From NCBI GenBank assembly GCA_043826565.1, contig JBDRPX010000025.1:36966-100965 (forward strand): a stretch of 64,000 nt of DNA, in the 5' to 3' direction. The position numbers were made by a program, and so were the translations under genes. Positions 1 to 64,000 of the stretch are shown here, in pieces. The stretch is from Candidatus Omnitrophota bacterium. Lineage in GTDB: Bacteria; Omnitrophota; Gorgyraeia; B26-G9. Positions within the stretch are counted from its first letter, which is position 1. Each line of letters starts with the position of its first letter. The notes beneath the pieces are model-generated. The model was not told the DNA's origin, ran no database searches, and was given only the letters and a program-made list of their open reading frames with translations.

Positions 1-783
1 GGAATGACTGAGTCAATCAGCGCAGGAATATTGCAGGCGCATATTGATGGAATAGTTAATTCAGTATCGATAGTTAGCAATACTGAATCTTTTGAACAGG
101 CTGTTTCCAAGATAAAGGATGTCGAGGTCGATACGGGTATTCACCTGACTTTGAATTCCGGCAGGCCGTTATCTACTGCGATTAGGATACCTATTCTTAA
201 AAAAGACGGCACATTTTGGACAACTCCATTAAGAGCTCCTTTTTCTTATTTTTATTTAAGTTCTGAAGAAGAAAAATGGGTTAAGAACGAATTTCGCCGG
301 CAGATAGAAATGCTGTCGGATGCAGGAATAAATATTACTCATTTAGATTCACATTATCATATTCATGTTTTTCCGGCAATGGTGAAAATTGTTAGAGAAT
401 TAGTTGATGAGTTCAAAATTCCATATGTTAGAAAACCTGCGGAGCCTGAATTAATAAAAAGAGTGTTTAATCCATTTCATGGTTGTGTATCATTTTTTGC
501 GGTGCAAAACATTGCTACTGTTAATGCACACTCTTTGCCCTTTTACGGCTTGACTTTAGCCGGTCGCATAAATCATGATGTTTTATTGTCCATATTGAGA
601 AGTATTAGTACTGAAAATTCAGAAATAATGGTTCATCCCGGATTCAATTCCAGTGAAAATTTAAAGTATTATCCGCAGGGTGTAAATCATTTTGAAAAAG
701 AATTTAATGCACTTGTTCATCCGGGAGTAAAATCTGCACTAGGTACTTGTGCCATTAAACTTGTACTTAGAAATATGATATGA
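1..783 (+). CDS. YdjC/ChbG-family carbohydrate deacetylase, 5'-truncated at the window edge (about 10-15 N-terminal residues including the DDFG motif are missing)
   Basis: The ORF is in frame from nt 1. The THLDSHYHIHVFP motif matches the YdjC metal-binding HxDxHxH signature, and the length and order match the ChbG family. Confidence 0.6.
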   Translation, partial: GMTESISAGILQAHIDGIVNSVSIVSNTESFEQAVSKIKDVEVDTGIHLTLNSGRPLSTAIRIPILKKDGTFWTTPLRAPFSYFYLSSEEEKWVKNEFRRQIEMLSDAGINITHLDSHYHIHVFPAMVKIVRELVDEFKIPYVRKPAEPELIKRVFNPFHGCVSFFAVQNIATVNAHSLPFYGLTLAGRINHDVLLSILRSISTENSEIMVHPGFNSSENLKYYPQGVNHFEKEFNALVHPGVKSALGTCAIKLVLRNMI

Positions 784-805
784 TTTTAAAAAAATAAAAG
801 GCTTT

Positions 806-3697
806 ATGTTTAAAAAATATTTATTATTTATAATTTTGTTTTGTTTATTTTCTGGAGGGTGTTCCCAGGAAGGGAAAAAAACATTATTGGAGCTTAACTC
901 CGGAAATGCTTTTGAAGAAGATTTTAATGCAAGATCGGGAGTTTTTATAACTGTAGGACCTGTAAAGACTAAGGATGAACCAGTTATTTTAAATATTCAA
1001 ATAAAAAGAGCTAAGACAGCGGGGGAGGTACCTTTAATATCTAATGAAAAATGGGATGCTCCTTCTGAAGGAATATCGTTTCTTGATACAGATGCTTTGA
1101 TCAAGGAGGATCAGATGTTAGAGGGATGGAGTATCGTTTCTGTCTCCAAAGAGAATAAGGCGGCTATGATTGTTTGGCGTCCTCGAAAAAAAGAAATACA
1201 GTCTTCTGTAGGGGGTATTTATGATGCTTGCTGGCAATCTCCTTTGGAAACTCTGAAGAAAGGGGAAAACATATTTTATCTTGATAATCATGTGCAACTT
1301 TTGGCTGGAGATGTTCTGGGATTGTTTGTATACAAAGATATTCCCACGGCAATGAAGGATGAAAACTCCCTAAAGGCATATAAATATTACAAAGGAGGAA
1401 AGGCCGAAAGCATTAACACGAATATTGATGTTAAAGATACTGTTGGTGCCTATGCTTTTATGCCGTTTTCATATACTTCTTTTATTAATAAAAATTTTAA
1501 TATAGTTGAAGGGGCGGAGCAAATAGTGGAAGTTGAGCTGCCGAATTCAATAAAAAGCAATTACTACAGGATAAGGTTATCAGCTTCAGAAGGCAACTTA
1601 CAGATCCTTAATAATGCAAATAATAAACCGTATTGCTTGAAAAATGTGGCGAGTCTTGAAAATTATCCTAGAAGATTTTATTTTATCGGTTCATTGTTGG
1701 TTTTGCTGACGGCGTTACTTGTGTCCTTAAAAGGGCGAGTGTTTAATTTTATAGGGTTTTTAAATATTTTATTTGGAATAAAATTATTATTATTTAATGA
1801 TGCGGGTCCGATTTTTAGCTACTTTATTGCTTATATTCTTTTCTGGATAATACCCGTACTGGTTGTCTGGGAGTGGTTAAGCAAAAAGTTATCTGGGTTA
1901 CCAAATCTATTTAACTTTCTTGCCAGCCATATTATCTGGTTTGCCACCTTCCTTTTTGTCGGGAAACTGTTGTGTCGATTTAATCTAAACTTAAATATAT
2001 TAATATCCGGATTGTTAATTTTTAATTTTTTTGTTTATCTTGCCAAAAAGGAAAAAGTACACGATGCTTTTAAGTCTATTATATTGCACTTTGAAAGTGC
2101 CTCTTTTTTGTTTAAATTTTTGCTGACAACAGGAGGAGGAATTCTTTTCCTTGTCTGGGCACAGCAGGGGCTTTGGCAAAGAACTGACTTTGATGTATTT
2201 TGCTATGTGGCAATTGTAAATAAGCTTCTAGCTTCAGGTGCATTAGCTGCGGGGAATTATGATCCGTTTCTTGGCCCGCCGATTAGATTCATGGCTCCTT
2301 ATATTCAAAATCCAGAAGTTCTTTATCATGCTTTTTTATCTGTGGTAAGCAATCAAGATGTAAATATTGTATTTGCGGTCGGTGCATTGATTGTTACTGT
2401 ATTTTGGTGTTTTATTGCCGGGGGTTTTGCTTGGTATTTTTATCCGGGGAATAAACGGATTATTGGGTTGACATTCTTTTTTGCAGTTGTTTTGCAAATT
2501 TCAAATCGGCTTTTTAGTGTTCCTCTTTTTGTCCACAATGCTAATCCCGGGGCTACGGGGCATGTTGTGCTTTTATCAATGGTCTTGTTCCATAATATGT
2601 TTAATAGTACTAATAATCGATGGATGCTTGGTATTGCTGTAACAGCTTTAACTGCTGCTTTACTTTGTCATGTTGAGTTTGTGATTTTCACTTTGTTCTA
2701 TTGTTTGATTACGGCAGGTGATTGGATTATTAGATGTTTATATAAGAAGAAGTGGTCTTTTGAAGAACCGGTTTTTTTAATCGCTAGTGCTCTTTTGATT
2801 ACGACGGCTTATTTACTGATGCCCAGAGGCATTATGAATGATAATGCTTTTCAAATGGGAACATTTTACCCGTCAAATTATATAGAATGGTTTGGCCAAA
2901 AAATAGTGGATCCTAAAATTGTTTTTACGAATGATGGAGTATATTGGGTGAGAAACATTGGTTATATTATTGCTTTTATTTTTTTAGCGATAAAATCTCA
3001 AAGAGAGCGGCGTTTTACTAGAATTTTGTCCGTTGCGGCAATTATGCTGCCGATTTTTTACTTTATTCCAGGGATTCCCGGCTTATTGGTATCTAGGATA
3101 TCTGAAATAGGATTTATGCGTCTTATGGATGGCTGGAGTGATTTTTTTATTATTTTAGGCCTAATTGTGTTTGCTTTTTATGTTGATAAGCTTTTAATGA
3201 AATATTTAGTATTGAGACATCGGGAGCTTTTTCTTGTCATTTTAGTGGTTTTCGTTATGGGAGTTGTAAGCTGTTCAAAATTGTTTCTGCCTCCGAATAG
3301 ATATGATTATGTGCACGTATTTAGGGTTAAGAGCTTGCCACTTTTAAGACATTTAAAGCAATACTATACTAATGATTTACTAATTACCGAGACTTCGCGG
3401 GCATATTGGATGGGAGCACAATTGCCGGGATATGTTTATGCGTATATGGTGGGCAGACTTCGGACCTATTATGATGGAGCGGGAGCGCGGGTAGAGGCTA
3501 ATGAGAGAATATGGCAGCATGATGGTTCTCCCCAGGAGATAGCGCAGATGGTGAGGAATCTATCTCCGGCAAATGTGCTTATCGGAAAGAAGGAGAAATA
3601 TTATACTGATTTTTTGCATAATGAGTTTTTTATAGTTTTATATGAAGATGATCAATGGGCATTGTTTGGACTAAAACATAAGGGTTTTTATCAATAA
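806..3697 (+). CDS. 963-aa polytopic membrane protein with an N-terminal lipoprotein signal and a ~290-aa extracytoplasmic domain; function unknown
   Basis: The N-terminus MFKKYLLFIILFCLFSGGCSQ has a lipobox-like LFSGGC. Residues ~300-960 are strongly hydrophobic and segmented, suggesting 12 or more TM helices. It is a long uninterrupted ORF in an AT-rich genome. Confidence 0.65.
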   Translation: MFKKYLLFIILFCLFSGGCSQEGKKTLLELNSGNAFEEDFNARSGVFITVGPVKTKDEPVILNIQIKRAKTAGEVPLISNEKWDAPSEGISFLDTDALIKEDQMLEGWSIVSVSKENKAAMIVWRPRKKEIQSSVGGIYDACWQSPLETLKKGENIFYLDNHVQLLAGDVLGLFVYKDIPTAMKDENSLKAYKYYKGGKAESINTNIDVKDTVGAYAFMPFSYTSFINKNFNIVEGAEQIVEVELPNSIKSNYYRIRLSASEGNLQILNNANNKPYCLKNVASLENYPRRFYFIGSLLVLLTALLVSLKGRVFNFIGFLNILFGIKLLLFNDAGPIFSYFIAYILFWIIPVLVVWEWLSKKLSGLPNLFNFLASHIIWFATFLFVGKLLCRFNLNLNILISGLLIFNFFVYLAKKEKVHDAFKSIILHFESASFLFKFLLTTGGGILFLVWAQQGLWQRTDFDVFCYVAIVNKLLASGALAAGNYDPFLGPPIRFMAPYIQNPEVLYHAFLSVVSNQDVNIVFAVGALIVTVFWCFIAGGFAWYFYPGNKRIIGLTFFFAVVLQISNRLFSVPLFVHNANPGATGHVVLLSMVLFHNMFNSTNNRWMLGIAVTALTAALLCHVEFVIFTLFYCLITAGDWIIRCLYKKKWSFEEPVFLIASALLITTAYLLMPRGIMNDNAFQMGTFYPSNYIEWFGQKIVDPKIVFTNDGVYWVRNIGYIIAFIFLAIKSQRERRFTRILSVAAIMLPIFYFIPGIPGLLVSRISEIGFMRLMDGWSDFFIILGLIVFAFYVDKLLMKYLVLRHRELFLVILVVFVMGVVSCSKLFLPPNRYDYVHVFRVKSLPLLRHLKQYYTNDLLITETSRAYWMGAQLPGYVYAYMVGRLRTYYDGAGARVEANERIWQHDGSPQEIAQMVRNLSPANVLIGKKEKYYTDFLHNEFFIVLYEDDQWALFGLKHKGFYQ

Positions 3698-3772
3698 TTA
3701 ATTGAAATTTGCCGGAAATTACTTTATTATAATACAACTGTGGGTTTCTTTAAAAAAGAGGAAAAATTCAAT

Positions 3773-5206
3773 ATGAAATTTAAAAAAGTTTTATTAGTTA
3801 GATTGCCCTATTATGGAACTTTTCTGGGAGATGCTTCGTCTCTTCCTGTGGGGCTTGGATATGTGGCGGAGTCTCTTTACAATCACGGTATTGAGTATAA
3901 TGTGCTTGATTTGGGGTTGTCGGAACATAAACAAAAAGATCTGTTTGATAAAATAGAGCAATATCGTCCGGACCTTATTGGTATTACTATGATGACCATG
4001 CATTATAAGTTTCATTATGAGGCAATCAACGAGATAAAAAAAAGATTTGCTGATGTGAAAATAGTTGTGGGAGGGCCTCATTTATCAACATTTAGAAACA
4101 AAGTATTAGAAGAATGTAAAAGTATTGATTTTGGTGTTGTTTTAGAAGGAGAAGAGACGATTATTGAATTATGCCGCGGTGACGAGCATTCTCAAATTAA
4201 AGGAATTATATATAGGGAAAGAGGGGGAGTTGTTTATTCTGGGGATAGGCCTTTACGTCGTGACCTGGATAATGTTGCTTTTCCTCGATATCGCAATTTT
4301 GAGGTTTCTAAATATCTTGCTAATTCTATTGGAATGCAAACGACAAGAGGATGCCCATACGATTGTATTTATTGCCCCGTTCAATTGGCGATAGGAAAGC
4401 AGTTTAGGGCGCGAAGCCCGGAAAGTATTATCGAGGAGATGATATTTTGGTATGGACAAGGCAAGAGAAACTTTGCTATCTGGGATGATAATTTTACTCT
4501 TATTCAAGACAGGGTATTTAAAATTTGTGATTTAATAGAAAAAAACAAATTTAAGGATTTGTGGATAAGCATCCCTAATGGGATAAGATCAGACAAGGCT
4601 TCATATGAACTTCTTAAGCGGATGCATGAAGTTGGTTTCAGCATGCTTTCTTTTGGAGTTGAGGCTGGGAATAACCGTATATTAAAGAATTTGAAAAAGG
4701 GAACTAATATAGAAAGTATGGAGCGGGCGGTTAAAGATGCCTGCAGTCTGGGATATGAAGTTTATCTTTATTTTATAATTGGTTCTCCGGGGGAAACATG
4801 GAAAGATTTTCAGGACTCACTTAATTTCGCAAAAAGGCATCCGGCGGCGGAAGCTAGATTTTATACTCTTATTCCGTTTCCGAATACTGAACTGTATGAA
4901 TGGGTAAAGAAAAATAATTATTTTATTCGCCAACCAGAAGAATACCTGAATACTGCGGATCATTTTATTAATGCTCCTTGTTTTGCTACTCCGGAAATGT
5001 CTGAAAAACAAAGAAGAAAAGCTTTTAAACAAGGCTGGCAATTAACACAAAAATTCAAGATGACTACAAAGATGAAAAGCTTAAAAAAATCTGGTATATT
5101 TAAAAAGCCTCTTGCGGGATTTCTAATATCAGATTTTTATAAAAAGCTGTATAAAAATAAATGGTTTAGAAATCTGATTGTTGTTCCGTTGAGAAAAATT
5201 AAGTAA
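3773..5206 (+). CDS. Cobalamin (B12)-binding radical SAM enzyme (class B rSAM, likely a methyltransferase or sugar-modifying enzyme)
   Basis: The N-terminal B12-binding-like domain reads VLLVRLPYYGTFLGDASSLPVGLGYVAESL. The canonical CxxxCxxC cluster motif is TTRGCPYDCIYCPV. The ATG at 3773 is preceded by AAGAGGA, and the track's GTG at 3740 is an alternative start. Confidence 0.8.
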   Translation: MKFKKVLLVRLPYYGTFLGDASSLPVGLGYVAESLYNHGIEYNVLDLGLSEHKQKDLFDKIEQYRPDLIGITMMTMHYKFHYEAINEIKKRFADVKIVVGGPHLSTFRNKVLEECKSIDFGVVLEGEETIIELCRGDEHSQIKGIIYRERGGVVYSGDRPLRRDLDNVAFPRYRNFEVSKYLANSIGMQTTRGCPYDCIYCPVQLAIGKQFRARSPESIIEEMIFWYGQGKRNFAIWDDNFTLIQDRVFKICDLIEKNKFKDLWISIPNGIRSDKASYELLKRMHEVGFSMLSFGVEAGNNRILKNLKKGTNIESMERAVKDACSLGYEVYLYFIIGSPGETWKDFQDSLNFAKRHPAAEARFYTLIPFPNTELYEWVKKNNYFIRQPEEYLNTADHFINAPCFATPEMSEKQRRKAFKQGWQLTQKFKMTTKMKSLKKSGIFKKPLAGFLISDFYKKLYKNKWFRNLIVVPLRKIK

Positions 5207-5247
5207 TTATAACTATGGTATATATGCGAATGTTGGAATAATTATAA

Positions 5248-6696
5248 ATGGAAGTAGCTAATAATAAATTGCCTTGTTTAACTTCAAAAAACAATAATTT
5301 AACAGCTTTGATGCTGATGGCATTAATAATGGTGCTATTAGCTGGTTTTTTTTGTTCTTTCTGGGTGAAAATTTTCTTTTTTTTGCTTTTGATCTTAGTG
5401 TTTTTATTAGTAATTTTTGATGATTCGAAAAAAGGGATTCTATTCTTTGCTGCTTCTTTAGCTTTTGCTCCGCCATTGTATCTCATAGCTCCGGTGCATT
5501 TTATTTTTCGTTCAATAAGATTGTATGAGGTTTTGCTATGTATTATCCTGATTTTTGTACTATTACAAACATTAAAATCAGAAAAGAGATTTTTTCATAA
5601 GACTTTATTTGATGTGCCGATTTTATGCATGCTGGGCATATGGATGCTTTCGGTGTTTAACGGCATTTATTTACAGCAGGATTTTTATTTGCGTGATTTT
5701 TTTGAATTTTTGAAGCCGATCCGGTTATTTCTCATATTGCAAATAGTAATTTTTCTTGTTAAAGAAAAAGAATATGCCAAAAAGCTCTTAAGTTTTTTGG
5801 TAGTATTTAGTATTTTTCCCCAATTACTGGGCATTGGGGAGCACTTTAACCTTTTAGGGATAAGAAGATTTATAGCTACAACATATACCGGATATGAATA
5901 TTCTTCAATAATCGCAGGCGGTTTTGATGTGTATGGAGCGGGATTTTTGCATAAGTTCCGAACGTCTTCGATTTTTGTGGGAGATGTGAATGCTTTTGGC
6001 GGGTATTCAGCAATATTTTTTATAATGGCGTTTATATTTTTTATGTATGTGCCTAAAATAAAGAGTAAGATTTTATTTTCTCTGATAGCTCTTTTAAATT
6101 TTTACGGGGTGATTGTTTCAGGGTCAAGAAAAAGTTTGATTTGTGTTGTGTTTGGGATATTGCTCTTTCTTTTATTTAAAATAAGAAAACTACTAAAAGC
6201 TGTACCGCTGGTGATTATAGGTGTTTTAATAATTTTAAAACTGGCTCCGGGCTACTATCTGGAGAGGTTTTTTTTTCATTGGGATTATAAAATAAATAAT
6301 ATTTTAAGGTTATTCAGTCAATTTAGTGAGTTTGGAATTGCGGAATCTCTCATCGGTCGGGGGACGATGCATGAGTTCGGGGCGGATAGTTTTCATCTTA
6401 AATTACTTATTCGAAACGGATTGCTAGGTCTTATTGCACATTTTGTTTTGGTATTTGTAATGCTTAAAATAGCATTTTTTGTGATTAAACATTCTAAACA
6501 TTGGTTTGATGAAATGATCGGAGTAATGGCGTTAATTCTTATTATAAATATGGAATGGCTTAATGTTACGGGATTGTATTTTTATGCCGGCAGAATCTCA
6601 GAGAGTTTCTGGATTGTCTTAGGGGTGCTTTATGCTGTTTATAGAAATATTAGAGCTGATAATTTGCAATTAATAGGGGCTAAGGGGCTAAATTAA
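5248..6696 (+). CDS. Wzy / O-antigen-ligase-like polytopic membrane protein (glycan polymerase or ligase)
   Basis: About 10-12 predicted TM helices with a central loop, a size and topology typical of the Wzy_C family, in a glycan-locus context. The start is uncertain; in-frame ATGs lie downstream. Confidence 0.5.
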   Translation: MEVANNKLPCLTSKNNNLTALMLMALIMVLLAGFFCSFWVKIFFFLLLILVFLLVIFDDSKKGILFFAASLAFAPPLYLIAPVHFIFRSIRLYEVLLCIILIFVLLQTLKSEKRFFHKTLFDVPILCMLGIWMLSVFNGIYLQQDFYLRDFFEFLKPIRLFLILQIVIFLVKEKEYAKKLLSFLVVFSIFPQLLGIGEHFNLLGIRRFIATTYTGYEYSSIIAGGFDVYGAGFLHKFRTSSIFVGDVNAFGGYSAIFFIMAFIFFMYVPKIKSKILFSLIALLNFYGVIVSGSRKSLICVVFGILLFLLFKIRKLLKAVPLVIIGVLIILKLAPGYYLERFFFHWDYKINNILRLFSQFSEFGIAESLIGRGTMHEFGADSFHLKLLIRNGLLGLIAHFVLVFVMLKIAFFVIKHSKHWFDEMIGVMALILIINMEWLNVTGLYFYAGRISESFWIVLGVLYAVYRNIRADNLQLIGAKGLN

Positions 6697-6710
6697 AAAG
6701 GAAATTTAAT

Positions 6711-6749
6711 CCTCAAAATTCTATAAGATATATAGAATTTTTTTTGAGG
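6711..6749 (+). terminator. Intrinsic terminator-like hairpin after the Wzy-like gene
   Basis: CCTCAAAATTCTATA-AGATA-TATAGAATTTTTTTTGAGG is a near-perfect 15-bp-arm palindrome with a U-run, 15 nt after the stop codon. Confidence 0.55.
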
Positions 6750-6817
6750 AGATGTGTCCGAGAGACAATGTAAATATTTATGGATCAGCTTAAAAAAAGA
6801 AAAATAGTTAAAATAAT

Positions 6818-7774
6818 ATGAGTGAAAAATTGTCAATCTCAATCATAACAATGAATAATATGGAGATGAACCGGAATTGTCTCCGGTCGATTTTTGAGTA
6901 TAGCCAAGGATTTTCGTTTAAAGTATTTGTTTTAGACAATAATTCAAAAGATGGTACTGTAAATATGATCAAAGAGGAGTTTCCTCAGGTTGAACTGATT
7001 GAAAGTAATGTTAACCGCTGGTTTACTTCTAACCAGAATATAGTATTAAAGCGAGTACAAACTGAGTATGTTTTATTGCTTAATAATGATACTTTATTTT
7101 TAGATGATTCGATTAAATTAATGGTTGATTTTCTCGAAACTCACGAAGATGCCGGAGCGGTCGCCTGTAAAATCCTAAACCCTGATCATAGTTTTCAAAA
7201 AACCACGCTAAGATGTGATTATGATTTACTAACTAATTTTTCTATCAAAACTGGGCTGGTTAAGTTATTTCCCAAAAACAGGATATGGGGGCGTCCGTTC
7301 ATGGGATATGCCGACCGGGAAGCGGTACAGCAGATAGATGTCTATTCCGGAGCATGTGTGATGTTTAGAAAAAAAGTAATTGATGATACGGGGCTTCTTG
7401 ATGAAAACATAAGCTTTGGCCCGGATGATTATGATTACAGTTTGAGAATGAGAAAAAAAGGATGGAAGATATACTATCTGCCCACAGCCAAAGTGATACA
7501 TCTTGATAAACAAACAAGGAAAACTAATTCTGAGTTTCTCCTAGAAGAAGTGAAAGGAATTTTATATTTTTATCTTAAACATTACGGCAAGCTTCAGACA
7601 TTTATTCTGCAAATTCTTATGCTTTATGGAGCATTGTTGAAACCAGTTTACTGGATATATTTAATTTTGTGCAGGAAGCTTACCTTAAGTGAATTAAAAG
7701 ATAATTGTGCGATACATCTTAAATTTTTGAAACTTGTGATATTTTATTCAGGGGCAAAGTTTCATGTGCTTTGA
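6818..7774 (+). CDS. Family 2 glycosyltransferase
   Basis: GT-A N-terminus ISIITMNN...VLDNNSKDGT, with DxD-like NDT and a conserved GT2 layout. Confidence 0.75.
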   Translation: MSEKLSISIITMNNMEMNRNCLRSIFEYSQGFSFKVFVLDNNSKDGTVNMIKEEFPQVELIESNVNRWFTSNQNIVLKRVQTEYVLLLNNDTLFLDDSIKLMVDFLETHEDAGAVACKILNPDHSFQKTTLRCDYDLLTNFSIKTGLVKLFPKNRIWGRPFMGYADREAVQQIDVYSGACVMFRKKVIDDTGLLDENISFGPDDYDYSLRMRKKGWKIYYLPTAKVIHLDKQTRKTNSEFLLEEVKGILYFYLKHYGKLQTFILQILMLYGALLKPVYWIYLILCRKLTLSELKDNCAIHLKFLKLVIFYSGAKFHVL

Positions 7775-7809
7775 TTAAATAGTTAAATTTTGTCGAAAAA
7801 GGAAGTTTT

Positions 7810-9315
7810 ATGCAAGCAGATGCTAAGAGAAAAATTCAAAGGATTCTTTTGATACAGCCTCCATGGTATAGATTGTTTGGCAGTGGAGTAACGGTTAAGA
7901 TTCCTTTAGGATTATGTTATATGTCTGCTGTGCTTAATAAAAACGGATTGGATGCCAGTGTTTATGATGCTGAATTCGCCTCCGGGGAGAGTACGAATCT
8001 TTCTATTTTCGGCATGACTAAGAATATAGACAGCTATCTTGATAAAAACAAAGATCTAAATATGCCGGTGTGGAAGAATGTTGAGAAAAAAATCAGAGAG
8101 TATAATCCTGATGCAGTAGGGATTAGTGTAAAGACTCCTACTTTACGCTCAGGTCTAAATATTGCCAAAATATGTAAGAAAATCAACCCCCAGATGAGTG
8201 TGATTATGGGGGGAGTCCATGCGAGTTGTCTTCCTAAACAAACAGTTTCTTTTTCTGAAGTTGATTTTGTTGTTATCGGCGAAGGAGAGTATACACTTGT
8301 TGATCTAATAAAACGATTAAATTCCGGAGCTGATATTAATGATTGCCCTGGGATTGCTTATAAGAACAAAAATGGAGAAGTGGTTATTAATTCACCCCGT
8401 AAACTTATTGCAAACCTGGATGAATTACCTGTTCCCGATAGGGATAACTTATTGGATAAAAATGAGTACCCTAAGGATAGTTATGGAGAAATATTTACCG
8501 GAAGGGGCTGTCCTTATAGTTGTATTTTTTGTGCTTCAAAAAGTATCTGGGGTCAAAAAACAAGGCATCGGACATCTGAAAAAGTGGTGGAAGAGATTGA
8601 ATTGGTACATAGAAAATACGGTACGGGATATTTTTGCATAGAAGATGATACTTTTATGATGGATAAGAAAAAGATGAATGAGTTTTGCGATTTGCTTATT
8701 AAAAAGAAATTACCCATTAAGTGGGATTGTGAAACTAGAGTTAATCTGGTTACCGAAGAGGCTTTAAAAAAGATAAAAGATGCTGGATGCGTATTGCTCA
8801 ATGTCGGGGTTGAATCAGGAAGTGATGAAACGCTTAAGAAAATAAAAAAGGGTATAACGGTTAATCAGATAGAGAAAGCTTTTAAACTGATCCGCAGAGC
8901 TAAAATTCCGGTAAGTGCTTTTATTATGATTGGTTTCCCATGGGAGAAAAAGGAAGATATGATCCGAACGGTAGATTTTGCGCAGAGTCTCTCTCCTCAG
9001 AGATTGGTTTTAAGTGTGGTAACTCCGTATCCGGGTATTGAACTGTTTGATATTTGTAATGCGCAATACAATATGCAACTTGACGAGAATTGCAAATGGG
9101 AAGAGTTTTTTCATCAAAGTAATAAAGTGGTTCTTCCGGATATGGATAAGAAGGAATTTCATGATCTGGTGGAGGTCTTGGAAAAAAGAGTTATGAATTA
9201 TACTACCCAGATGAGGTTTAAGAGTGCGGAGTTTTGGAAAGCGAGATTTTCAATGTACTTAAAAAGACCGAAAAAAATTATTGATGATATAACTTCTTTG
9301 GTGAAACAGATATGA
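7810..9315 (+). CDS. Cobalamin-binding radical SAM enzyme
   Basis: The B12-binding domain reads RILLIQPPWYRLFGSGVTVKIPLGLCYMSAVL. The cluster motif is GRGCPYSCIFCAS (CxxxCxxC). Confidence 0.8.
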   Translation: MQADAKRKIQRILLIQPPWYRLFGSGVTVKIPLGLCYMSAVLNKNGLDASVYDAEFASGESTNLSIFGMTKNIDSYLDKNKDLNMPVWKNVEKKIREYNPDAVGISVKTPTLRSGLNIAKICKKINPQMSVIMGGVHASCLPKQTVSFSEVDFVVIGEGEYTLVDLIKRLNSGADINDCPGIAYKNKNGEVVINSPRKLIANLDELPVPDRDNLLDKNEYPKDSYGEIFTGRGCPYSCIFCASKSIWGQKTRHRTSEKVVEEIELVHRKYGTGYFCIEDDTFMMDKKKMNEFCDLLIKKKLPIKWDCETRVNLVTEEALKKIKDAGCVLLNVGVESGSDETLKKIKKGITVNQIEKAFKLIRRAKIPVSAFIMIGFPWEKKEDMIRTVDFAQSLSPQRLVLSVVTPYPGIELFDICNAQYNMQLDENCKWEEFFHQSNKVVLPDMDKKEFHDLVEVLEKRVMNYTTQMRFKSAEFWKARFSMYLKRPKKIIDDITSLVKQI

Positions 9316-11159
9316 ATATAGCAATCAATGCTTTTTCTGCGTATTCTTATGGAGGCCTGCAGTATTTAAAAAACCTTCTTTCCGGGTTGCTTGAAAAAAA
9401 AAGCAAAAACATCTATTTCGTTTTTGTAACTAAAAAAAATAAGCATGAGTTTGATTATACTCATCAGAATTTGAAGATAATTGTGTCAAACTTTGCCGGA
9501 TACAATATAATTTGCCGGGTTATCTGGGAACAGTTTGTTTTACCTTTTGTGCTCAAAAAATTAAGAATAGATACAATATATATCCCTAACGGAATGGATA
9601 TATTTTTTTCGCCTACCAGAACGGTTGTTTGTGTGCAGAATATGGAAGTCTTTACCTATCATAACTATCCGAATGCTTTTACATTAAATATGCGTTCGTT
9701 TATTCTGAATATTATAACTCGTATATCTCTTAGAACAGCTGACCACATAATAGCTGTTTCTAATCGCGTTAAAAAGTTTCTCGAGATTCAGTTTGATGTG
9801 CCGGATGAAAAAATAAGCTGTATATATCATGGCCGGGATACTGATTTTGCTAAAAAGAAGGAAACAGAATGTTGCAAAGATGTTCTTGATAAATTTGAAA
9901 TTAATAAAGAATATATTTTTACAGCTTCAAAGATGGTTGCATATTCAAATATGTATAATCTGCTTAAGGCTTTTGAGAGGTATTCTAAGACGAGTAAATC
10001 TGATATAATGCTTGTTATTGCCGGTGGTCTTTGGGACAATAAGTACGCGAAATTATTGCGTGATTTTGTAAAAGAAAAAAAAATAAGTGAGAAAGTGAAA
10101 TTTCTGGAATATGTCGGACATAGCGAAATGCCGGCTTTGTTTTGGGGGGCTAAAATATTTGCTTTCCCTTCAACAGTTGAGGCTTGTCCGATAACTCTAA
10201 TTGAAGCTTTGACTGCCGGGGCTGGTATTATAACGTCAAATATTGAACCTATGCCGGAAATATGTAAAGACGCAGCTGTTTATTTTGATCCTAATAATGT
10301 TGATAATATGACGGGGGCTATTAAAACTCTAGTTGATAACCAGGAACTCATCATCATGCTTAGAGAAAAAGCCCTGAAACGTGCGGAGTTTTTTTCCTGG
10401 AAAAAGTCTGTAAAAAAAACGCAAAGAGTGCTGGAAGGAGTGAAAAAAATGTCTAAAGTCTGGAATAAAGCGCAGGAACTAGAATCAGAGTGGTGGAAAC
10501 TCAAAAAGGAAGAAATAATTTCTCAATCATACCGCAATCAGATAAAAGAAAGATCTGTCCGTATAGAGAAATGGATAGATAAGAAGGTCTCTATTACTGA
10601 AAAATCTAATATTTTAGAAATAGGTGGAGGGGCTACTCAATTGATTGATTTTTTTGATAAAGGTAATAAATATGCGGTTGACCCTTTAGCTGATATGTAT
10701 CAACGCGAATTTTCTCAGGTGCTTGATCCAAAAACTAAATGGCATAAGGCGAAAGTAGAGGAGATGCCTTTTGAAGACAGCTTTTTCGATGTTATCATAA
10801 TCAGGAATGTTCTTGACCATGTTGATTCGGCAAGTAAGGCTTTGAAGGAAATAAATCGTGTTTTGAAGGATAGCGGGGTCTTATATCTGGGGATGAATAC
10901 TTTTTCCGGGCCGTACTATGTCTATAAATTAATTGTTAAAGATCCGGAACACCCATACACTTTTACTCCTAAATCAATAAGGAGTCATATAGTAAAATCT
11001 AAATTTAAAATTGTTGATTTAATTGATGATGCACCAGAAAACATGAAGCATTTTTCGGATCAGTTGGCATCCGTTTCAAAACTTAAGGCTTTTTTACGAG
11101 ACATAGTGTTTTCTTTGAATTGTTTTCACTTTAGCGAGTTTCTTTTAAAAAGAGGTTAG
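9312..11159 (+). CDS. Bifunctional fusion: GT4 (family 1-fold) glycosyltransferase N-terminally, class I SAM-dependent methyltransferase C-terminally
   Basis: The N-terminal ~380 aa have a GT-B layout with an EX7E-like region (FPSTVEACPITLIEALTAGAGIITS). The C-terminal ~220 aa carry methyltransferase motif I ILEIGGGATQ and the post-I/II motifs VIIIRNVLDHVD. There is a 4-nt overlap with the upstream gene. Confidence 0.7.
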   Translation: MNIAINAFSAYSYGGLQYLKNLLSGLLEKKSKNIYFVFVTKKNKHEFDYTHQNLKIIVSNFAGYNIICRVIWEQFVLPFVLKKLRIDTIYIPNGMDIFFSPTRTVVCVQNMEVFTYHNYPNAFTLNMRSFILNIITRISLRTADHIIAVSNRVKKFLEIQFDVPDEKISCIYHGRDTDFAKKKETECCKDVLDKFEINKEYIFTASKMVAYSNMYNLLKAFERYSKTSKSDIMLVIAGGLWDNKYAKLLRDFVKEKKISEKVKFLEYVGHSEMPALFWGAKIFAFPSTVEACPITLIEALTAGAGIITSNIEPMPEICKDAAVYFDPNNVDNMTGAIKTLVDNQELIIMLREKALKRAEFFSWKKSVKKTQRVLEGVKKMSKVWNKAQELESEWWKLKKEEIISQSYRNQIKERSVRIEKWIDKKVSITEKSNILEIGGGATQLIDFFDKGNKYAVDPLADMYQREFSQVLDPKTKWHKAKVEEMPFEDSFFDVIIIRNVLDHVDSASKALKEINRVLKDSGVLYLGMNTFSGPYYVYKLIVKDPEHPYTFTPKSIRSHIVKSKFKIVDLIDDAPENMKHFSDQLASVSKLKAFLRDIVFSLNCFHFSEFLLKRG

Positions 11160-11210
11160 GTTGTTATTTTGTGGAGGATTATAGTTTGATATTCAAACTC
11201 GGGAAATAAG

Positions 11211-12431
11211 ATGAAAATTTTAGTGATAACTCAATATTTTTGGCCGGAGAATTTTCAGATTAATAATTTGGTTGTCGGTTTGGTTAGCAAAGGGCACGCG
11301 GTTACGGTTTTAACGGGCATTCCTAATTACCCCGGCGGCAGTTTTTTCCCTGGATACGGGATATTCAGAAATTTGCGGCAGGATTATCTTGGGGTAAAAG
11401 TTGTGCGTCTGCCGTTAGTATCAAGAGGCAAAGGGAAAAAAATTAGATTGTTGCTTAATTATTTTTCATTCGCTTTTTTTGCCAGCATTTTGGGTCCGTT
11501 TGTTGCCAAGGGCAAATCTGACTTAATTTTTGTTTATGAGCCATCTCCGATTACTGTGGGGTTGCCTGCAATAGTGCTTAAGAAAATCAAATCTGCACCG
11601 GTTTTCTTGTGGGTTCAGGACCTTTGGCCGGAAAGTTTGTCTGCGACGGGAGCGGTAAAATCTCCGGCATTATTAAAGTTAGTAGAAAAACTGGTACATT
11701 TTATATATCATAATTGCAACTTAATACTAGTACAGTCAAAGGCATTTATTCCGTCTATTAAAAATTTTGGGGTAGAAATCAGCCGGATTTCGTATTTTCC
11801 AAACAGTGCAGAGGATTTTTACCAGCCGGTTGAGGTGGAAAAAGATGCTCCTGAACGCAATAAAATACCTCAAGGTTTTGTTATTATGTTTGCGGGTAAT
11901 ATCGGAGCAGCACAGGATTTTCCTACGATTATCGCTGCCGCGGAGAAACTAAAGAATTTTTCGGATATTCATTGGGTGATTATCGGGGACGGAAGAATGC
12001 GGCAATGGGCTGAAGATGAGATAGCCGCGCGTAATTTAGGTCATAAATTTAAATTTTTAGGAAGGCATTCTCCGGAACAAATGCCGCGTTATTTTGCTTT
12101 AACAAATGTTTTGCTTGTTACCCTTAGAAATGAGGAAATTTTTAAGCATACAATACCATCAAAGGTGCAGCCGTATTTAGCATCGGCTAAACTGATAATT
12201 GCTTCATTGGCAGGAGAAGGTGCAAGGATTATAGAAGAAGCTAAGGCTGGATTTTCCTGTACTCCGGAAAATCCAGATGCGCTTGCAGAGTTGGTTTTAA
12301 AGGTGTATCATATGGATGAATGTGAGCGTCAAGTTATGGGAAGAAACGGCCGGAAGTACTTCGAGAACAACTTTTGCCGAAATAAGCTTGTTGACCAATT
12401 AGATGAGTTAATCAGAAGAATAAAGGGGTAA
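11211..12431 (+). CDS. WbuB-like GT4 glycosyltransferase (transferase for an L-FucNAc/L-QuiNAc-type sugar)
   Basis: The N-terminus MKILVITQYFWPENFQINNLVVGLVSKGHAVTVLTGIPNYPGG is characteristic of the WbuB/WbwH family, which is encoded next to fnl/wbv genes. Confidence 0.7.
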   Translation: MKILVITQYFWPENFQINNLVVGLVSKGHAVTVLTGIPNYPGGSFFPGYGIFRNLRQDYLGVKVVRLPLVSRGKGKKIRLLLNYFSFAFFASILGPFVAKGKSDLIFVYEPSPITVGLPAIVLKKIKSAPVFLWVQDLWPESLSATGAVKSPALLKLVEKLVHFIYHNCNLILVQSKAFIPSIKNFGVEISRISYFPNSAEDFYQPVEVEKDAPERNKIPQGFVIMFAGNIGAAQDFPTIIAAAEKLKNFSDIHWVIIGDGRMRQWAEDEIAARNLGHKFKFLGRHSPEQMPRYFALTNVLLVTLRNEEIFKHTIPSKVQPYLASAKLIIASLAGEGARIIEEAKAGFSCTPENPDALAELVLKVYHMDECERQVMGRNGRKYFENNFCRNKLVDQLDELIRRIKG

Positions 12432-12438
12432 AGTTTTT

Positions 12439-13308
12439 ATGCGTATTTTAATTTTGGGTGGAAATGGAATGCTTGGCCATGCTGCTTGGCAGTCATTTAA
12501 GAATAATTTTGATGTATGTGTAACTGTTCGCGGCGACTTTTCTGATGTAGGAAAATTTGCAATTTTTGATAAGATAAAAACTATTTGTGGTGTTAACGCA
12601 GAAGATTTTTCAAATATTGAAAAAATTGTGAGCTCAGTTAAGCCGGAGGTGATTCTTAACTGTATCGGGATTGTTAAGCAGGTAAGTGCGGCTAATAATC
12701 CGATAAAAAGTATAGAAATAAATTCACTTTTCCCGCATAAGCTTGCTGCTTTGTGTAGTAGTGTTAATTGCCGGTTGATTCACATAAGTACAGATTGTGT
12801 TTTTTCCGGGGATAAAGGTCGATATATGGAAAACGATATTCCTGATTCGGTTGATTTATATGGAAGGTCTAAATTGTTGGGTGAGGTAATTGCGGGGACT
12901 GCACTTACAATTAGAACATCTATAATTGGAAGGGAACTTGGGACGAAGCATGGATTATTGGAATGGTTCTTGAGCCAACAGGATAAAAGCGTAAAAGGAT
13001 ATACCAAGGTCATATTCTCTGGTTTTACAACTACAGCTTTATGTGCAATACTAAAAGACATTATAATTAATCATAAAAACTTAAAGGGTCTCTATCATGT
13101 TTCCAGTGAGCCGATTAGTAAATATGATTTGTTGTCGTTGATAAAAGAGGAAATGGATATAAACATTGAAATAATTCCGGATGATGAATTAAAATGTGAT
13201 CGAAGTTTGGATTCTTTAAAATTTTGTAGTGAAACAGCTTATACAATACCTTCCTGGGAAGATATGATTAAGGAAATGTCAGAAGCGATTAAAAAGGAGG
13301 CAAGATGA
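12439..13308 (+). CDS. RmlD-like 4-reductase (WbvR/FnlB analogue) of the UDP-2-acetamido-2,6-dideoxy-L-hexose pathway
   Basis: MRILILGGNGMLGHAAW resembles the RmlD substrate-binding fold. It sits between a WbuB-like GT and an FnlA/WbvB-like dehydratase. Confidence 0.6.
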   Translation: MRILILGGNGMLGHAAWQSFKNNFDVCVTVRGDFSDVGKFAIFDKIKTICGVNAEDFSNIEKIVSSVKPEVILNCIGIVKQVSAANNPIKSIEINSLFPHKLAALCSSVNCRLIHISTDCVFSGDKGRYMENDIPDSVDLYGRSKLLGEVIAGTALTIRTSIIGRELGTKHGLLEWFLSQQDKSVKGYTKVIFSGFTTTALCAILKDIIINHKNLKGLYHVSSEPISKYDLLSLIKEEMDINIEIIPDDELKCDRSLDSLKFCSETAYTIPSWEDMIKEMSEAIKKEAR

Positions 13309-14372
13309 TTTTTAACAGTAAAAAAATTTTGGTTATAGGTGGAACAGGGTCTTTAGGTAAAGTATTTGTTAGGAGAGTGTTAAGTGGGGAATTGGGTACA
13401 CCTAAAAAGATTATCGTAATGTCTCGGGATGAAGCAAAGCAGCATCAGATGCGGATGTCCTATTTACATAAATTAGTAGCGACCGATGAGGTTATTTATA
13501 ATAATTTTAAAAATGCTTTGGAATTTCGTATCGGTGATGTTCGTGATTATGCCGATGTTTGTTCCGCGGTAAAAGACGCGGATATAGTGGTTAATGCGGC
13601 GGCGTTAAAACAGGTTCCGGTATGTGAGTATTTCCCCACACAGGCGGTTTTAACAAATTGTATAGGGGCTTCTAATATTGTACGCTCGATTGAAGAAAAT
13701 AGTTATCCGGTGGATACGGTTATTGGGGTTAGTACAGATAAAGCTTGTAAGCCGGTAAATGTAATGGGAATGACCAAGGCTGTTCAGGAAAGGATCATTA
13801 TTGCCGCGAATATTCTAAACCAGAAAACTCGTTTTATTTGTGTGCGTTATGGTAATGTTTTAGCTTCTCGCGGCTCGGTTATCCCTCTTTTTCATGAACA
13901 AATTAAGAATGGCGGACCGGTAACGGTAACGGTTCCGGAAATGACCAGATTTTTATTAAGTCTTAATCAGGCTGTAGAAACTTTGTTTACGGCTTTACGT
14001 TCTGCGAAGCGGGGAGAAACTTATGTTCCAAAAGTTCCGGCGGCTACTGTTATTAATATCGCCAAGGCATTGATTGGGAAAAGAAAGATTGATGTCAAGA
14101 TCACCGGTATCCGGCCTGCGGAAAAAATGCACGAAATAATGGTTTCTGAAGAAGAGGCAACACATTGTGTCAAGCGCGGAAATTATTATGCTATTCTACC
14201 GATGCTGCCTGAATTGAGAAAACCAGGTAAACATGAAGCTTCCCCTTTAAAGAAGGAATTTAGCTCTGAGGATACGGCACTTGATTTTAACGGAACCCTA
14301 GCTTTATTAAAAAAACATAAAATACTGGTCGAGGATGTTGATCTTTCTTCCAGTGAGGAATTGCTAAGGTAG
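13305..14372 (+). CDS. UDP-GlcNAc 4,6-dehydratase/5-epimerase (FnlA/CapE/WbjB/WbvB family)
   Basis: KILVIGGTGSLGKVFVRRVL is a Rossmann motif. The protein is ~350 aa. It resembles the CapE-type short-chain dehydrogenase and is adjacent to a UDP-GlcNAc 2-epimerase. Confidence 0.75.
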   Translation: MIFNSKKILVIGGTGSLGKVFVRRVLSGELGTPKKIIVMSRDEAKQHQMRMSYLHKLVATDEVIYNNFKNALEFRIGDVRDYADVCSAVKDADIVVNAAALKQVPVCEYFPTQAVLTNCIGASNIVRSIEENSYPVDTVIGVSTDKACKPVNVMGMTKAVQERIIIAANILNQKTRFICVRYGNVLASRGSVIPLFHEQIKNGGPVTVTVPEMTRFLLSLNQAVETLFTALRSAKRGETYVPKVPAATVINIAKALIGKRKIDVKITGIRPAEKMHEIMVSEEEATHCVKRGNYYAILPMLPELRKPGKHEASPLKKEFSSEDTALDFNGTLALLKKHKILVEDVDLSSSEELLR

Positions 14373-14398
14373 TCTATTATACGAGAAAGGACAAAACT

Positions 14399-15520
14399 AT
14401 GAAAATCATGACGATTGTGGGGACGCGTCCGGAAATCATCAAACTGAGCCGAGTGATTAATGAACTGGAAAAATTCCATGAAAATATTCTTGTGCATACA
14501 GGACAGAATTACGATTATGAGCTCAATGAAATTTTCTTTAAGGATATGAACGTCAAAAAGCCCAAATATTTTCTAAATGCCGTAGGTAAGACACTGGCAG
14601 AAACTATTGGGAATGTTATTGCAAAATCTGACAAGATAATGGAAAAGGAGCATCCGGATGCAGTGCTTCTTTACGGAGATACAAATAGCTGCTTGTCGGT
14701 AATTGCTGCCAAAAGGCGTAAAATCCCTATTTTCCATATGGAAGCCGGGAATCGATGTTTTGACCAACGGGTTCCGGAGGAAATAAACAGAAAGATTGTC
14801 GACCATTTAAGCGATATTAATATGACTCTTACTGAGCATGCTCGCAGATATTTAATTGCTGAGGGCATAAAACCGGAAACAATAATAAAAACCGGCTCAC
14901 CGATCAAGGAGATCCTGAATTTTTATATGCCTTCTATTGTAAAATCAGCGGTTCTCGAAAGGCTAAAATTAAAACCCGGGGATTATTTTTTATTAAGTGC
15001 GCATCGAGAGGAGAATATAGACAGTAAGTCAAATTTCAATGATTTGCTGGATGCTTTGAATAAGGTAGCCAGAACTTTTAAGAAGAAAATAATTGTTTCC
15101 ACTCATCCGAGGACCAGAAAGAAGCTGGCCGGCTTAAACCGGAAAAATTTTGATGCCCGGATATCTTTTCTTAAACCCCTTGGTTTTTTTGATTATATAA
15201 AACTGCAAATGAATGCCGCATGTGTAATCTCAGATAGCGGTACGATTACCGAGGAGTCATCCATGCTTAATTTCCCGGCGGTAACTATTCGTCAGGCGCA
15301 TGAGCGCCCTGAAGGAATGGATGAGGGGGCTTTGATCATGTGCGGACTCAAAGCTAGTGATATTATTAATGCAATTAAAACAGTATCCGCACAGCATTCA
15401 AAGATAAATCGCCAATTTAAAATCATCCCGGATTATGATGTGGATAATGTTTCTAAAAAAGTTGTAAGAATTATCATGAGCTACACAGATTATATAAATC
15501 GTACAGTGTGGTTTAAATAA
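14399..15520 (+). CDS. Non-hydrolysing UDP-N-acetylglucosamine 2-epimerase (FnlC/WbvD/Cap5G type)
   Basis: MKIMTIVGTRPEIIKLSRVI and the downstream HTGQNYD and SDSGTITEE motifs are typical of the WecB/Cap5G 2-epimerase family. Confidence 0.8.
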   Translation: MKIMTIVGTRPEIIKLSRVINELEKFHENILVHTGQNYDYELNEIFFKDMNVKKPKYFLNAVGKTLAETIGNVIAKSDKIMEKEHPDAVLLYGDTNSCLSVIAAKRRKIPIFHMEAGNRCFDQRVPEEINRKIVDHLSDINMTLTEHARRYLIAEGIKPETIIKTGSPIKEILNFYMPSIVKSAVLERLKLKPGDYFLLSAHREENIDSKSNFNDLLDALNKVARTFKKKIIVSTHPRTRKKLAGLNRKNFDARISFLKPLGFFDYIKLQMNAACVISDSGTITEESSMLNFPAVTIRQAHERPEGMDEGALIMCGLKASDIINAIKTVSAQHSKINRQFKIIPDYDVDNVSKKVVRIIMSYTDYINRTVWFK

Positions 15521-15547
15521 AAATCCTTTTCTAAATCCTAAACGATA

Positions 15548-16504
15548 ATGAATAAAATCACAAAAAAAAATATTTTGATAACTGGCGCAAACGGGTTTAT
15601 TGGCCGTAATCTATGTGCTTTTCTAAAGGAAAAAGACTATAGTGTTAGGGCGGCTGTGCGTAGTAATGTAAATGATGTATTTGGGGTTGAGGAGTATGTT
15701 CAAATAGGAGATATAAATGATTCAACTGATTGGAAACAGGCTTTGTCTGGAGTGGATACGGTTATTCATTTAGCAGCACATGTTCATGTTATGGATAATC
15801 CAGATGATGGTTCACTTGAAGAATTTCGTAAAGTTAATGTGCTTGGAACAGAGAGGCTGGCGTTGCTGTCTGCAAATGCAGGGGTTAAGAGATTTATTTT
15901 TATTAGTTCGGTAAAAGTAAACGGAGAAAGGAAATCAGCCCCTTATTGTGAAGATGATATTGCGGATCCACAAGATGCTTATGGTATTAGCAAGTTGGAA
16001 GCGGAAAACATATTAAAAAAAATAGCGAATGAAACTGATCTGCAGATTGTGATTTTACGGATTCCAATGGTTTATGGACCTGGGGTAAAGGCTAATTTTA
16101 AAAGTTTAATTAAAATTGCTGGTTCTGGTATACCATTACCGTTTAAAGGTATTAATAACCGGCGTAGTTTACTCTATGTGGGTAATTTGGTAGATGCTAT
16201 TAGTATCTGTGTTTATCATCCGAAGGCGATGAATGAAATTTTTTTATTAAGCGATGGGCAGGATGTGTCTACCTCAGATTTAATAAGGATAATAGCTTGC
16301 GCAATGGATAAAAAGGTGAGATTATTTTTTTTCCCTCCGGTTATTTTGAAAACACTTTTTACGATTATGGGAAAAGCGCAAGCGTGGGATAAATTAGCCG
16401 GATCGCTTTTTGTGGATAATCGTAAAATCAGGAATCTGCTTTCCTGGAAGTTACCTTTTACTCTTGAAGAGGGGCTGAGGGAAACTATAAAACTATATAA
16501 ATAA
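15548..16504 (+). CDS. NAD-dependent nucleotide-sugar epimerase/dehydratase (GalE/WbpP-like)
   Basis: ILITGANGFIGRNL is a Rossmann motif, and the YxxxK catalytic dyad is in YGISK. Confidence 0.65.
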   Translation: MNKITKKNILITGANGFIGRNLCAFLKEKDYSVRAAVRSNVNDVFGVEEYVQIGDINDSTDWKQALSGVDTVIHLAAHVHVMDNPDDGSLEEFRKVNVLGTERLALLSANAGVKRFIFISSVKVNGERKSAPYCEDDIADPQDAYGISKLEAENILKKIANETDLQIVILRIPMVYGPGVKANFKSLIKIAGSGIPLPFKGINNRRSLLYVGNLVDAISICVYHPKAMNEIFLLSDGQDVSTSDLIRIIACAMDKKVRLFFFPPVILKTLFTIMGKAQAWDKLAGSLFVDNRKIRNLLSWKLPFTLEEGLRETIKLYK

Positions 16505-16506
16505 TT

Positions 16507-17067
16507 ATGAAACGAATTTTTGATTTAGTTTTGTCCTTAATTTTGATATTTTTATTTAGTGTCCCGATGTTAGTTGTTGCGGTTTATATTAAGCTAATGT
16601 CCAAGGGGCCGGCTTTATTCTGGACAGATCGTGTGGGGGTAAATAATGTCATTTTTAAGATGGCTAAATTCAGGACAATGAAATTAAACACGCCTCAGTT
16701 AGCTACTCATTTAATGAAAAACCCTGAAAAGTACCTAATCCCGGGTGGAGAATTTCTGCGTATGAGTAGTCTTGATGAATTGCCGCAATTATTGAATATT
16801 TTAAAGGGAAACATGAGTTTTGTCGGGCCTCGCCCGGCATTGTTTAATCAGCATGATCTTGTGGAATTGCGCACTAAGAAGAATATTCATAAGCTAGTTC
16901 CCGGAGTTACCGGCTGGGCGCAGGTGAATGGAAGAGATGATATAGAAATTCCCGTAAAAGTATCTTTTGACGAATATTACCTCAGAAACCGTTCTTTTTT
17001 CTTCGATTTCAAGATTATTTTCCTAACTGTAATAAAGGTTCTAAAAAGAGAGGGTGTTAAACATTAG
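16507..17067 (+). CDS. Small initiating phosphoglycosyl transferase (PglC/WbaP C-terminal-domain family 'bacterial sugar transferase')
   Basis: A single N-terminal TM helix, then DRVG...FKMAKFRTM...DELPQLLNILKGNMSFVGPRP, the signature of monotopic PGTs. Confidence 0.8.
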   Translation: MKRIFDLVLSLILIFLFSVPMLVVAVYIKLMSKGPALFWTDRVGVNNVIFKMAKFRTMKLNTPQLATHLMKNPEKYLIPGGEFLRMSSLDELPQLLNILKGNMSFVGPRPALFNQHDLVELRTKKNIHKLVPGVTGWAQVNGRDDIEIPVKVSFDEYYLRNRSFFFDFKIIFLTVIKVLKREGVKH

Positions 17068-17190
17068 AGGATAGAACCCATTACCCCTGAATAAGTTAGA
17101 TAACTATTCCCTCCCGTCTTAAGCCTATTTGTTAAACTAATGAAAATTTTATAAGTCAAGAGTATTCAAGTTGATAGTACTAATTAAATG

Positions 17191-17219
17191 TTGAAAAAAT
17201 ATTCTAATTAATATATAAT
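17191..17219 (+). promoter_or_regulatory. Sigma70-like promoter (TTGAAA-17-TATAAT) in the 256-bp AT-rich gap ahead of the capD-like gene
   Basis: Reading the sequence gives TTGAAA at 17191-17196, a 17-nt spacer, and TATAAT at 17214-17219. Confidence 0.4.
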
Positions 17220-17323
17220 TTAACCCTATACATATATTGAAGTTACTAGTGCATTATCTACGGTGGGGGGAGTTATATGTGGTCAGGTTATGGGAAAAGA
17301 TAGGCCTTAAAAGGGATGTTGCT

Positions 17324-19165
17324 ATGAAATCTAGATATAGAATATTTATAATGGTTGCTATTGATTTATGTTTAGTTAACTTATCCATATTTTTTGCGTT
17401 TATGGTTCGTTATGACTGGCGGCTGCCTCCTTTGCTGAGGGAGACCTGCGTTTATTTAATGGTTTTGGCAAGTTTGATCAGGATAATTATGTTTTTTGTT
17501 TTCGGCGCTTATCAATGGTCTTTTCGTCATGCCAGCCTGAGCGAAGTTTTAAATATTTTCAAGGCGGTTACTGTGGGGAGTCTATTGCTTGTTACCGCGG
17601 CATTTTTTATCCGCCATGAGGGAATGCTGGGCATGGGGCGTACGGTACTGTTGATTGATCAGCTAATTTGTTTTTTTCTGATCAGCGTTTCACGGTTTTT
17701 GCCTAGGTTTTTATTGAAATTTCGAACCACGCGTCTGAGAAATCTCAAACGAGTGCTTATAGTTGGTGCGGGAACAGCGGGCGAAATGGTGGTTCGTGAG
17801 TTGCTTAATGTCCAAAATGGGTTATATCGCCCGATTGGATTTGTTGACGATGATCGTTTGAAGCTTCATTCACGAATACACGGCATAAAAATATTGGGAG
17901 TGACTGATGACATAAATAAGCTGGTTACTGAATATGAAATTGAGGAAATTGTTATCGCGATCCCCTCGGCAAACGGCCGAACCATAAGAAATATTGTTTC
18001 TAAATGTGAAAATTTGGGCGTAAAAATTAAAATTATTCCCGGATTGCATAAAATCATGACCGGAGAAGTATCGATAAAGCAAATTACCGACGTTCAGCCG
18101 GAAGATCTTTTGGGCCGGCAGATGGTGGAAATAGACGCAGATGAGGTGCAGATGTTTCTTAAAAACCGTGTTGTTCTTGTTACCGGTGCCGGTGGAAGTA
18201 TTGGATCGGAATTATGTCGGCAAATAGTAAGATTTGAACCGAAACTTTTAATTCTTTTTGATTATAATGAAAATGATACTTATTTTTTGGAACTGGATTT
18301 GAAAGAAAAATACGGATATTTGAATTTTAAAACAATAATCGGGGATATTAAAGATGTGGGGTTGCTCAAGCATACATTTTCCAAATATAAACCCGATATT
18401 GTATTCCATTCCGCAGCGCACAAACATGTGCCGCTTATGGAGGAAAACCCGGTAGCGGCTGTTAAAAATAATATTATTGGAACGCGCAATTTTATGTATG
18501 CTTCTGAGCATTACAAAGTTAAAAGCTTTGTGATGATATCCACGGATAAAGCAGTAAATCCAACTAGTATTATGGGTGCTTCTAAGCGAATTGCGGAAAC
18601 GATGATTCAGGCAAAGGCCCAGAGTGCCAAAACAAAATTTATGGCGGTCCGGTTCGGTAATGTTATCGGTTCCAGTGGAAGCGTTGTCCCAATTTTCAAA
18701 AAACAGATTGAAAGGGGAGGACCGATAACCGTTACTCATCCGGAGGTAAAAAGATTTTTTATGTTGGCCAGCGAAGCAGCCCAACTGGTGATTCAGGCTG
18801 GGGCTATCGGTAAGGGTGGTGAGATCTTTATTTTGGATATGGGGGAGCAGATTAAAATTTCTGATTTAGCCAAAAACCTCATAACATTATCCGGGCTGGA
18901 AGTTGACGAGGATATTGAACTTAAATATATAGGATTACGGCCGGGAGAGAAGATGGAGGAAGAGACATTGCTGGATATTGAGCATGACAAGGCAACAAAA
19001 TACAATAAAGTTTTCATCGCTCAACCTAATAATTTTAATTCCAGGAAGATGCGTCGGGATATAAAGGTGCTGGAAAAAATGGCTAGTATGATGGATGTTC
19101 CGGGCATTGTTGAAAAAATAAAAAGCATGGTCCCCTTCCATAATCCTAATGCGGCGGAAAAATGA
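17324..19165 (+). CDS. CapD/PglF/WbpM-type membrane-anchored UDP-sugar 4,6-dehydratase (polysaccharide biosynthesis protein)
   Basis: The N-terminal TM segments are followed by VLVTGAGGSIGSELCRQI and the extended SDR domain. The ATG at 17324 is preceded by AAGGGA, and the track ORF begins at 17237. Confidence 0.8.
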   Translation: MKSRYRIFIMVAIDLCLVNLSIFFAFMVRYDWRLPPLLRETCVYLMVLASLIRIIMFFVFGAYQWSFRHASLSEVLNIFKAVTVGSLLLVTAAFFIRHEGMLGMGRTVLLIDQLICFFLISVSRFLPRFLLKFRTTRLRNLKRVLIVGAGTAGEMVVRELLNVQNGLYRPIGFVDDDRLKLHSRIHGIKILGVTDDINKLVTEYEIEEIVIAIPSANGRTIRNIVSKCENLGVKIKIIPGLHKIMTGEVSIKQITDVQPEDLLGRQMVEIDADEVQMFLKNRVVLVTGAGGSIGSELCRQIVRFEPKLLILFDYNENDTYFLELDLKEKYGYLNFKTIIGDIKDVGLLKHTFSKYKPDIVFHSAAHKHVPLMEENPVAAVKNNIIGTRNFMYASEHYKVKSFVMISTDKAVNPTSIMGASKRIAETMIQAKAQSAKTKFMAVRFGNVIGSSGSVVPIFKKQIERGGPITVTHPEVKRFFMLASEAAQLVIQAGAIGKGGEIFILDMGEQIKISDLAKNLITLSGLEVDEDIELKYIGLRPGEKMEEETLLDIEHDKATKYNKVFIAQPNNFNSRKMRRDIKVLEKMASMMDVPGIVEKIKSMVPFHNPNAAEK

Positions 19166-19236
19166 GGCCACAACTTTGTGTCGCTGTATGAGCGTGGAAA
19201 AATCACAGCGCTTCTGTTTCGGACGGTAATTTAGGG

Positions 19237-20454
19237 GTGGTTTTAGAATGGTTGATCATGAAGGAAAAAATAATAAATTTATTTAAAAATTTGCTCTTGA
19301 CCAACATAGTGTTTTTTATAATCCTTGCCCCTTTTTCCAAAAAAGCTGTTAAAATTAGTATACTTATTTCTCTTGTCTTATGTATAGTTATAACCATAGT
19401 GGAGTTTGGAAGTAATTTTCACAAGCATCTTATCAAAGAAATATCAATTGCTAAGCCTCTGGTGTTTTTTTGCGTCGCACTTGTACTTTCGACTATTTTT
19501 AGCTTAGACCCGTATTATAGCCATGCTGTTTTGTTTGAACGGTACTTAGTGTATATTCTATTTTTCTTGGTTGGCAATTATTTCATAAGATCTAAGAAAA
19601 ATTTAAGTGTTTTGATTGGGGCAATTATACTAGCAGGTATTCTTATGGGAGTTGGCGGTATCTGGGACTATTTTTGTTTAAATCTTGTCAGATTGCATAC
19701 GTCTTTTGGGCGAATGATTAGCTACGCAAGTTTTCTAATACTGCAGATTCCTTTGTGTTTTATTGTTTTATTTTATTCTAAAAATAAACTTTTAAAATCA
19801 GGTGCTTTTATTGGTATTATATTGCTTTTTTTCTGTCTTATACTCAATGCCACACGCGCGGCTTGGGTTGCGATAGTAGTTTCGTTAATAATTATTTCTT
19901 TCTTTAAAAATAGAAAATTTGCTTGTGGCTTGTTAATTTGTATTATTATAGGAGGTCTATTTTTACCTGCGCAGTTAAAATATCGGGCAATTACGACGGC
20001 TGATCCTCTGACGTGGGGAGAAAGAGTTCCTTTATGGAATATAGCGATAAGAATGTTTAATGATTACCCGATTTTTGGAGTGGGATTAGGAATGCAAGAA
20101 AAGCTTTTTAGCACATATTGGAAGCAGTCAATTTATTTTCCCACATTTAAATATTGGCATTCGCACAATAATTATCTAGAAATTGCCGCGGAAACCGGAA
20201 TAGTCGGGATTTTGTCTTTTTTATATATTTTTGTTACTTTTTTAAAAAATGCTTATTCCCGGGGAAAATTACTTAAAGATAACGAAAGCATTGTATTTTT
20301 AGGGTTAACCGGCTGTATCATTGCTACTTTAATTTTGGCTATGTCTGATTCTAATGTAACTGTGGGAGTGCAGGATGCGGCGGTATTTTGGTTTATTTTT
20401 GGGATAGTTTCCGGGTTGATTTTTTTTAGAAAAACTCCGGAAAATATAGCGTGA
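19237..20454 (+). CDS. O-antigen ligase family (Wzy_C) membrane protein (WaaL/PglL/PilO-like ligase or O-oligosaccharyltransferase)
   Basis: Polytopic protein. NATRAAWVAIVVSLIII and the following large loop resemble the Wzy_C signature region. An alternative ATG lies at 19258. Confidence 0.55.
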   Translation: MVLEWLIMKEKIINLFKNLLLTNIVFFIILAPFSKKAVKISILISLVLCIVITIVEFGSNFHKHLIKEISIAKPLVFFCVALVLSTIFSLDPYYSHAVLFERYLVYILFFLVGNYFIRSKKNLSVLIGAIILAGILMGVGGIWDYFCLNLVRLHTSFGRMISYASFLILQIPLCFIVLFYSKNKLLKSGAFIGIILLFFCLILNATRAAWVAIVVSLIIISFFKNRKFACGLLICIIIGGLFLPAQLKYRAITTADPLTWGERVPLWNIAIRMFNDYPIFGVGLGMQEKLFSTYWKQSIYFPTFKYWHSHNNYLEIAAETGIVGILSFLYIFVTFLKNAYSRGKLLKDNESIVFLGLTGCIIATLILAMSDSNVTVGVQDAAVFWFIFGIVSGLIFFRKTPENIA

Positions 20455-20473
20455 TTTTTATTTTAATAAGAGA

Positions 20474-21727
20474 GTGTTTATGAGAATAAATAGTTTACTT
20501 AAAAATGCTGGGATAATGTTTTTTGCTACGGCAATAGCAAATGTTTTTACTTTGCTGTATCAGTTGTTTATGATTAGAGCCTTAGTTCCTTCTGATTTTG
20601 GACTTTTAGATAAATTATTAGGGCTGACTCTTCTTACATCCATGCCGATGGGGTCATTTCAGGCCGTTGTGACTAAATTCATATCCAGTTTTAAGGCTGA
20701 AAACAACTTTGGGAAAATATATGCTTTTCTTTGGTTGTTTTTAAAAAAATTAGGGATTTTAGGGATAATAACTCTCATTACTTTTGTTGTTTTTCGTAAC
20801 AATATAGCTGCTTATTATAAAACAGAAAATACCTTTTTGATAGTAATGGTCGGGCTGTTATTGATAATTTCTACAGTTCTGCCCTTGAATCTGGGAGCAT
20901 TGCAGGGACTGCAGAAATTCAAGAGTTTAGGGACTGCATCAATATTAAGTAGTTTTCTGCGATTGATACTGGGAGTGGTTTTTGTGAAAATAGGGTTCAA
21001 AGTGGCCGGAGCTCTTATGGCGCTTATTATTGCATCAATTACTGCTTTTCTGGTGGCTTTTATCCCTTTGAGAAAGTATTTCTTGTTTAAAGAAGGCCGT
21101 GATTCAAAAAGTAATGATTATAATCTGGATCTTAAAGAAATCTATAAATACTGTTTGCCGGCTTTTATCGCGATGTTTAGCTTTGCGCTTCTTACTAATA
21201 TGGATTTGCAGTTGATCAGTCCTTTTTTTTCCAAAGAGGATGCAGGGTATTTTGCCTTAGCCAGAATGCTGGGTAAAATCATCTTATATTTACCTGGAGC
21301 TGTAACAATAGTAATGTTTCCCAAAGTTTCAGAGTATTATACTTTGGGGAGAGATACGAGTTCTATCTTAAAAAAGTGTCTATTAATTGTTGGGGCAATT
21401 TGCTTTTTTTCAGGACTTGTTTGTGCTATTTTCCCGGAATTGATACTTAACCTGCTTGTCGGCAAAGTATATCCGCAATGCATACCGTTGGTTCTGCCTT
21501 TTGTCACAAGTATGGGGTTTTATGCATTATCAAGTGTGTTCTTGTATTATTATCTTTCAATACTTAATATGAAGTTCATTTATATTTGTATGGGGTTTGC
21601 CTGTTTGCAGGCAGCTCTGATCTTGTTTTTTCATAGTAGTCTATTGCAGGTACTTTATATTTTGGTCGTATGTTCAATAGCTTTATTTTTAATTAATATT
21701 TTGGGAGTGAAAAAGTTAGTAATATGA
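20474..21727 (+). CDS. Wzx-like oligosaccharide flippase (MOP/polysaccharide biosynthesis family)
   Basis: About 12-14 TM helices at 417 aa, an architecture typical of Wzx, placed between ligase-like and GT genes. Confidence 0.55.
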   Translation: MFMRINSLLKNAGIMFFATAIANVFTLLYQLFMIRALVPSDFGLLDKLLGLTLLTSMPMGSFQAVVTKFISSFKAENNFGKIYAFLWLFLKKLGILGIITLITFVVFRNNIAAYYKTENTFLIVMVGLLLIISTVLPLNLGALQGLQKFKSLGTASILSSFLRLILGVVFVKIGFKVAGALMALIIASITAFLVAFIPLRKYFLFKEGRDSKSNDYNLDLKEIYKYCLPAFIAMFSFALLTNMDLQLISPFFSKEDAGYFALARMLGKIILYLPGAVTIVMFPKVSEYYTLGRDTSSILKKCLLIVGAICFFSGLVCAIFPELILNLLVGKVYPQCIPLVLPFVTSMGFYALSSVFLYYYLSILNMKFIYICMGFACLQAALILFFHSSLLQVLYILVVCSIALFLINILGVKKLVI

Positions 21728-22527
21728 AAAATATAGAGGGAAAGAAAATATCAATAATAATGCCTGCCTATAATGAAGAAGCTAGAATAGTGGATAGTCT
21801 TAAAGAAACCATTAAGACTTTTGATGATTTTAAATCTAATTATGAAATTATAGTTGTTGATGACGGCTCAAACGATCAAACGTATGAACAAACCAAGAAA
21901 TTTTCACAGGATATTGGTAATGGAAAAATAGTTGTTCGGCGTAATCGGGCTAATTACGGTAAGGGAAGAACATTATATAAAGGATTTCGCTATGCAACAG
22001 GAGATTATATTATATTTCTTGATGCTGACATGGACTTGCATCCTGGACAGATAGATACTTTTTTTGACATCATGGAGCTGACCGACAGTGATATTGTGAT
22101 CGGGTCTAAACGGCATCCTAATTCTAAACTGTTCTATCCATGGGAACGCAGGATTATGAGTGCGGTATATTTTTTCATTATTAAACTATTGTTTGGTCTG
22201 CCTCTAAATGATACACAGACAGGTTTGAAATTATTTAAAAAGCAGGTACTTAAGGAAGTTTTTCGTGAGTTTATGAGCAGGGAATTCGCTTTTGATCTTG
22301 AGCTTTTAGTTACCGCACATAGTTTGGGGTATAAAATTGCCGAGGCCCCTGTATTTATTAATTCGCAAAGAGGGTATAGCCGTATTGGGGTGGTGGCAGT
22401 ATATAAAATGTGTGTTGATACTGTGGCAATTTATCTGCGTTATCTTAGGAATAGATCAAGGCGGTTTGCTTATAAGTTAAATAAAAAGGGGTTTTTAAAC
22501 TTTACAATGATTTTTCAGAGGGATTAA
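21724..22527 (+). CDS. Family 2 glycosyltransferase (dolichyl-phosphate-sugar / polyprenol-phosphate glycosyltransferase-like)
   Basis: ISIIMPAYNEEARI...VVDDGSNDQT...FLDADMD (DxD), a GT2 DPM1-like layout. Confidence 0.75.
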   Translation: MKNIEGKKISIIMPAYNEEARIVDSLKETIKTFDDFKSNYEIIVVDDGSNDQTYEQTKKFSQDIGNGKIVVRRNRANYGKGRTLYKGFRYATGDYIIFLDADMDLHPGQIDTFFDIMELTDSDIVIGSKRHPNSKLFYPWERRIMSAVYFFIIKLLFGLPLNDTQTGLKLFKKQVLKEVFREFMSREFAFDLELLVTAHSLGYKIAEAPVFINSQRGYSRIGVVAVYKMCVDTVAIYLRYLRNRSRRFAYKLNKKGFLNFTMIFQRD

Positions 22528-22529
22528 AT

Positions 22530-23468
22530 ATGAATATTTTAGTGACTGGCGGGGCAGGTTTTTTAGGATCGCATTTATGTAAGAGGTTTATTGAAGAAGG
22601 CCATTCAGTGATATGTGTGGACAATTTTATTACTGGTAAAAAAGAGAATATTGAGGAACTTTTAGCAAATCCTAAATTTAGTCTTGTTGAGCATGATATA
22701 TCAAACTCAATTTGTTTTGGTGAAAAATTAGATTGGGTGTTTCATTTTGCTTCTATAGCTTCACCAGTTTTTTACTTAAAATACCCGATTAAGACATTAA
22801 AGTCTGGCCTTAATGGAACGCATAATTGTTTAGGCATTGCCAAAATGCATAAAGCCAAATTTTTTCTTGCTTCTACATCAGAAATATACGGAGACCCTTT
22901 GGTTCATCCCCAAAAAGAAGATTACTGGGGTAATGTTAATTCCATAGGGCCGAGAAGCTGTTATGATGAAAGTAAAAGAGGGGCAGAGGCTCTGACGTAT
23001 GCCTATATGCGCAGTCATGATTTGGATGTTAGAGTAATTAGAATTTTTAATACGTATGGGCCTAATATGCAAATAGATGATGGGCGGGTAGTATCAAATT
23101 TTATTGTTCAGGCTCTTAAAAATAGAGACCTAACTATTTATGGCGATGGAAATCAAACTCGTTCGTTTTGTTATGTTGATGATCTGGTTGAAGGAATTCT
23201 TAGATTAATGAATGTTGATTATAATCAACCAGTGAATTTAGGTAATCCTGGTGAATATAAAATGATTGATTTGGCGGAAATGGTCATTAAAGCTCTAGGG
23301 TCTAAGTCTAAAATTAAGTTTGAACCATTGCCGCAAGATGATCCTAAACGGAGAAAGCCGGATATTTCTTTAGCAAAAAAGCAATTGAATTGGCAACCTT
23401 TAATACCAGTTGAACAAGGAATTAAGAAAACTGCTGAGTATTTTGCGAAACAATTAAAAGTCAAATGA
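22530..23468 (+). CDS. uxs: UDP-glucuronate decarboxylase (UDP-xylose synthase)
   Basis: MNILVTGGAGFLGSHLCKRFIEEGHSVICVDNFITGKKENI matches the UXS/ArnA-decarboxylase N-terminal signature. It lies immediately upstream of ugd. Confidence 0.8.
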   Translation: MNILVTGGAGFLGSHLCKRFIEEGHSVICVDNFITGKKENIEELLANPKFSLVEHDISNSICFGEKLDWVFHFASIASPVFYLKYPIKTLKSGLNGTHNCLGIAKMHKAKFFLASTSEIYGDPLVHPQKEDYWGNVNSIGPRSCYDESKRGAEALTYAYMRSHDLDVRVIRIFNTYGPNMQIDDGRVVSNFIVQALKNRDLTIYGDGNQTRSFCYVDDLVEGILRLMNVDYNQPVNLGNPGEYKMIDLAEMVIKALGSKSKIKFEPLPQDDPKRRKPDISLAKKQLNWQPLIPVEQGIKKTAEYFAKQLKVK

Positions 23469-23500
23469 TTTGATAATTTCAATCAAAAAAAGGATGGAAA

Positions 23501-24796
23501 ATGAATATTGCTATTGTCGGGACAGGATATGTTGGACTGGTTTCAGGTACGTGTTTTGCAGAACTTGGGAATACTGTTATTTGCGTTGATAACAATGAGA
23601 AAAAAATAGAAGACTTAAATAAGGGCGTTATTCCGATATACGAACCTGGTTTAGAAGAATTAGTAGCGAAAAACCGCAAAAAAAAGCGGCTTATGTTTAC
23701 TACTGATATGAAACAAGCTGTGCAAAAATCAAAAGTGATTTTTATTGCTGTGGGCACTCCTCCTAAACTTGATGGTGATGCTGATTTAAAATATATCGAA
23801 CAAGTTTCACGTGATGTTGCTCGTTATATGAACAATTATAAGGTTGTTGTGGAAAAAAGTACGGTTCCGGTTGAAACAAATAAATGGGTTAAGTATATAA
23901 TGCGACTTAACAACAATAAGATAGATTTTGATGTAGCTTCTAATCCTGAGTTTTTAAAAGAAGGCTCAGCTATAGAAGATTTTATGCATCCAGATAGGAT
24001 TGTATTAGGAGTGGAAAGTGAAAGAGCGAGAAAACTTCTGGTTAAACTGTATGAGCCGCTAAAAGCTCCAATCGTAGTTACCAATATCCAGAGTGCAGAA
24101 ATCATTAAACATGCTTCAAACTCGTTTCTAGCTACAAAAATATCATTTATTAATGCCGTAGCTAATATTTGCGAACAGGTTGGGGCGGATATTGAAAAAG
24201 TTGCTGAAGGTATGGGCTTAGATAAAAGGATCGGAAGAAGCTTTCTGAAAGCTGGAATCGGATACGGCGGTAGCTGTTTTCCTAAAGATGTTCAGGCCTT
24301 TATCCGGATTGCTCAAAATTTAGGATGTAAATTTGATATTTTAAAGGCGGTTGAAACTGTTAATAAAAATCAAAGAAAATTAGTTTTTAAGAAAATAGAA
24401 CAAGCTCTCTGGATCTTAAATGAAAAAAAGATTGGGATTCTTGGTATAGCTTTTAAGCCAAATACCGATGATATTCGAAGTGCTCCGGCAATTGATATAA
24501 TAAAAATGTTGCAAGGTGAAGGTGCGAAGGTTAAAGCTTATGATCCAAAAGCAATGGAGCATGCAAAAGAATTATTGCCCAATGTTGATTTTTGTAAAAA
24601 CGCATACGATGCCGTAAGAGATTGTGATGCTTTGGTTATTATTACGGAATGGCCTGAGTTTAATAAACTAAGTCTTATGAGAATTAAAAAGATGCTAAAA
24701 CATCCGATTGTGATTGATGCGAGAAATATCTTTGATCCCAAGAAAATGAAAAAATTAGGGTTTAAATATTTTGATATTGGCCGTTCTAAAGCATAA
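23501..24796 (+). CDS. ugd: UDP-glucose 6-dehydrogenase
   Basis: MNIAIVGTGYVGLVSGTCFAELGNTVICVDNNEKKIEDLNKGVIPIYEPGLEELV and the catalytic GGSCFPKD are canonical Ugd motifs. Confidence 0.85.
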   Translation: MNIAIVGTGYVGLVSGTCFAELGNTVICVDNNEKKIEDLNKGVIPIYEPGLEELVAKNRKKKRLMFTTDMKQAVQKSKVIFIAVGTPPKLDGDADLKYIEQVSRDVARYMNNYKVVVEKSTVPVETNKWVKYIMRLNNNKIDFDVASNPEFLKEGSAIEDFMHPDRIVLGVESERARKLLVKLYEPLKAPIVVTNIQSAEIIKHASNSFLATKISFINAVANICEQVGADIEKVAEGMGLDKRIGRSFLKAGIGYGGSCFPKDVQAFIRIAQNLGCKFDILKAVETVNKNQRKLVFKKIEQALWILNEKKIGILGIAFKPNTDDIRSAPAIDIIKMLQGEGAKVKAYDPKAMEHAKELLPNVDFCKNAYDAVRDCDALVIITEWPEFNKLSLMRIKKMLKHPIVIDARNIFDPKKMKKLGFKYFDIGRSKA

Positions 24797-24828
24797 GCAT
24801 TAAAGTTGTAATCCTAAGGAAATTTAAA

Positions 24829-25854
24829 ATGAACGATTTTTCGGTTGCGATAATTATACCGGTCAAATATTTTAATCCTAAGCTTAAAAAAGCAATTCAA
24901 GAGTGTCTTAACCTTGATTATCCATCCTTTGAAGTGCTTGTGTTTCCTGATGAGACAAGCGATGGCTTTATTCCTTTTGAAGGAAAAATTAAAATCATTC
25001 CCAGTGGAAATATGGGGCCGGCTTTAAAAAGGGATATGGCCTTGGCGCATTCCAAAGCAGATATTTTTGCTTTTTTAGATGATGATGCTTATCCGGAACC
25101 GGATTGGCTGAAGAATGCGGTAAAACATTTTAAAAAATCTGAAGTAGCTGCTGTGGGTGGGCCGTCAGTAACCCCGCCAGAAAGTTCTTTTGCCGGTGCG
25201 GCAAGTGGTACTGCTTTTGCTTCGATTACAGTTTCCGGACCATATACGTATCGATATGTTCCCGGCAATAAAATTATGGAAGTAGATGATTATCCTTCTT
25301 GTAATTTTCTTGTGCGCAGGGAAATCTTTGAAAGCCTGGGAGGCTTTGACAGCAGTTTTTATCCTGGAGAAGATACAAAGCTTTGCCTGGAAATAACGAA
25401 AAAATTAAATAAAAAAATCATTTATGATCCGGAAGTTCTTGTTTATCATCATCGCCGCGATTTGTTGATCGGCCATATTCAGCAGGTAGCAAATTATGCA
25501 ATTCATCGCGGTAATTTTTCCAAAAGGTTTCCGGAGACATCACGGAAAATTGTTTATTTTATGCCCAGCTTATTTGTCGGATTGCTGCTTAGCGGAGCAG
25601 GGGTAGTTTGCATTTTTCCTGTGCTAAAATCATTCTATTTAGGATGTATATCCCTTTATTTAGCGATAATCACAGCTAATGCTGTTTGGGTACTGCTTAT
25701 AGATAAAAAGGTTTCTTTTTTTAAGAAAGGTTTACTTATAGCTCCGGCAATTGTATTTATCGGGATAACGCATATTGTTTATGGGATATTTTTTATTAAA
25801 GGTATTTTTTTAAAACAACTTAAAGAAGAAAAGAAAGATGGAATAAATTTCTAA
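24829..25854 (+). CDS. Family 2 glycosyltransferase with C-terminal transmembrane segments
   Basis: VAIIIPVKYFN...FLDDDAYPE (DxD) is GT-A. The C-terminal ~100 aa are hydrophobic. Confidence 0.7.
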   Translation: MNDFSVAIIIPVKYFNPKLKKAIQECLNLDYPSFEVLVFPDETSDGFIPFEGKIKIIPSGNMGPALKRDMALAHSKADIFAFLDDDAYPEPDWLKNAVKHFKKSEVAAVGGPSVTPPESSFAGAASGTAFASITVSGPYTYRYVPGNKIMEVDDYPSCNFLVRREIFESLGGFDSSFYPGEDTKLCLEITKKLNKKIIYDPEVLVYHHRRDLLIGHIQQVANYAIHRGNFSKRFPETSRKIVYFMPSLFVGLLLSGAGVVCIFPVLKSFYLGCISLYLAIITANAVWVLLIDKKVSFFKKGLLIAPAIVFIGITHIVYGIFFIKGIFLKQLKEEKKDGINF

Positions 25855-25924
25855 TTACTAATTTCTAATTGACCTAAAAAAAGAGAAAGATGGAATAAAT
25901 TTCTAATTTCTAATTAACCTAAAA
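25833..25924. repeat. Imperfect tandem duplication (~45 bp x2) of the 3' end of the GT2 gene (AGAAAGATGGAATAAATTTCTAATT...CCTAAAA)
   Basis: Copy 1 overlaps the last 7 codons and stop of the GT2 CDS (…KDGINF*). Copy 2 begins 50 bp later with the same 25-mer and an internal TCTAATT repeat. Confidence 0.6.
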
Positions 25925-26025
25925 TGAGTGAAAATAAAGATAAAAAGTATGATTTAGAAGAGCGGACTGCCAAATTCGCAGAGGAAATTGTTCGTTTTGC
26001 AAAGCGAATAAAGAAGGATGTCTAG
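25924..26025 (+). pseudogene. 33-codon remnant of a 'four-helix-bundle' (23S rRNA intervening-sequence type) protein gene
   Basis: MSENKDKKYDLEERTAKFAEEIVRFAKRIKKDV* matches the N-terminal helix of the ~120-aa four-helix-bundle family (xDLEERxxxFAxxIIxxxxxL) and stops prematurely. This match is recalled from memory, not searched. Confidence 0.4.
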
Positions 26026-26127
26026 GCATTAGAGCAATTAAATGACTTTACAAACGGGTATGGCTCATAGTTTTTACTATTGACTATCGACTATTGACCG
26101 TTTAACATTAAGGACTTTCAACTAATT

Positions 26128-27618
26128 ATGAAAATTATTATTTCTTATCCGCCTTTAAATAAAGAAAAGGGTATTCCTTTACTGTCGCAAAACAGACAGT
26201 TTCAATATTTTAAGGACCCTACTTATATCTATCCGGTAGTTCCGGCGCAGGCAGCTTCACTTTTAAAAAGAGAAGGCTTTGATGTTATCTGGAACGATTG
26301 TATTGCCCAGGAATGGACTTATCCGCGGTTTATCCAATTTATTAAAGACGAAAAGCCGGATATTATTGCATTGGAGACAAAAACTCCTGTTATCCAGGAG
26401 CACTGGAAAATCATCAACAGCCTTAAAGAACTGGCAACTGGTAACTGGCAACTGGTAACTGTTCTATTTGGCGACCATGTAACGGCAATGCCGGAAGAAT
26501 CTATGCAGAATTCAAAAGTTGATTTTGTGCTTACCGGCGGCGATTACGACTTTCTCCTGTTAAATTTGTGTAATATTTTAAAAGAATTAAAACTAAACGC
26601 TATCCGCTATCCGCTATCCGCTAACTTAGAGCCTGGCATTTGGTATCGTAACGGAGAACAGATAAAAAACACCGGAACTTTTAAACTGAATCATGATTTA
26701 AATTCACTTCCTTTTATTGATCGAGATCTGACCAATTGGAAACTATACGCCTATAAAAACGGCAATTACCGCCGTACTCCGGGAACCTATATTATGAGCG
26801 GCCGGGATTGCTGGTGGGGGAAATGTACCTTTTGCAGTTGGCCGACACTTTATCCTGAGTTCCGGCAGAGAAAGGTATCCAATGTATTGGATGAAATTGA
26901 AATACTGGTAAAGCATTATGGAGTTAAGGAGATTATGGATGATTCCGGATCATTTCCGATTGGAGACTGGCTTAATGAGTTTTGCCGGGGAATGATCAGC
27001 CGGGGATTAAATAAAAAAGTAACGCTTGATTGTAATATGCGTTTTGGCGCGCTTTCTCTTGATGAATATAAGCTGATGAGAAAAGCCGGTTTTAGATTCC
27101 TGCTTTTTGGTATTGAATCAGCTAATCAGAAGACTTTAGATAAGATAAAAAAGAATCTTAAAGTAGAGACAATTACCGAATCATGCCATAATGCGCGTAA
27201 GGCGGGATTATATCCGCATATTACAATTATGTTCGGATATCCCTGGGAGACATATGAAGAGGCCCAAAACACTCTTGAACTGGGTAAATCATTGCTTAAA
27301 AAAGACTATGCCTATACCATGCAGTCTACGGTAGTTGTGCCTTATCCGGGTACGCCTTTATATGATGAGTGTAAGGCAAAAAATTTACTCTACACTACTG
27401 ATTGGACGGATTATGATATGAAAAAACCGGTTATGAAAATCGGATTTTCCCGGGAAAAGCTAATGGAGCTCGTGCAGAGCCTGTACTCGGTGAGTTTTTC
27501 TCCGGAGTTTATTATGCGTAAGATTTTCAGTATCCGGGAATTTGATGATATTAAATATTTTTCCCGGGCGTTTAAAAAAGTATGGGGACATATTTTTGAC
27601 TTTTCAAAAAAAGAGTGA
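26128..27618 (+). CDS. Cobalamin-binding radical SAM-like enzyme with atypical Cx4Cx2C cysteine spacing
   Basis: The N-terminal B12-binding-like domain is followed by SGRDCWWGKCTFCSWP (C-x4-C-x2-C rather than CxxxCxxC). The overall length and order are like the other three B12-rSAM paralogs. The gene carries two in-frame heptamer repeat arrays. Confidence 0.65.
   Translation: MKIIISYPPLNKEKGIPLLSQNRQFQYFKDPTYIYPVVPAQAASLLKREGFDVIWNDCIAQEWTYPRFIQFIKDEKPDIIALETKTPVIQEHWKIINSLKELATGNWQLVTVLFGDHVTAMPEESMQNSKVDFVLTGGDYDFLLLNLCNILKELKLNAIRYPLSANLEPGIWYRNGEQIKNTGTFKLNHDLNSLPFIDRDLTNWKLYAYKNGNYRRTPGTYIMSGRDCWWGKCTFCSWPTLYPEFRQRKVSNVLDEIEILVKHYGVKEIMDDSGSFPIGDWLNEFCRGMISRGLNKKVTLDCNMRFGALSLDEYKLMRKAGFRFLLFGIESANQKTLDKIKKNLKVETITESCHNARKAGLYPHITIMFGYPWETYEEAQNTLELGKSLLKKDYAYTMQSTVVVPYPGTPLYDECKAKNLLYTTDWTDYDMKKPVMKIGFSREKLMELVQSLYSVSFSPEFIMRKIFSIREFDDIKYFSRAFKKVWGHIFDFSKKE
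26431..26461. repeat. Heptanucleotide tandem repeat (CTGGCAA/CTGGTAA) x4.4 inside the rSAM CDS (encodes LATGNWQLVT)
   Basis: Direct reading gives ctggcaa ctggtaa ctggcaa ctggtaa ctg. Confidence 0.8.
26598..26625. repeat. Heptanucleotide tandem repeat (CGCTATC) x4 inside the same CDS (encodes IRYPLSANL)
   Basis: Direct reading gives cgctatc cgctatc cgctatc cgctaac. Confidence 0.8.
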
Positions 27619-27633
27619 GTTAATTTTAGAATA

Positions 27634-28338
27634 ATGAAATTAGAAGAATATTCAAAAAAATATATCCATTATTATTCAGATGAGGTGCCGGAGCTTATAG
27701 AGGATACTTTTAAGCAGCGCAAGATAAAAAGATTTGCTGATTTAGGTTCCGGGGATGGATCGATTTTATTTGCTCTGTTTAAAAAGGGATTACTTGATAA
27801 TGTTGAAAATATTACTGCTGTTGATATATCAGAAGACAGAATAAATAATGTGAAAAATATTAGTGATAGAATTTTCTGTATTGTTGCTGATGTCGGCAAT
27901 ATCCCAATGATTGATAATGAAAGTTTGGATTTTGCTGTATCTAATCAAGTTATTGAACATATGCCGGAGGAAGATAGCCTGATTAAAGAGGCTTTTCGCA
28001 CTCTATCTAAAGATGGAATATTATATATCTCGACTGTTTTTAAAAAGTGGTATGGTTGGTATTTCTACCGTTGTAACGGTAAGTGGACATTAGACCCTAC
28101 CCATCTAAAAGAGTATACAGATGAGACTCAACTTTTAGATAAAATTAGAAAATATGATTTTGAATTGCTGGTAAATAGAAAAAGCATGTATTGGTTTCCT
28201 GTCTCAGATTTTATTTTTAAACGAATAGGTATTAATCGTAATGCATATAATAATAATTTTTTAAGATTGCTTAGATATGTTAAAATACCAATTATCGGAT
28301 ACTATAATTGGGAGATTGTGCTGAGGAAGAATGGTTGA
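27634..28338 (+). CDS. Class I SAM-dependent methyltransferase
   Basis: Motif I FADLGSGDGS. An acidic residue lies ~20 aa later, and the VIEHMPEED region is motif II-like. Confidence 0.7.
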   Translation: MKLEEYSKKYIHYYSDEVPELIEDTFKQRKIKRFADLGSGDGSILFALFKKGLLDNVENITAVDISEDRINNVKNISDRIFCIVADVGNIPMIDNESLDFAVSNQVIEHMPEEDSLIKEAFRTLSKDGILYISTVFKKWYGWYFYRCNGKWTLDPTHLKEYTDETQLLDKIRKYDFELLVNRKSMYWFPVSDFIFKRIGINRNAYNNNFLRLLRYVKIPIIGYYNWEIVLRKNG

Positions 28339-29359
28339 GATGAAAGATTGTGAAATGCTCTCGGGAGAAAAAGTTAGTGTCTGTATCCCGGTTTATAATG
28401 GGGAGGATACAATTTTAGAAACACTAAGCAGCATTCTTAATCAAACATTCCCTGATTTTGAATTGCTAATTGTGGACAATTGTTCTACTGATGGGACAAT
28501 TGAAAAAGTAAAAACAATCAAAGATGCTCGAATAAAAATAATCAGAAATCAAAAAAATTTAGGATGTGGCGGTAATTTAAATGTTTGCAAAGAAAAAGCA
28601 GTCGGGGATATTGTTTATTTTATTTGTGCTGATGATATAGCGGATATTAATGCGGTTAAGAGAATGTATGAAGCGTTCCGGAAATCTGATGATGTCGGGA
28701 TTGTAACAAGGACATATTATTGGTTCACAGAATCAGTTGATCAGGCCGTGCGGATAAAAAAGCAGTTTAGTTCTGATATTACTGTATCAATTAAGGATGA
28801 CTTTGAAGCGATTAAGGATGTTGTCGCCTTATCAGATCAAATTTCGGGCATAGCTTTTCGCAAGAAATTTATGGAAAATTTTTCTTTTTCAAATCAAGCA
28901 TTTATTGAAATGGCATCAATGGTCGCACAGGTTATTAAAGTGAGCAATGCCGTTATCTTAAAAGATAATACAATTGCTGTAAGAATAGATAAAAACGGAT
29001 CTATGAATCCGGCTGTTTATATTAAGTCCCCCATGCTTGTTTGGGATGATTTGATAATGAGATCATTTAGTGAGCAAGGATTTATTTTTTTAAGAAGATA
29101 TCTGGTTGATAATTTTATAGCAAATAATTATATTGGTCTTGTCCAAATTAGAAGTTTTGGCGGGATGAAATATGCTTTAAGAGAAATATATTATTTAATT
29201 AAACTCCGGTGGAAGAATATTTTTAATTTGAGTTTCTGGTTTTTTTCTTTAGGAGTGATTATCGTGCCCAGTGCATTATTGCAAAAATTAGTGGTTTATT
29301 TTAAGAATAGAGTTAATAGTAAATTTTTAAAAAACATTAAAGTCAAATTGGGAGTATAA
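28331..29359 (+). CDS. Family 2 glycosyltransferase
   Basis: VSVCIPVYNGEDTI...LIVDNCSTDGT...ICADDI is a GT2 layout. An alternative ATG at 28340 has better RBS spacing. Confidence 0.7.
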   Translation: MVEMKDCEMLSGEKVSVCIPVYNGEDTILETLSSILNQTFPDFELLIVDNCSTDGTIEKVKTIKDARIKIIRNQKNLGCGGNLNVCKEKAVGDIVYFICADDIADINAVKRMYEAFRKSDDVGIVTRTYYWFTESVDQAVRIKKQFSSDITVSIKDDFEAIKDVVALSDQISGIAFRKKFMENFSFSNQAFIEMASMVAQVIKVSNAVILKDNTIAVRIDKNGSMNPAVYIKSPMLVWDDLIMRSFSEQGFIFLRRYLVDNFIANNYIGLVQIRSFGGMKYALREIYYLIKLRWKNIFNLSFWFFSLGVIIVPSALLQKLVVYFKNRVNSKFLKNIKVKLGV

Positions 29360-29361
29360 TT

Positions 29362-30135
29362 ATGAAAGTAGTAATTCTGTGTGGAGGGATGGGGACGCGT
29401 TTAAGCGAAGCGACAAGTATAATTCCAAAGCCGATGATTGAAATCGGCGGCAAGCCGATACTATGGCATATTATGAAAATTTTTTCTCATTATGGGTTTC
29501 ATGAATTTGTTATTTGTTTAGGGTATCGCGGATATATGATTAAAGAGTATTTCTCACATTATCTTATGCATATGAGTGATGTGACTATTGATATGGTAGA
29601 TAATAAGATGGATATTCATAGCAGTGCTTCTGAACCATGGAAAGTTACCTTGGTTGAGACAGGTATTAATACGATGACCGGAGGAAGGATTAAGAAAATC
29701 CAGAAATATGTCGGGAAGGAACCATTTATGTTGACGTATGGAGATGGAGTAGCGGATATCGACATTAATAAATTGATCAGGACACATAAGAGGAATAAGA
29801 AATTGGCAACATTAACCGGTGTTTTGACTGCCGGAAGATTTGGGGTTTTGGATGTTCAAAAAGATTCAGTTAAGTCGTTCCTGGAAAAACCTAAAGGGGA
29901 AGGTAATCGCATTAATGCCGGATTTTTTGTGTTGGAGCCGGAAATATTTAAATATATTAATAAAGGTGATGCGACAATTTGGGAGAGAGACCCTTTGTCT
30001 AAATTGGCTGAGGATGGTCAACTGGCTGTCCATAAACACAATGGTTTTTGGAAGTGTATGGATACGTTGCGTGATAAATTAGAGTTAGAGAAGATGCTGG
30101 AGAGCGGGCAAGCCTCTTGGATAATATGGGAGTAG
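29362..30135 (+). CDS. rfbF: Glucose-1-phosphate cytidylyltransferase (CDP-glucose pyrophosphorylase)
   Basis: MKVVILCGGMGTRLSEATSIIPKPMIEIGGKPILWHIMKIFSHYGFHEFVICLGYRGYMIKEYF is a near-textbook RfbF/DdhA N-terminus. Confidence 0.85.
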   Translation: MKVVILCGGMGTRLSEATSIIPKPMIEIGGKPILWHIMKIFSHYGFHEFVICLGYRGYMIKEYFSHYLMHMSDVTIDMVDNKMDIHSSASEPWKVTLVETGINTMTGGRIKKIQKYVGKEPFMLTYGDGVADIDINKLIRTHKRNKKLATLTGVLTAGRFGVLDVQKDSVKSFLEKPKGEGNRINAGFFVLEPEIFKYINKGDATIWERDPLSKLAEDGQLAVHKHNGFWKCMDTLRDKLELEKMLESGQASWIIWE

Positions 30136-30137
30136 CT

Positions 30138-31109
30138 ATGAATAAAAAATTCTGGAAAAATAAAAGCGTATTGATAACCGGGCATGAAGGGTTTTTGGGG
30201 GCTTGGCTGACAAAGACATTGATTGATTGTGGTGCAAATATTACGGGGCTGGATATCGTAAAAAACAGATCTTTTTCCGTATTAAACGGGTATGGGTTAA
30301 GAGAGCGCATTCATGGAGTAAAAGGAGATGTGGCAAACTATAAATTTGTTCAACGGGTGATTAAGAAATATAAGCCGCAGATAATTTTCCATTTAGCAGC
30401 CGAAGCAATAGTTTCAAGGTCAAAAAAAGATCCGGTGCAGACGTTTAAATCCAATATTGAAGGTACCTGGAATATCTTAGAAGTTGCCAGGAATACCAAG
30501 CAAATAAAAGCTATTGTCATGGCTTCCAGCGATAAGGCTTATGGAAGTCATGGGATTTTACCATATACAGAAGAAGCGGCTTTAAAAGGAGCGCATCCTT
30601 ATGATGTATCTAAAAGTTGCGCGGATTTGATCGGGAGTACATATGCGCATACTTATGGGGTTCCAGTAGCAACAACCCGTTGCGGAAATATCTATGGCCC
30701 CGGGGACGCGAATTTTTCCCGGATAGTGCCGGATACGATCCGTTGTGTGCTTAAAGGTAAGCGGTTGATTATTCGCAGCGACGGTAAATTTACCCGGGAT
30801 TATGTCTATGTAGATGATATCGCCAATGGATATATTATGTTAGCAGAGCAATTGCAAAAGAAAAAATTGTACGGTCAGGCATTTAATTTTAGTGATGAAA
30901 ATCCGATTACGGTCTTAAAATTAGTAGATAAGATTTATAAGATCGCAGGAAAAAATCCAAATTATAAAATTCTGAGCAAAGCAAAATATGAGATTAAGCA
31001 CCAATATCTTGATTCAAGTAAAGCAAGAAAAGTCCTGGGCTGGAAAGCAAATCATAGATTGGAAGAGGGCCTGGAACAGGCAATTGAATGGTATCAAGCT
31101 ATGAATTAG
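30138..31109 (+). CDS. rfbG: CDP-glucose 4,6-dehydratase
   Basis: FWKNKSVLITGHEGFLGAWL matches the RfbG/DdhB N-terminal signature FW.GK.V.VTGHTGFKGSWL. The start is taken at the ATG at 30138 with a GGGAG RBS; the track ORF begins at 30117. Confidence 0.8.
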   Translation: MNKKFWKNKSVLITGHEGFLGAWLTKTLIDCGANITGLDIVKNRSFSVLNGYGLRERIHGVKGDVANYKFVQRVIKKYKPQIIFHLAAEAIVSRSKKDPVQTFKSNIEGTWNILEVARNTKQIKAIVMASSDKAYGSHGILPYTEEAALKGAHPYDVSKSCADLIGSTYAHTYGVPVATTRCGNIYGPGDANFSRIVPDTIRCVLKGKRLIIRSDGKFTRDYVYVDDIANGYIMLAEQLQKKKLYGQAFNFSDENPITVLKLVDKIYKIAGKNPNYKILSKAKYEIKHQYLDSSKARKVLGWKANHRLEEGLEQAIEWYQAMN

Positions 31110-31122
31110 AGAGATAATATCT

Positions 31123-32109
31123 ATGGGTAATGATAATATGAAAAGTAAAAGAATTCTGATTACCGGGGCTACGGGTTTTGTGGGTTCGAATATAACGCGT
31201 TATTTTTTCGATAATAAATCTGAAGTAGGCGTGTTGTATCCGGAAGGGGACAATACCTGGAGGATTAACGATATTCTAGATGAAGTTTCGGTATTCGCCG
31301 CTGATTTACGTGATAAGGAGCAGTTACATAAAGTTATTTCTGAGTTTAAGCCGCAAATTATTATTCATGCGGCAATTTACGGTGGTTTTGTATATCAAAA
31401 AGATACGGATCGGATAATGAAGACCAATTTTCAAGGCACTGTAAATCTGTTGGATGCCTGCAGTCAGATAGATTATGAATTGTTTATCAATACCGGATCT
31501 TCATCAGAGTACGGGACCAAATCTCTACCGATGAAAGAGGATGATTTACTGGAACCGGTGACGGATTATGCGATTTCCAAGTCAGCAGCAACCTTATATG
31601 CTCAAGCGCTTAATCGTCGTGAAAATAAACCGATAGTAACACTTAGATTGTTTTCACCATTTGGGTATTATGATGAAAGTACCCGGTTAATGCCTTCGGT
31701 TATTCTTTCCTGCCTGCAGGGAGATGACCCTAAGGTATCTGCGCCTAAATATGTCCGTGATTTTGTATTTATCGAAGATGTAATAAGCGCATATGTCAAA
31801 GCTATAAAAAACAAGGATAAGATTAAAGGCGAAATATTTAATGTGGGTTCCGGGAAAGAACATTCTATTGGTGAAGTTGTTGACAAGATAATTGTTATTA
31901 GTAAAAGCGGAGTTAATGCTCAATGGGGGCAGACTCCGAATTCCCGGTTTGAGCCTGAAGTTTGGCAGGCAGATATTTCTAAAGCCCACAGACTCTTAGG
32001 ATGGGAGCCGAAATATAGCTTAGAACAGGGGATAGAAAAAACTATTGATTGGCTTAAATCAAATATGCACTTATATGATAAAGCAGTAATTGAGGATAAA
32101 ATTAAATAA
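31123..32109 (+). CDS. NAD(P)-dependent sugar epimerase/reductase (candidate CDP-4-keto-sugar reductase, Prt/YerF-like)
   Basis: ILITGATGFVGSNI is a Rossmann motif. The YxxxK dyad is in YAISK. It lies between rfbG and the ThDP enzyme. Confidence 0.55.
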   Translation: MGNDNMKSKRILITGATGFVGSNITRYFFDNKSEVGVLYPEGDNTWRINDILDEVSVFAADLRDKEQLHKVISEFKPQIIIHAAIYGGFVYQKDTDRIMKTNFQGTVNLLDACSQIDYELFINTGSSSEYGTKSLPMKEDDLLEPVTDYAISKSAATLYAQALNRRENKPIVTLRLFSPFGYYDESTRLMPSVILSCLQGDDPKVSAPKYVRDFVFIEDVISAYVKAIKNKDKIKGEIFNVGSGKEHSIGEVVDKIIVISKSGVNAQWGQTPNSRFEPEVWQADISKAHRLLGWEPKYSLEQGIEKTIDWLKSNMHLYDKAVIEDKIK

Positions 32110-33872
32110 TGAAGTTATCAGATTATGTTATAAATTTTTTAGTACAGCAAAAAGTTGAGTATATATTTGAAATATGTGGCGGAGCGATTACGCATTTGCT
32201 TGATTCTGTTTACAAAAGGACAGATATTAAAGCGATTCCCATGCATCATGAGCAGACAGCAGCATTTGCGGCAGAAGGTTATGCGCGCATCAATGGGAAT
32301 ATCGGTGTTGCGATGGCTACAAGCGGTCCTGGGGCAACTAATTTGATTACAGGCATTGGTAGTTGTTTTTTTGATTCAATCCCCTGTTTGTTTATTACCG
32401 GGCAGGTAAATACTTACGAATTTAAATTTAAAAAACCAATAAGACAACTAGGTTTTCAGGAAACAGATATCGTTACTATGGTAAAGCCGATTGTTAAAGA
32501 CAGTGTGCTTATCGAAGACCCCAATAAAATACGATATGAATTGGAACGGCTGATCCATATTGCTAAATCAGGCCGGCCAGGCCCGGTTTTACTGGATATC
32601 CCCATGAATGTTCAGCGTGCAGATATCAACCCAAGTAAATTAAAAGCGTTCAAAAAAAATGCTATTAATAAAGCTCCTCTACAGATAAAAAACAAGGTAT
32701 GGGGAAAGGTTGTAGAGTTAATCCATAATTCTTCCCGGCCTTTGGTTATCGTCGGTGGAGGTCTGAGGCTATCGCAGTCTTCAGATGAACTTTATGCTTT
32801 TATAAATAAGACTAAAATGCCTGTAGTGAGCACTTTAATCGGCAAAGATGCTTTTGCTAATGATCATAAGCAGTTTGTCGGAATGATGGGAACATATGGT
32901 CTGCGACATGCTAATTTAGCTGTTGCGAATGCCGATTTAATAATTGTTCTCGGGGCAAGGTTAGATACAAGACAAACCGGTACTAGACCGGATACTTTTT
33001 CACGTGGGGCAAAGATAGTGCATGTGGATGTAGACGCTAATGAACTAAACAGTAAAGTCCGGGCAGACATTGCCATTTGTGCGGATATAAAATTATTCCT
33101 AAAGGGGATTAATAAAAGAATTAGTAAATATGATTCTAAGAGAATATCCCGGTGGCGTAAAATTATTCAGCAGTACAAGCAGAAATATTCTCAAAAAAAT
33201 AATTCCAAGAATGCAATAGATCCGAATTTATTTTTGGAAGACGCTTCAAAGTATATGTCAAAAGACAGCGTTATATGTGTGGATGTAGGACAGCATCAAA
33301 TGTGGGCGGCGCAATCTGTGCAATTGAAAAAACAGCAGAGATTCCTGACCCAGGGAGGAATGGGAGCAATGGGATCCGCGCTTTCGTTCGCAATCGGAGC
33401 TTGTTTTGCCAAGCCCCGAACAACGGCAGTGGTGGTGACCGGAGATGGTGGATTTCAATTAAATTTACAGGAATTGCAGACGGTTTATTATTATCAGTTG
33501 CCGATTAAAATAATTATGTTGAATAATTCATGTTATGGAATGGTGCGGCAATTTCAAGAACAATACTTCCGGTCGCGTTTTCAGTCAACAGTTGTTGGCT
33601 ATAATGCTCCAAATTTTCAAAAAGTAGTTTCTTCTTTTGGAATAAAATCGAATCGCTTAGTTTATGAGAGAGATATAATAAAAAAGTTTAAAGACTTGTT
33701 TAAAGATAATAAACCCGCATTTCTTGAAGTAAAAATCCCAAAAGATGTTAAAGTCCTTCCCAAATTATCGGTGAATAGGCCAATAGAGGATCAAGACCCC
33801 TTATTATCGCGTGAAGAGCTTCAGTCTAATATGCAGATTGAGGTGCTAAAGGAGTATGAAAGTGAATTCTGA
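32109..33872 (+). CDS. Thiamine-diphosphate-dependent enzyme of the acetolactate-synthase large-subunit family (YerE-like two-carbon branching enzyme candidate)
   Basis: It has the three-domain ALS/POX layout. The ThDP-binding motif is GDGGFQLNLQEL...NNSCYGMV (GDG...NN). It is embedded in a CDP-dideoxyhexose module. Confidence 0.7.
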   Translation: MKLSDYVINFLVQQKVEYIFEICGGAITHLLDSVYKRTDIKAIPMHHEQTAAFAAEGYARINGNIGVAMATSGPGATNLITGIGSCFFDSIPCLFITGQVNTYEFKFKKPIRQLGFQETDIVTMVKPIVKDSVLIEDPNKIRYELERLIHIAKSGRPGPVLLDIPMNVQRADINPSKLKAFKKNAINKAPLQIKNKVWGKVVELIHNSSRPLVIVGGGLRLSQSSDELYAFINKTKMPVVSTLIGKDAFANDHKQFVGMMGTYGLRHANLAVANADLIIVLGARLDTRQTGTRPDTFSRGAKIVHVDVDANELNSKVRADIAICADIKLFLKGINKRISKYDSKRISRWRKIIQQYKQKYSQKNNSKNAIDPNLFLEDASKYMSKDSVICVDVGQHQMWAAQSVQLKKQQRFLTQGGMGAMGSALSFAIGACFAKPRTTAVVVTGDGGFQLNLQELQTVYYYQLPIKIIMLNNSCYGMVRQFQEQYFRSRFQSTVVGYNAPNFQKVVSSFGIKSNRLVYERDIIKKFKDLFKDNKPAFLEVKIPKDVKVLPKLSVNRPIEDQDPLLSREELQSNMQIEVLKEYESEF

Positions 33873-35193
33873 CGAAAAATTAATAAGAAAAGAAATTCTT
33901 AGTAAAGTTAAAAAATTTTATGCGGCAGGAAAAAACAAAAAATTTATTCCGGGCAAGAGCAGGATCCCTTATGCCGGACGTATTTTTGATGAAAAAGAAT
34001 TAGTCAATCTGGTTGACTCATCTTTGGATTTTTGGCTGACTGCCGGAAGGTATGCCCGGAAACTAGAAAAGCAGTTGGCGGAATTTGTTGGGGTAAAGCA
34101 TGCTTTACTGGTTAACTCAGGTTCCTCGGCAAATCTATTGGCAATAAGTGCTTTAACATCACCTCTTCTGAAAGAGCGGCGATTAAAACCGGGTGATGAA
34201 GTAATTACAACGGCTTGCGGGTTTCCGACCACATTAAACCCTATTTTACAGAACCAGTTAAACCCGGTAATTCTCGATGTGGAGCTGGGTACGTATAATA
34301 TTGACACCACAAAGCTTAAAAAAGCAATTACCAAGAAGACAAAAGCAGTTTTTGTTGCGCATACTTTGGGTAATCCATTTAATTTAGAAGCAGTATTAAA
34401 GATAGCTAGGAAGCATAAATTGTTTGTTATTGAGGACAATTGTGACGCGCTTGGTTCGAAATATAAAGACCGTTTTACCGGAGCTTATGGTGATATTGCA
34501 ACTTTGAGTTTTTATCCGGCCCATCATATGACTATGGGGGAAGGCGGTGCCGTATTAACTAGCGATCCTGTTTTAAGAAGAGCATTGCTTTCTTTGCGTG
34601 ACTGGGGCCGGGATTGCTGGTGTGATCCGGGCAGAGATAATACTTGCCGTAAGCGGTTTAAACAGCAGTTTGGTAAATTGCCTTATGGATATGATCATAA
34701 ATATGTATATTCGCATATTGGGTATAACCTGAAAGTTACTGATATGCAGGCAGCGATCGGCGTGGCTCAGTTAAAAAAACTTAAAGGTTTTATTAAAAAG
34801 CGCAAAGAGAACTTTGCTTTTCTGCATAAGAGCCTAAAAAAGTTCGAAAAATACCTGTTATTGCCCCAGGCAACCAAAAATTCTGATCCTAGCTGGTTTG
34901 GATTTCCCCTGATGGTAAAGACACCGTCAGCATTTACTCGTGATGAAATTGTTAATTATTTGGAGAATAGAGGGATCGCCACGAGGATGTTATTTGGAGG
35001 AAATTTAATTAAACAGCCGGCATATAAAGGAATAAAGATGAAGGTTGTGGGGACACTTAAAAACACAGATTTAGTTATGAATGATTTATTCTGGATTGGG
35101 GTGTACCCGGGAATTAATCGATTAAAATTGAAGTATGTAATTAAGGAAATAGAGGCATTCATACTAAAGATTCAGATGCCGCAATCGGGATGA
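33856..35193 (+). CDS. rfbH: CDP-6-deoxy-D-xylo-4-hexulose 3-dehydrase (E1; RfbH/DdhC, DegT/PMP-dependent family)
   Basis: FIPGKSRIPYAGRIFDEKELVNLVDSSLDFWLTAGRYARKLEKQLAEFVGVKHALLVNSGSSANLLAIS closely parallels the RfbH N-terminal region. The conserved downstream block DNCDALGSKY is present, with the position homologous to the pyridoxal-binding Lys occupied by His in the E1-type enzymes. Confidence 0.8.
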   Translation: MKVNSDEKLIRKEILSKVKKFYAAGKNKKFIPGKSRIPYAGRIFDEKELVNLVDSSLDFWLTAGRYARKLEKQLAEFVGVKHALLVNSGSSANLLAISALTSPLLKERRLKPGDEVITTACGFPTTLNPILQNQLNPVILDVELGTYNIDTTKLKKAITKKTKAVFVAHTLGNPFNLEAVLKIARKHKLFVIEDNCDALGSKYKDRFTGAYGDIATLSFYPAHHMTMGEGGAVLTSDPVLRRALLSLRDWGRDCWCDPGRDNTCRKRFKQQFGKLPYGYDHKYVYSHIGYNLKVTDMQAAIGVAQLKKLKGFIKKRKENFAFLHKSLKKFEKYLLLPQATKNSDPSWFGFPLMVKTPSAFTRDEIVNYLENRGIATRMLFGGNLIKQPAYKGIKMKVVGTLKNTDLVMNDLFWIGVYPGINRLKLKYVIKEIEAFILKIQMPQSG

Positions 35194-35200
35194 AAATATA

Positions 35201-36418
35201 ATGGTGCAAGAGTGTTTTTTTATTGCAAATAATAATATTGGAGATTCCGGTTTAAGCGGCGGGTGCAGAATTTTTATTGAACTGGCTCGATATTGGAAAG
35301 AATCGATTGATCTAAAGATAATTGCCACAGAAGAAGCCATCACAGTTTGTAAAAAGTATGGGCTGGGAGATATTAAGTTCTATAAATCGTCCGGCAAACT
35401 AGGATATGATAATGTTTTTACTTTAAGGGCTGTTTTTGCAAATTTTTTCAAGAAATTAGCAAAGGGAATATTATTTGTATTAAAAAATAAATCCTTATTT
35501 AAAAATAATCCCTGGGTGTATTCAGTCTCGGATTTCTATCCTGATCTTATCCCGGCTTTCTTAATAAAATTAATAAATCCGAAATCAAGATGGATTGCCG
35601 GATATTATTTATTTGCACCTGCTCCCTGGGATAAAGATAGCCCCTACAAAGGTAAACATGCTTTTCGGGGCTTTCTTTATTGGTTCTCGCAAAGGCTCTC
35701 TTATGGCCTTGCAAAAAAATATGCGGATATTGTTTTTGTGACTTCCGAGCCGGATAAAAAGAAATTTCTGACTAAAAAAAGAGGAGAGTCTGAAATTTTT
35801 GTTATCCGGGGAGGTGTTAATATCGAAGCATCAACAGAATATTTAAATAGTAAGGAGATTATCCCTTTAGATAAGAGGAAGTATGCATGCTGCTTTGTGG
35901 GAAGATTTCATCAGCAAAAAGGGGTTTTAGTTTTAATAGAGATATGGAAAAAAGTTATTGAGAGATTACCCCGTGCTAAACTTGCGATGATTGGTAATGG
36001 CCCGCTTCAGGTGAGTGTGCAAAATAAGATTAATGAATATAGTTTAAATGACAATGTGGAATTGTTTGGTTTTATGGATGGGCTCGAGAAATTTAATGTT
36101 TTTAAACAGAGTAAAATTGTCGTACATCCGGCAACTTATGATAGTGGGGGCATGGCGGCAGCAGAGGCTATGGCGTGGGGCTTGCCTGGAATAAGCTTTG
36201 ATCTGGAGGCTTTAAAGACTTATTACCCTCAGGGTATGATAAAAGTTCCTAAGGATGATTATAACCGGTTTGCTGAGGAAATAGTTAAACTGCTGGCGGA
36301 CTCTGATTATTATAAAACAATTTCTTTGTTAGCTCTTGAGTTGATAGTTAAACAGTGGGATTGGAAAAAACGGGCACAGCTAATTTTGGAAGGGTTGTTG
36401 GTTAATAATAATGGATAA
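35201..36418 (+). CDS. GT-B fold glycosyltransferase (family 4/1)
   Basis: The C-terminal domain has EX7E-like HPATYDSGGMAAAEAMAWGLPGIS. Confidence 0.65.
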   Translation: MVQECFFIANNNIGDSGLSGGCRIFIELARYWKESIDLKIIATEEAITVCKKYGLGDIKFYKSSGKLGYDNVFTLRAVFANFFKKLAKGILFVLKNKSLFKNNPWVYSVSDFYPDLIPAFLIKLINPKSRWIAGYYLFAPAPWDKDSPYKGKHAFRGFLYWFSQRLSYGLAKKYADIVFVTSEPDKKKFLTKKRGESEIFVIRGGVNIEASTEYLNSKEIIPLDKRKYACCFVGRFHQQKGVLVLIEIWKKVIERLPRAKLAMIGNGPLQVSVQNKINEYSLNDNVELFGFMDGLEKFNVFKQSKIVVHPATYDSGGMAAAEAMAWGLPGISFDLEALKTYYPQGMIKVPKDDYNRFAEEIVKLLADSDYYKTISLLALELIVKQWDWKKRAQLILEGLLVNNNG

Positions 36419-37274
36419 CATTAAGGTTTCACTTATAATTACTACAAAAAATGCTCAACAGTATATTGCCGGATGTTTAGATTCAATAAAATATCAGAAT
36501 TACAATCAATCTGAAATTGAAGTTATAGTTGTTGATAATAATTCTACTGATAAAACTAAAGAAATAGCTTCTAAGTATACGGATAAAATCTACAACTGCG
36601 GTCCGGAGCGTTCAGCGCAAAGGAATTTTGGGATTAGTAAGGCATTGGGAAAATATGTTCTTTATCTTGATGTCGATATGTTGCTTTCTGAAAATGTCCT
36701 TTCAGAGTGTGTAGAGAAAATAGAGGCTGATGATCTGATTGCTTTATATGTCCCGGAGGTAATCGTCGGTAAAGGGTTTTGGATACAGGTGAGAAACTTT
36801 GAACGCAGTTTTTATAATGCAACGGTTGTTGACTGTGTTCGTTTTATAAAAAAAGATGCATTTATGAAAATAAAAGGATTTGATGAAAATTTAACCGGCC
36901 CGGAGGATTGGGATTTAGACAGAAGAATAAATCAAACTGGAAAAACATCAATAATAAATGTTCCGATTTATCACAATGAAGGTGTTTTTAACCTTAAAAA
37001 CTATTTACTTAAAAAAAGCTACTATTCAAAAACATTTGAAAAATATGTGCAAAAGTGGGGAAAAAATGACGCAATAATAAAAAAACAGCTTGGGTTTTCT
37101 TATCGGTTTTTTGGTGTGTTTATAGAAAATGGAAAATGGAAAAAACTTATCAGTTGTCCTGTTTTTACATGGGGTATGTATTTTTTGAGATTTTTAGTTG
37201 GGCTTACATTCCTTGTGTCTAGAATCGGCCGAAATCCTTTAAAAAATAAAGGTAATATTTATGGACAGAAATAG
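36411..37274 (+). CDS. Family 2 glycosyltransferase
   Basis: VSLIITTKNAQQYI...VVDNNSTDKT...YLDVDM (DxD). Confidence 0.7.
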   Translation: MDNIKVSLIITTKNAQQYIAGCLDSIKYQNYNQSEIEVIVVDNNSTDKTKEIASKYTDKIYNCGPERSAQRNFGISKALGKYVLYLDVDMLLSENVLSECVEKIEADDLIALYVPEVIVGKGFWIQVRNFERSFYNATVVDCVRFIKKDAFMKIKGFDENLTGPEDWDLDRRINQTGKTSIINVPIYHNEGVFNLKNYLLKKSYYSKTFEKYVQKWGKNDAIIKKQLGFSYRFFGVFIENGKWKKLISCPVFTWGMYFLRFLVGLTFLVSRIGRNPLKNKGNIYGQK

Positions 37275-38781
37275 TGCTAATAATAAAATCTTGTTTGTTT
37301 CTCCGCCTTCTAGAGCATTTAACCACTATCGTCCGCCGTTGGCATTAATGTATCTTTCTGGTTATTTAAAAAAACAGGGAGTTGCTGCTAAAATTATTGA
37401 TTGTATTATTCAAGATCAGGTGAGAAGTAAGTCTTTTGAAAAAAATAAAGACAGATATCTGACTGATGTGCGTGATAATATGCTAAAGCAGATTATTGAA
37501 GCTGAAACAGATATAGTGTGTATTACCTGTTATACCCCGGAATTGCCGGAAGTAGAGGTCCTTGCCGCCCAAATAAAGAAGAAAAATAGTAATATAAAAA
37601 TTATTGCCGGAGGTGTTCATCCTACTTTTTATCCTGAACATCTTATTTATGAGGGTTCTAATTTCGATTTTGTTGTTGTTGGCGAAGGAGAAGTTACTCT
37701 TTTTGAATTAATAAAAGCTATTCGCAGTGATAGTAATGATTACGGTCTTATTGAGGGGATAGCTTATTTAGATGTTGAAAAAAATAAACTAGTTAAAAAT
37801 AAAGGACGTATTCTGGCCGAAGATTTAGATGAAATATCATTTCCTGATTATGCGGATTTAGATATGGATTTTTATACAACAGCTTCGCCGTATGCAATAA
37901 GAGGGGTGTTTTCTAAAAGCTTTTATGTGTTATCTTCCCGGGGGTGCCCATCTTCATGCACTTTTTGTGTTTCAAAAAAAATTAGAGAGTTTTATGCCGG
38001 AGAGAAATTTGTCAGGCTTCGTTCGCCAGAGTCCCTTTTTCGGGAAGTTAAGGAGTTAAGAGAGAAATATAAAATTGACTCTTTTTATTTTATTGATGAT
38101 CTTTTTACTTTAAAGAAAGACCATGTCGGAGAATTTTGCCGATTAATGATTGATGATAAGTCTCCATTGATTTGGGGATGTTCCTCAAAAGTTAATACTG
38201 TTGACTATGAGATGCTGAAAAATATGGCTGATGCCGGTTGTGTGCAGATTGATTTTGGCGTTGAAAAAGGAACAGATTCTGAGCTGAAACAGCTGAAAAA
38301 GGGGATAACCATTGCGCAGATAAAAAAAACATTTGATATCTGCCGGAAACTGGGTATCCGCACTTTTGCGAATATGCTGGTTAATACTCCGGCAGAGCAA
38401 GAAGCTGATTTGAAATCGTCTTTAACATTTGTCCAACGTTTACGTCCAACCATAGTTTCTTTTAATGTTTTTGCCCCTTATCCGGGGTGTGAAATTTTTG
38501 ACCGGTGCTGTGAAAATATCACTAGAGATGATTATCCTGATTTAATGAATACTGTTTTGCTGATTAAGGATAAGCCGGAGAAATACAGATTTGCCGAGCA
38601 TTCTGTGGATTTGCTGGATTGGGTTATTAAAGCTAATAAAAAATATAATCTGATTTTTCCTAATCTCAGGATATATTTTAGTTGGAAATATATTAAAAAC
38701 ATTCTTAGATCAAGATGCAAAATGGAATATGTAAAAGGATCGGTCAGCTTGGTAAAAGAATTTATTAATCAGAAATTTTAG
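37261..38781 (+). CDS. Cobalamin-binding radical SAM enzyme
   Basis: The B12-binding domain reads ILFVSPPSRAFNHYRPPLALMYLSGYLKKQG. The cluster motif is SRGCPSSCTFCVS. Confidence 0.8.
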   Translation: MDRNSANNKILFVSPPSRAFNHYRPPLALMYLSGYLKKQGVAAKIIDCIIQDQVRSKSFEKNKDRYLTDVRDNMLKQIIEAETDIVCITCYTPELPEVEVLAAQIKKKNSNIKIIAGGVHPTFYPEHLIYEGSNFDFVVVGEGEVTLFELIKAIRSDSNDYGLIEGIAYLDVEKNKLVKNKGRILAEDLDEISFPDYADLDMDFYTTASPYAIRGVFSKSFYVLSSRGCPSSCTFCVSKKIREFYAGEKFVRLRSPESLFREVKELREKYKIDSFYFIDDLFTLKKDHVGEFCRLMIDDKSPLIWGCSSKVNTVDYEMLKNMADAGCVQIDFGVEKGTDSELKQLKKGITIAQIKKTFDICRKLGIRTFANMLVNTPAEQEADLKSSLTFVQRLRPTIVSFNVFAPYPGCEIFDRCCENITRDDYPDLMNTVLLIKDKPEKYRFAEHSVDLLDWVIKANKKYNLIFPNLRIYFSWKYIKNILRSRCKMEYVKGSVSLVKEFINQKF

Positions 38782-38820
38782 TTTTCAAAAATAAGGTAAA
38801 AGGATTCTTATCGAGGCTTT

Positions 38821-39744
38821 ATGAAATGCAGTTTATGTTTAAGCTATAAAGTAAGGCAGTTGTTTGTTGCCCAGGATATCCATGGAAGACAAGTATTAAG
38901 TGAAGATGAATTTAATATTTTCCAGTGTGATGTCTGTAATGTTGCTTTTACAGCAGTAAATATCAGTGCAGATTATTACAAAAAATACTATCGTGAAGAT
39001 TACTACTTACCGCCTAATTCTAATCGCTTAGTTGCCGGATGCTTATCTTTTCTGCAGGAATTCAGTTTTAAAAAGAGATTGAAGCTTATTGAACGCTATA
39101 ACAGTTCTAAGGGCAAGAGAATACTTGAAATCGGCTGTGCCAGAGGTGAATTTTTGAATTTTTTGCCGGATTGTTATGTTAAGAGCGGAGTAGAAATAAA
39201 TGAATCAGGGTATAATTTTGTTAAAGAGAATTATAAGAATATTAATGTTTATAATGTAAGGATTAATGACCAGGATTTTGAAGCTCAAGAACTGGGTAAA
39301 TTTGATGTGATAATTATGTGGCATGTGTTTGAACACATTAATGATCCGGTTGTTTTTGCGGGTAATCTTTCAAAGCTTTTAGCTGAAGATGGAGTTTTAA
39401 TCTTTGATATCCCAAATAGAAATAGTTTTGGTTTTCATTTAACTCAAAAATGGTGGTTTCATTTAGATGCCCCGCGTCATTTGTTTCATTATGATTATAA
39501 GAGTATGGACAATTTAATGCAAAAAAGTAAATTGAAGATAGTTGGATGTTTCGGGAATATCTGGGATTATCCACAGGATCTATCTGCGAGTTTTTATTCA
39601 AAGTTTAAAACCAGCAATATTATTCTTAATTGTCTGGTTCTTGTTTTTATTCTGCCAATTGGAGCAATTTTTAGATTAATAATTGCTTTGGTTTTTTTGA
39701 AAAAATCTGAAATCAATACATATATAATAAAGCATGCTAACTAG
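38821..39744 (+). CDS. Class I SAM-dependent methyltransferase with N-terminal Cys4 zinc-ribbon
   Basis: CSLC...CDVC pairs at the N-terminus. Motif I is ILEIGCARGEF. The II/III region is VIIMWHVFEHIND. Confidence 0.65.
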   Translation: MKCSLCLSYKVRQLFVAQDIHGRQVLSEDEFNIFQCDVCNVAFTAVNISADYYKKYYREDYYLPPNSNRLVAGCLSFLQEFSFKKRLKLIERYNSSKGKRILEIGCARGEFLNFLPDCYVKSGVEINESGYNFVKENYKNINVYNVRINDQDFEAQELGKFDVIIMWHVFEHINDPVVFAGNLSKLLAEDGVLIFDIPNRNSFGFHLTQKWWFHLDAPRHLFHYDYKSMDNLMQKSKLKIVGCFGNIWDYPQDLSASFYSKFKTSNIILNCLVLVFILPIGAIFRLIIALVFLKKSEINTYIIKHAN

Positions 39745-39843
39745 TAGAAATATTTGAGCTTTATAAGAGGCAAGGGCATATAGTTTTAGAAGGGAATGTG
39801 TTATAATAAATAATTCCGTAATTATCAAAAGAAAGGCAATTAA

Positions 39844-40749
39844 ATGGGGCTTTCAGCTAGAGATCTTAAATATGTGATCAGGATCGTAAATAAATATAAA
39901 ATCCAAGGGCCATTGCTTACTTTGGGCAATCAGGATATTTATGCGACAAAGCAGCAGGTTATTGACTGGATGAAGCTTGATAACTGTAAACAATTTATCC
40001 CAAGCTCAATTGAATATTCCACCAGCGCAAGTACGGTGAAGGTTAACGAGGAAGCAAAAAAATATATCCATGCAAAAACTTTTTTTGAGTTTCTCGGTAT
40101 TTCCGCGGATAACTATTACGATGTGGATAAGTTCGATTTCGATAAACCGAAAATATTATTTGATATGCAGGATGAAGTTGATCAAAAATTACATAATAAA
40201 TTCAATTTTATTTTAGATAGCGGGACGTTGGAGCATATCTTTGATGTGAAACAGGTGTTGAGTAATATCGTGAAAATGACAAAATTAAATGGTTATGTTT
40301 TGCAGCTTATCCCTACGCATAACTTTGTAAACCATGGATTTTATCAATGTTGTCCGACATTGTTCTTTGATTTTTATATGGCAAATGGGTTTAAAATTGT
40401 GGAGTCTTATGTGGTAGAGATTAGACAGTTTTGTAACAGGTTCTATAAGTATGTCCAGGAACAGGACTATTTAGGGATGTATCTTTCTCCGACAAAGCGA
40501 TATGCTAGTGTTTTCTTAGTCCAGAAAATTAAAGAGCAGTCTAAAATTGTTAATCCGGATCAGTATTTATATAGCATGTTAGTCAAAGATACTGAAGAGG
40601 TTACGGCGAATTTCAATAAATCATTTATTGATAAAGTCACTAATTTTTTACGTCACATTATTCCCATTAGGTTCCACGGAGTTTTTTTTAGTATTTGGCA
40701 ATTCATGAAACGCTTAGAAGAAAAAAGAGAGTATTTTGATATTAGGTAG
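39844..40749 (+). CDS. Hypothetical protein with methyltransferase-like (FkbM/MTase_11-like) features
   Basis: FILDSGTLEHIFDVKQVLSNIVKMTKLNGYVLQLIP resembles the motif II/III region of class I MTases. There is no clear glycine-rich motif I. Confidence 0.35.
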   Translation: MGLSARDLKYVIRIVNKYKIQGPLLTLGNQDIYATKQQVIDWMKLDNCKQFIPSSIEYSTSASTVKVNEEAKKYIHAKTFFEFLGISADNYYDVDKFDFDKPKILFDMQDEVDQKLHNKFNFILDSGTLEHIFDVKQVLSNIVKMTKLNGYVLQLIPTHNFVNHGFYQCCPTLFFDFYMANGFKIVESYVVEIRQFCNRFYKYVQEQDYLGMYLSPTKRYASVFLVQKIKEQSKIVNPDQYLYSMLVKDTEEVTANFNKSFIDKVTNFLRHIIPIRFHGVFFSIWQFMKRLEEKREYFDIR

Positions 40750-40790
40750 ATGCGGAGAGTAGTTTATAGTTGAAAGGAAGAAATAAGATA

Positions 40791-41444
40791 ATGGGAACGT
40801 ATGCCACAAAATATTATCAAGCTATAGATCTGATTATAAAAAACTATTCTTTGAAAGAAAATCTTAAAATTTTAGATGTGGGGATAGGAACAGGACAAAC
40901 AACATCTTTGTTTAAAACAAAACATAATGAAGTAACCGGTGTGGATATTGTGGACAGGAGAGTTGCGCAGTATTCGAATAATTTCGATTTTCAATTAGAA
41001 GACGGATTAGAATTATCTTTTAAGGATGAATCATTTGACTTGGTTGTTTCTTTTGATGTTATTGAGCATATCGAAAATGCGGGTAAATTTGCTGGAGAAA
41101 TGATGCGGGTATTGAAAGTCGGCGGGAAAATATTAATTGGGACTCCCAGTAGATTACGTATTTCAAGTCTGGTGCAAATGATGTTAGGGAAAAAAATAAC
41201 CTTTCCCAGGTATTACGGGACAAGTAAGGAATTAGGAGATGTTGTCCATGTGTATGAATATACTGTGGAAGAGTTAAAGAAAATGGTTGAAGGCTATGGG
41301 GCAAATATTTTGCAGGCACGCGGATTCTTGCTGGGTATGTATTTGTTTGGGGGAAAGGGGCAAGGTTTCTTGCAGGCTCCTGGGTTTTTAACTAATTTTG
41401 CCCAGCATTTATTTGTTTTGGGAGTTAAGCACACCGCGGGTTAA
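40791..41444 (+). CDS. Class I SAM-dependent methyltransferase
   Basis: Motif I ILDVGIGTGQTT. Motif II/III VVSFDVIEHIEN...KVGGKILIGTP. The ATG at 40791 is taken as the start; the track's TTG at 40770 is an alternative. Confidence 0.7.
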   Translation: MGTYATKYYQAIDLIIKNYSLKENLKILDVGIGTGQTTSLFKTKHNEVTGVDIVDRRVAQYSNNFDFQLEDGLELSFKDESFDLVVSFDVIEHIENAGKFAGEMMRVLKVGGKILIGTPSRLRISSLVQMMLGKKITFPRYYGTSKELGDVVHVYEYTVEELKKMVEGYGANILQARGFLLGMYLFGGKGQGFLQAPGFLTNFAQHLFVLGVKHTAG

Positions 41445-41467
41445 GTAAATTCTAGGGATTGTTAAAG

Positions 41468-43945
41468 ATGAACGAAAAAATTAAAATATTTAAAAAAGAA
41501 TTTTTTGTAACTCTGGGCTATATATTAGTTAGTATTTATGCTACATTTCCGGTTATTCTGAAACTTAATTCAGCTTTTTATGGTACAGCTACTGACCCAT
41601 TGGCTTGGATGTGGAATTTTTGGTGGATGAAATATTCTAATCTAAAAGGATTGGACTTGGTTTTTTGTAATATGTTGGCGTATCCTTTTGGCCTGAAAAT
41701 ACCGGCACTCTTTCCGGCCTGGGGGCCGATCAATAAATGTTTAGCTATGCTCACCGGAGAAGTTGCCGCATACAATCTTCAGATAATCACCAGTTTTTTT
41801 CTTGCCGGAGTAGCGATGTATATGCTTGTTTTTTATTTTACAAAAAATCGGCTGGCTTCTTTTTTCTCCGGAGTAGTTTTTATGCTCTGCCCATATCATT
41901 TTGCGCGTTCCTGGGATCACCTTGGTTTGTCTAATATGCATTGGATGGTATTTTATATACGATCATTGTTTATAGTAATTAAAGAAAAAACTTATAAAAG
42001 TGCGATAATTTGCGGGTTGTGCTTAGGATTAATAAGTCATTTAAGTAATTTATATTATTTATATTTTATGTTAATCTTTTCTTCGATTTTTATAATTTAT
42101 TGGTTGGGGTATGGACTAATCATCAACAAAAAAGTTCAGATCAAAGATTGTTTTAAAACTATAAAAGTAGCTATAATTGCGGTCATTATCGCACTTATAA
42201 TGATATTGCCGCATATTAATGTAATTAAAAAAAGCCTTGCGCTGAGTTCTGAAGTTGAATTTAATGTAAAAGATGTTTCCCGTCCTTTTGGTCAGCTTTT
42301 TGCGGATTCAGCGAGGCCTTTAAATTATTTTTTACCCACGGAATATCACCCTATTTTAGGAAAAATAACCAAAATTTTTATCAACACACCGTTATACGGT
42401 GAGAATAGCGGCGGGGAACAGTCGCTTTACCTGGGAATTATCCCGCTGATGTTGGCATTTTTTGGTTATCGGCAATGGCAAAACAAAAAAAAGGCCTTAA
42501 AAACTACGCCGATGGAAGATTTTGTTTCCAGTTTTTTTAGTATTGCGTTTTTTGTGTTTATGATATTTTCTTTTAGTCCCTACTGGGGGATTAAAAATGG
42601 GGTTTTAATCCCATTTCCTTCTTATTTTTTATATGAAATTTTTCCCATGTTTCGTAATTATGCACGTATGGGAGTATTGGTTATGGTATGTGTGTGTGTG
42701 CTTGCCGGATTTGGTTTGAAATATTATCTTGAAAAAATCAGCGCTCAACGCAAAAAACTTGCCGTGGTAAGCATACTTTGTTGTATTGTTCTTTTGGAAT
42801 TTTTGAATTTTCCGCCGTTCAGGACAACGGATGTATCAGATGTATCACCAGCTTATTTATGGTTAAAAGATCAGCCGGATGATATCGTTATCGCAGAGTA
42901 TCCGATAGATGCAGATGGAAGGCAGTATTTATTTAACCAGCGGGTTCATCATAAAAGTATGATTAATGGGGCCGTCCCGGGAACATATGCTTATGAAGTG
43001 ATGGAAAAGATTGTTGACGTTAACGCAGAAAAAACAGCAGGCATATTAGGATTTCTGGGGGCTAAGTATCTGGTTATGCATGAAGATAAATACACTAATT
43101 ATGACGGAGGCGTAATCCTGGGGCAAATCCCTGATCTTAGCTCAAACACAGGGTATGTGCTGGTCAAGGATTTTGGTAATAAAAAGATTTATGAAATAAC
43201 CGCAAAAGTTGTTGATCCAAAGGCTGTAACGGAAAATAATAATGGTAAGCAGATGAATTTAGCGGGTACGTCTCCGGCTTTATTAGAAGTTAATAATTTT
43301 GGATTTAAAGTAGGGGATAAATTCTTTTACACAATTAAATATTTTGGGATTATTCCGTTATTTGATTTTTATTTGGAAGTAAAAGATGCGCCGAGTGACA
43401 ATAATTTATTATTGGAGGCCGAGGCCAAAGAAAAAGGAATTATTGCTAAATTTATGGATATTGATATAAAATTGAAGTCATTGATCGATAAGGATGCAAC
43501 TATCCCGCTAAGGTACAAACAGAGTATAAGGATGGGTAAGGAAAATAAAGTAAGGGATGTTGTGTTTAACCATGAGCAGTTGTTTGTGATTAGTGGCGAG
43601 CGGAGGGTATCAATTAATAAGAATACACAGGATCCGCTTTCCGCATTGTTTTATCTGGCTGCTTTTGATTTTAATGAAGGCCGTAAGATTGATGTTTTTA
43701 TAAACCCCGGTAAGACAAATTATAAGCTGCAGGCAGAAGTGCTGGGAGAAACTCAAATAAAATATTCCGGCAAAAAAATAAGCTGCTGGGAGGTTCAGGG
43801 AGAATATTTTAGCTTAAAAGGTAAGTCGAAAAAAATAGCTTCGGTTAATATTTGGTTCTTAAATGACCGGGCAAAAACTTTAGTACGCATGCAAGTTTTA
43901 ACAAAATTAGGGTTTATTACTATTGAAAAGAATACGGCAAATTAA
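41468..43945 (+). CDS. GT-C-like large membrane protein (N-terminal ~460-aa polytopic domain plus C-terminal ~360-aa soluble domain); candidate glycosyltransferase or oligosaccharyltransferase
   Basis: Multiple TM helices up to about residue 460, then a hydrophilic beta-rich C-terminus. This architecture resembles ArnT/PMT/YfhO/PglB-type GT-C enzymes. No diagnostic motif was identified. Confidence 0.45.
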   Translation: MNEKIKIFKKEFFVTLGYILVSIYATFPVILKLNSAFYGTATDPLAWMWNFWWMKYSNLKGLDLVFCNMLAYPFGLKIPALFPAWGPINKCLAMLTGEVAAYNLQIITSFFLAGVAMYMLVFYFTKNRLASFFSGVVFMLCPYHFARSWDHLGLSNMHWMVFYIRSLFIVIKEKTYKSAIICGLCLGLISHLSNLYYLYFMLIFSSIFIIYWLGYGLIINKKVQIKDCFKTIKVAIIAVIIALIMILPHINVIKKSLALSSEVEFNVKDVSRPFGQLFADSARPLNYFLPTEYHPILGKITKIFINTPLYGENSGGEQSLYLGIIPLMLAFFGYRQWQNKKKALKTTPMEDFVSSFFSIAFFVFMIFSFSPYWGIKNGVLIPFPSYFLYEIFPMFRNYARMGVLVMVCVCVLAGFGLKYYLEKISAQRKKLAVVSILCCIVLLEFLNFPPFRTTDVSDVSPAYLWLKDQPDDIVIAEYPIDADGRQYLFNQRVHHKSMINGAVPGTYAYEVMEKIVDVNAEKTAGILGFLGAKYLVMHEDKYTNYDGGVILGQIPDLSSNTGYVLVKDFGNKKIYEITAKVVDPKAVTENNNGKQMNLAGTSPALLEVNNFGFKVGDKFFYTIKYFGIIPLFDFYLEVKDAPSDNNLLLEAEAKEKGIIAKFMDIDIKLKSLIDKDATIPLRYKQSIRMGKENKVRDVVFNHEQLFVISGERRVSINKNTQDPLSALFYLAAFDFNEGRKIDVFINPGKTNYKLQAEVLGETQIKYSGKKISCWEVQGEYFSLKGKSKKIASVNIWFLNDRAKTLVRMQVLTKLGFITIEKNTAN

Positions 43946-43959
43946 ATAAGGAGCAAAGA

Positions 43960-44994
43960 ATGAAAATTTTAGTTACCGGAGGCGCGGGCATGGTTGGTTC
44001 CCATTGTGCGGAATATTATGCTAAAAAAGGAGCAAAGGTAGTTGCCTTAGATAACCTGATGCGTTCGGAGCTGTTTAAATCCAAGAAAAAGAGTGTGGAG
44101 TATAATTGGCGTTTTCTACAGAAAATGAAAAATGTTACCTGTTTAAAAGGCGACGTGCGTAATGAAAAAGATGTTATGGAAGCTATTGGAAAAGGCGTGG
44201 ATGCGGTTATCCATACTGCCGGACAGCCGGGAGTGCCCTCATCAGTGCGTATGCCGAAAGAAGATTTCAGTATTAATGCGTTTGGAACACTTAATGTGCT
44301 GGAATGTTTAAGAAGTAAAAGCAAAAATGCCGCGTTTGTGTATTGTTCAACCAATAAAGTATATGGAGAAAATATTGATAAAATCCCGCTAAAAGAGTTG
44401 AAAACAAGGTATGCCTTTAAAGGTATGAATGGGGTTGATGAAAAAATGCTTACGGATTTAACCGGGCATACGCCGTATGGGGTAAGCAAGTTAGTGGGTG
44501 ATTTATATACCCAGGAGTATGCGCATATCTACGGCATGAAAACTGCGGTATTCAGAATGAGCTGTATTTATGGAGACCGTCAGTTTGGATTTGAAGACCA
44601 GGGCTGGGTAGCGTGGTTTATTATTGCTTGTTTGACCGGCAGGAAAATAACTGTATTTGGCGACGGTAAACAAGTGCGGGACCTTTTGTATGCCGGAGAT
44701 CTGGTTAAGAGTTATGATCGTTTTATCCAAGGGAAAATTAAGCACACCATTGTTAATGTCGGAGGAGGTAAAGATAATACGATTTCTTTGCTTGAGTTTC
44801 TGGATAAGCTTAAAGGGTTGACCGGGAAAAAGCCAAAAGTGCAATTTAGCAATTGGCGGCCTTCTGATCAGAAAGTCTATGTGTCGGATATCGGTAAGGC
44901 AAAAAAAATATTATCATGGGAACCGCAAGTATCCGTGGAGCAGGGTTTGTTAAAATTGACCGAATGGATTAAGGATAACAGAGTTTTGTTTTAA
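43960..44994 (+). CDS. CDP-paratose 2-epimerase-like (Tyv/RfbE family) NAD-dependent epimerase
   Basis: MKILVTGGAGMVGSH...ALDNL...STNKVYGE...TPYGVSKLVGDLYTQEYAHIYGMKTAVFRMSCIYGDRQFGFEDQGWVAWF...GDGKQVRDLLYAGDLV parallels Salmonella Tyv blocks, as recalled rather than searched. Confidence 0.6.
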   Translation: MKILVTGGAGMVGSHCAEYYAKKGAKVVALDNLMRSELFKSKKKSVEYNWRFLQKMKNVTCLKGDVRNEKDVMEAIGKGVDAVIHTAGQPGVPSSVRMPKEDFSINAFGTLNVLECLRSKSKNAAFVYCSTNKVYGENIDKIPLKELKTRYAFKGMNGVDEKMLTDLTGHTPYGVSKLVGDLYTQEYAHIYGMKTAVFRMSCIYGDRQFGFEDQGWVAWFIIACLTGRKITVFGDGKQVRDLLYAGDLVKSYDRFIQGKIKHTIVNVGGGKDNTISLLEFLDKLKGLTGKKPKVQFSNWRPSDQKVYVSDIGKAKKILSWEPQVSVEQGLLKLTEWIKDNRVLF

Positions 44995-45117
44995 TGTGAA
45001 GAATATTATCAATAACTTATTACATTAAGACATCCTATAAAGAGAAAAATAGGAGGATGTCTTGATTATATAGATTAAAAAGAAGATTGCAGTGATTTAA
45101 AAGCTGTCAAGTCAGAA

Positions 45118-45208
45118 GATTAATAGTTTAATCTTCGTAATCTAATGTTAATCGTTTTAATCAGGTATAATCCAGCCGGGGATTGAAGATTATACCAGGG
45201 GTGGTGTT
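45118..45208 (+). promoter_or_regulatory. Promoter and operator region of rmlA: phased TAATC array (9-11-9-10 nt spacing) overlapping a TATAAT -10, plus a 9-bp inverted repeat GGTATAATC/GATTATACC
   Basis: GATTA at 45118. TAATC at 45129, 45138, 45149, 45158 and 45168. TATAAT at 45166-45171. GATTATACC at 45188-45196. The start codon is 12 nt downstream. Confidence 0.45.
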
Positions 45209-46078
45209 ATGAAAGGAATAATTTTAGCTGGAGGCAGAGCGACAAGGCTTTATCCCATAACTAAAGGGGTATGTAAGCAGTTACTGCCGGTATATGATAA
45301 ACCGATGATATATTATCCGCTATCCACATTAATGCTGGCCGGGATAAAGGAGATATTAATCGTATCCACTCCGCATGATTTGCCGAGATTTAAGGATTTA
45401 TTTTCTGACGGCAAAGAGCTGGGGCTTAAGATATCTTATGCGGAACAGCCTCAGCCCAAAGGAATAGCCGATGCGTTTGTTATCGGTGCGGATTTTATCG
45501 GCACGGATACCGTGTGTTTGATCTTGGGTGATAATGTTTTTTACGGCAGTGATATGGAGTCTCAGCTGAAAGAAGCAGTTGATCAGCAAGAGGGAGCAGT
45601 AGTTTTTGGTTATTATGTGAAATCTCCGCAGCGCTACGGGGTTATTGAGTTTGATAAAGAGCATAATGTGGTTTCGATTGAAGAAAAACCGCAGCATCCA
45701 AAGTCTAATTGGGTAGCCACCGGGCTTTATATTTATGATAATAGTGTTGTGAATATGTCCAGGAATCTTAAGCCTTCTGCCAGAGGAGAGCTGGAAATTA
45801 CCGATATCAACAATAATTATCTTAAAAACAAAAAATTAAAAGTAAAATTATTAGGCCGGGGTTATGCCTGGCTGGATACGGGAACATATGATTCTCTGAT
45901 TGATGCTTCGGTATTTATAAAAACAATTGAAGAACGGCAAGGCTTGAAAATCGGCTGTATTGAAGAAATCGCCTATCGTATGGGCTATATTGATGCCAAG
46001 CAGTTGGATAAATTAGCTGCCGGTATTAATACCGAGTATGGTGATTACCTGCGTAGTGTTATTTCTTCGCATCCATAA
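45209..46078 (+). CDS. rmlA: Glucose-1-phosphate thymidylyltransferase
   Basis: [52 protein letters not shown] is the canonical RmlA/RfbA N-terminus. Confidence 0.85.
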
Positions 46079-46114
46079 AAAACAGGAAGTCGATATTATT
46101 TGAGAGGAAATGTT

Positions 46115-47542
46115 ATGAAAAAAAAAGTTGTTTGTTTTATTATGGCCGGCGGAGAGGGGATGAGATTATGGCCAATGAGCCGTTCGCATTTTCCCAAGCA
46201 ATTACATTCTTTATTGGGTGATAGTTCTCTGCTGCAGCAGTCGATTGCCAGACTTCTAAAAACCAGTTCTCCGAAAAACATTCTCATCGGAACCCGGGAA
46301 GATCTTAATTTTTCCGTAAGGCAGCAGTGGGCAGATATGAATCTGGGGACTGAGCCATGGCTGATTTTAGAGCCGGTAAGCCGGAATACCGCACCGGCGA
46401 TTGCCTTGGCTATTCTGGCAGCTCGTGAGCGTTTTGGCGAAGATGTGATCATGGCTACGTTTGCCGCGGACCATGTGATTAAAAATAAAAAACGTTTTGA
46501 CGAATTGCTTAAGGTAGGCGTAAAAATGGCTCAACAAGGGAATATTGTTACTTTTGGGATTGTTCCGACTTATCCGGAAACAGGATACGGTTATATTAAG
46601 GCCGGCAAGAAACTGGGCAAGGATGTATTTGACGTGGCTGAATTTAAGGAAAAGCCGACTTTGAAAATTGCGGAAAAATATTTAAAAAACAACAGCTATT
46701 TATGGAATAGCGGTATGTTTGTTTTTGATACAAGTATCGTAGCCAAAGCTTTGGAAAAGCTTTCACCTCAAGTATGGAAACCTGCAGAGCGGGTGTGGGA
46801 AAAAAGAAAATCTAAAAAAAGCAGTGTAGGTTTTGATGAAAAAGCATTTAGTAAATTCCCCAAAATATCCATTGACTATGCGGTTATGGAAAAAGCCCCC
46901 AAGTTGGCAGTGATTAAAGCTGATTTTAATTGGTGTGATGTGGGCTGCTGGCGGATGGTACATGAGATTTCGCCGAAGGATAAGAATGGGAATGTGTTTT
47001 CCGGCAATATATTTAGTGTAGATACCACCGATACTTTTGTAAAATCAGACAAGCGTTTTGTGGCTACAGTGGGGCTTAAAGGAGTTGTTATTATTGATAC
47101 GCCGGATGCTTTACTTATTTCTGAAAAGGGCCGCAGCCAGGATGTCAAAGCAATCGTTGAGGAATTAAATGCCCGTAAGTCATTGCTAACTAAATTTCAT
47201 ACCACGGTATATCGTCCTTGGGGCAATTATACAGTCCTTGAAGAAGGCCCGGGATATAAGATAAAAAGAGTAGTGGTAAATCCTAAGCAGCGATTATCGC
47301 TACAGAAGCACAACCACCGTAGTGAACATTGGGTGGTTATTTCCGGAAAAGCGCGGATCATAAGTGATGATAATTCAATTTTGCTAAAAGCGAATGAAAG
47401 TATTTTTATCCGAAAGAAAGGTAAACATAGGATTATTAATCCGTTTAAGAAAGAAGTAGTGATTATTGAGGTGCAGACCGGGGCTTTGATTAATGAAGAT
47501 GATATTGTCCGATTTGATGATATTTATGACCGGGTAGTCTAA
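46115..47542 (+). CDS. manC: Bifunctional mannose-1-phosphate guanylyltransferase / mannose-6-phosphate isomerase (type II PMI; ManC/CpsB)
   Basis: The N-terminal NTP-transferase domain is FIMAGGEGMRLWPMS. The C-terminal cupin is QKHNHRSEHWVVISGKA. The ATG at 46115 is preceded by AGAGGA; the track ORF begins at 46100. Confidence 0.8.
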   Translation: MKKKVVCFIMAGGEGMRLWPMSRSHFPKQLHSLLGDSSLLQQSIARLLKTSSPKNILIGTREDLNFSVRQQWADMNLGTEPWLILEPVSRNTAPAIALAILAARERFGEDVIMATFAADHVIKNKKRFDELLKVGVKMAQQGNIVTFGIVPTYPETGYGYIKAGKKLGKDVFDVAEFKEKPTLKIAEKYLKNNSYLWNSGMFVFDTSIVAKALEKLSPQVWKPAERVWEKRKSKKSSVGFDEKAFSKFPKISIDYAVMEKAPKLAVIKADFNWCDVGCWRMVHEISPKDKNGNVFSGNIFSVDTTDTFVKSDKRFVATVGLKGVVIIDTPDALLISEKGRSQDVKAIVEELNARKSLLTKFHTTVYRPWGNYTVLEEGPGYKIKRVVVNPKQRLSLQKHNHRSEHWVVISGKARIISDDNSILLKANESIFIRKKGKHRIINPFKKEVVIIEVQTGALINEDDIVRFDDIYDRVV

Positions 47543-47555
47543 AGGAGCCGTCGGA

Positions 47556-47585
47556 CTGGCAAAAAACAAATTAATAGGGTATAAT
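47556..47585 (+). promoter_or_regulatory. Candidate sigma70 promoter (CTGGCA-18-TATAAT) driving the structured RNA
   Basis: TATAAT at 47580-47585. The -35 element is only a 4/6 match. Confidence 0.35.
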
Positions 47586-47629
47586 TATACTAAGGACAAA
47601 GTATATAGTTTTAGCAGTTTTATCCTTTT

Positions 47630-47790
47630 ACGGACAAAGGCAAACCCTGTGTGAACAGGGGGCGTCCCAAAGGTGGCAAACGTTGTTTGTGCAACCGGGA
47701 CCCCGAAGAAAAGCAGCGCTATTATAAATATATTATTCGGGGCAAAGCCGCGGGTCTAAGGAATATCTTAGATAGCCGGGTTACCGAAAG
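47630..47790 (+). ncRNA. Candidate c-di-GMP-I (GEMM) riboswitch aptamer(s), possibly tandem or with an insertion
   Basis: GC-rich island in an AT-rich genome. GGCAAACC-CUGU-GUGA(GNRA)-ACAGGGGGCGUCC, then GGGGCAAAGCCGCGGGUCUAAGG...CUUAGAUAGCCGGGUUACCGAAAG. This mirrors the Vc2 GEMM blocks GGCAAACC..GAAA..GGGACGCAAAGCC..GGCCUAAACC..GGGGUUACCGA, as I recall the consensus. An intrinsic terminator follows, and a pilin gene lies downstream. Confidence 0.45.
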
Positions 47791-47801
47791 AAAAGGAACA
47801 T

Positions 47802-47845
47802 AAGCCACTTAAGCAGTTTCTAGAAAAGGTGGCTTATTTTTTTTT
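47802..47845 (+). terminator. Rho-independent terminator (expression platform of the structured RNA)
   Basis: AAGCCAC-(loop 20 nt)-GTGGCTT followed by ATTTTTTTTT. Confidence 0.75.
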
Positions 47846-48069
47846 AATGAAGCAATGCTTTATGATGTCTGGTGACATCATAAAGGGGATGGCTGAATTA
47901 ACCCGCCCGAAAGTCCGCCTTCAATAGGGCGAGATTTCGCTAGTATTGTGGCGAACATGGCGAGGTTTAATTCGTGCAGATTACTTAGCCTCATTACATT
48001 TGCTAAGTAATGCACTTATTAAAGAAAGGAGGTGAAAGCGCGTATTGTCTATTAAATCCTTGACAATAT

Positions 48070-48098
48070 GCTAAATATCTGATATATTTTAAACAATT
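48070..48098 (+). promoter_or_regulatory. Near-consensus sigma70 promoter for the pilin gene (TTGACA-17-TATATT)
   Basis: TTGACA at 48070-48075, a 17-nt spacer, and TATATT at 48093-48098. This is 45 nt upstream of the ATG. Confidence 0.5.
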
Positions 48099-48143
48099 GA
48101 AAAACTGTTTGTATTAAATGTTTGGAAGGGAGGTGACAGGGTA

Positions 48144-48545
48144 ATGTTTAATAAAAAAGGTTTTACGTTGGTTGAACTTTTGATGGTTGTTATCATCATC
48201 GGTATTTTAGTTACACTTGCAGTTCCGAACTACTACAGATCAATAGAAAGAGCAAAAGGTGGTAAAGCAAAAGCAGCTTTAGACGGTATTAGAAAAGCTG
48301 AATTGCAGTACAGAGCGTTTAATGATACTTATACAGGGACAATTGCTGATTTGGCGGAGTATGATTTGCCGCCGGAGATTGCTGCTGGGGCAGATTCAGA
48401 TTGGGCTTATACTATCCCGACATCAACATCAACAGCACTGGGTCTTACTGCCACAAGAAGTGCTGGTCCGCATGCTACAGAAGTAATTAGTATGGATCAG
48501 GATGGTGTATTGACTTCAACAATAGGTGATTGGGGCGTCAGATAA
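48144..48545 (+). CDS. Type IV pilin / pseudopilin (prepilin-type N-terminal cleavage/methylation domain)
   Basis: MFNKKGFTLVELLMVVIIIGILVTLAVPNY has the class III signal G|FTLVE with the Glu+5. The protein is 133 aa. Confidence 0.8.
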   Translation: MFNKKGFTLVELLMVVIIIGILVTLAVPNYYRSIERAKGGKAKAALDGIRKAELQYRAFNDTYTGTIADLAEYDLPPEIAAGADSDWAYTIPTSTSTALGLTATRSAGPHATEVISMDQDGVLTSTIGDWGVR

Positions 48546-48580
48546 CCCTGATGTAGTTTAGGAGAAATATATTAAAAATG

Positions 48581-48637
48581 TGCTATCGGTTTATTCTCGA
48601 AAAAGCTTTATGGGGAAAAGCCGATAGCATTTTTTTT
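48581..48637 (+). terminator. Rho-independent terminator after the pilin gene
   Basis: TGCTATCGG-(loop)-CCGATAGCA followed by TTTTTTTT. Confidence 0.75.
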
Positions 48638-48678
48638 ATTTTATAAATGTATTTTATATAAATCTTAAGGAGGAAGTG

Positions 48679-49761
48679 ATGCGGATAATAGGTATTGCTA
48701 ATCAAAAGGGGGGGTGCGGCAAGACGACTACCGCGATTAATTTTTCAGCATGTTTGGCTCAGCTAAAAAAGAATGTATTGCTTATTGATTTAGACCCGCA
48801 GGGGCATGCGACATTAGGCCTTAATATTAAGCATGATGATTTGGAGAAAAGTATGTATAATGTTTTAACTCCGGATGCTGCTGAAAAAGTTAGGCTTGAT
48901 GAAATAATAGTACCTATTTCCAAAAACCTTGATTTAGCGCCGGCGACAATACTTTTATCCGCAATTGAACAGGAGCTCTCCGGAAAACCGGAAAGAGAAG
49001 CAAAATTATATCAGGCTATTTCTTTGATGGTTATGAAAAAAACTTATGATTTTATTATTATTGATTGCCCTCCGAGTTTAGGGATACTTACTTTTAATGC
49101 TCTGCGCGCATCAGGGGAAGTTATTGCGCCGGTGGATACGGGTTTTTTCTCAATGCAGGGAATTAGTAAATTGCTTGAAATTACTAACCTTATTAGTTCT
49201 CGAGTGAAAACCAGTATTAAGGTGAATGCTTTAATTACCATGTTTGATAAACGGACAAAGTTTTCCCAGGAAGTAAAGGAAGAGATTCACAAATATTTTA
49301 GCGGAAATGTGTTTAATACTATTATTAATAATAACGTTCGTGTGCGGGAGGCTTCCAGTTATGGGATGCCGGTAATTTCTTATGACAAAAATTGCCGGGG
49401 AGCTGTTGATTACATGGCCTTGGCAAAAGAGGTGATTAAGCCGCCGGCAAGAAACTTAATTGAAAAAATTGTTTCGCAAGCGTTTGGTCCTAAAAAAATC
49501 GAACAGGGTGTATTGTTTACCTATAGTGCTCCGGGAGCTGCTCAGGTGGAAATTGCCGGAGATTTTAATGGATGGGTTGCTGCTTCTGAAAGTAAGCTCG
49601 AAAATGTAAATGACGGAGTTTGGGCTAAAGTATATAGGTTAAACCCGGGACGTTATCGCTATAAATTCGTAGTTGACGGGCAGTGGGTTGTTGACCCCAA
49701 TAATCCGAATATTGAAACCGACGAAGTCGGCAATAGTAACTCATTATTGGAAATTAAATAA
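48679..49761 (+). CDS. ParA/MinD-family deviant Walker-A ATPase fused to a C-terminal CBM48 (AMPK-beta-type glycogen-binding) domain
   Basis: GIANQKGGCGKTTTAINFSACLA is the KGGxGKT deviant Walker A with the signature Lys. The C-terminal ~90 aa VLFTYSAPGAAQVEIAGDFNGWV...GVWAKVYRLNPGRYRYKFVVDGQWVVDPNNP match the CBM48 consensus (GxFxxW...W...L.pGxYxYKFxVDGxWxxDP). The AAGGAGG RBS is 5 nt before the ATG at 48679. Confidence 0.75.
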   Translation: MRIIGIANQKGGCGKTTTAINFSACLAQLKKNVLLIDLDPQGHATLGLNIKHDDLEKSMYNVLTPDAAEKVRLDEIIVPISKNLDLAPATILLSAIEQELSGKPEREAKLYQAISLMVMKKTYDFIIIDCPPSLGILTFNALRASGEVIAPVDTGFFSMQGISKLLEITNLISSRVKTSIKVNALITMFDKRTKFSQEVKEEIHKYFSGNVFNTIINNNVRVREASSYGMPVISYDKNCRGAVDYMALAKEVIKPPARNLIEKIVSQAFGPKKIEQGVLFTYSAPGAAQVEIAGDFNGWVAASESKLENVNDGVWAKVYRLNPGRYRYKFVVDGQWVVDPNNPNIETDEVGNSNSLLEIK

Positions 49762-49962
49762 TTTAAAATATTCTTGACTATTTAGCTTGATTAGTAATAA
49801 TATAATAAAAGGATATAAAAAGTTTGCAATATAAAGACTTTTAAGTTTATTATAGAGTACAAGCTTTACTTTATAACTTTACAACTTTAAAACTTTCAAC
49901 TTAAATATATGTGCCCTCTGGGCAGGAATCCGTGAGCTGAATATGTTTGTAAGAAGACGTCG

Positions 49963-50880
49963 ATGAGTAATTCAAAAAAATTAGGTAAAGGCTTAGAAGA
50001 TATATCGTATTTGTTTCTTTCCCCAGCAGAAGAAGATTCTCTTTCTAAAGAAAGCTTTGGTCGGCAGGAGAAAAAAACCGCCTCTATTTTAGAAACTCCG
50101 ATTAAAAGTATTTGTCTGATCGGGAACAATTCCTCTTTTCTTGATGCTTTTCTGGTCATTAATTTATCATTAGCTTTAGCCCGTTTGGGTATGCGTATTG
50201 CGGTTGTTGATATGGAGCCGGAACTGCCTTGTTTGAATTTTTTTCTGGGAAATGAATTACAAAAAGGCACTGTGGATAATTCTGAAGGTTTGGTCCGGGA
50301 GGGGCCCTTAGGCGTTAAATTGGTCAGCCTGAATAAATTTACTTTTGAGCATCTTGCGAAAAATGAGAATAGTGACAGGATTATTGAACAGCTAAGTAAA
50401 ATAGAAGAGGATGTTGACCTGATTTTGGTAAATGTAATGCAAAAGAATTTATTTGCCGCAAAGAGTGCTTTAAATGACTTGGGAACGGAATTTTTAGTGA
50501 TCTCTGCACCGGATAAAAACAGAATTCTGGATTCCTATCGAATAATAAAAACAATCTTTCAGAGTAACCCTCTTTCTAAAGTTGGTTTGGTAGTTACTGA
50601 TGTTAACCATATGTATGAAATAGACGCGGTTTATAATAAAATGTTTGGTGCAGTTAAAAAATTTTTAGATAAGGAATTATATAAATGCGGGTTTTTGTTT
50701 AAAATCAGGCAGGATGTTGATTTTAAAGCAACGATAGCATCATTTTATGATGCGGATTTAACCGCATGTATTTCCAATATAGCTCAGATTGTTTTGTTGC
50801 GGTTAAATTTGGGCGGGGATGTTATAACTAAAGGCTCATTTTTTAAAAAAATGGTCAGCGGTTTTAGTTTGCCGAGGTGA
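49963..50880 (+). CDS. Walker-A-degenerate ParA/MinD-like protein with ParB-like N-terminal LGKGL peptide (candidate partner/adaptor)
   Basis: The N-terminus MSNSKKLGKGLEDISYLF resembles the ParB/Spo0J N-terminal ParA-stimulating motif (LGRGL/LGKGI). ICLIGNNSSFLDAFLVINLSLALARLGMRIAVVDME aligns with the MinD [34 protein letters not shown], but the P-loop lysines and glycines are lost. Confidence 0.55.
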   Translation: MSNSKKLGKGLEDISYLFLSPAEEDSLSKESFGRQEKKTASILETPIKSICLIGNNSSFLDAFLVINLSLALARLGMRIAVVDMEPELPCLNFFLGNELQKGTVDNSEGLVREGPLGVKLVSLNKFTFEHLAKNENSDRIIEQLSKIEEDVDLILVNVMQKNLFAAKSALNDLGTEFLVISAPDKNRILDSYRIIKTIFQSNPLSKVGLVVTDVNHMYEIDAVYNKMFGAVKKFLDKELYKCGFLFKIRQDVDFKATIASFYDADLTACISNIAQIVLLRLNLGGDVITKGSFFKKMVSGFSLPR

Positions 50881-51567
50881 GTGATGACAACTGTTTTTCG
50901 TAAAACAGTAATCGAAAAAGAAAAACTCAGAGAAATAATACTGAAAAATCCGGAATATATTCAGCCGGATCTCAGTTTTATAGATCTTAAACTGGGTACT
51001 GAAGACGAAGGAATTATTGATTTTTTAGGAGTTGATAAAACCGCTTGTTTGAATATAGTTAACTTTAGTACCGGAGAAAATGCGGATTTGCTGATTTCGG
51101 CTTTAAGTCAGGCGCATTGGCTGAGGAAAAATGAAACTTTGGTAAAAAGACTTTTCTTTAGTGAAAATGTCGATCTAACCCAGAGTCCGGTTATAATGCT
51201 CATTGGTTCTGATTTTTCGGAAAAGTCAAAATCCGCCGCAAAACAAATTAATGGGCATTTGATAAAATTTATTCAGTTCCAATATGTGATCTCTCAAGAC
51301 CAGGATGCAATATTCTTTGAGGAAGTTTTTTGCAATAAAAAGAATTTACAGCAGGAAATTGCTGTTGAGGTCAAGGAGAAAGAATCAATAACTCAGACAA
51401 CAGTATCTCTTAAGTCTTCAGTTATTAGAAAAGAGACATTGCCGGTACCGGAGGTATCTGCGGAAGCACCTCACCCCAGGATAGAAGAAATATTGCTTTC
51501 CCCGGAAGAAATCGCCGAGTTTATGGATTTCGACAGAGTCTTAGAACGCGAAAAATCCGCTGAATAA
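50881..51567 (+). CDS. Hypothetical protein with an acidic C-terminus, translationally coupled to the upstream pseudo-ParA gene
   Basis: The start codon abuts the upstream stop (TGA GTG ATG). There is no recognisable domain. The E/D-rich tail reads EEILLSPEEIAEFMDFDRVLEREKSAE. Confidence 0.45.
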   Translation: MMTTVFRKTVIEKEKLREIILKNPEYIQPDLSFIDLKLGTEDEGIIDFLGVDKTACLNIVNFSTGENADLLISALSQAHWLRKNETLVKRLFFSENVDLTQSPVIMLIGSDFSEKSKSAAKQINGHLIKFIQFQYVISQDQDAIFFEEVFCNKKNLQQEIAVEVKEKESITQTTVSLKSSVIRKETLPVPEVSAEAPHPRIEEILLSPEEIAEFMDFDRVLEREKSAE

Positions 51568-51610
51568 AATTAGAAAAACCTGCCATATTTGCTAAGAAAG
51601 AATATCGTTT

Positions 51611-52378
51611 ATGCCAACAAAAAATCCGATAGTATTTAGAAAAATATTTTCACAATATATTCTTTCTGATAAAGAGGCACCTTTTGTTTGTGCTTTTTCA
51701 ACCCGTGTCGATAATTTTAGTTTACTCGGGATAACTAATCGCAGCGAAAGAGAGCTGGTTATCCAGGCGCGCAGGAAATTTTTTACTGCCTTTGATGCTC
51801 AATTAGAAAAGGCTGTTTTCTTGGAGCAGCCGCATAGAGCAACTGTTTTTAAAGCTAACCGGCAAGACGAGGGGCGGGGGGCATTTGCTTGGGATGCCAG
51901 TGTTCCCGGAGCGGATGCAGTTATAACAGCTATTCCCGGTCTGGCTTTAGCAATATTAACAGCAGATTGTTTGCCGATTGTTATTGCTGACCCCCTTGAA
52001 AAGGCTGTAGGAATTATCCATGCGGGCTGGAGGGGTATTTACGCGGAAATAGCAAAAAACACAGTTTCCGAAATGTGCCGGGAGTTTAATTGCCGGTTAA
52101 AAAATCTTTACGCTTATATCGGTCCGGGAATAGGTAAGTGCTGCTATGAAGTTCAGGATGATGTGGCTGATAAATTCCCCGGTTTTATTCTTAGAAATGT
52201 AAATAGAGTGTGTTTGGATCTTAGCGGGGCAGTACTTAACCAGTTGTTTGATGCGGGGATAAAAGAAACAAATATTTATAATACAGCTTTTTGTACCTGT
52301 TGCAAAAGTGATGAGTTTTTTTCTTATCGCAGAGGTGACCGGCTAAAGCGTATGATTACCGGCGTAATGATAAAGTAG
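51611..52378 (+). CDS. pgeF: YfiH/PgeF-family (DUF152) purine-nucleoside phosphorylase / peptidoglycan editing factor
   Basis: ILTADCLPIV...GIIHAGWRG...CTCC are the characteristic Cys/His motifs of the YfiH family. Confidence 0.7.
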   Translation: MPTKNPIVFRKIFSQYILSDKEAPFVCAFSTRVDNFSLLGITNRSERELVIQARRKFFTAFDAQLEKAVFLEQPHRATVFKANRQDEGRGAFAWDASVPGADAVITAIPGLALAILTADCLPIVIADPLEKAVGIIHAGWRGIYAEIAKNTVSEMCREFNCRLKNLYAYIGPGIGKCCYEVQDDVADKFPGFILRNVNRVCLDLSGAVLNQLFDAGIKETNIYNTAFCTCCKSDEFFSYRRGDRLKRMITGVMIK

Positions 52379-52453
52379 CTAATAGCTGATCGGGTTAAGT
52401 TCGAAGTTGCAATATCCAAACTATAGCGCAACCAGTGTATTCTTGAGGCTTAT

Positions 52454-52474
52454 GACTTGAGACTTGAGACTTGT
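52454..52474. repeat. Heptanucleotide tandem repeat (GACTTGA) x3 in the intergenic region
   Basis: gacttga gacttga gacttgt. The unit is the reverse complement of the NCAAGTC units inside proS. Confidence 0.75.
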
Positions 52475-52592
52475 GGCTGTGATAATTCCCTTGACATTAA
52501 ATATCAAATAATATAATATTACAGTGCTAAAATGTTTTAAGCTATAATATTTATAGCTGTAAACTTTATGCTTTTAAAATAAGGAGGGGGTC

Positions 52593-53621
52593 ATGAAAGC
52601 AAAAAAAACTGTAAAAAAATCTGCGGGTTCTGCTAAAACGACACGAGTAAAATCAACGGTGAAAAAGACTAAAACGAAGGTAACTAAAGTTTCCCGGTCA
52701 AAAATGCCGACAGATTTTAAACCGTTTCTTGATGCGCCGATTGCCGATAATTTACCGGCACTTACTAAAGGTAAACAGCAGGTTGGTGAAAGTAAGTTTT
52801 TTATTAGTCCCAGTGCTGTTGCGGTTGAGGAAAGAGAAACTTATGATTTGCCGTCCGGTTATGCGGATACGCGCATTGTTATTCAGGTAAGAGATCCGTA
52901 TTGGCTTTACGCTTATTGGGAGGTAAACCCAAATAAGTGGGATGGATTGCGTCAGGAACTGGGCGAAGCTCTGGATAGTTCAAAGCGGGTATTGCGGATA
53001 TATGATATAACCGGCGTGCAATTTAACGGAAGTAATTCTAATGGATTTTTTGATATAGATATTAACGATTTTGCGGCTAATTGGTATATTAATATCGGTA
53101 CTCCGGGGCGTGGATATTGCGTTGATCTCGGATTGATATTAGCTGACGGCAGATTTATTACAATCGCCCGGTCAAATTGTGTGACTACTCCGCTGGATGG
53201 GCCAAGTAATTTAACTGATGAGGAGTGGATGATTGTTGAAGAAGACTTTAATAAACTCTATGGATTATCGGTAGGTTTAGGTGTGGGCCTTAGCTCTGCG
53301 GATATAAGAGAACAGATCAGTGAACGGCTTAAAAAAGAAATATCCTCAGGGGCTGTATCCTCATTCGGCAGTCCGGTGAAAAAGGCCGCAAAGCGCGGTT
53401 TTTGGATGGTGGTAAATACCGAACTGATTGTTTACGGAGCTACTGAGCCTGATGCAGCTGTTACTGTGCAGGGCCGGCCGATTAAATTAAAAAAAGACGG
53501 TACGTTTAGTCTGCGTTTTGCTTTGCCGGACGGAGAACAGGTTATCCCGGTTAAGGGTGTTTCTGCGGACAAAGTTGAAGAGAGAGTTATTACGCCGATT
53601 GTAACAAGGAGAACGGTTTAG
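52593..53621 (+). CDS. DUF4912-like protein with a Lys/Thr-rich N-terminus (family frequently encoded next to GH57 alpha-glucan enzymes)
   Basis: RDPYWLYAYWEV is the motif I associate with DUF4912. The N-terminal low-complexity region is K/T-rich. This is a recalled family resemblance, not a search result. Confidence 0.4.
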   Translation: MKAKKTVKKSAGSAKTTRVKSTVKKTKTKVTKVSRSKMPTDFKPFLDAPIADNLPALTKGKQQVGESKFFISPSAVAVEERETYDLPSGYADTRIVIQVRDPYWLYAYWEVNPNKWDGLRQELGEALDSSKRVLRIYDITGVQFNGSNSNGFFDIDINDFAANWYINIGTPGRGYCVDLGLILADGRFITIARSNCVTTPLDGPSNLTDEEWMIVEEDFNKLYGLSVGLGVGLSSADIREQISERLKKEISSGAVSSFGSPVKKAAKRGFWMVVNTELIVYGATEPDAAVTVQGRPIKLKKDGTFSLRFALPDGEQVIPVKGVSADKVEERVITPIVTRRTV

Positions 53622-53650
53622 ATCCTTAAGTGAAAAATTGACTATTGTTT

Positions 53651-53690
53651 AACGCCGGAATAGATATTATCATTCCGGCGTTTTCATTTC
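53651..53690 (+). terminator. Rho-independent terminator after the DUF4912-like gene
   Basis: AACGCCGGAAT-(loop)-ATTCCGGCGTT followed by TTTCATTT. Confidence 0.7.
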
Positions 53691-53880
53691 AGGACGCAAT
53701 GATCCGCCAAGAGTACAGGAAGCACGTTTTGTGGCGGATTAATACTGAGTTCAAATCTCTTGAATTGTGAACATGAGTATGCTAATATAATACACATTAT
53801 TTGGGTTATTCTTGTTTGGTTGAAAAAATGTTCTTAACATAACTATTAGTATTAAGTTATAGTAAAACAAGAATAGCCCT

Positions 53881-54003
53881 GATTAAACCGATTAATTACT
53901 GATTACAGAGATTAAATATAATTTTTTTATAGCTGAACCGTTATAAATAATCCTTGTAATCGTTTTCTAATCTTTGTAATCAGGTTCTTTTTTAGAAAGA
54001 ACC
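53881..54003 (+). promoter_or_regulatory. Phased GATTA x4 (9-11-9 spacing) then inverted TAATC x3 (11-9) array and an 8-bp-arm hairpin, upstream of the GH57 gene
   Basis: GATTA at 53881, 53890, 53901 and 53910. TAATC at 53957, 53968 and 53977. It shares the TAATCGTTTT..TAATC..AATCAGGT string with the rmlA upstream region. The hairpin is GGTTCTTT-TTTAG-AAAGAACC at 53983-54003. Confidence 0.4.
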
Positions 54004-54082
54004 CATTATTTACCGTCCGGATATTTAACTTAAACGCTCCGGATAAGTGTCTATAACGTATTAATGAAAATAGGGGAAAAAG

Positions 54083-55663
54083 ATGGAAAAAGGATATCTT
54101 TGTATGGTTTTACACGGTCATTTACCATATGTCCGTCATCCTGAGCATGAGGATTTTCTAGAGGAAGATTGGCTGTATGAGGCAATTACCGAAACATATA
54201 TTCCGTTATTAAATGTTTTTGAAGGGCTGATTAAAGATAAAATTGATTTTCGGGTAACCCTGGGTTTGTCGCCGACTTTAATTACCATGCTTCTTGATCC
54301 ATTGCTCCAGGAGAGGTACCTGAAGCATTTGGATAGCCTGATTGAACTGGCTAGCCGGGAAGTTGAGAGGACCCGGTGGCAGCCGGAGTTCCATAAGCTT
54401 GCCTTGATGTATCTAAGTAAATTCAATTTGGCTCGATATATATTTGTAGATAAGCATAACCGGAATTTAATCCAGGCATTTAGGGCAGTTCAGGATGCCG
54501 GGAAACTTGAAATAATTACCTGCGGGGCAACTCACGGTTTTTTCCCTCTGATGCATGTTTGTAAGGAGTCTATTCGGGCTCAGGTGAAAACGGCAGTCGA
54601 TCAGTATAAACGTGTTTTCGGCCGCCAGCCTCGGGGAATATGGCTTCCCGAGTGCGGCTATAATCCGGGAGATGATGAAATATTAAAGGAAAACGGTCTG
54701 CGTTTCTTTTTTGTCGATGCTCACGGTATATTGCATGGAACACCTCGTCCTAAGTACGGTGTTTTTGCTCCGGCATATTGTAAGTCCGGGGTAGCTTGCT
54801 TTGGCCGTGATCTGGAATCTTCAAAACAGGTATGGAGTGCGGTAGAAGGTTATCCCGGGGATTATTCCTATAGAGAATTTTACCGGGATATCGGTTTTGA
54901 TCTTGATTTTGACTATGTCAAACCGTACATCCATAAAGATGGGATTCGTATTAATACCGGTATTAAATATTACAAAATTACCGGGGAATCGCAGGAAAAG
55001 CATCCATATGTGCCGGAAGACGCGCTGCAGAAATCTGCGGATCAGGCAGGCAATTTCATGTTTAACCGCCAGAAGCAGATTGAGTATTTGTATGATATGC
55101 TTAAACGCGAGCCGATCATAATTTCTCCTTATGATGCGGAACTGTTCGGCCATTGGTGGTATGAAGGTCCGGATTGGCTGGATTTCCTGTTTCGTAAAGT
55201 TGCTTGTGACCAGAAAACATTTAAGATGATAACTCCTTCGGAATATTTGGAAAAATTCCCGCGTAATCAGGTTATAACACCGTCGATGTCTACCTGGGGC
55301 TATAAAGGGTATAATGAGGTTTGGCTCGAAGGCTCCAATGACTGGATTTACCGGCATTTGCATAAGGCTTCTGAACGCATGACTGAACTGGTGAGAATGT
55401 GTCCGGATGCCGGTGGAATAAAACTCAGAGCATTAAACCAGGCTTTAAGAGAATTATTATTAGCTCAGAGTTCTGATTGGGCATTTATAATGAAGACCGG
55501 GACACATGTTTCCTATGCCGTAAAAAGAACCAAGGATCATTTGTTGAGATTTTCAAAATTGTATTTCAGTATAAAAGCAGACAATGTGAATGAATCCTGG
55601 CTTACTGATATTGAGTATAAAGACAAGATATTCCCGAATATTGATTATCGGTTTCACTCATGA
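54083..55663 (+). CDS. Glycoside hydrolase family 57 enzyme (GH57 1,4-alpha-glucan branching enzyme / amylopullulanase-like)
   Basis: The N-terminus CMVLHGHLPYVRHPEHEDFLEEDWLYEAITETYIPLL is the GH57 signature HxHLP...E. The protein is ~526 aa, typical of GH57 branching enzymes. Confidence 0.8.
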   Translation: MEKGYLCMVLHGHLPYVRHPEHEDFLEEDWLYEAITETYIPLLNVFEGLIKDKIDFRVTLGLSPTLITMLLDPLLQERYLKHLDSLIELASREVERTRWQPEFHKLALMYLSKFNLARYIFVDKHNRNLIQAFRAVQDAGKLEIITCGATHGFFPLMHVCKESIRAQVKTAVDQYKRVFGRQPRGIWLPECGYNPGDDEILKENGLRFFFVDAHGILHGTPRPKYGVFAPAYCKSGVACFGRDLESSKQVWSAVEGYPGDYSYREFYRDIGFDLDFDYVKPYIHKDGIRINTGIKYYKITGESQEKHPYVPEDALQKSADQAGNFMFNRQKQIEYLYDMLKREPIIISPYDAELFGHWWYEGPDWLDFLFRKVACDQKTFKMITPSEYLEKFPRNQVITPSMSTWGYKGYNEVWLEGSNDWIYRHLHKASERMTELVRMCPDAGGIKLRALNQALRELLLAQSSDWAFIMKTGTHVSYAVKRTKDHLLRFSKLYFSIKADNVNESWLTDIEYKDKIFPNIDYRFHS

Positions 55664-55673
55664 AGCAAGATGT

Positions 55674-55767
55674 CAGAAGACAGAAGTCAGAGGTCAGAAT
55701 TAAATAACGATAAATTTTCATTTTTTATTTTTATCTGACATCTGTCATCTGATCTCTGTTTTCTGAA
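55674..55767. repeat. Two opposed heptamer arrays (CAGARGT x4; ATCTGNC x5) flanking a 31-nt AT-rich spacer
   Basis: cagaaga cagaagt cagaggt cagaatt ... atctgac atctgtc atctgat ctctgtt ttctgaa. The CAGA core is inverted (TCTG) in the second array. Confidence 0.75.
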
Positions 55768-55788
55768 TTTTGAATAAGCGGAGACAAA

Positions 55789-56514
55789 ATGACTTCAAAA
55801 AAAAGTGTTCCCCAGCATATTGCTATTATTATGGATGGAAACGGCAGATGGGCAAAACAGAAGCATCTGCCGCGGGTTGCCGGGCACCGGCAGGGAGTGG
55901 AAACAGTAAAAAAAATAGTCAGAGCTTGTGATGATCTTGGCGTAAAATTTCTTACCCTTTATACTTTTTCCAGCGAGAACTGGAAAAGATCAAAGACGGA
56001 AGTTAGTTTTTTAATGCATCTTTTTAATAAGCATTTGGATAAGGCGATTCGGGATCTAAGAAAAAATAATGTGCGTTTTTTGACTATCGGGGTAGAAAAA
56101 GGATTGCCCCCCAAAGTACGCCAAGTGATGGACAAGGCCAAAGAGGAAACCGCGAAAAATACCGGGTTGACTTTAATCTTGGCGTTTAATTACGGTGCCC
56201 GTTTAGAAATTATGGATGCGGCATTGGGTTTGGCGAAAGATATCCAGGAAGGTAAGATAAAATATAAAGAAGTAACTGAAGAAGTTTTCTCCAGTTATTT
56301 GTATACCGCAGATATCCCTGATCCGGATTTGCTTATCCGGACCAGCGGAGAAATGAGAGTCAGTAATTTTTTGCTTTGGCAGCTTTCCTACAGTGAAATA
56401 TACATAACCAAGAAATTCTGGCCGGAGTTTGATGAACAGGATCTTGCGGACGCGATAAGAGAATTTCAAAGCAGAGACCGCCGGTTTGGGGGAGCGGAAA
56501 AACATGGAAAATAA
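55789..56514 (+). CDS. uppS: Undecaprenyl-diphosphate synthase (isoprenyl transferase)
   Basis: HIAIIMDGNGRWAK and the downstream RTSGEMRVSNFLLWQ are canonical cis-prenyltransferase motifs. Confidence 0.85.
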   Translation: MTSKKSVPQHIAIIMDGNGRWAKQKHLPRVAGHRQGVETVKKIVRACDDLGVKFLTLYTFSSENWKRSKTEVSFLMHLFNKHLDKAIRDLRKNNVRFLTIGVEKGLPPKVRQVMDKAKEETAKNTGLTLILAFNYGARLEIMDAALGLAKDIQEGKIKYKEVTEEVFSSYLYTADIPDPDLLIRTSGEMRVSNFLLWQLSYSEIYITKKFWPEFDEQDLADAIREFQSRDRRFGGAEKHGK

Positions 56515-57331
56515 GAAATTATTAAAAAGAATTCTTACCGCAACAAGTATAGTTTTATTTGTTATCTTTGGCTTATTTTTCCTGCCGTTATTCTTTTATG
56601 CCGGGGTAGTTACTTTTTTAATCGGGGTGGGATTGTATGAATTCTATAGCCTGATTGAAAAGAAAGGAATTTTTATTTACAAGTATTTTGGAATTCTGGT
56701 CGGCGTGTTAATCCCGCTGAGCATTTATTTCCGCTTTGAGCCGACCAAGGGGTGGGAGCTGTTTTTTATTGTTACCGCAACTCTGATTTTTTTTGTTTTA
56801 CAGTTTATCCGCAAAGATAGTTCGCAGGCAATAGTCGGAATCTCCACTACTTTTTTTGGTATTTTTTATGTTAGCTGGTTTTTTTCTTTTCTTATTAAGA
56901 TACGGTTTTTACCTCAGGGTATGTATTTGGCGGCTTTTTTGCTCTTAGTAACCAAAATTGGTGATGTCGGAGCATATGTTATGGGTAAGATATTCGGTAA
57001 AAATTTATTAATCACCCGCATAAGCCCAAAAAAGACTTTAGAAGGAGCTGTCGGGGGATTGTTGTTTAGTGTTTGCGCGGCATTATTAAGTAAATTGTAT
57101 CTCCCGGAGATTTCCTTGATTCACCTTGTGGCCATGGGAGCGCTTATCGGATTACTCGCGCAAATAGGAGATTTATGTGAATCACTCATAAAACGTGATT
57201 GCGGGGTCAAAGACAGCGGTAACTATTTACCCGGGCTTGGAGGAGTGCTGGATATTATTGACAGCATAATTTTTACCAGTCCAATTTTTTATTTTTATTT
57301 AATCCATTTCAACTTGATTAAACAAATATAA
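56504..57331 (+). CDS. cdsA: Phosphatidate cytidylyltransferase (CDP-diglyceride synthase)
   Basis: Polytopic protein with the C-terminal CTP-transferase signature KRDCGVKDSGNYLPGLGGVLDIIDS. The ATG at 56504 has a GGGGGAG RBS and overlaps the uppS stop by 11 nt. Confidence 0.8.
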   Translation: MENKKLLKRILTATSIVLFVIFGLFFLPLFFYAGVVTFLIGVGLYEFYSLIEKKGIFIYKYFGILVGVLIPLSIYFRFEPTKGWELFFIVTATLIFFVLQFIRKDSSQAIVGISTTFFGIFYVSWFFSFLIKIRFLPQGMYLAAFLLLVTKIGDVGAYVMGKIFGKNLLITRISPKKTLEGAVGGLLFSVCAALLSKLYLPEISLIHLVAMGALIGLLAQIGDLCESLIKRDCGVKDSGNYLPGLGGVLDIIDSIIFTSPIFYFYLIHFNLIKQI

Positions 57332-57332
57332 T

Positions 57333-58484
57333 ATGAAAAAAATTTCCATTCTCGGATCAACCGGTTCCATTGGAACAAATACGCTGGAAGTCATAAAACA
57401 TCGGGCTTCTGATTTCCAGGTTATCGGATTAAGTGCTTATAATAATGTCCGGCTTTTAGCAAAACAGATAAGGGAGTTTAAGCCGAAATTGGTTAGTGTA
57501 AAGGACAAAGAGAGTCTTCGTAAATTGGCAGATCTGACTGATCTAACAAAAATTAAGGCTTATACTCAAGATGAAGGTTTGTCCAAGATCGCTACTCATC
57601 GGGAATCACAGGTGGTTGTTGTGGCGACATCAGGGACGATAAGCTTGATTCCGGCCTTAAGGGCTTTGGAAATGGGCAAAACCATCGCCTTGGCTAATAA
57701 AGAGCCTTTGGTAATGGCTGGTGAGATTGTTATGGATACGGTACGCAGATGTAAAGGAACGATTATTCCTGTGGATTCTGAGCACAGTGCGGTATTTCAG
57801 TGTTTAAAGCAGGAAAACTCCCGGGAAGTAAAAAATATATATCTTACCGGATCCGGCGGCCCGTTCAGGGAGTTTTCTCAGCAAAAGTTAAAAACAGTTA
57901 CCCGGGAAATGGCCTTAAATCATCCCAAATGGAAAATGGGGAAGAAGATCACCATAGACTCAGCGACATTGATGAATAAGGGGCTGGAGATTATTGAAGC
58001 CAGATGGCTTTTTGACATCCCGGCGGAAAAGATAAAGGTAGTTATACATCCGGAAGCGGTTATACACTCTATGGTTGAATTTTGTGACGGATCGGTTTTA
58101 GCCCAGATGGGAATTACGGACATGCGTTTGCCTATACAGTATGCGCTGGATTATCCGTATCGCTGTTTGAACCGGTTGCCGGGAGTTGATTTTTTTAAAA
58201 TCAAGAAGCTTAATTTTTCCCGGCCCGATAAGGAAAAATTCCCTTGTCTGGGGCTGGCTTTAAAGGTTGCCGCCGAAGGCGGCAGCAGCGGCAGTGTTAT
58301 GAATGCGGCCAATGAGATTGCCGTAGAAGCATTTTTAGCTGAGAAGATCGGTTATCATGACATATTTAAAGTAATTCAGAAAGTACTCAAAAAACATAAA
58401 CGTATAAAACATCCGACACTGGATGAGATATTTATATGTGACGATTGGGCGAGAAGGGAGGCGCGTTTATTTTGTTATCATTAA
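57333..58484 (+). CDS. dxr: 1-deoxy-D-xylulose-5-phosphate reductoisomerase
   Basis: KISILGSTGSIGTNTLEV is the N-terminal NADPH motif. LANKEPLVMAG and the DSEHSA metal-binding block are present. Confidence 0.9.
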   Translation: MKKISILGSTGSIGTNTLEVIKHRASDFQVIGLSAYNNVRLLAKQIREFKPKLVSVKDKESLRKLADLTDLTKIKAYTQDEGLSKIATHRESQVVVVATSGTISLIPALRALEMGKTIALANKEPLVMAGEIVMDTVRRCKGTIIPVDSEHSAVFQCLKQENSREVKNIYLTGSGGPFREFSQQKLKTVTREMALNHPKWKMGKKITIDSATLMNKGLEIIEARWLFDIPAEKIKVVIHPEAVIHSMVEFCDGSVLAQMGITDMRLPIQYALDYPYRCLNRLPGVDFFKIKKLNFSRPDKEKFPCLGLALKVAAEGGSSGSVMNAANEIAVEAFLAEKIGYHDIFKVIQKVLKKHKRIKHPTLDEIFICDDWARREARLFCYH

Positions 58485-59563
58485 TAGCTTTTATTTTTGT
58501 TTTAAGTGTTTTAGTAATTGTGCATGAGTTTGGTCATTTTATTATTGCCAAAGCGATGAAAGTTCGTGTGGAAACATTTTCTATTGGCTTCGGTAAAAAA
58601 CTTTTTAGTTTTAAATGGGCAGATACCGAGTATCGGGTTTCCGCTATTCCTTTAGGCGGATATGTAAAAATGGCCGGAGACAATCCTGAAGAAAAAAGAG
58701 AGGGAGAGAAATGGGAGTTTTTGTCTAAGTCGTTAGGGAAGCGCGCGGCAATTGTTGCGGCCGGGCCGATTTTTAATTATGTATTTGCTTTCCTTGTGTT
58801 TAGCCTTGTTTTTTTTATCGGCTTTGCTGTCCCCCGGGCTACTATCGGTGATATTACCGATGGATATCCCGCGCAGATTGCCGGTTTGCAAGCAGGTGAT
58901 AAGATTCTTTCTATTGATGGAGTTGATGTTTCCACATGGGAGGAAATGTCTTCAATAATACACCAGAAGACGGAAAATAAAGAAGTGGCATTTAATGTGC
59001 AGCGTGGGGATAAATTAATGTTCTTGAATATTGTGCCTAAGGTTATCGAGGATAAAAATTTATTAGGAGATACTGTGAAAGTAGGCTTGATTGGGATAGC
59101 TCCCTCTGAAGATGTCATGTTTGTGCGTTTTGGCCCGGGAGAATCAGTGTTAAGAGGAGCCGGACAGGTTTGGACAGTTACTCAGGTAACGTATAAGGTA
59201 TTGTTTAGAGTCATTACCGGAAAGATGTCGGCAAGGGCTTCTCTAACCGGGCCTATCGGGATATTCAAGATTACCGGAGAGGCGGCAAAAATGGGGTTTA
59301 CCTACCTTTTGCAGATGATGGCATTGCTTAGTGTGAGCCTGGCGATTATTAATCTTTTTCCGATTCCGGTTCTTGACGGAGGGCATCTGGTTTTTATGAT
59401 TGTTGAAAAAATTAAGGGAAAGCCGGTAAGTGTTAAATCGCAGGAAATAGCATCTCGAATTGGGTTTTCATTACTTATTGCCTTAATGATGTTTACTTTT
59501 TATAATGACTTGATGCAGTATGGTTTTTTTGATAAGGCTTTTAAGTTTTTTGGCGGGAAGTAA
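58445..59563 (+). CDS. rseP: RseP-type site-2 zinc metalloprotease (M50 family) with PDZ domain
   Basis: HEFGHF (HExxH) lies in TM1, a PDZ segment is at GLQAGDKILSIDG, and the C-terminal LDGG motif is present. The true start may be the TTG at 58472, with an AGGGAGG RBS at 58454-58460; the 58445 ATG overlaps the dxr end by 40 nt. Confidence 0.8.
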   Translation: MGEKGGAFILLSLIAFIFVLSVLVIVHEFGHFIIAKAMKVRVETFSIGFGKKLFSFKWADTEYRVSAIPLGGYVKMAGDNPEEKREGEKWEFLSKSLGKRAAIVAAGPIFNYVFAFLVFSLVFFIGFAVPRATIGDITDGYPAQIAGLQAGDKILSIDGVDVSTWEEMSSIIHQKTENKEVAFNVQRGDKLMFLNIVPKVIEDKNLLGDTVKVGLIGIAPSEDVMFVRFGPGESVLRGAGQVWTVTQVTYKVLFRVITGKMSARASLTGPIGIFKITGEAAKMGFTYLLQMMALLSVSLAIINLFPIPVLDGGHLVFMIVEKIKGKPVSVKSQEIASRIGFSLLIALMMFTFYNDLMQYGFFDKAFKFFGGK

Positions 59564-59566
59564 TTT

Positions 59567-60634
59567 TTGATGAAAATAAAAAGAAGAAAAACAAAAAAGA
59601 TATTTGTCGGGAATGTTGCTATTGGAGGCAATAGTCCTGTTTCCATTCAATCAATGACCAAAACCGACACCCGGAATGTTGAGGCGACGGTAAAACAGAT
59701 CAAGGAGCTGGAGCAGGCGGGTTGTGAGATTGTCCGGGTAGCGGTAGAAGATGAAAAAGCGGCCAAAGCTATTACCGGAATAAAAAAGAAAATATCAATA
59801 CCTTTGGTAGCGGACATTCATTTTCATTATAAACTGGCAATTAGCGCCATGGAAAATGGGGCGGATAAGATACGTCTTAATCCCGGCAATATCAAGAAAG
59901 CATCCCAGGTGGAAGAAGTAATTGCTTGTGCCAAAGCGCATCAGGTGCCGATAAGGATAGGGCTTAATTCCGGATCTGTGCAAAGGACATCAAGGAATGA
60001 TCTGGTAACAGATCTGGTTAATTCCGGGATGGGATATCTCAAAGAATTCAAAAAACTAAAATTCGATAAAATAATTTTTTCTTTAAAAGCGCCGGAAGTT
60101 ATAACTACCATCGAAGCATATCGGCGGATGTCAAAGCTTACGGATGCTCCGATGCATATCGGTGTTACGGCGACGGGACTGCCGCGGAGCGGTATTGTTA
60201 AATCAAGTGTGGCTTTAGGAGCATTACTGCTTGAGGGGATCGGCGATACTATGCGTGTTTCTTTGGCATCTGATCCGGTTGATGAAGTTATTGCGGCTAA
60301 GGAAATTCTTAAGTCGCTTAACTTACGCAATCCGGGCATTGAAGTGATATCCTGTCCGACTTGCGGCAGGTGCAAAATAAGTCTCATTAATCTGGTTAAA
60401 AAAATAGAGAAAAAACTTTCGATAGTTAATGATCAATATCCTCAGGCAAGATTAAAAGTCGCGGTTATGGGATGTGTTGTTAATGGTCCCGGAGAGGCTA
60501 AGGACGCGGATATCGGTATTGCCTGGGGCGGGAATGCCGGGATATTATTTAAAAAAGGTAAACAGATTAGATTATTAAAAGAAAAAGAATTGATGGATGT
60601 ATTATTAACGGAGGTAAGAAATGAGATGGTCTAA
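59567..60634 (+). CDS. ispG: 4-hydroxy-3-methylbut-2-enyl diphosphate synthase (GcpE)
   Basis: VGNVAIGGNSPVSIQSMTKTDT is the N-terminal TIM-barrel. The C-terminal CPTCGRC...GCVVNGPGE cluster motifs are present. Confidence 0.85.
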   Translation: MMKIKRRKTKKIFVGNVAIGGNSPVSIQSMTKTDTRNVEATVKQIKELEQAGCEIVRVAVEDEKAAKAITGIKKKISIPLVADIHFHYKLAISAMENGADKIRLNPGNIKKASQVEEVIACAKAHQVPIRIGLNSGSVQRTSRNDLVTDLVNSGMGYLKEFKKLKFDKIIFSLKAPEVITTIEAYRRMSKLTDAPMHIGVTATGLPRSGIVKSSVALGALLLEGIGDTMRVSLASDPVDEVIAAKEILKSLNLRNPGIEVISCPTCGRCKISLINLVKKIEKKLSIVNDQYPQARLKVAVMGCVVNGPGEAKDADIGIAWGGNAGILFKKGKQIRLLKEKELMDVLLTEVRNEMV

Positions 60635-62342
60635 TATGCTGCTTCCTACGCTTAAGGAGGTTCCGGCAGAAGCAGAAGCGATTAGTCATATTTTAATGAC
60701 TCGGGCAGGGTTGATTCGTAAACTTACTTCCGGAGTGTATTCTTATCTGCCGATTGGTTTTAGGGTATTAAAGAAGATTGAGGATATAATCAGGCAGGAG
60801 ATGAATAAAAAAGGTGCTCAGGAAGTACTATTGCCGGCAGTACAACCTGCGGAACTTTGGCAAAAGAGCGGGCGTTTTGAGGCTTTGGGTGAAGATATGA
60901 TTAAATTCACCGATAGACACGGTAAATTGAATATTCTCGGGCCGACACATGAAGAAGTTATTACAACTCTTATCAAGAATGAAGTCAGTTCATACCGGCA
61001 GATGCCTTTGATAATTTATCAGATCCAGACTAAGTTTCGGGATGAAGCGCGTCCGCGTTTTGGAGTTATCCGCTGTCGTGAATTTATTATGAAAGATGCT
61101 TATAGTTTTGACCGGGATACTTCCGGGCTTGATGAAAGTTACCAAAAAATGTATGATGCCTATTGCCGGATATTTAAGCGCTGTGGGCTGAACTGTATTC
61201 CGGTAGAAGCAGATCCCGGAATTATGGGCGGCAGTGCTTCTTGTGAATTTATGGTTTTGGCTAAAAGCGGAGAAGATAAAATTGTCCGTTGTAAAAAGTG
61301 TGGATATGCGGCAAGCATGGATAAGGCTGAGTGTGTTGAGCAAGCCGCAAGTCACAAGTCGCAGGTCGCAAGTTTCGAACAAATGCTAAAGGTGAAGACA
61401 CCGGGAGTGAGTACGGTCAAAGATGTTGCGGAATTTTTGGAAGTATCGCCGGATAAGCTTATAAAAACATTAGTATACATTAGTGACGGAAAGACTATTG
61501 CGGTACTTCTCCGGGGAGATCATGACCTTAATGAGGCCAAATTGATGCATGCTTTAAAAGCAAAGCATCTGAGTATGGCTGATGAGAGTACAATTGAACA
61601 AGCTACCAAAGGTCCCGTGGGATTTAGCGGACCGGTAGGGCTTGAGAACATTAAAATTATCGCGGATTTCTCCTTGCAATCCGGGCAGAATTGGATTGCC
61701 GGGGCCAATGCGGCAGATACCCACCTAAAGAATGTTAATGCGGATAGGGATTTTAAGGTATCTAATTGGGCGGATCTGCGCAATATTACAGAATCGGACA
61801 GCTGTTCCAAATGTGCCGGGGAGATCGAAATTTGTTTAGCTATTGAAGCGGGACATGTTTTTAAGCTGGGAACAAAATATACTGATAGTCTGGAGGCTAC
61901 TTTTTTAGATGAACAGGGAAAGGCATCAAAGATTATAATGGGATGCTATGGTATTGGGGTTACCAGAATAATCGCGGCAGCTATTGAGCAAAACAATGAC
62001 GAAAACGGAATTATTTGGCCTATGCAGATAGCGCCATTCCATGTTTTAATAATGCCTTTGAATCCTGAACATGATGGTTCTAAAAAAACAGCACAGGAGA
62101 TTTATAATCAGCTGACTCAGCAGGGCATAGAAGTATTGCTGGATGACCGCAATGTGAGGGCAGGGTTTAAATTTAAGGATGCGGATCTTATTGGAATACC
62201 GGTGCAGATTATTATTGGTGAAAAAAGTTTAGCGGAGAATTTAATAGAAGTGAAAATAAGGGAAACTGGCGAGCGTCTAAAAATTCCGGCAGATAAAGTT
62301 GTTCAAGAAGTGACGCAGAGGGTTAATAAAACATTTTATTAG
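60621..62342 (+). CDS. proS: Prolyl-tRNA synthetase (bacterial type with INS editing domain)
   Basis: MRWSNMLLPTLKEVPAEAEAISHILMTRAGLIRK parallels the E. coli ProS N-terminus. Class II motifs are present, and the C-terminal anticodon-binding domain follows. Confidence 0.9.
   Translation: MRWSNMLLPTLKEVPAEAEAISHILMTRAGLIRKLTSGVYSYLPIGFRVLKKIEDIIRQEMNKKGAQEVLLPAVQPAELWQKSGRFEALGEDMIKFTDRHGKLNILGPTHEEVITTLIKNEVSSYRQMPLIIYQIQTKFRDEARPRFGVIRCREFIMKDAYSFDRDTSGLDESYQKMYDAYCRIFKRCGLNCIPVEADPGIMGGSASCEFMVLAKSGEDKIVRCKKCGYAASMDKAECVEQAASHKSQVASFEQMLKVKTPGVSTVKDVAEFLEVSPDKLIKTLVYISDGKTIAVLLRGDHDLNEAKLMHALKAKHLSMADESTIEQATKGPVGFSGPVGLENIKIIADFSLQSGQNWIAGANAADTHLKNVNADRDFKVSNWADLRNITESDSCSKCAGEIEICLAIEAGHVFKLGTKYTDSLEATFLDEQGKASKIIMGCYGIGVTRIIAAAIEQNNDENGIIWPMQIAPFHVLIMPLNPEHDGSKKTAQEIYNQLTQQGIEVLLDDRNVRAGFKFKDADLIGIPVQIIIGEKSLAENLIEVKIRETGERLKIPADKVVQEVTQRVNKTFY
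61347..61374. repeat. Heptanucleotide tandem repeat (GCAAGTC-like) x4 inside proS (encodes ASHKSQVASF)
   Basis: gcaagtc acaagtc gcaggtc gcaagtt. Confidence 0.75.
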
Positions 62343-62373
62343 CAATTAAAATATGCTTTGTATGAAAAAAAAG

Positions 62374-62402
62374 TTGACATGAATGCGTTTTTGTGATAAA
62401 AA
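62374..62402 (+). promoter_or_regulatory. Sigma70-like promoter (TTGACA-17-TAAAAA) ahead of pilMN
   Basis: TTGACA at 62374-62379. The -10 element is AT-rich but weak. Confidence 0.35.
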
Positions 62403-62471
62403 TGTATTAAGTTGAATAAAGTCAAAACGATATGGAAAAAGGGACTTTATGAAAAGTAAACGGATTTAAAA

Positions 62472-64000
62472 ATGCTGACTTTTTACAGAAGCTCTGTCGG
62501 ACTATACATAGGTCCTAAAGCGGTGCAATTGGCACAGTTAAAAGCTGTGGCCGGTCGCATTCAGCTTGTTAATTTCGTCCACATAGATATCCTCGAGGAC
62601 GAGGTTAGTTCTGATTCTACTGACAAAGAAGCATTGATTGTCAGTGCTCTCCGAAAAGCTGTTAATAAAACAAAAATTAATTTAAAAAAGGTTAATAGCG
62701 TACTTATGCCGGGTATGGTGCTTTTGCGCTATTTTCAAATGCCGCGGATATCTGCCGAGGAAATGGAAGAAGCGGTGCGGTTTGAAGCCAGAAAATATAT
62801 CCCGTTTCGCTTAGAAGAAGCGGTTACGGGATTTTATATTTTAAAGGACGATCATGAAAAAAGGAAAGTCGGGATTCTTTCTTTGGTTACTAAAGAAGAA
62901 TCTATCAAGCACCACTTAACAATTTTAAATAAAGTAAGTATTAGTCCTATCGCGGTTGAAACAGCCTCATTTGCCCTTATCCGTCTTTTAGAATATTCAC
63001 AGGAAATAGAAAAGGAAAAATCAAACGTAGTTATTTATCTGTATGCGCATCGGGTAAATATTGTGATATTAAAAAATGGCGTTCCTTATTTTGTCCGGGA
63101 TATTTCCTTAGGCCGGAAAGAGGAATGGATAGATGATGCTACAGCAGAATTGCTTGTCGGTGAGGGTGGCGAGATGGGCGACACTCAAATGGCAGTTCTT
63201 AATAATCTTTTGAGCGAACTGCGGATTTCCTTTGAATATTACAAGAAAGAGCTGGGAAAAGATGAAATTAATAAAGTGATCCTTTGCGGGGATACTGATG
63301 ACTTTGATGATTTAGATGAGATTAAAGCAGCTGGTCAAGAAAAACCGGATGCCGATTGTGCCCTAGCTGTTTATTTGCAAACTAAGCTTGATTTACCGGT
63401 GGTTACAATAGATCCTCTTAAGAACATTCAGAGCCCTAAAGCGAAACCGCTGCCTTATACTTTCCCGATGCTGGCGATTACTGTTGGTGCGGGCTTAAGA
63501 AATCTTTCTAAATCTACAGTGGAAATAGATTTATTCAAGGCTCGCAAGAAACCCAGCATGCGTAAGAAGATTTTTATTAACAAAATGGTTATTGTCGAAA
63601 CTGTTGCTTTGCTGGTAAGTTTAGTGATTCTGTTTTTTAGTTTTTCAATTTTTGTTTCTCGGGAAAAGAGTTTACTGGAAAAAGAAAAACAAAATCGTCC
63701 TAAATTTATGGATTTAAGCCATTTTACCCAGGATCAGCTCAATGAAGGGGAAAAGCAGATTATTAGTAGAGTTGAAGTTTATAATAAATTAAAGGTTAAG
63801 AGAACCTATGTTACTCATAAATTGAATGCTTTGCCGAAACTTTTACCGGGATCAGTCTGGCTGACGGAATTTGTTTATAGTGATCTAAAGCAGCCGGGCA
63901 AAGGAAAGATGGAAGAAAAAAAGTTGTTGGAAATCAGCGGGAATGTGTATACCCCTCATAAAGGAACAGAAGTTGAAGTTATTAATGAGTTAGCTGAAGA
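62472..64000 (+). CDS. pilM: Type IV pilus assembly PilM-PilN fusion protein, 3'-truncated by the window end
   Basis: The track did not list this ORF, so I translated it manually. The N-terminal ~350 aa are actin-like PilM (LYIGPKAVQLAQLK...RFEARKYIPF). A PilN-like TM helix (VIVETVALLVSLVILFFSF) and periplasmic region then continue with no stop to nt 64000. Confidence 0.7.
   Translation, partial: MLTFYRSSVGLYIGPKAVQLAQLKAVAGRIQLVNFVHIDILEDEVSSDSTDKEALIVSALRKAVNKTKINLKKVNSVLMPGMVLLRYFQMPRISAEEMEEAVRFEARKYIPFRLEEAVTGFYILKDDHEKRKVGILSLVTKEESIKHHLTILNKVSISPIAVETASFALIRLLEYSQEIEKEKSNVVIYLYAHRVNIVILKNGVPYFVRDISLGRKEEWIDDATAELLVGEGGEMGDTQMAVLNNLLSELRISFEYYKKELGKDEINKVILCGDTDDFDDLDEIKAAGQEKPDADCALAVYLQTKLDLPVVTIDPLKNIQSPKAKPLPYTFPMLAITVGAGLRNLSKSTVEIDLFKARKKPSMRKKIFINKMVIVETVALLVSLVILFFSFSIFVSREKSLLEKEKQNRPKFMDLSHFTQDQLNEGEKQIISRVEVYNKLKVKRTYVTHKLNALPKLLPGSVWLTEFVYSDLKQPGKGKMEEKKLLEISGNVYTPHKGTEVEVINELAE

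Follow-up and report, generated by a model that had tools for sequence, protein, structure and literature searches.

A class I c-di-GMP (GEMM-I) riboswitch, as judged from sequence, lies upstream of the main pilus gene (i.e., a type IV pilin gene) of an uncultured Omnitrophota bacterium, with its own predicted promoter and intrinsic terminator, and two extra hairpins interrupt its aptamer next to the ligand pocket. One of these hairpins probably acts as the switch arm. The element was examined within a 64-kb stretch of Candidatus Omnitrophota DNA (here, the window; all coordinates refer to it). Rfam RF01051 (c-di-GMP-I) matched window positions 47629-47788 (+) at 41.4 bits (gathering score, 35) with full model coverage (1-87), but only by skipping 97 nt. 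Nineteen distinct relatives, all or nearly all from Omnitrophota, show why: the canonical GGGACG|CAAAGCC junction is split by two conserved hairpins, referred to as A and B. The features of the locus are as follows (equivalents are given in Vc2 numbering, with nucleotide roles taken from PMC4744006).

47556-47585 (+), sigma-70-like promoter of the riboswitch transcript (-35 CTGGCA, 18-nt spacer, -10 TATAAT; 10 of 12 matches), with a predicted start near 47592.
47624-47629 (+), 5' strand of P1 (CCUUUU), pairing with 47791-47796.
47639-47644 (+), GGCAAA core; G47639 is the G20 equivalent (ligand contact), and G47640 and C47641 are the G21 and C22 equivalents.
47645-47660 (+), P2 hairpin (CCCUGU-GUGA-ACAGGG), capped by a GNRA tetraloop at 47651-47654.
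47661-47663 (+), GGC, where the canonical sequence has GAC; C47663 is the C44 equivalent, the partner of G47775 in the interhelical pair.
47664-47701 (+), inserted hairpin A, with an outer stem (GUCCC/GGGAC) and a variable interior; its 5' arm AAAGGUGGC (47669-47677) is identical to 47825-47833 in the terminator and is the proposed antiterminator arm.
47702-47741 (+), inserted hairpin B (CCCGAA...UUCGGG), with a conserved AU-rich loop (CUAUUAUAAAUAU).
47742-47749 (+), GCAAAGCC; G47742 and C47743 are the G45 and C46 equivalents, and A47744 is the equivalent of A47, the base that intercalates between the guanines of the ligand.
47746-47782 (+), P3, with UCUAAG/CUUAGA in the place of the tetraloop receptor; its AG bulge holds G47775, the G83 equivalent.
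47783-47796 (+), ACCG, in which C47784 is the C92 equivalent (ligand contact), followed by the linker and the 3' strand of P1 (AAAAGG, 47791-47796).
47800-47845 (+), intrinsic terminator (stem 47800-47810/47826-47837, 15-nt loop, nine U at 47837-47845).
48060-48088 (+), second, proximal promoter of the pilin gene (TTGACA, 17 nt, TG-TATATT; 11 of 12 matches), downstream of the riboswitch terminator.
48144-48545 (+), type IV pilin gene (133 aa), the presumed target of read-through transcripts.

An earlier note, made from the sequence alone, had described a structured RNA with c-di-GMP-I hallmarks and a terminator upstream of a pilin gene that has its own strong promoter, and we confirmed that this observation is real. 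Every motif was found in its place: GGCAAACC at 47639-47646, the 6-bp P2 stem with its GUGA loop at 47645-47660, GGGGGCGUCC at 47658-47667, GGGGCAAAGCC at 47739-47749, GCGGGUCUAAGG at 47750-47761, GCCGGGUUACCGAAAG at 47775-47790, a second GGCAAAC at 47675-47681, and the terminator arms AUAAGCCACUU (47800-47810) and AAGGUGGCUUAU (47826-47837). The match exceeds chance expectation, with an E value of 1.1e-4 for the whole window searched against all 4227 Rfam families and of 1.4e-6 for an 801-nt region around the element, while the fold z-score is -2.5 to -2.6. Two points were overstated. The "GC-rich island" is modest (47 to 50% G+C against about 30 to 45% nearby, with neighboring coding DNA reaching 55%), and a simple terminator scan did not list the "clean" terminator, since its loop is longer than the 3- to 8-nt limit of the scan, although RNAfold does form the hairpin (-11.9 kcal/mol).

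The note's interpretation, namely a c-di-GMP-I aptamer with a transcription-attenuation platform, is supported, since two criteria set for it in advance (i.e., the Rfam score and covariation in homologous loci) came out in its favor. Of its phrase "tandem or interrupted aptamer," only "interrupted" holds. No match to RF01786 (c-di-GMP-II) was detected in 47400-48200, even at E <= 10, and other Rfam families gave only chance-level hits (E > 1). The pilin carries the Pfam N_methyl motif (E = 2.5e-7) and is 100% identical to a Ca. Omnitrophota MAG protein.

Gene-order searches and a pattern scan yielded 19 distinct instances of the element; the metagenome pattern scan returned only 9 loci, but its pattern required a standard P2 and a 62- to 92-nt insert and thus undercounts. 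The ManC-RNA-pilin-ParA/CBM48 gene order is conserved. In an alignment of 15 sequences, the G20, G21, C22, C44, G45, C46, A47, G83, and C92 equivalents, the AAA of GCAAAGCC, and the CC of ACCG are invariant. The G20, G21, and C22 equivalents match RF01051 consensus positions, GCAAAGCC aligns to the RF01051 consensus GCAAAgCc, and P3 aligns to the RF01051 P3. In L010 (relatives are designated by contig labels of this form), the C44 equivalent is U while the G83 equivalent is A, as read from the sequence. The named structure has 92.3% of cells paired, against 34 to 55% when partners are slid by 1 to 3 columns; 19 of 40 pairs carry compensatory changes, and 0 of 500 shuffles reach the observed values. 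RNAalifold independently found the same helices. Covariation supports P1 (3 of 6 pairs changed on both sides; the helix is ACCAU/AUGGU in L014 and L028), P2 (5 of 6 pairs compensatory; 98.9% of cells paired), the outer stem of hairpin A (2 of 5 pairs; 100% of cells), hairpin B (5 of 6 pairs), and P3 (13 pairs, 3 of them compensatory; 96.4% of cells). Hairpin B is present in all 19 instances, reduced to CUCCG-GCGA-CGGAG in L031. P1, P2, and P3 thus meet at one junction that carries two additional helices, and the continuous 3' strand of P2 running into the junction (GGGACGCAAAGCC) is split in all 19 instances. The four junction bases do not vary enough to tell apart two possible pairings, C22-G45 via G47664 or via G47742, and the exact insertion point is therefore ambiguous. 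In type 1 GEMM, a GNRA tetraloop on P2 docks into a receptor in P3. The P2 loop fits GNRA in all 15 aligned sequences, with invariant G and A columns (GUGA here; GUAA, GAAA, or GCAA elsewhere), the P3 site is a regular UCUAA/UUAGA helix rather than the 11-nt receptor, and L001, L002, and L010 replace the simple P2 hairpin with a branched insert.

Most relatives score below the Rfam gathering score. Only three reach the RF01051 cutoff (L003, 37.1 bits; L011, 36.4 bits; L041, 40.6 bits), L001 scores 33.0 bits, the best clan hit was 27 to 38 bits in 12 relatives, and no hit was reported for 2.

The flanking signals are conserved as well. The same TGGCA-N17/18-GGTATAMT arrangement lies upstream of the element in the pilin-linked relatives, a hairpin followed by a U-run occurs downstream in all 19, with three or more sequence types, and CTTGACA-N17-TGATAAATAT is found in the place of the proximal pilin promoter in most relatives. 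A sigma-54 reading of TGGCA...TTGCA in relatives was rejected by eye, since the GG-to-GC spacing is 10 and not 12. A coding explanation was also rejected, because the 50-aa ORF at 47651-47803 overlaps hairpins whose length varies between relatives, so that no reading frame is conserved. A small ORF after the GAAAGGAGGUG motif in the spacer shows no conserved start codon, frame, or length. The hairpin B loop was considered as a promoter or shared operator, but it has no usable -35 element on either strand, and the other five window matches to a 13-mer modeled on it (one mismatch allowed; the loop itself is also a one-mismatch hit) share no context; the one checked against an ORF list (6539) lies inside a gene. 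A motif search for GGDEF/EAL genes found none in the window, which says little for a 64-kb piece of a genome.

Two other contigs place the variant directly in cis. In L041, the variant and its terminator are followed at once by a ribosome-binding site and the ATG of a prepilin-type gene, and L038 carries the interrupted form as a leader directly upstream of a ribosome-binding site and an ATP-synt_C (ATP-synthase c-subunit) gene. A third contig, L047, provides a natural control: its c-subunit is 85% identical to that of L038, yet an uninterrupted GGGCG-CAAAGC GEMM-I occupies the same position, with a similar terminator.

The 5' arm of hairpin A copies the 3' arm of the terminator, and this tracks the terminator type across lineages. 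The longest substring shared between the two beats shuffles (p <= 0.05) in 8 of 19 sequences, and the duplex of hairpin A with the terminator 5' arm has a mean z of -1.5 (p <= 0.05 in 8 of 19), although the sequences are related and the p values are thus not independent. Each sequence's own pairing averages -11.6 kcal/mol, against -8.4 kcal/mol when hairpin A is paired with a terminator of another type, while hairpin B as a control gives -5.9 against -6.2 kcal/mol. In transcripts cut just before the terminator 3' arm, the minimum-energy fold pairs the terminator 5' arm with hairpin A in 9 of 19 sequences; in the window, the antiterminator fold at that point is within 2 kcal/mol of the minimum (-56.2 against -58.2 kcal/mol). 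The complementarity is absent or weak in L010, L012, L031, L038, and L041.

We consider it likely that the element is a GEMM-I riboswitch in a lineage-specific, interrupted architecture, transcribed as a leader of about 255 nt that ends at the terminator. It keeps P1, P2 with a GNRA loop, P3, the three ligand-contact nucleotides, and the C44-G83 pair, whereas the 3' strand of P2 is broken right at the junction, between the C44/G45 and C46 equivalents, where hairpins A and B (78 nt together) are inserted. In the proposed mechanism, the 5' arm of hairpin A would pair with the terminator 5' arm before the terminator 3' arm is transcribed, forming an antiterminator that is topologically incompatible with P1 and with a closed hairpin A. 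Binding of c-di-GMP would lock P1, the junction, and hairpin A, leaving the terminator 5' arm free, so that transcription would stop at 47845. This would make the element an OFF switch: at low c-di-GMP levels, transcripts would read through the ~300-nt spacer into the pilin gene and add to the output of its proximal promoter. The family-level match, the conserved structure, the conserved promoter and terminator, the gene association, and the complementarity between hairpin A and the terminator rest on the analyses above, whereas the ligand and its binding, the direction of switching, and read-through into the pilin gene are inferred from sequence alone. Some observations weigh against this model. 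The insertion sits one base pair from the ligand pocket and could alter binding; hairpin A is a stable local hairpin that should form first during transcription, which is a kinetic obstacle for the antiterminator; in the window, the full-length minimum-energy fold has the terminator formed; and the pilin's own strong promoter may leave the riboswitch any share of pilin expression, large or small. Additionally, L022 keeps the promoter, hairpin B, and the terminator but has lost the GEMM core, so part of the element may work independently of the aptamer.

Among the alternatives, an ON switch, in which c-di-GMP prevents termination and raises pilin transcription, appears unlikely. High c-di-GMP often promotes type IV pili in other bacteria, and the default formation of the terminator in the full-length fold would suit a ligand-induced antiterminator. 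However, the terminator hairpin is self-contained and starts 4 nt after P1, the folded aptamer sequesters none of it, and the only conserved competitor of the terminator found here, the 5' arm of hairpin A, is incompatible with the ligand-bound fold. We regard as similarly improbable that the product is a stand-alone small RNA that acts in trans or titrates c-di-GMP, with the aptamer controlling its stability or conformation rather than downstream transcription. This reading is suggested by the element's own promoter and efficient-looking terminator, by the separate pilin promoter about 215 nt downstream of that terminator, by the conserved hairpin B loop and the retention of hairpin B in L022, and by a Vc2-dependent upstream small RNA reported in a preprint (10.1101/617340). 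Against it stand the cis leaders of L041 and L038 and the tracking of terminator type by hairpin A, which points to control of termination; in addition, no target complementarity was found for the hairpin B loop, the other five matches to the 13-mer modeled on it lying in unrelated sequence contexts, with the one that was checked lying inside an ORF. A changed or widened ligand specificity (e.g., another cyclic dinucleotide or a linear pGpG-like molecule), caused by remodeling of the pocket next to A47, is also doubtful. The insertion lies immediately beside A47, scores against the Rfam c-di-GMP-I models are marginal for most members, and small changes in GEMM-I (G20 to A) switch specificity to 3'3'-cGAMP; however, the G20, A47, and C92 equivalents are all of the c-di-GMP type and invariant (the cGAMP-type A at position 20 occurs in none of the aligned sequences), the C44-G83 pair is kept, and the uninterrupted GEMM-I of L047 has the same contact bases. 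Tandem aptamers, suggested by the two GGCAAAC copies (47639 and 47675) and by the resemblance of CCCGAAGAAAAG (47702-47713) to CCGAAAGAAAAGG (47784-47796), are effectively refuted, as is an origin by tandem duplication, since the second GGCAAAC occurs only in this window, in the variable interior of hairpin A, the element holds only one set of A47, P3, and C92 equivalents, Rfam reports a single match, and an internal-repeat test across the 19 sequences was negative (3.58 within a sequence, 3.49 between sequences, 3.17 after shuffling).

As judged from sequence, a well-studied aptamer tolerates a 40- to 90-nt, two-helix insertion one base pair from its ligand, and the inserted part appears to have been recruited as the switching arm. 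Since standard models miss most members of this form, c-di-GMP regulons in candidate phyla are probably undercounted. For the Omnitrophota, which are uncultured and thought to be host dependent, the element offers a concrete, testable link, accessible in vitro without culturing, between a second messenger and both the type IV pilus and the "symbiotic" F-type ATPase loci, which Seymour et al. 2023 (PMC10066038) proposed to mediate attachment and surface motility. More tentatively, the two hairpins may turn GEMM-I into an aptamer with the expression platform built into its own junction, in which hairpin A would be a ligand-gated antiterminator arm reaching about 130 nt downstream. Such a device would tie c-di-GMP to a small Omnitrophota regulon that would include the major type IV pilin, pseudopilins, and the c-subunit operon of the nonrespiratory "symbiotic" F-type ATPase, i.e., machinery proposed for attachment to host cells; in a stronger form of this reading, the remodeled pocket would recognize a ligand other than c-di-GMP.

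Our literature searches found nothing on this architecture or on c-di-GMP riboswitches in Omnitrophota, and the closest system is the c-di-GMP-I riboswitch itself (type example, Vc2 of Vibrio cholerae). The element shares with it the P1/P2/P3 junction, the GGCAAAC, GCAAAGCC, and GGGYUACCG blocks, the ligand-contact and interhelical nucleotides, and a GNRA loop on P2. It differs in the interruption of P2 (78 nt here; 39 to 88 nt between GRCGU and CAAAG in relatives) and in the replacement of the classical 11-nt tetraloop receptor (CCUAAG/UAUGG) by a Watson-Crick UCUAA/UUAGA helix. The uninterrupted GEMM-I of L047 (2839-2936), from the same phylum and with the same target gene as the L038 copy, has a similar terminator (GCGCCCA...UGGGCGUUU) and a junction segment (GGGCGC) complementary to the terminator 5' arm, but it lacks hairpins A and B, and its likely antiterminator segment is the aptamer junction itself. 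The c-di-GMP-I-GGC variant (RF03167) is the best-scoring clan member for many relatives because its model includes P1, but its gathering score of 59 is never reached (at most 37.8 bits for interrupted copies and 48.5 bits for L047), and the position that is G in its consensus (GCGAAgCc) is A in all of these sequences, as in the standard type. In Clostridioides difficile, a class I OFF switch before flgB and a class II ON switch before pilA1 likewise combine a c-di-GMP aptamer with an intrinsic terminator and control surface-appendage genes, including a type IV pilin; these switches belong to a different phylum, lie directly in the 5' UTR of their targets with no second promoter in between, and carry no inserted hairpins.

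We read the stretch from 47200 to 48600 and confirmed every motif that had been quoted from it in the earlier note, each at its position; the observation thus held, although the "GC-rich island" described there is only modestly enriched (i.e., 47 to 50% GC, against about 30 to 45% around it). The region folds better than shuffled sequences (z = -2.5 to -2.6). The features of the locus are as follows.

47556-47585: sigma-70-like promoter found by a consensus scan (CTGGCA, 18 nt, TATAAT).
47629-47788 (+): match to Rfam RF01051 (c-di-GMP-I).
47719-47731: AU-rich loop of inserted hairpin B.
47800-47810 / 47826-47837: terminator stem, followed by U9 at 47837-47845.
47858-47885: perfect 12-bp hairpin, CUUUAUGAUGUC-UGGU-GACAUCAUAAAG, immediately after the terminator, with no U-run.
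48024-48034 (also 48125-48135): GAAAGGAGGTG, an 11-nt perfect complement of the 16S rRNA tail.
48060-48088: second, stronger promoter found by the same scan, just before the pilin gene.
48144-48545: pilin gene.
48676-51567: conserved gene set downstream of the pilin.

The terminator was not listed by the terminator scan because its loop exceeds the limit of that scan, but RNAfold forms it at -11.9 kcal/mol. A hairpin similar to that at 47858-47885 (GUCUGUGAC) occurs at the same place in L011, one of the related contigs.

The identification as a c-di-GMP-I riboswitch, for which the earlier note had proposed a covariance-model search as the test, was supported. A scan of the whole window against Rfam 15 gave exactly one match above a gathering score, namely, RF01051 at 41.4 bits (gathering score, 35; E = 1.1e-4). 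A permissive scan of 47400-48200 added nothing credible and returned no c-di-GMP-II match. The RF01051 match is full-length (model positions 1 to 87) but replaces the 19-nt P2 interior with 97 skipped bases; therefore, the aptamer is not ordinary.

The pilin is 100% identical to a protein of a Candidatus Omnitrophota MAG and has about 90 homologues, nearly all of them unnamed or from Omnitrophota. Inspection of the related contigs revealed a conserved gene order (i.e., ManC, a long spacer, pilin, ParA/CBM48, a 305-aa ParA-like protein, and a 226-aa protein). The set downstream of the pilin comprises a ParA/MinD-type ATPase fused to a CBM48/AMPK glycogen-binding module, the 305-aa divergent ParA-like protein (CbiA hit at 21.3 bits, below the 25.4-bit cut-off), and the roughly 226-aa protein, which has no Pfam match; a ParA-type ATPase is thus paired with a carbohydrate-binding module next to a pilin gene. 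In one relative (L001, 1108-1642), a RelB / YafQ-ParE toxin-antitoxin pair is inserted between ManC and the riboswitch, which lengthens the spacer. Together with a genome scan that used the 305-aa neighbor as the query and one metagenome pattern scan, these contigs yielded 19 distinct copies of the RNA. Rfam hits in these relatives are marginal: three reach the threshold of RF01051, while for most of the rest the best clan hit is 27 to 38 bits to RF03167, whose threshold is 59.

All copies share the same order of elements, namely, the promoter TGGCA-N17/18-GGTATAMT, the P1 5' strand, AAAGGCAAAC, a P2 hairpin with a GNRA loop, GGRCG, hairpin A with the outer stem (G)UCCC/GGGA(C), hairpin B (CCCGAA...UUCGGG), (G)CAAAGCY, P3, GCCGGGYUACCG, the P1 3' strand, and the terminator. 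In three relatives (L001 2345-2445, L002 2401-2500, and L010 2489-2590), the simple P2 GNRA hairpin is replaced by a branched insert of about 90 nt, and P2 of this riboswitch lineage has therefore been expanded at two different sites. On a 15-sequence alignment (A2), RNAalifold independently recovered P2, A, B, and P3. In the full named structure, 92.3% of the cells are paired, against 34 to 55% when partners are slid; 19 of 40 pairs carry compensatory changes, and none of 500 shuffles reached the observed values. P2 and hairpin B are the best supported (5 of 6 pairs compensatory in each), while the outer stem of hairpin A is 100% paired with 2 of 5 pairs compensatory. P1, read directly from the sequences, changes from CCUUUU/AAAAGG to ACCAU/AUGGU in the copies L014 and L028. 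The four junction bases (C47641, G47664, C47701, and G47742) can pair in two ways and do not vary enough to tell the two pairings apart; the insertion point is therefore either C44|G45 or G45|C46. In the scaffold L031 (3340-3390), a reverse-complement copy of the hairpin A segment lies inside the pilin gene and abuts a run of N, which is most likely an assembly or scaffolding artefact.

The metagenome scan also found the interrupted form outside the pilin locus. In the contig L041, the variant and its terminator are followed at once by a ribosome-binding site and the ATG of a prepilin-type gene. In the GC-rich contig L038, it precedes an ATP-synt_C gene and a b-subunit-like gene, and homologues of that c-subunit are from Omnitrophota. 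In L047, an Omnitrophota contig whose c-subunit is 85% identical, the same intergenic position, between the epsilon-like and c-subunit genes of an F-type ATPase operon, holds an uninterrupted GEMM-I (GGGCGCAAAGC; 2839-2936) with a similar terminator. The interrupted form is therefore a derivative of canonical GEMM-I that serves the same gene, which argues that the ligand, itself inferred from sequence, has not changed. In the related contig L043, the gap is only 44 nt, too short for a riboswitch, and the cluster lies near a 6681-aa giant ORF. Non-respiratory F-type ATPase clusters in Omnitrophota were reported to lie next to type-4a pilus clusters, and roles in host attachment were proposed for both (Seymour et al. 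2023; PMC10066038).

The terminator is self-contained and begins 4 nt after P1. The folded aptamer therefore hides none of it, which argues against an ON switch. A search for a competitor of the terminator revealed that the 5' arm of hairpin A repeats the 3' arm of the terminator: in the window both read AAAGGUGGC (47669-47677 and 47825-47833), in the copies L003, L006, and L023 both read GGGUCGG, and in L039 both read GGUGGCU. Against shuffles, the shared substring is significant in 8 of 19 sequences, and the duplex between hairpin A and the 5' arm of the terminator has a mean z of -1.5, although the sequences are related and these statistics are consequently not independent. The own pairing of each sequence averages -11.6 kcal/mol, while pairing of hairpin A with a terminator of another sequence type gives -8.4 kcal/mol; hairpin B, used as a control, shows no such preference (-5.9 against -6.2). 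In transcripts cut just before the 3' arm of the terminator, the minimum-energy fold pairs the 5' arm of the terminator with hairpin A in 9 of 19 sequences. In the window, the antiterminator fold is 2 kcal/mol above the minimum at that point, and it breaks P1 and the junction but keeps P2, B, and P3.

On this basis we infer an OFF switch, in which ligand binding would lock P1, the junction, and hairpin A, so that the terminator forms. Five members lack the complementarity, however, and hairpin A should form first during transcription. The family match, the conserved fold, and the complementarity are results of the sequence analysis, whereas ligand binding, the switching itself, its direction, and read-through into the pilin gene are inferred from sequence alone. 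In the window and its closest relatives, about 300 nt separate the terminator from the pilin start codon, and that stretch includes the second promoter. The riboswitch can therefore only modulate the share of pilin transcription that starts at the distal promoter. The 16S-complementary motif lies in this non-coding spacer, upstream of the pilin promoter, and its only other copy in the 64 kb (with one mismatch) is the ribosome-binding site of the pilin itself. One or two such motifs occur in the same spacer of nearly all relatives, with no conserved ORF following them; they could be a decoy or standby ribosome site on read-through transcripts.

A stand-alone small-RNA role for the terminated transcript cannot be excluded. 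The AU-rich loop of hairpin B (YUAUUAUAAAUAU) is conserved among the pilin-linked copies, and it persists in the relative L022 (2960-2990), where the GEMM core has been lost but the promoter, hairpin B, the terminator, and the GAAAGGAGGUG motif remain. This suggests a role for hairpin B beyond the aptamer. The loop motif has no meaningful other copies in the window. A coding explanation was rejected because the overlapping 50-aa ORF is not conserved. Of the "tandem or interrupted" aptamer suggested in the earlier note, the tandem reading fails, since the second GGCAAAC is unique to this window and an internal-repeat test was negative.

The bases that define the pocket of the Vc2 riboswitch are G20, A47, C92, and the universally conserved interhelical C44-G83 pair (PMC4744006). 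Their equivalents here (G47639, A47744, C47784, C47663, and G47775) are invariant in A2; in L010, the C44 and G83 equivalents are U and A together, which is a single compensatory event. The A47 equivalent is A and not G, so the element is not of the RF03167 "GGC" type, and the G20 equivalent is G, so it is not of the cGAMP type. The P3 site opposite the tetraloop is a regular UCUAA/UUAGA helix and not the 11-nt receptor. The literature searched contained no description of an interrupted GEMM-I or of c-di-GMP riboswitches in Omnitrophota. We conclude that the element is a real riboswitch, as judged from sequence and predicted structure, that is already known at the family level: in canonical GEMM-I, GGGACG runs straight into CAAAGCC, whereas here two hairpins sit in between, and this architecture, together with the apparent use of the insertion as the switching arm, appears to be new.

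Follow-up and report, generated by a model that had tools for sequence, protein, structure and literature searches.

A ParA ATPase fused to a glycogen-binding module, with partners bearing a ParB-like peptide: a candidate positioning system for alpha-glucan granules

Three consecutive genes, A, B and C, were found in a 64,000-nucleotide stretch of Omnitrophota DNA (the window), and this set is conserved in at least six bacterial phyla. We read A-B-C as a possible ATP-switched system that links alpha-glucan (glycogen) granules to the nucleoid, either tethering or positioning them, and we give this reading about an even chance. It draws directly on domain identities, residue conservation, synteny and alternative architectures, from which we infer every binding event, the stimulation of the ATPase and the cellular outcome, including the granule positioning function itself.

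Gene A and its two domains

48679..49761, + strand: gene A, ParA-CBM48 fusion, 360 aa from ATG 48679
48679..49440, + strand: Soj-type ParA ATPase domain (aa 2-255)
48700-48726, + strand: deviant Walker A motif, NQKGGCGKT
49441..49512, + strand: linker from ATPase to CBM (aa 256-279), length varying widely in the family
49513..49758, + strand: CBM48/AMPK-beta-type glycogen-binding module (aa 280-361)

The open reading frame of gene A was listed with 361 aa from GTG 48676, and residue numbers refer to that frame. ATG 48679 is favoured as the start, because a ribosome-binding site (AAGGAGG) lies upstream at 48667-48673 and the database twin of the product (P0001, 100% identical, with 'AAA family ATPase' as its sole annotation) is 360 aa long.

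The preliminary description had called protein A a deviant-Walker-A ParA with a C-terminal CBM48, and both parts scored above their Pfam cutoffs. AAA_31 matched aa 2-182 (7e-53, 179.6 bits, cutoff 27). AMPK1_CBM (PF16561) matched aa 280-361 (2.9e-15, 56.6 bits, cutoff 26.8), and CBM_48 (PF02922) was also found (8.5e-8, 32.9 bits, cutoff 22.4). The NCBIfam model ParA_partition reached 104 bits, under its cutoff of 180. Among solved structures, the ATPase part came closest to the chromosomal ParA of M. xanthus (8RAY, 2e-56), whereas McdA matched at only 3e-9.

K11, K16, D38, D40 and D130 were invariant in the 32 family members compared. K16 and the signature lysine K11 make up the deviant Walker A pattern (KGGxGK[ST]), and D38, D40 and D130 are the aspartates of motif 2/Walker A' and Walker B. 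R222 occupies the position of M. xanthus R238, which serves non-specific DNA (nsDNA) binding (PMC12462528), and is R or K in 31/32 members. The ParB pocket is conserved as well, with Y61 in 31/32, E100 in 28/32, L135 in 28/32 and F140 in 29/32 members; I137 and L172 remain hydrophobic and Q99 is invariant. Judged by these residues, the gene A product is a catalytically intact Soj-type ParA, presumably an active, DNA-binding ATPase.

The best solved relative of the tail was the CBM of AMPK beta-2 (1.7e-10). The glucan-contact positions are kept in the gene A family (W300 and W337 in 32/32 members each, K330 in 30/32, N355 in 31/32); in AMPK beta we take the corresponding contacts to be W100, K126, W133 and N150. 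The module thus has the same Trp/Lys/Trp/Asn contacts as the CBM48 of AMPK beta and of branching and debranching enzymes, but it sits on a ParA ATPase instead of a kinase scaffold or a glycoside hydrolase. At the level of sequence, a curated profile and the resemblance to solved AMPK-beta CBMs identify the C-terminal domain as a CBM48, as had been proposed. An assembly chimera, considered earlier as a possible artefact, can be dismissed because 119 of the 120 best database matches to gene A carry both domains, down to 44% identity, on many contigs and from many sources, in related and unrelated genomes. The sole exception came from a contig of 1.7 kb, where the protein is truncated.

Partner proteins B and C

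49762..49962, + strand: A-B spacer, 201 nt
49774-49801, + strand: promoter-like site TTGACT-16-AATAAT in the spacer, a consensus match only
49963..50880, + strand: gene B, FlhG/FleN-fold pseudo-ATPase with ParB-like N-terminal peptide, 305 aa
49975..50022, + strand: putative ParB-like ParA-binding peptide KKLGKGLEDISYLFLS (B aa 5-20), from sequence
50023-50097, + strand: disordered linker after the peptide (B aa 21-45)
50098..50832, + strand: FlhG-like alpha/beta domain (B aa 46-290)
50833..50877, + strand: conserved amphipathic C-terminal tail of B, GSFFKKMVSGF
50884..51567, + strand: gene C, 227 aa from ATG 50884
50884..51336, + strand: NucS-like PD-(D/E)XK-fold domain (C aa 1-152), pLDDT above 90
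51337..51495, + strand: variable linker (C aa 153-205), with aa 157-195 predicted disordered, pLDDT below 50
51496..51534, + strand: near-invariant acidic helix LSPEEIAEFMDFD of C, the conserved EEIAEF helix

Gene B starts 201 nt past the stop of A, in agreement with the roughly 200 bp given before. Elsewhere the spacer is shorter (23 nt in L005), and in L006 the stop-to-stop open reading frames abut. Protein B had been described as a decayed ParA paralogue of MinD/ParA fold with a destroyed P-loop. The MinD-like fold and the lost P-loop were borne out: GK[ST] was found in 0/62 members, the P-loop lysine position holds D, R or N, the Walker B aspartate position holds S, T or N, and functional Walker A and B motifs were seen in none of the 62. 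The derivation from a ParA paralogue was not; B represents an ancient family of FlhG/FleN-like pseudo-ATPases in which every member is dead.

FlhG/FleN proteins combine a flexible N-terminal activating helix for a partner NTPase, a MinD-like domain and a C-terminal amphipathic helix (PMC12826062). B has the same three-part layout, and its tail GSFFKKMVSGF is reminiscent of the membrane-targeting helices of MinD/FlhG. Unlike FlhG/FleN, B lacks the P-loop lysine, the signature lysine and the Walker B aspartate in every member and has no flagellar context. The DQAxxLR enhancer helix is absent from its N-terminus, where KKLG(K/R)GLEDIS stands in its place.

This N-terminal peptide, KKLG(K/R)GLED(I/F)SxLFLS, is almost invariant across phyla in the 62 B proteins, which outside it drop to 25-30% identity. 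Its L7, K/R9, L11 and I/F14 correspond to L11, R13, L15 and L18 of ParB, residues found experimentally to bind and activate ParA. Both share the spacing L-x-(K/R)-x-L-x-x-hydrophobic, and the earlier comparison of the B N-terminus with ParB extends to the motif by which chromosomal ParB binds ParA, as defined by experiment. Among the loci examined, the peptide was confined to B, to peptide-C fusions and to DUF4912 proteins.

The third gene had been noted as acidic-tailed and translationally coupled to B, and both features were recovered. Coupling is indicated because the stop codon of B (TGA, 50878-50880) overlaps the Shine-Dalgarno sequence AGGTGA of the ATG at 50884, and the last ~28 residues of C are acidic (family median net charge -6). 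C has a restriction-endonuclease-like fold and weakly matches the C-terminal nuclease domain of NucS/EndoMS over GIVD...VLELK. In profile alignments it aligned only to NucS residues 130-188, in the C-terminal half, and the N-terminal DNA-binding/dimerisation domain of NucS was not present. D47 is retained in C, but no catalytic D...(D/E)-x-K triad was found. NucS E174-x-K176 aligns to N-F-D in the family consensus; the window copy has N-x-S, and the fused peptide-C family D-x-D/E, with no lysine. Since E-x-K is replaced, C is without the catalytic lysine, and its PD-(D/E)XK-fold domain is likely inactive. With a median net charge of about -3 the domain is slightly acidic, which does not favour DNA binding. 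NucS has a short clamp-binding C-terminal tail, to which the C-terminal peptide of C may be analogous; we propose the acidic helix LSPEEIAEFMDFD as a candidate docking peptide for B. Partnership with a ParA further sets C apart from NucS/EndoMS.

The C family comprised 272 representative clusters at E<=1e-10, generic NucS-like proteins counted in. Among 178 proteins of the family, 39 had the peptide only, 51 the C-terminal helix only, and 0 had both. B and C would thus appear to act as one unit. As fusions of the peptide to C show, the partner module that stays constant is the PD-(D/E)XK domain of C, whereas B can be dispensed with. A role of gene C as a mere accessory was rejected on the same fusions.

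With chromosomal ParABS (Soj/Spo0J; M. xanthus ParA 8RAY), protein A shares the Soj-type deviant Walker A ATPase, the position of the nsDNA-binding arginine and a conserved pocket suited to an amphipathic LG(R/K)GL peptide in the partner's disordered N-terminal tail. ParA-CBM48 could be the organism's chromosomal ParA, with B-C or peptide-C in the ParB role, as suggested by the chromosomal ParA as closest solved relative, the ParB-like partner peptide and the DNA-enzyme fold of C. We consider this highly improbable. ParB domains (ParB/Srx CTPase, HTH) were found neither in B nor in C, no GERRxRA motif occurred in the window, and a parS check of 47500-52600 returned only short, chance-level repeats. 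The locus sits amid polysaccharide and housekeeping genes, and C is acidic and lacks the catalytic lysine. In addition to bearing a CBM48, A differs in its pocket, where V116 is replaced by an invariant Q and D110 by a hydrophobic residue. The family's own invariant signatures, KGGCGKT and Q99, suggest a separate paralogue.

Gene neighbourhood and alternative architectures

51611..52378, + strand: PgeF/YfiH-family gene, between C and DUF4912
52593..53621, + strand: DUF4912 protein (9.7e-39), Lys-rich at the N-terminus and weakly Glucodextran_B-like at the C-terminus
54083..55663, + strand: GH57 alpha-glucan branching-enzyme-like gene (GH57 + BE_C)

The GH57 and DUF4912 genes reported downstream of the operon were both verified, and the neighbourhood survey proposed at that stage showed that the linkage recurs in several phyla. 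A-B-C was found in Omnitrophota, Thermodesulfobacteriota, Zixibacteria and others, often adjoining a GH57 branching enzyme and DUF4912. Both lie within 10 kb of A-B-C in 7/7 Omnitrophota loci; GH57 does so in several Thermodesulfobacteriota loci, one Zixibacteria locus and L071 as well. Gene arrangements differ between lineages. GH57 directly follows C in L016 and L071, while in the delta loci DUF4912 is translationally linked to GH57 and adjoining genes encode a stand-alone CBM48 and a GT4/GT5. The DUF4912 orthologues of three Omnitrophota loci (L006, L007, L009) carry the ParB-like peptide, which is absent from the window copy. The GH57/DUF4912 linkage, the CBM48 and GT4/GT5 genes of the delta loci and the peptide on DUF4912 connect the module to glycogen. 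The PgeF/YfiH gene lies between C and DUF4912 in all seven Omnitrophota loci with enough flank, and its membership in the A-B-C system is doubtful.

The same neighbours allow for a system that positions the glycogen-building machinery (GH57 with DUF4912, GT4/5 synthase) on the nucleoid or on growing granules, so that the site of glycogen synthesis, not its inheritance, would be controlled. The translational link of DUF4912 to GH57, the peptide-bearing DUF4912 proteins and the GH57 genes directly after C all fit. We nevertheless regard it as quite unlikely, as the window DUF4912 is without the peptide, such enzymes are absent near most two-gene loci, and the ligand of CBM48 is the polymer, not the enzymes.

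The two-gene form is common. Here peptide and C domain are joined in one protein, without the EEIAEF helix, and the fused gene directly follows ParA-CBM48 in 79 of 81 loci; of the remaining two, one lacks upstream sequence and the other departs from the pattern. The fusion was found in 291 metagenome loci. No homologues of GH57, DUF4912 or PgeF were detected beside the 81 two-gene loci, and three long Pfam-annotated flanks were otherwise unrelated, save for a separate CBM48-containing ORF in L116. Co-occurrence with glycogen genes, which the preliminary description had suggested surveying, held in several A-B-C phyla but failed beside the two-gene form, and Nitrospirota have an A-B-C variant with no CBM48 on A. 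In L070, ParA-CBM48 stands without adjoining B or C. All three cases count against the granule reading.

Glycogen could alternatively be a signal or sink instead of a cargo. An AMPK-like CBM48 would then report or sequester on stored glucan and so tune a process driven by ParA. The real cargo of that process would be the ligand of the C domain, such as a protein assembly, a site on the chromosome or the machinery of division. Nitrospirota keep the core without CBM48, the constant partner module is the C domain and not the CBM, the two-gene loci have no glycogen genes beside them, and A has a Soj-like domain whose ParB-type pocket is intact. We hold this reading to be unlikely, given the recurrent GH57/DUF4912 linkage in differing arrangements and the peptide on a GH57-linked DUF4912 protein. 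No alternative cargo gene recurs in the Pfam-annotated flanks, and repeat arrays are absent near the operon.

A nuclease-fold protein next to a ParA-like ATPase could also belong to a defence system or mobile element. C weakly matches the PADLOC candidate families PDC-S18 and PDC-S11 (about 26 bits, at fold level only), and phage-like genes occur near L069. This is extremely improbable: zero relatives of the module were found in 2.9 million viral contigs, no true homologue among 72,556 plasmids, and no PHROG matches; B is without any PADLOC match, the catalytic lysine of C is missing, and the chromosomal context is stable across Omnitrophota.

The module is widespread in uncultivated phyla and apparently also in soil metagenomes. 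Annotation of its components goes no further than 'AAA family ATPase' or 'hypothetical protein'. Our literature search found no paper on A-B-C.

Proposed mechanism and its meaning

In the granule-tethering reading, protein A would assemble in an ATP-dependent way into a sandwich dimer with non-specific affinity for chromosomal DNA, as suggested by the intact catalytic residues and the conserved R/K222. The CBM48 on the flexible linker of each subunit would grip alpha-1,4/1,6-glucan, given its invariant ligand-contact residues. The ATP-bound dimer would therefore bridge DNA and granule. The partner would provide the ParB-type amphipathic peptide LG(K/R)GLEDIS(H/Y)LF, which would dock in the conserved pocket that the ParA dimer has at its edge, trigger ATP hydrolysis and release A from DNA. 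In the split partner of the window, B would be a dead FlhG-like scaffold that bears the peptide; the part of C to which B attaches is probably the C-terminal EEIAEF helix. Through repeated binding and release, granules would become distributed across the nucleoid, so that both daughter cells receive a share and no polar pile-up of glycogen forms.

McdAB, ParC/ParP, PpfA/TlpT and PomXYZ likewise pair a ParA-family ATPase with a small partner whose disordered N-terminus activates it, and distribute a non-DNA cytoplasmic body over the nucleoid. In those systems an adaptor binds the cargo, and in classic ParA systems the activator sits on it; here the ATPase carries the presumed cargo module, and its kinship to McdA is distant. 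With the presumed cargo bound by the motor itself, it is not obvious that a Brownian-ratchet gradient would arise, and A-B-C may act as a dynamic tether and not as a motor. At slightly under an even chance, we see it as a segregation or positioning machine for storage polysaccharide, in which A, uniting binding of the matrix (DNA) and of the cargo (by CBM48) in a single chain, would be an ATP-gated DNA-glycogen cross-linker reset by a ParB-mimicking peptide on a new class of partner, a NucS-like pseudo-nuclease for which an FlhG-derived pseudo-ATPase may serve as an optional bridge.

ParA/MinD ATPases are general bacterial placers of chromosomes, plasmids, carboxysomes, chemoreceptor arrays and division sites. 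We know of no storage polysaccharide among their cargos, and PHB granules, listed in the preliminary description, are to our knowledge not an established ParA cargo either. Little is understood about the placement and inheritance of glycogen in bacteria. In E. coli, polar glycogen that is left unmanaged shuts the chromosome out; when glycogen is mis-regulated, aggregates form at old poles, the chromosome is excluded and the lineage ends (PMC4836754). Holding granules dispersed over the nucleoid would meet a genuine need of the cell. The module probably represents a hitherto undescribed machine by which storage-sugar granules are tied to the chromosome. It also offers a natural experiment in ParA specificity, with a ParB-type peptide and pocket re-used outside ParABS, two dead enzymes (B and C) recruited as scaffolds, and interchangeable partner architectures, split (B and C) or fused (peptide-C). 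If the proposed function is true, glycogen would join the list of ParA/MinD cargos, and ParA ATPases would have a second mode of organising the cytoplasm, unlike the ratchet with a cargo-borne activator.

The A-B-C locus and its genomic setting

The window (1-64000) comes from a Candidatus Omnitrophota MAG. Every ORF judged real in it is carried on the + strand, and GC skew was uniformly positive across it (0.14-0.31). The A, B and C proteins are 100% identical to the database entries P0001, P0121 and P0186 on a 109,876-bp NCBI contig, whose annotations go no further than 'AAA family ATPase' and 'hypothetical protein'.

Features of the locus (window coordinates)
47629-47788, +: c-di-GMP-I riboswitch RF01051 (41.4 bits vs gathering score 35)
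47792-47845: terminator-like hairpin after the riboswitch
48144-48545: type IV pilin-like gene with N_methyl motif, downstream of the riboswitch
48571-48639: inverted repeat of 33 nt after the pilin gene, ending in a T-run; looks like a terminator
48679-49761, +: gene A, ParA-CBM48 fusion
49963-50880, +: gene B, predicted FlhG/FleN-fold pseudo-ATPase
50884-51567, +: gene C, NucS-like PD-(D/E)XK-fold protein

The locus is flanked by a surface-polysaccharide gene cluster and the housekeeping genes uppS, cdsA, dxr, rseP, ispG and proS, and we therefore consider it an ordinary chromosomal site. Among the ORFs sampled from ~35 to 47 kb, the polysaccharide cluster included GT1, GT2, a B12-radical SAM enzyme, methyltransferases, DUF3108, an RmlA-like gene and ManC. 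If the repeat at 48571-48639 is the terminator it looks like, gene A would be the first in its own transcription unit. In another Omnitrophota locus, L005, gene A likewise follows a pilin-like gene, whose N_methyl match is weak.

The ParA-CBM48 ATPase and its partner proteins

The ORF of gene A is listed from GTG 48676. We favour ATG 48679 as its start, based on the ribosome-binding site AAGGAGG (48667-48673) and a 360-aa database entry. Pfam matches of the product were AAA_31 (7e-53), AMPK1_CBM (2.9e-15; 56.6 bits, cutoff 26.8) and CBM_48 (8.5e-8), and the final 80 residues matched AMPK beta CBMs (1.7e-10). The ParA-CBM48 fusion reported in the preliminary description was thus borne out. An assembly chimera was ruled out as its source, since numerous contigs and sources carry the fusion independently. 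A literature search found no glycogen-binding ParA described.

The nearest solved structures of the ATPase domain were chromosomal ParA/Soj proteins, from M. xanthus (8RAY, 2e-56), T. thermophilus (2.5e-43) and H. pylori (2.5e-40); McdA was far from it (3e-9). To a role in chromosome segregation we leave only a small residual probability. The 64-kb window has no canonical ParB motif or second ParA, and a search around the operon for arrays or parS-like repeats gave nothing beyond short matches at chance level. Key positions were tabulated from an alignment of 32 family members (45-73% identity).

Key positions of gene A (361-aa frame) in the 32-member alignment
K11, K16, D38, D40, D130: catalytic residues; invariant
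C14: Walker A cysteine (KGGCGKT); invariant, a family signature
R222: nsDNA-binding position (M. xanthus R238); R/K in 31/32
Y61, E100, L135, F140: ParB peptide pocket (PMC12462528); each at least 28/32
I137, L172: ParB peptide pocket, hydrophobic positions; hydrophobic character kept
Q99: M. xanthus V116 equivalent; invariant Gln
L93: M. xanthus D110 equivalent; hydrophobic in 30/32
W300, W337, K330, N355: CBM48 glucan contacts (AMPK W100, W133, K126, N150); 32/32, 32/32, 30/32, 31/32

The conserved catalytic, pocket and glucan-contact residues lead us to read A as a live Soj-like ATPase that keeps a ParB-type docking site. Its CBM48, joined via a variable-length linker, appears from the same alignment to be under purifying selection.

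Gene B had been described as a Walker-A-dead ParA paralogue. The dead P-loop stood: a GK[ST] P-loop is missing from all 62 family members, with D/R/N at the Lys position and S/T/N at the Walker B Asp position. The assignment as a ParA paralogue did not, and was revised to FlhG/FleN-like. Profile matches of B were weak (CbiA 2.7e-4, archaeal MinD 7.5e-7), and its sole plasmid matches were FleN and an FlhF-adjacent MinD/ParA gene. An AlphaFold model based on 62 homologues (mean pLDDT 78, pTM 0.76) was confident at residues 46-305, with residues 1-44 disordered. Recent decay of the P-loop was ruled out by its absence from all 62 members, including relatives from other phyla at 25-30% identity. 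The same absence, shared by Omnitrophota and by Thermodesulfobacteriota relatives of ~28% identity, indicates that the predicted pseudo-ATPase state is ancestral.

Residues 5-20 of B, KKLG(K/R)GLED(I/F)S(Y/H)LFLS, are almost invariant among the 62 members. As had been proposed, this N-terminus is ParB-like: its pattern L7-x-K/R9-x-L11-x-x-I/F14 has the spacing of ParB L11, R13, L15 and L18, which by mutagenesis mediate ParA binding and ATPase stimulation (PMC12462528). In FlhG, an N-terminal enhancer helix activates the partner NTPase (PMC12826062); B shares this layout, but its peptide differs. The conserved amphipathic C-terminal tail of B (FFKKxxxxF or FSFxExLF; window 50833-50877) resembles MinD/FlhG membrane-targeting helices, raising the possibility of a membrane-associated B.

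Translational coupling of the third ORF to B was confirmed, with the B stop TGA (50878-50880) overlapping the Shine-Dalgarno AGGTGA of the C ATG at 50884; in L005, B and C overlap by 4 nt. No Pfam family was found for C. Its model has a confident domain (residues 1-152, pLDDT >90), a disordered stretch (157-195) and a terminal helix (208-226), whose sequence L(T/S)PEEIAEFMDFD is nearly invariant. The EIDAL peptide of FliM/FliY, a putative FlhG ligand, resembles the EEIAEF helix of C and serves here as a lead only. A NucS profile alignment paired GIVD...VLELK of NucS with GIID...IVNFD of C, so that the first Asp is retained and E-x-K is lost. In the C family the domain is mildly acidic (median net charge about -3 to -3.5), and DNA binding by C, though possible, is not supported by this charge. 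PADLOC matches of C were at fold level only and PHROG matches were none; a defence system was rejected as a candidate and keeps a similarly small share of the probability.

Distribution and the two-gene form

To survey related modules (loci with L numbers), one genome per species was scanned with profiles and the loci were annotated with custom HMMs.

Arrangements of the module
A (ParA+CBM48)-B-C in order: Omnitrophota L005-L011 (L012 too short to show A); Thermodesulfobacteriota L001-L004, L013, L014, L017-L020 (L023, L034 partial); Zixibacteria L015, L016; also L038, L069, L071
A-B, no C detected: Latescibacterota L021, Schekmanbacteria L072
ParA without CBM48, then B and C: Nitrospirota L024, L025
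ParA-CBM48, no adjacent B or C: L070

The third gene of the Thermodesulfobacteriota loci (188 aa) is a homologue of the window C (E=2e-11). A 62-aa RHH_3 ribbon-helix-helix gene lies upstream of ParA-CBM48 in four of these loci (at 3069-3257 in L002, with counterparts in L001, L003 and L004), recalling the ParG/CopG-type regulators of type Ib partition operons. The ParA-CBM48 without neighbouring B or C (L070:10001-11086) is 50% identical to A. Downstream of it lie two small genes whose products have hydrophobic N-termini; one product is rich in charged residues and the other has faint HEAT-repeat matches. In the Nitrospirota modules without CBM48 (L024:9084-11514, L025:9102-11514), the gene directly upstream encodes a MerR-family regulator in L024.

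The gene after ParA-CBM48 in Acidobacteriota L068 encodes a protein of 200 aa, with the peptide RTLGRGLEDISHLFLSQ attached through a linker straight to a C-type domain and with neither the FlhG-like module nor the terminal helix. An exhaustive C-family profile search gave 799 representative clusters at E<=1e-3 and 272 at E<=1e-10, counts that include some generic NucS-like proteins. Among 178 C-family proteins, 39 had the peptide only, 51 the EEIxEF helix only, and none both. This strict pattern, with the translational coupling of B and C, argues that the two act as one unit, that the helix of C is likely a tether to B, and that the functional core of the partner would be the peptide plus the C domain.

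A metagenome scan revealed 291 loci encoding the fused protein. ParA-CBM48 lay immediately upstream in 79 of the 81 annotated (L073 included); one had no upstream sequence and one was an exception. One 5.8-kb contig (L135) holds two inverted copies of ParA-CBM48 plus peptide-C, probably an assembly palindrome. Phage or plasmid carriage was rejected: B and the fused protein had no relatives in 2.9 million viral contigs and no true homologue in 72,556 plasmids, and no ParA-linked CBM48 was found on plasmids.

Linkage to alpha-glucan genes and proposed function

The GH57 and DUF4912-like genes said to lie downstream proved to be part of a fixed order, A-B-C-PgeF-DUF4912-GH57, in 7/7 Omnitrophota loci with enough flank. 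The PgeF/YfiH-family gene (window 51611-52378) between C and DUF4912 was present in all seven and not in other phyla. In the Thermodesulfobacteriota loci, a stand-alone CBM48 protein, GH57, DUF4912 (overlapping GH57) and a GT4/GT5 glycosyltransferase are convergent after C. These CBM48 proteins have 101-141 aa (L002:6402-6707, - strand, and equivalents). GH57 directly follows C in Zixibacteria L016 and in L071. Elsewhere, a protein of 376 aa that ends in a CBM48 is encoded at L116:170-1300, ~5.5 kb before the module. Since the arrangements differ between lineages, they argue for selection on glycogen-gene linkage rather than inheritance of a single layout. That the system organises biosynthetic enzymes is a reading such neighbours could suit, and we rate it as improbable.

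Three loci encode a DUF4912 protein with the same peptide (e.g. RKLGKGLEDISHLFLSS) inside a long Lys-rich N-terminal extension (L006:12571-14478, L007:12565-14127, L009:4164-5888). The extensions (~240-300 aa, Lys/Ala/Val-rich) resemble histone H1 tails. Searched for by regex in all loci, the peptide occurred solely in B, the fused proteins and these three. It is absent from the window DUF4912 (52593-53621), which has a short Lys-rich N-terminus. No description of a DUF4912 function was found in the literature.

The two-gene loci speak against the alpha-glucan link: a search within 8 kb of them detected no homologue of GH57, DUF4912 or PgeF. Nothing was recurrent in three long, Pfam-annotated flanks of such loci. 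The Nitrospirota core module without CBM48 is a weak point of the granule model, and its 10-kb surroundings contain no glycogen genes. Glycogen might instead be a regulatory input to the positioning of another cargo, which we regard as unlikely; no recurrent cargo clue was found next to the two-gene loci or the Nitrospirota variant.

We give tethering or positioning of granules by the A-B-C system about an even chance, and an ATP-switched link between nucleoid and alpha-glucan granule is the most economical model. ATP-bound A dimers would bind DNA and, via two CBM48 modules, glycogen. Hydrolysis and release would be triggered by the ParB-like peptide, presented by B-C or the fused protein and, in some species, by DUF4912. 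Repeated cycles would spread granules along the nucleoid and keep them from gathering at the poles and excluding the chromosome, as glycogen does in E. coli csrA mutants (PMC4836754). The presumed cargo would be bound by the motor rather than by the activator, an arrangement that need not produce a classical ratchet gradient; the system may work as a dynamic tether. The module is richer in anatomy than the preliminary description had it, whose granule-positioning interpretation is supported as a candidate. The system appears to be an undescribed variant of the ParA/MinD positioning systems.
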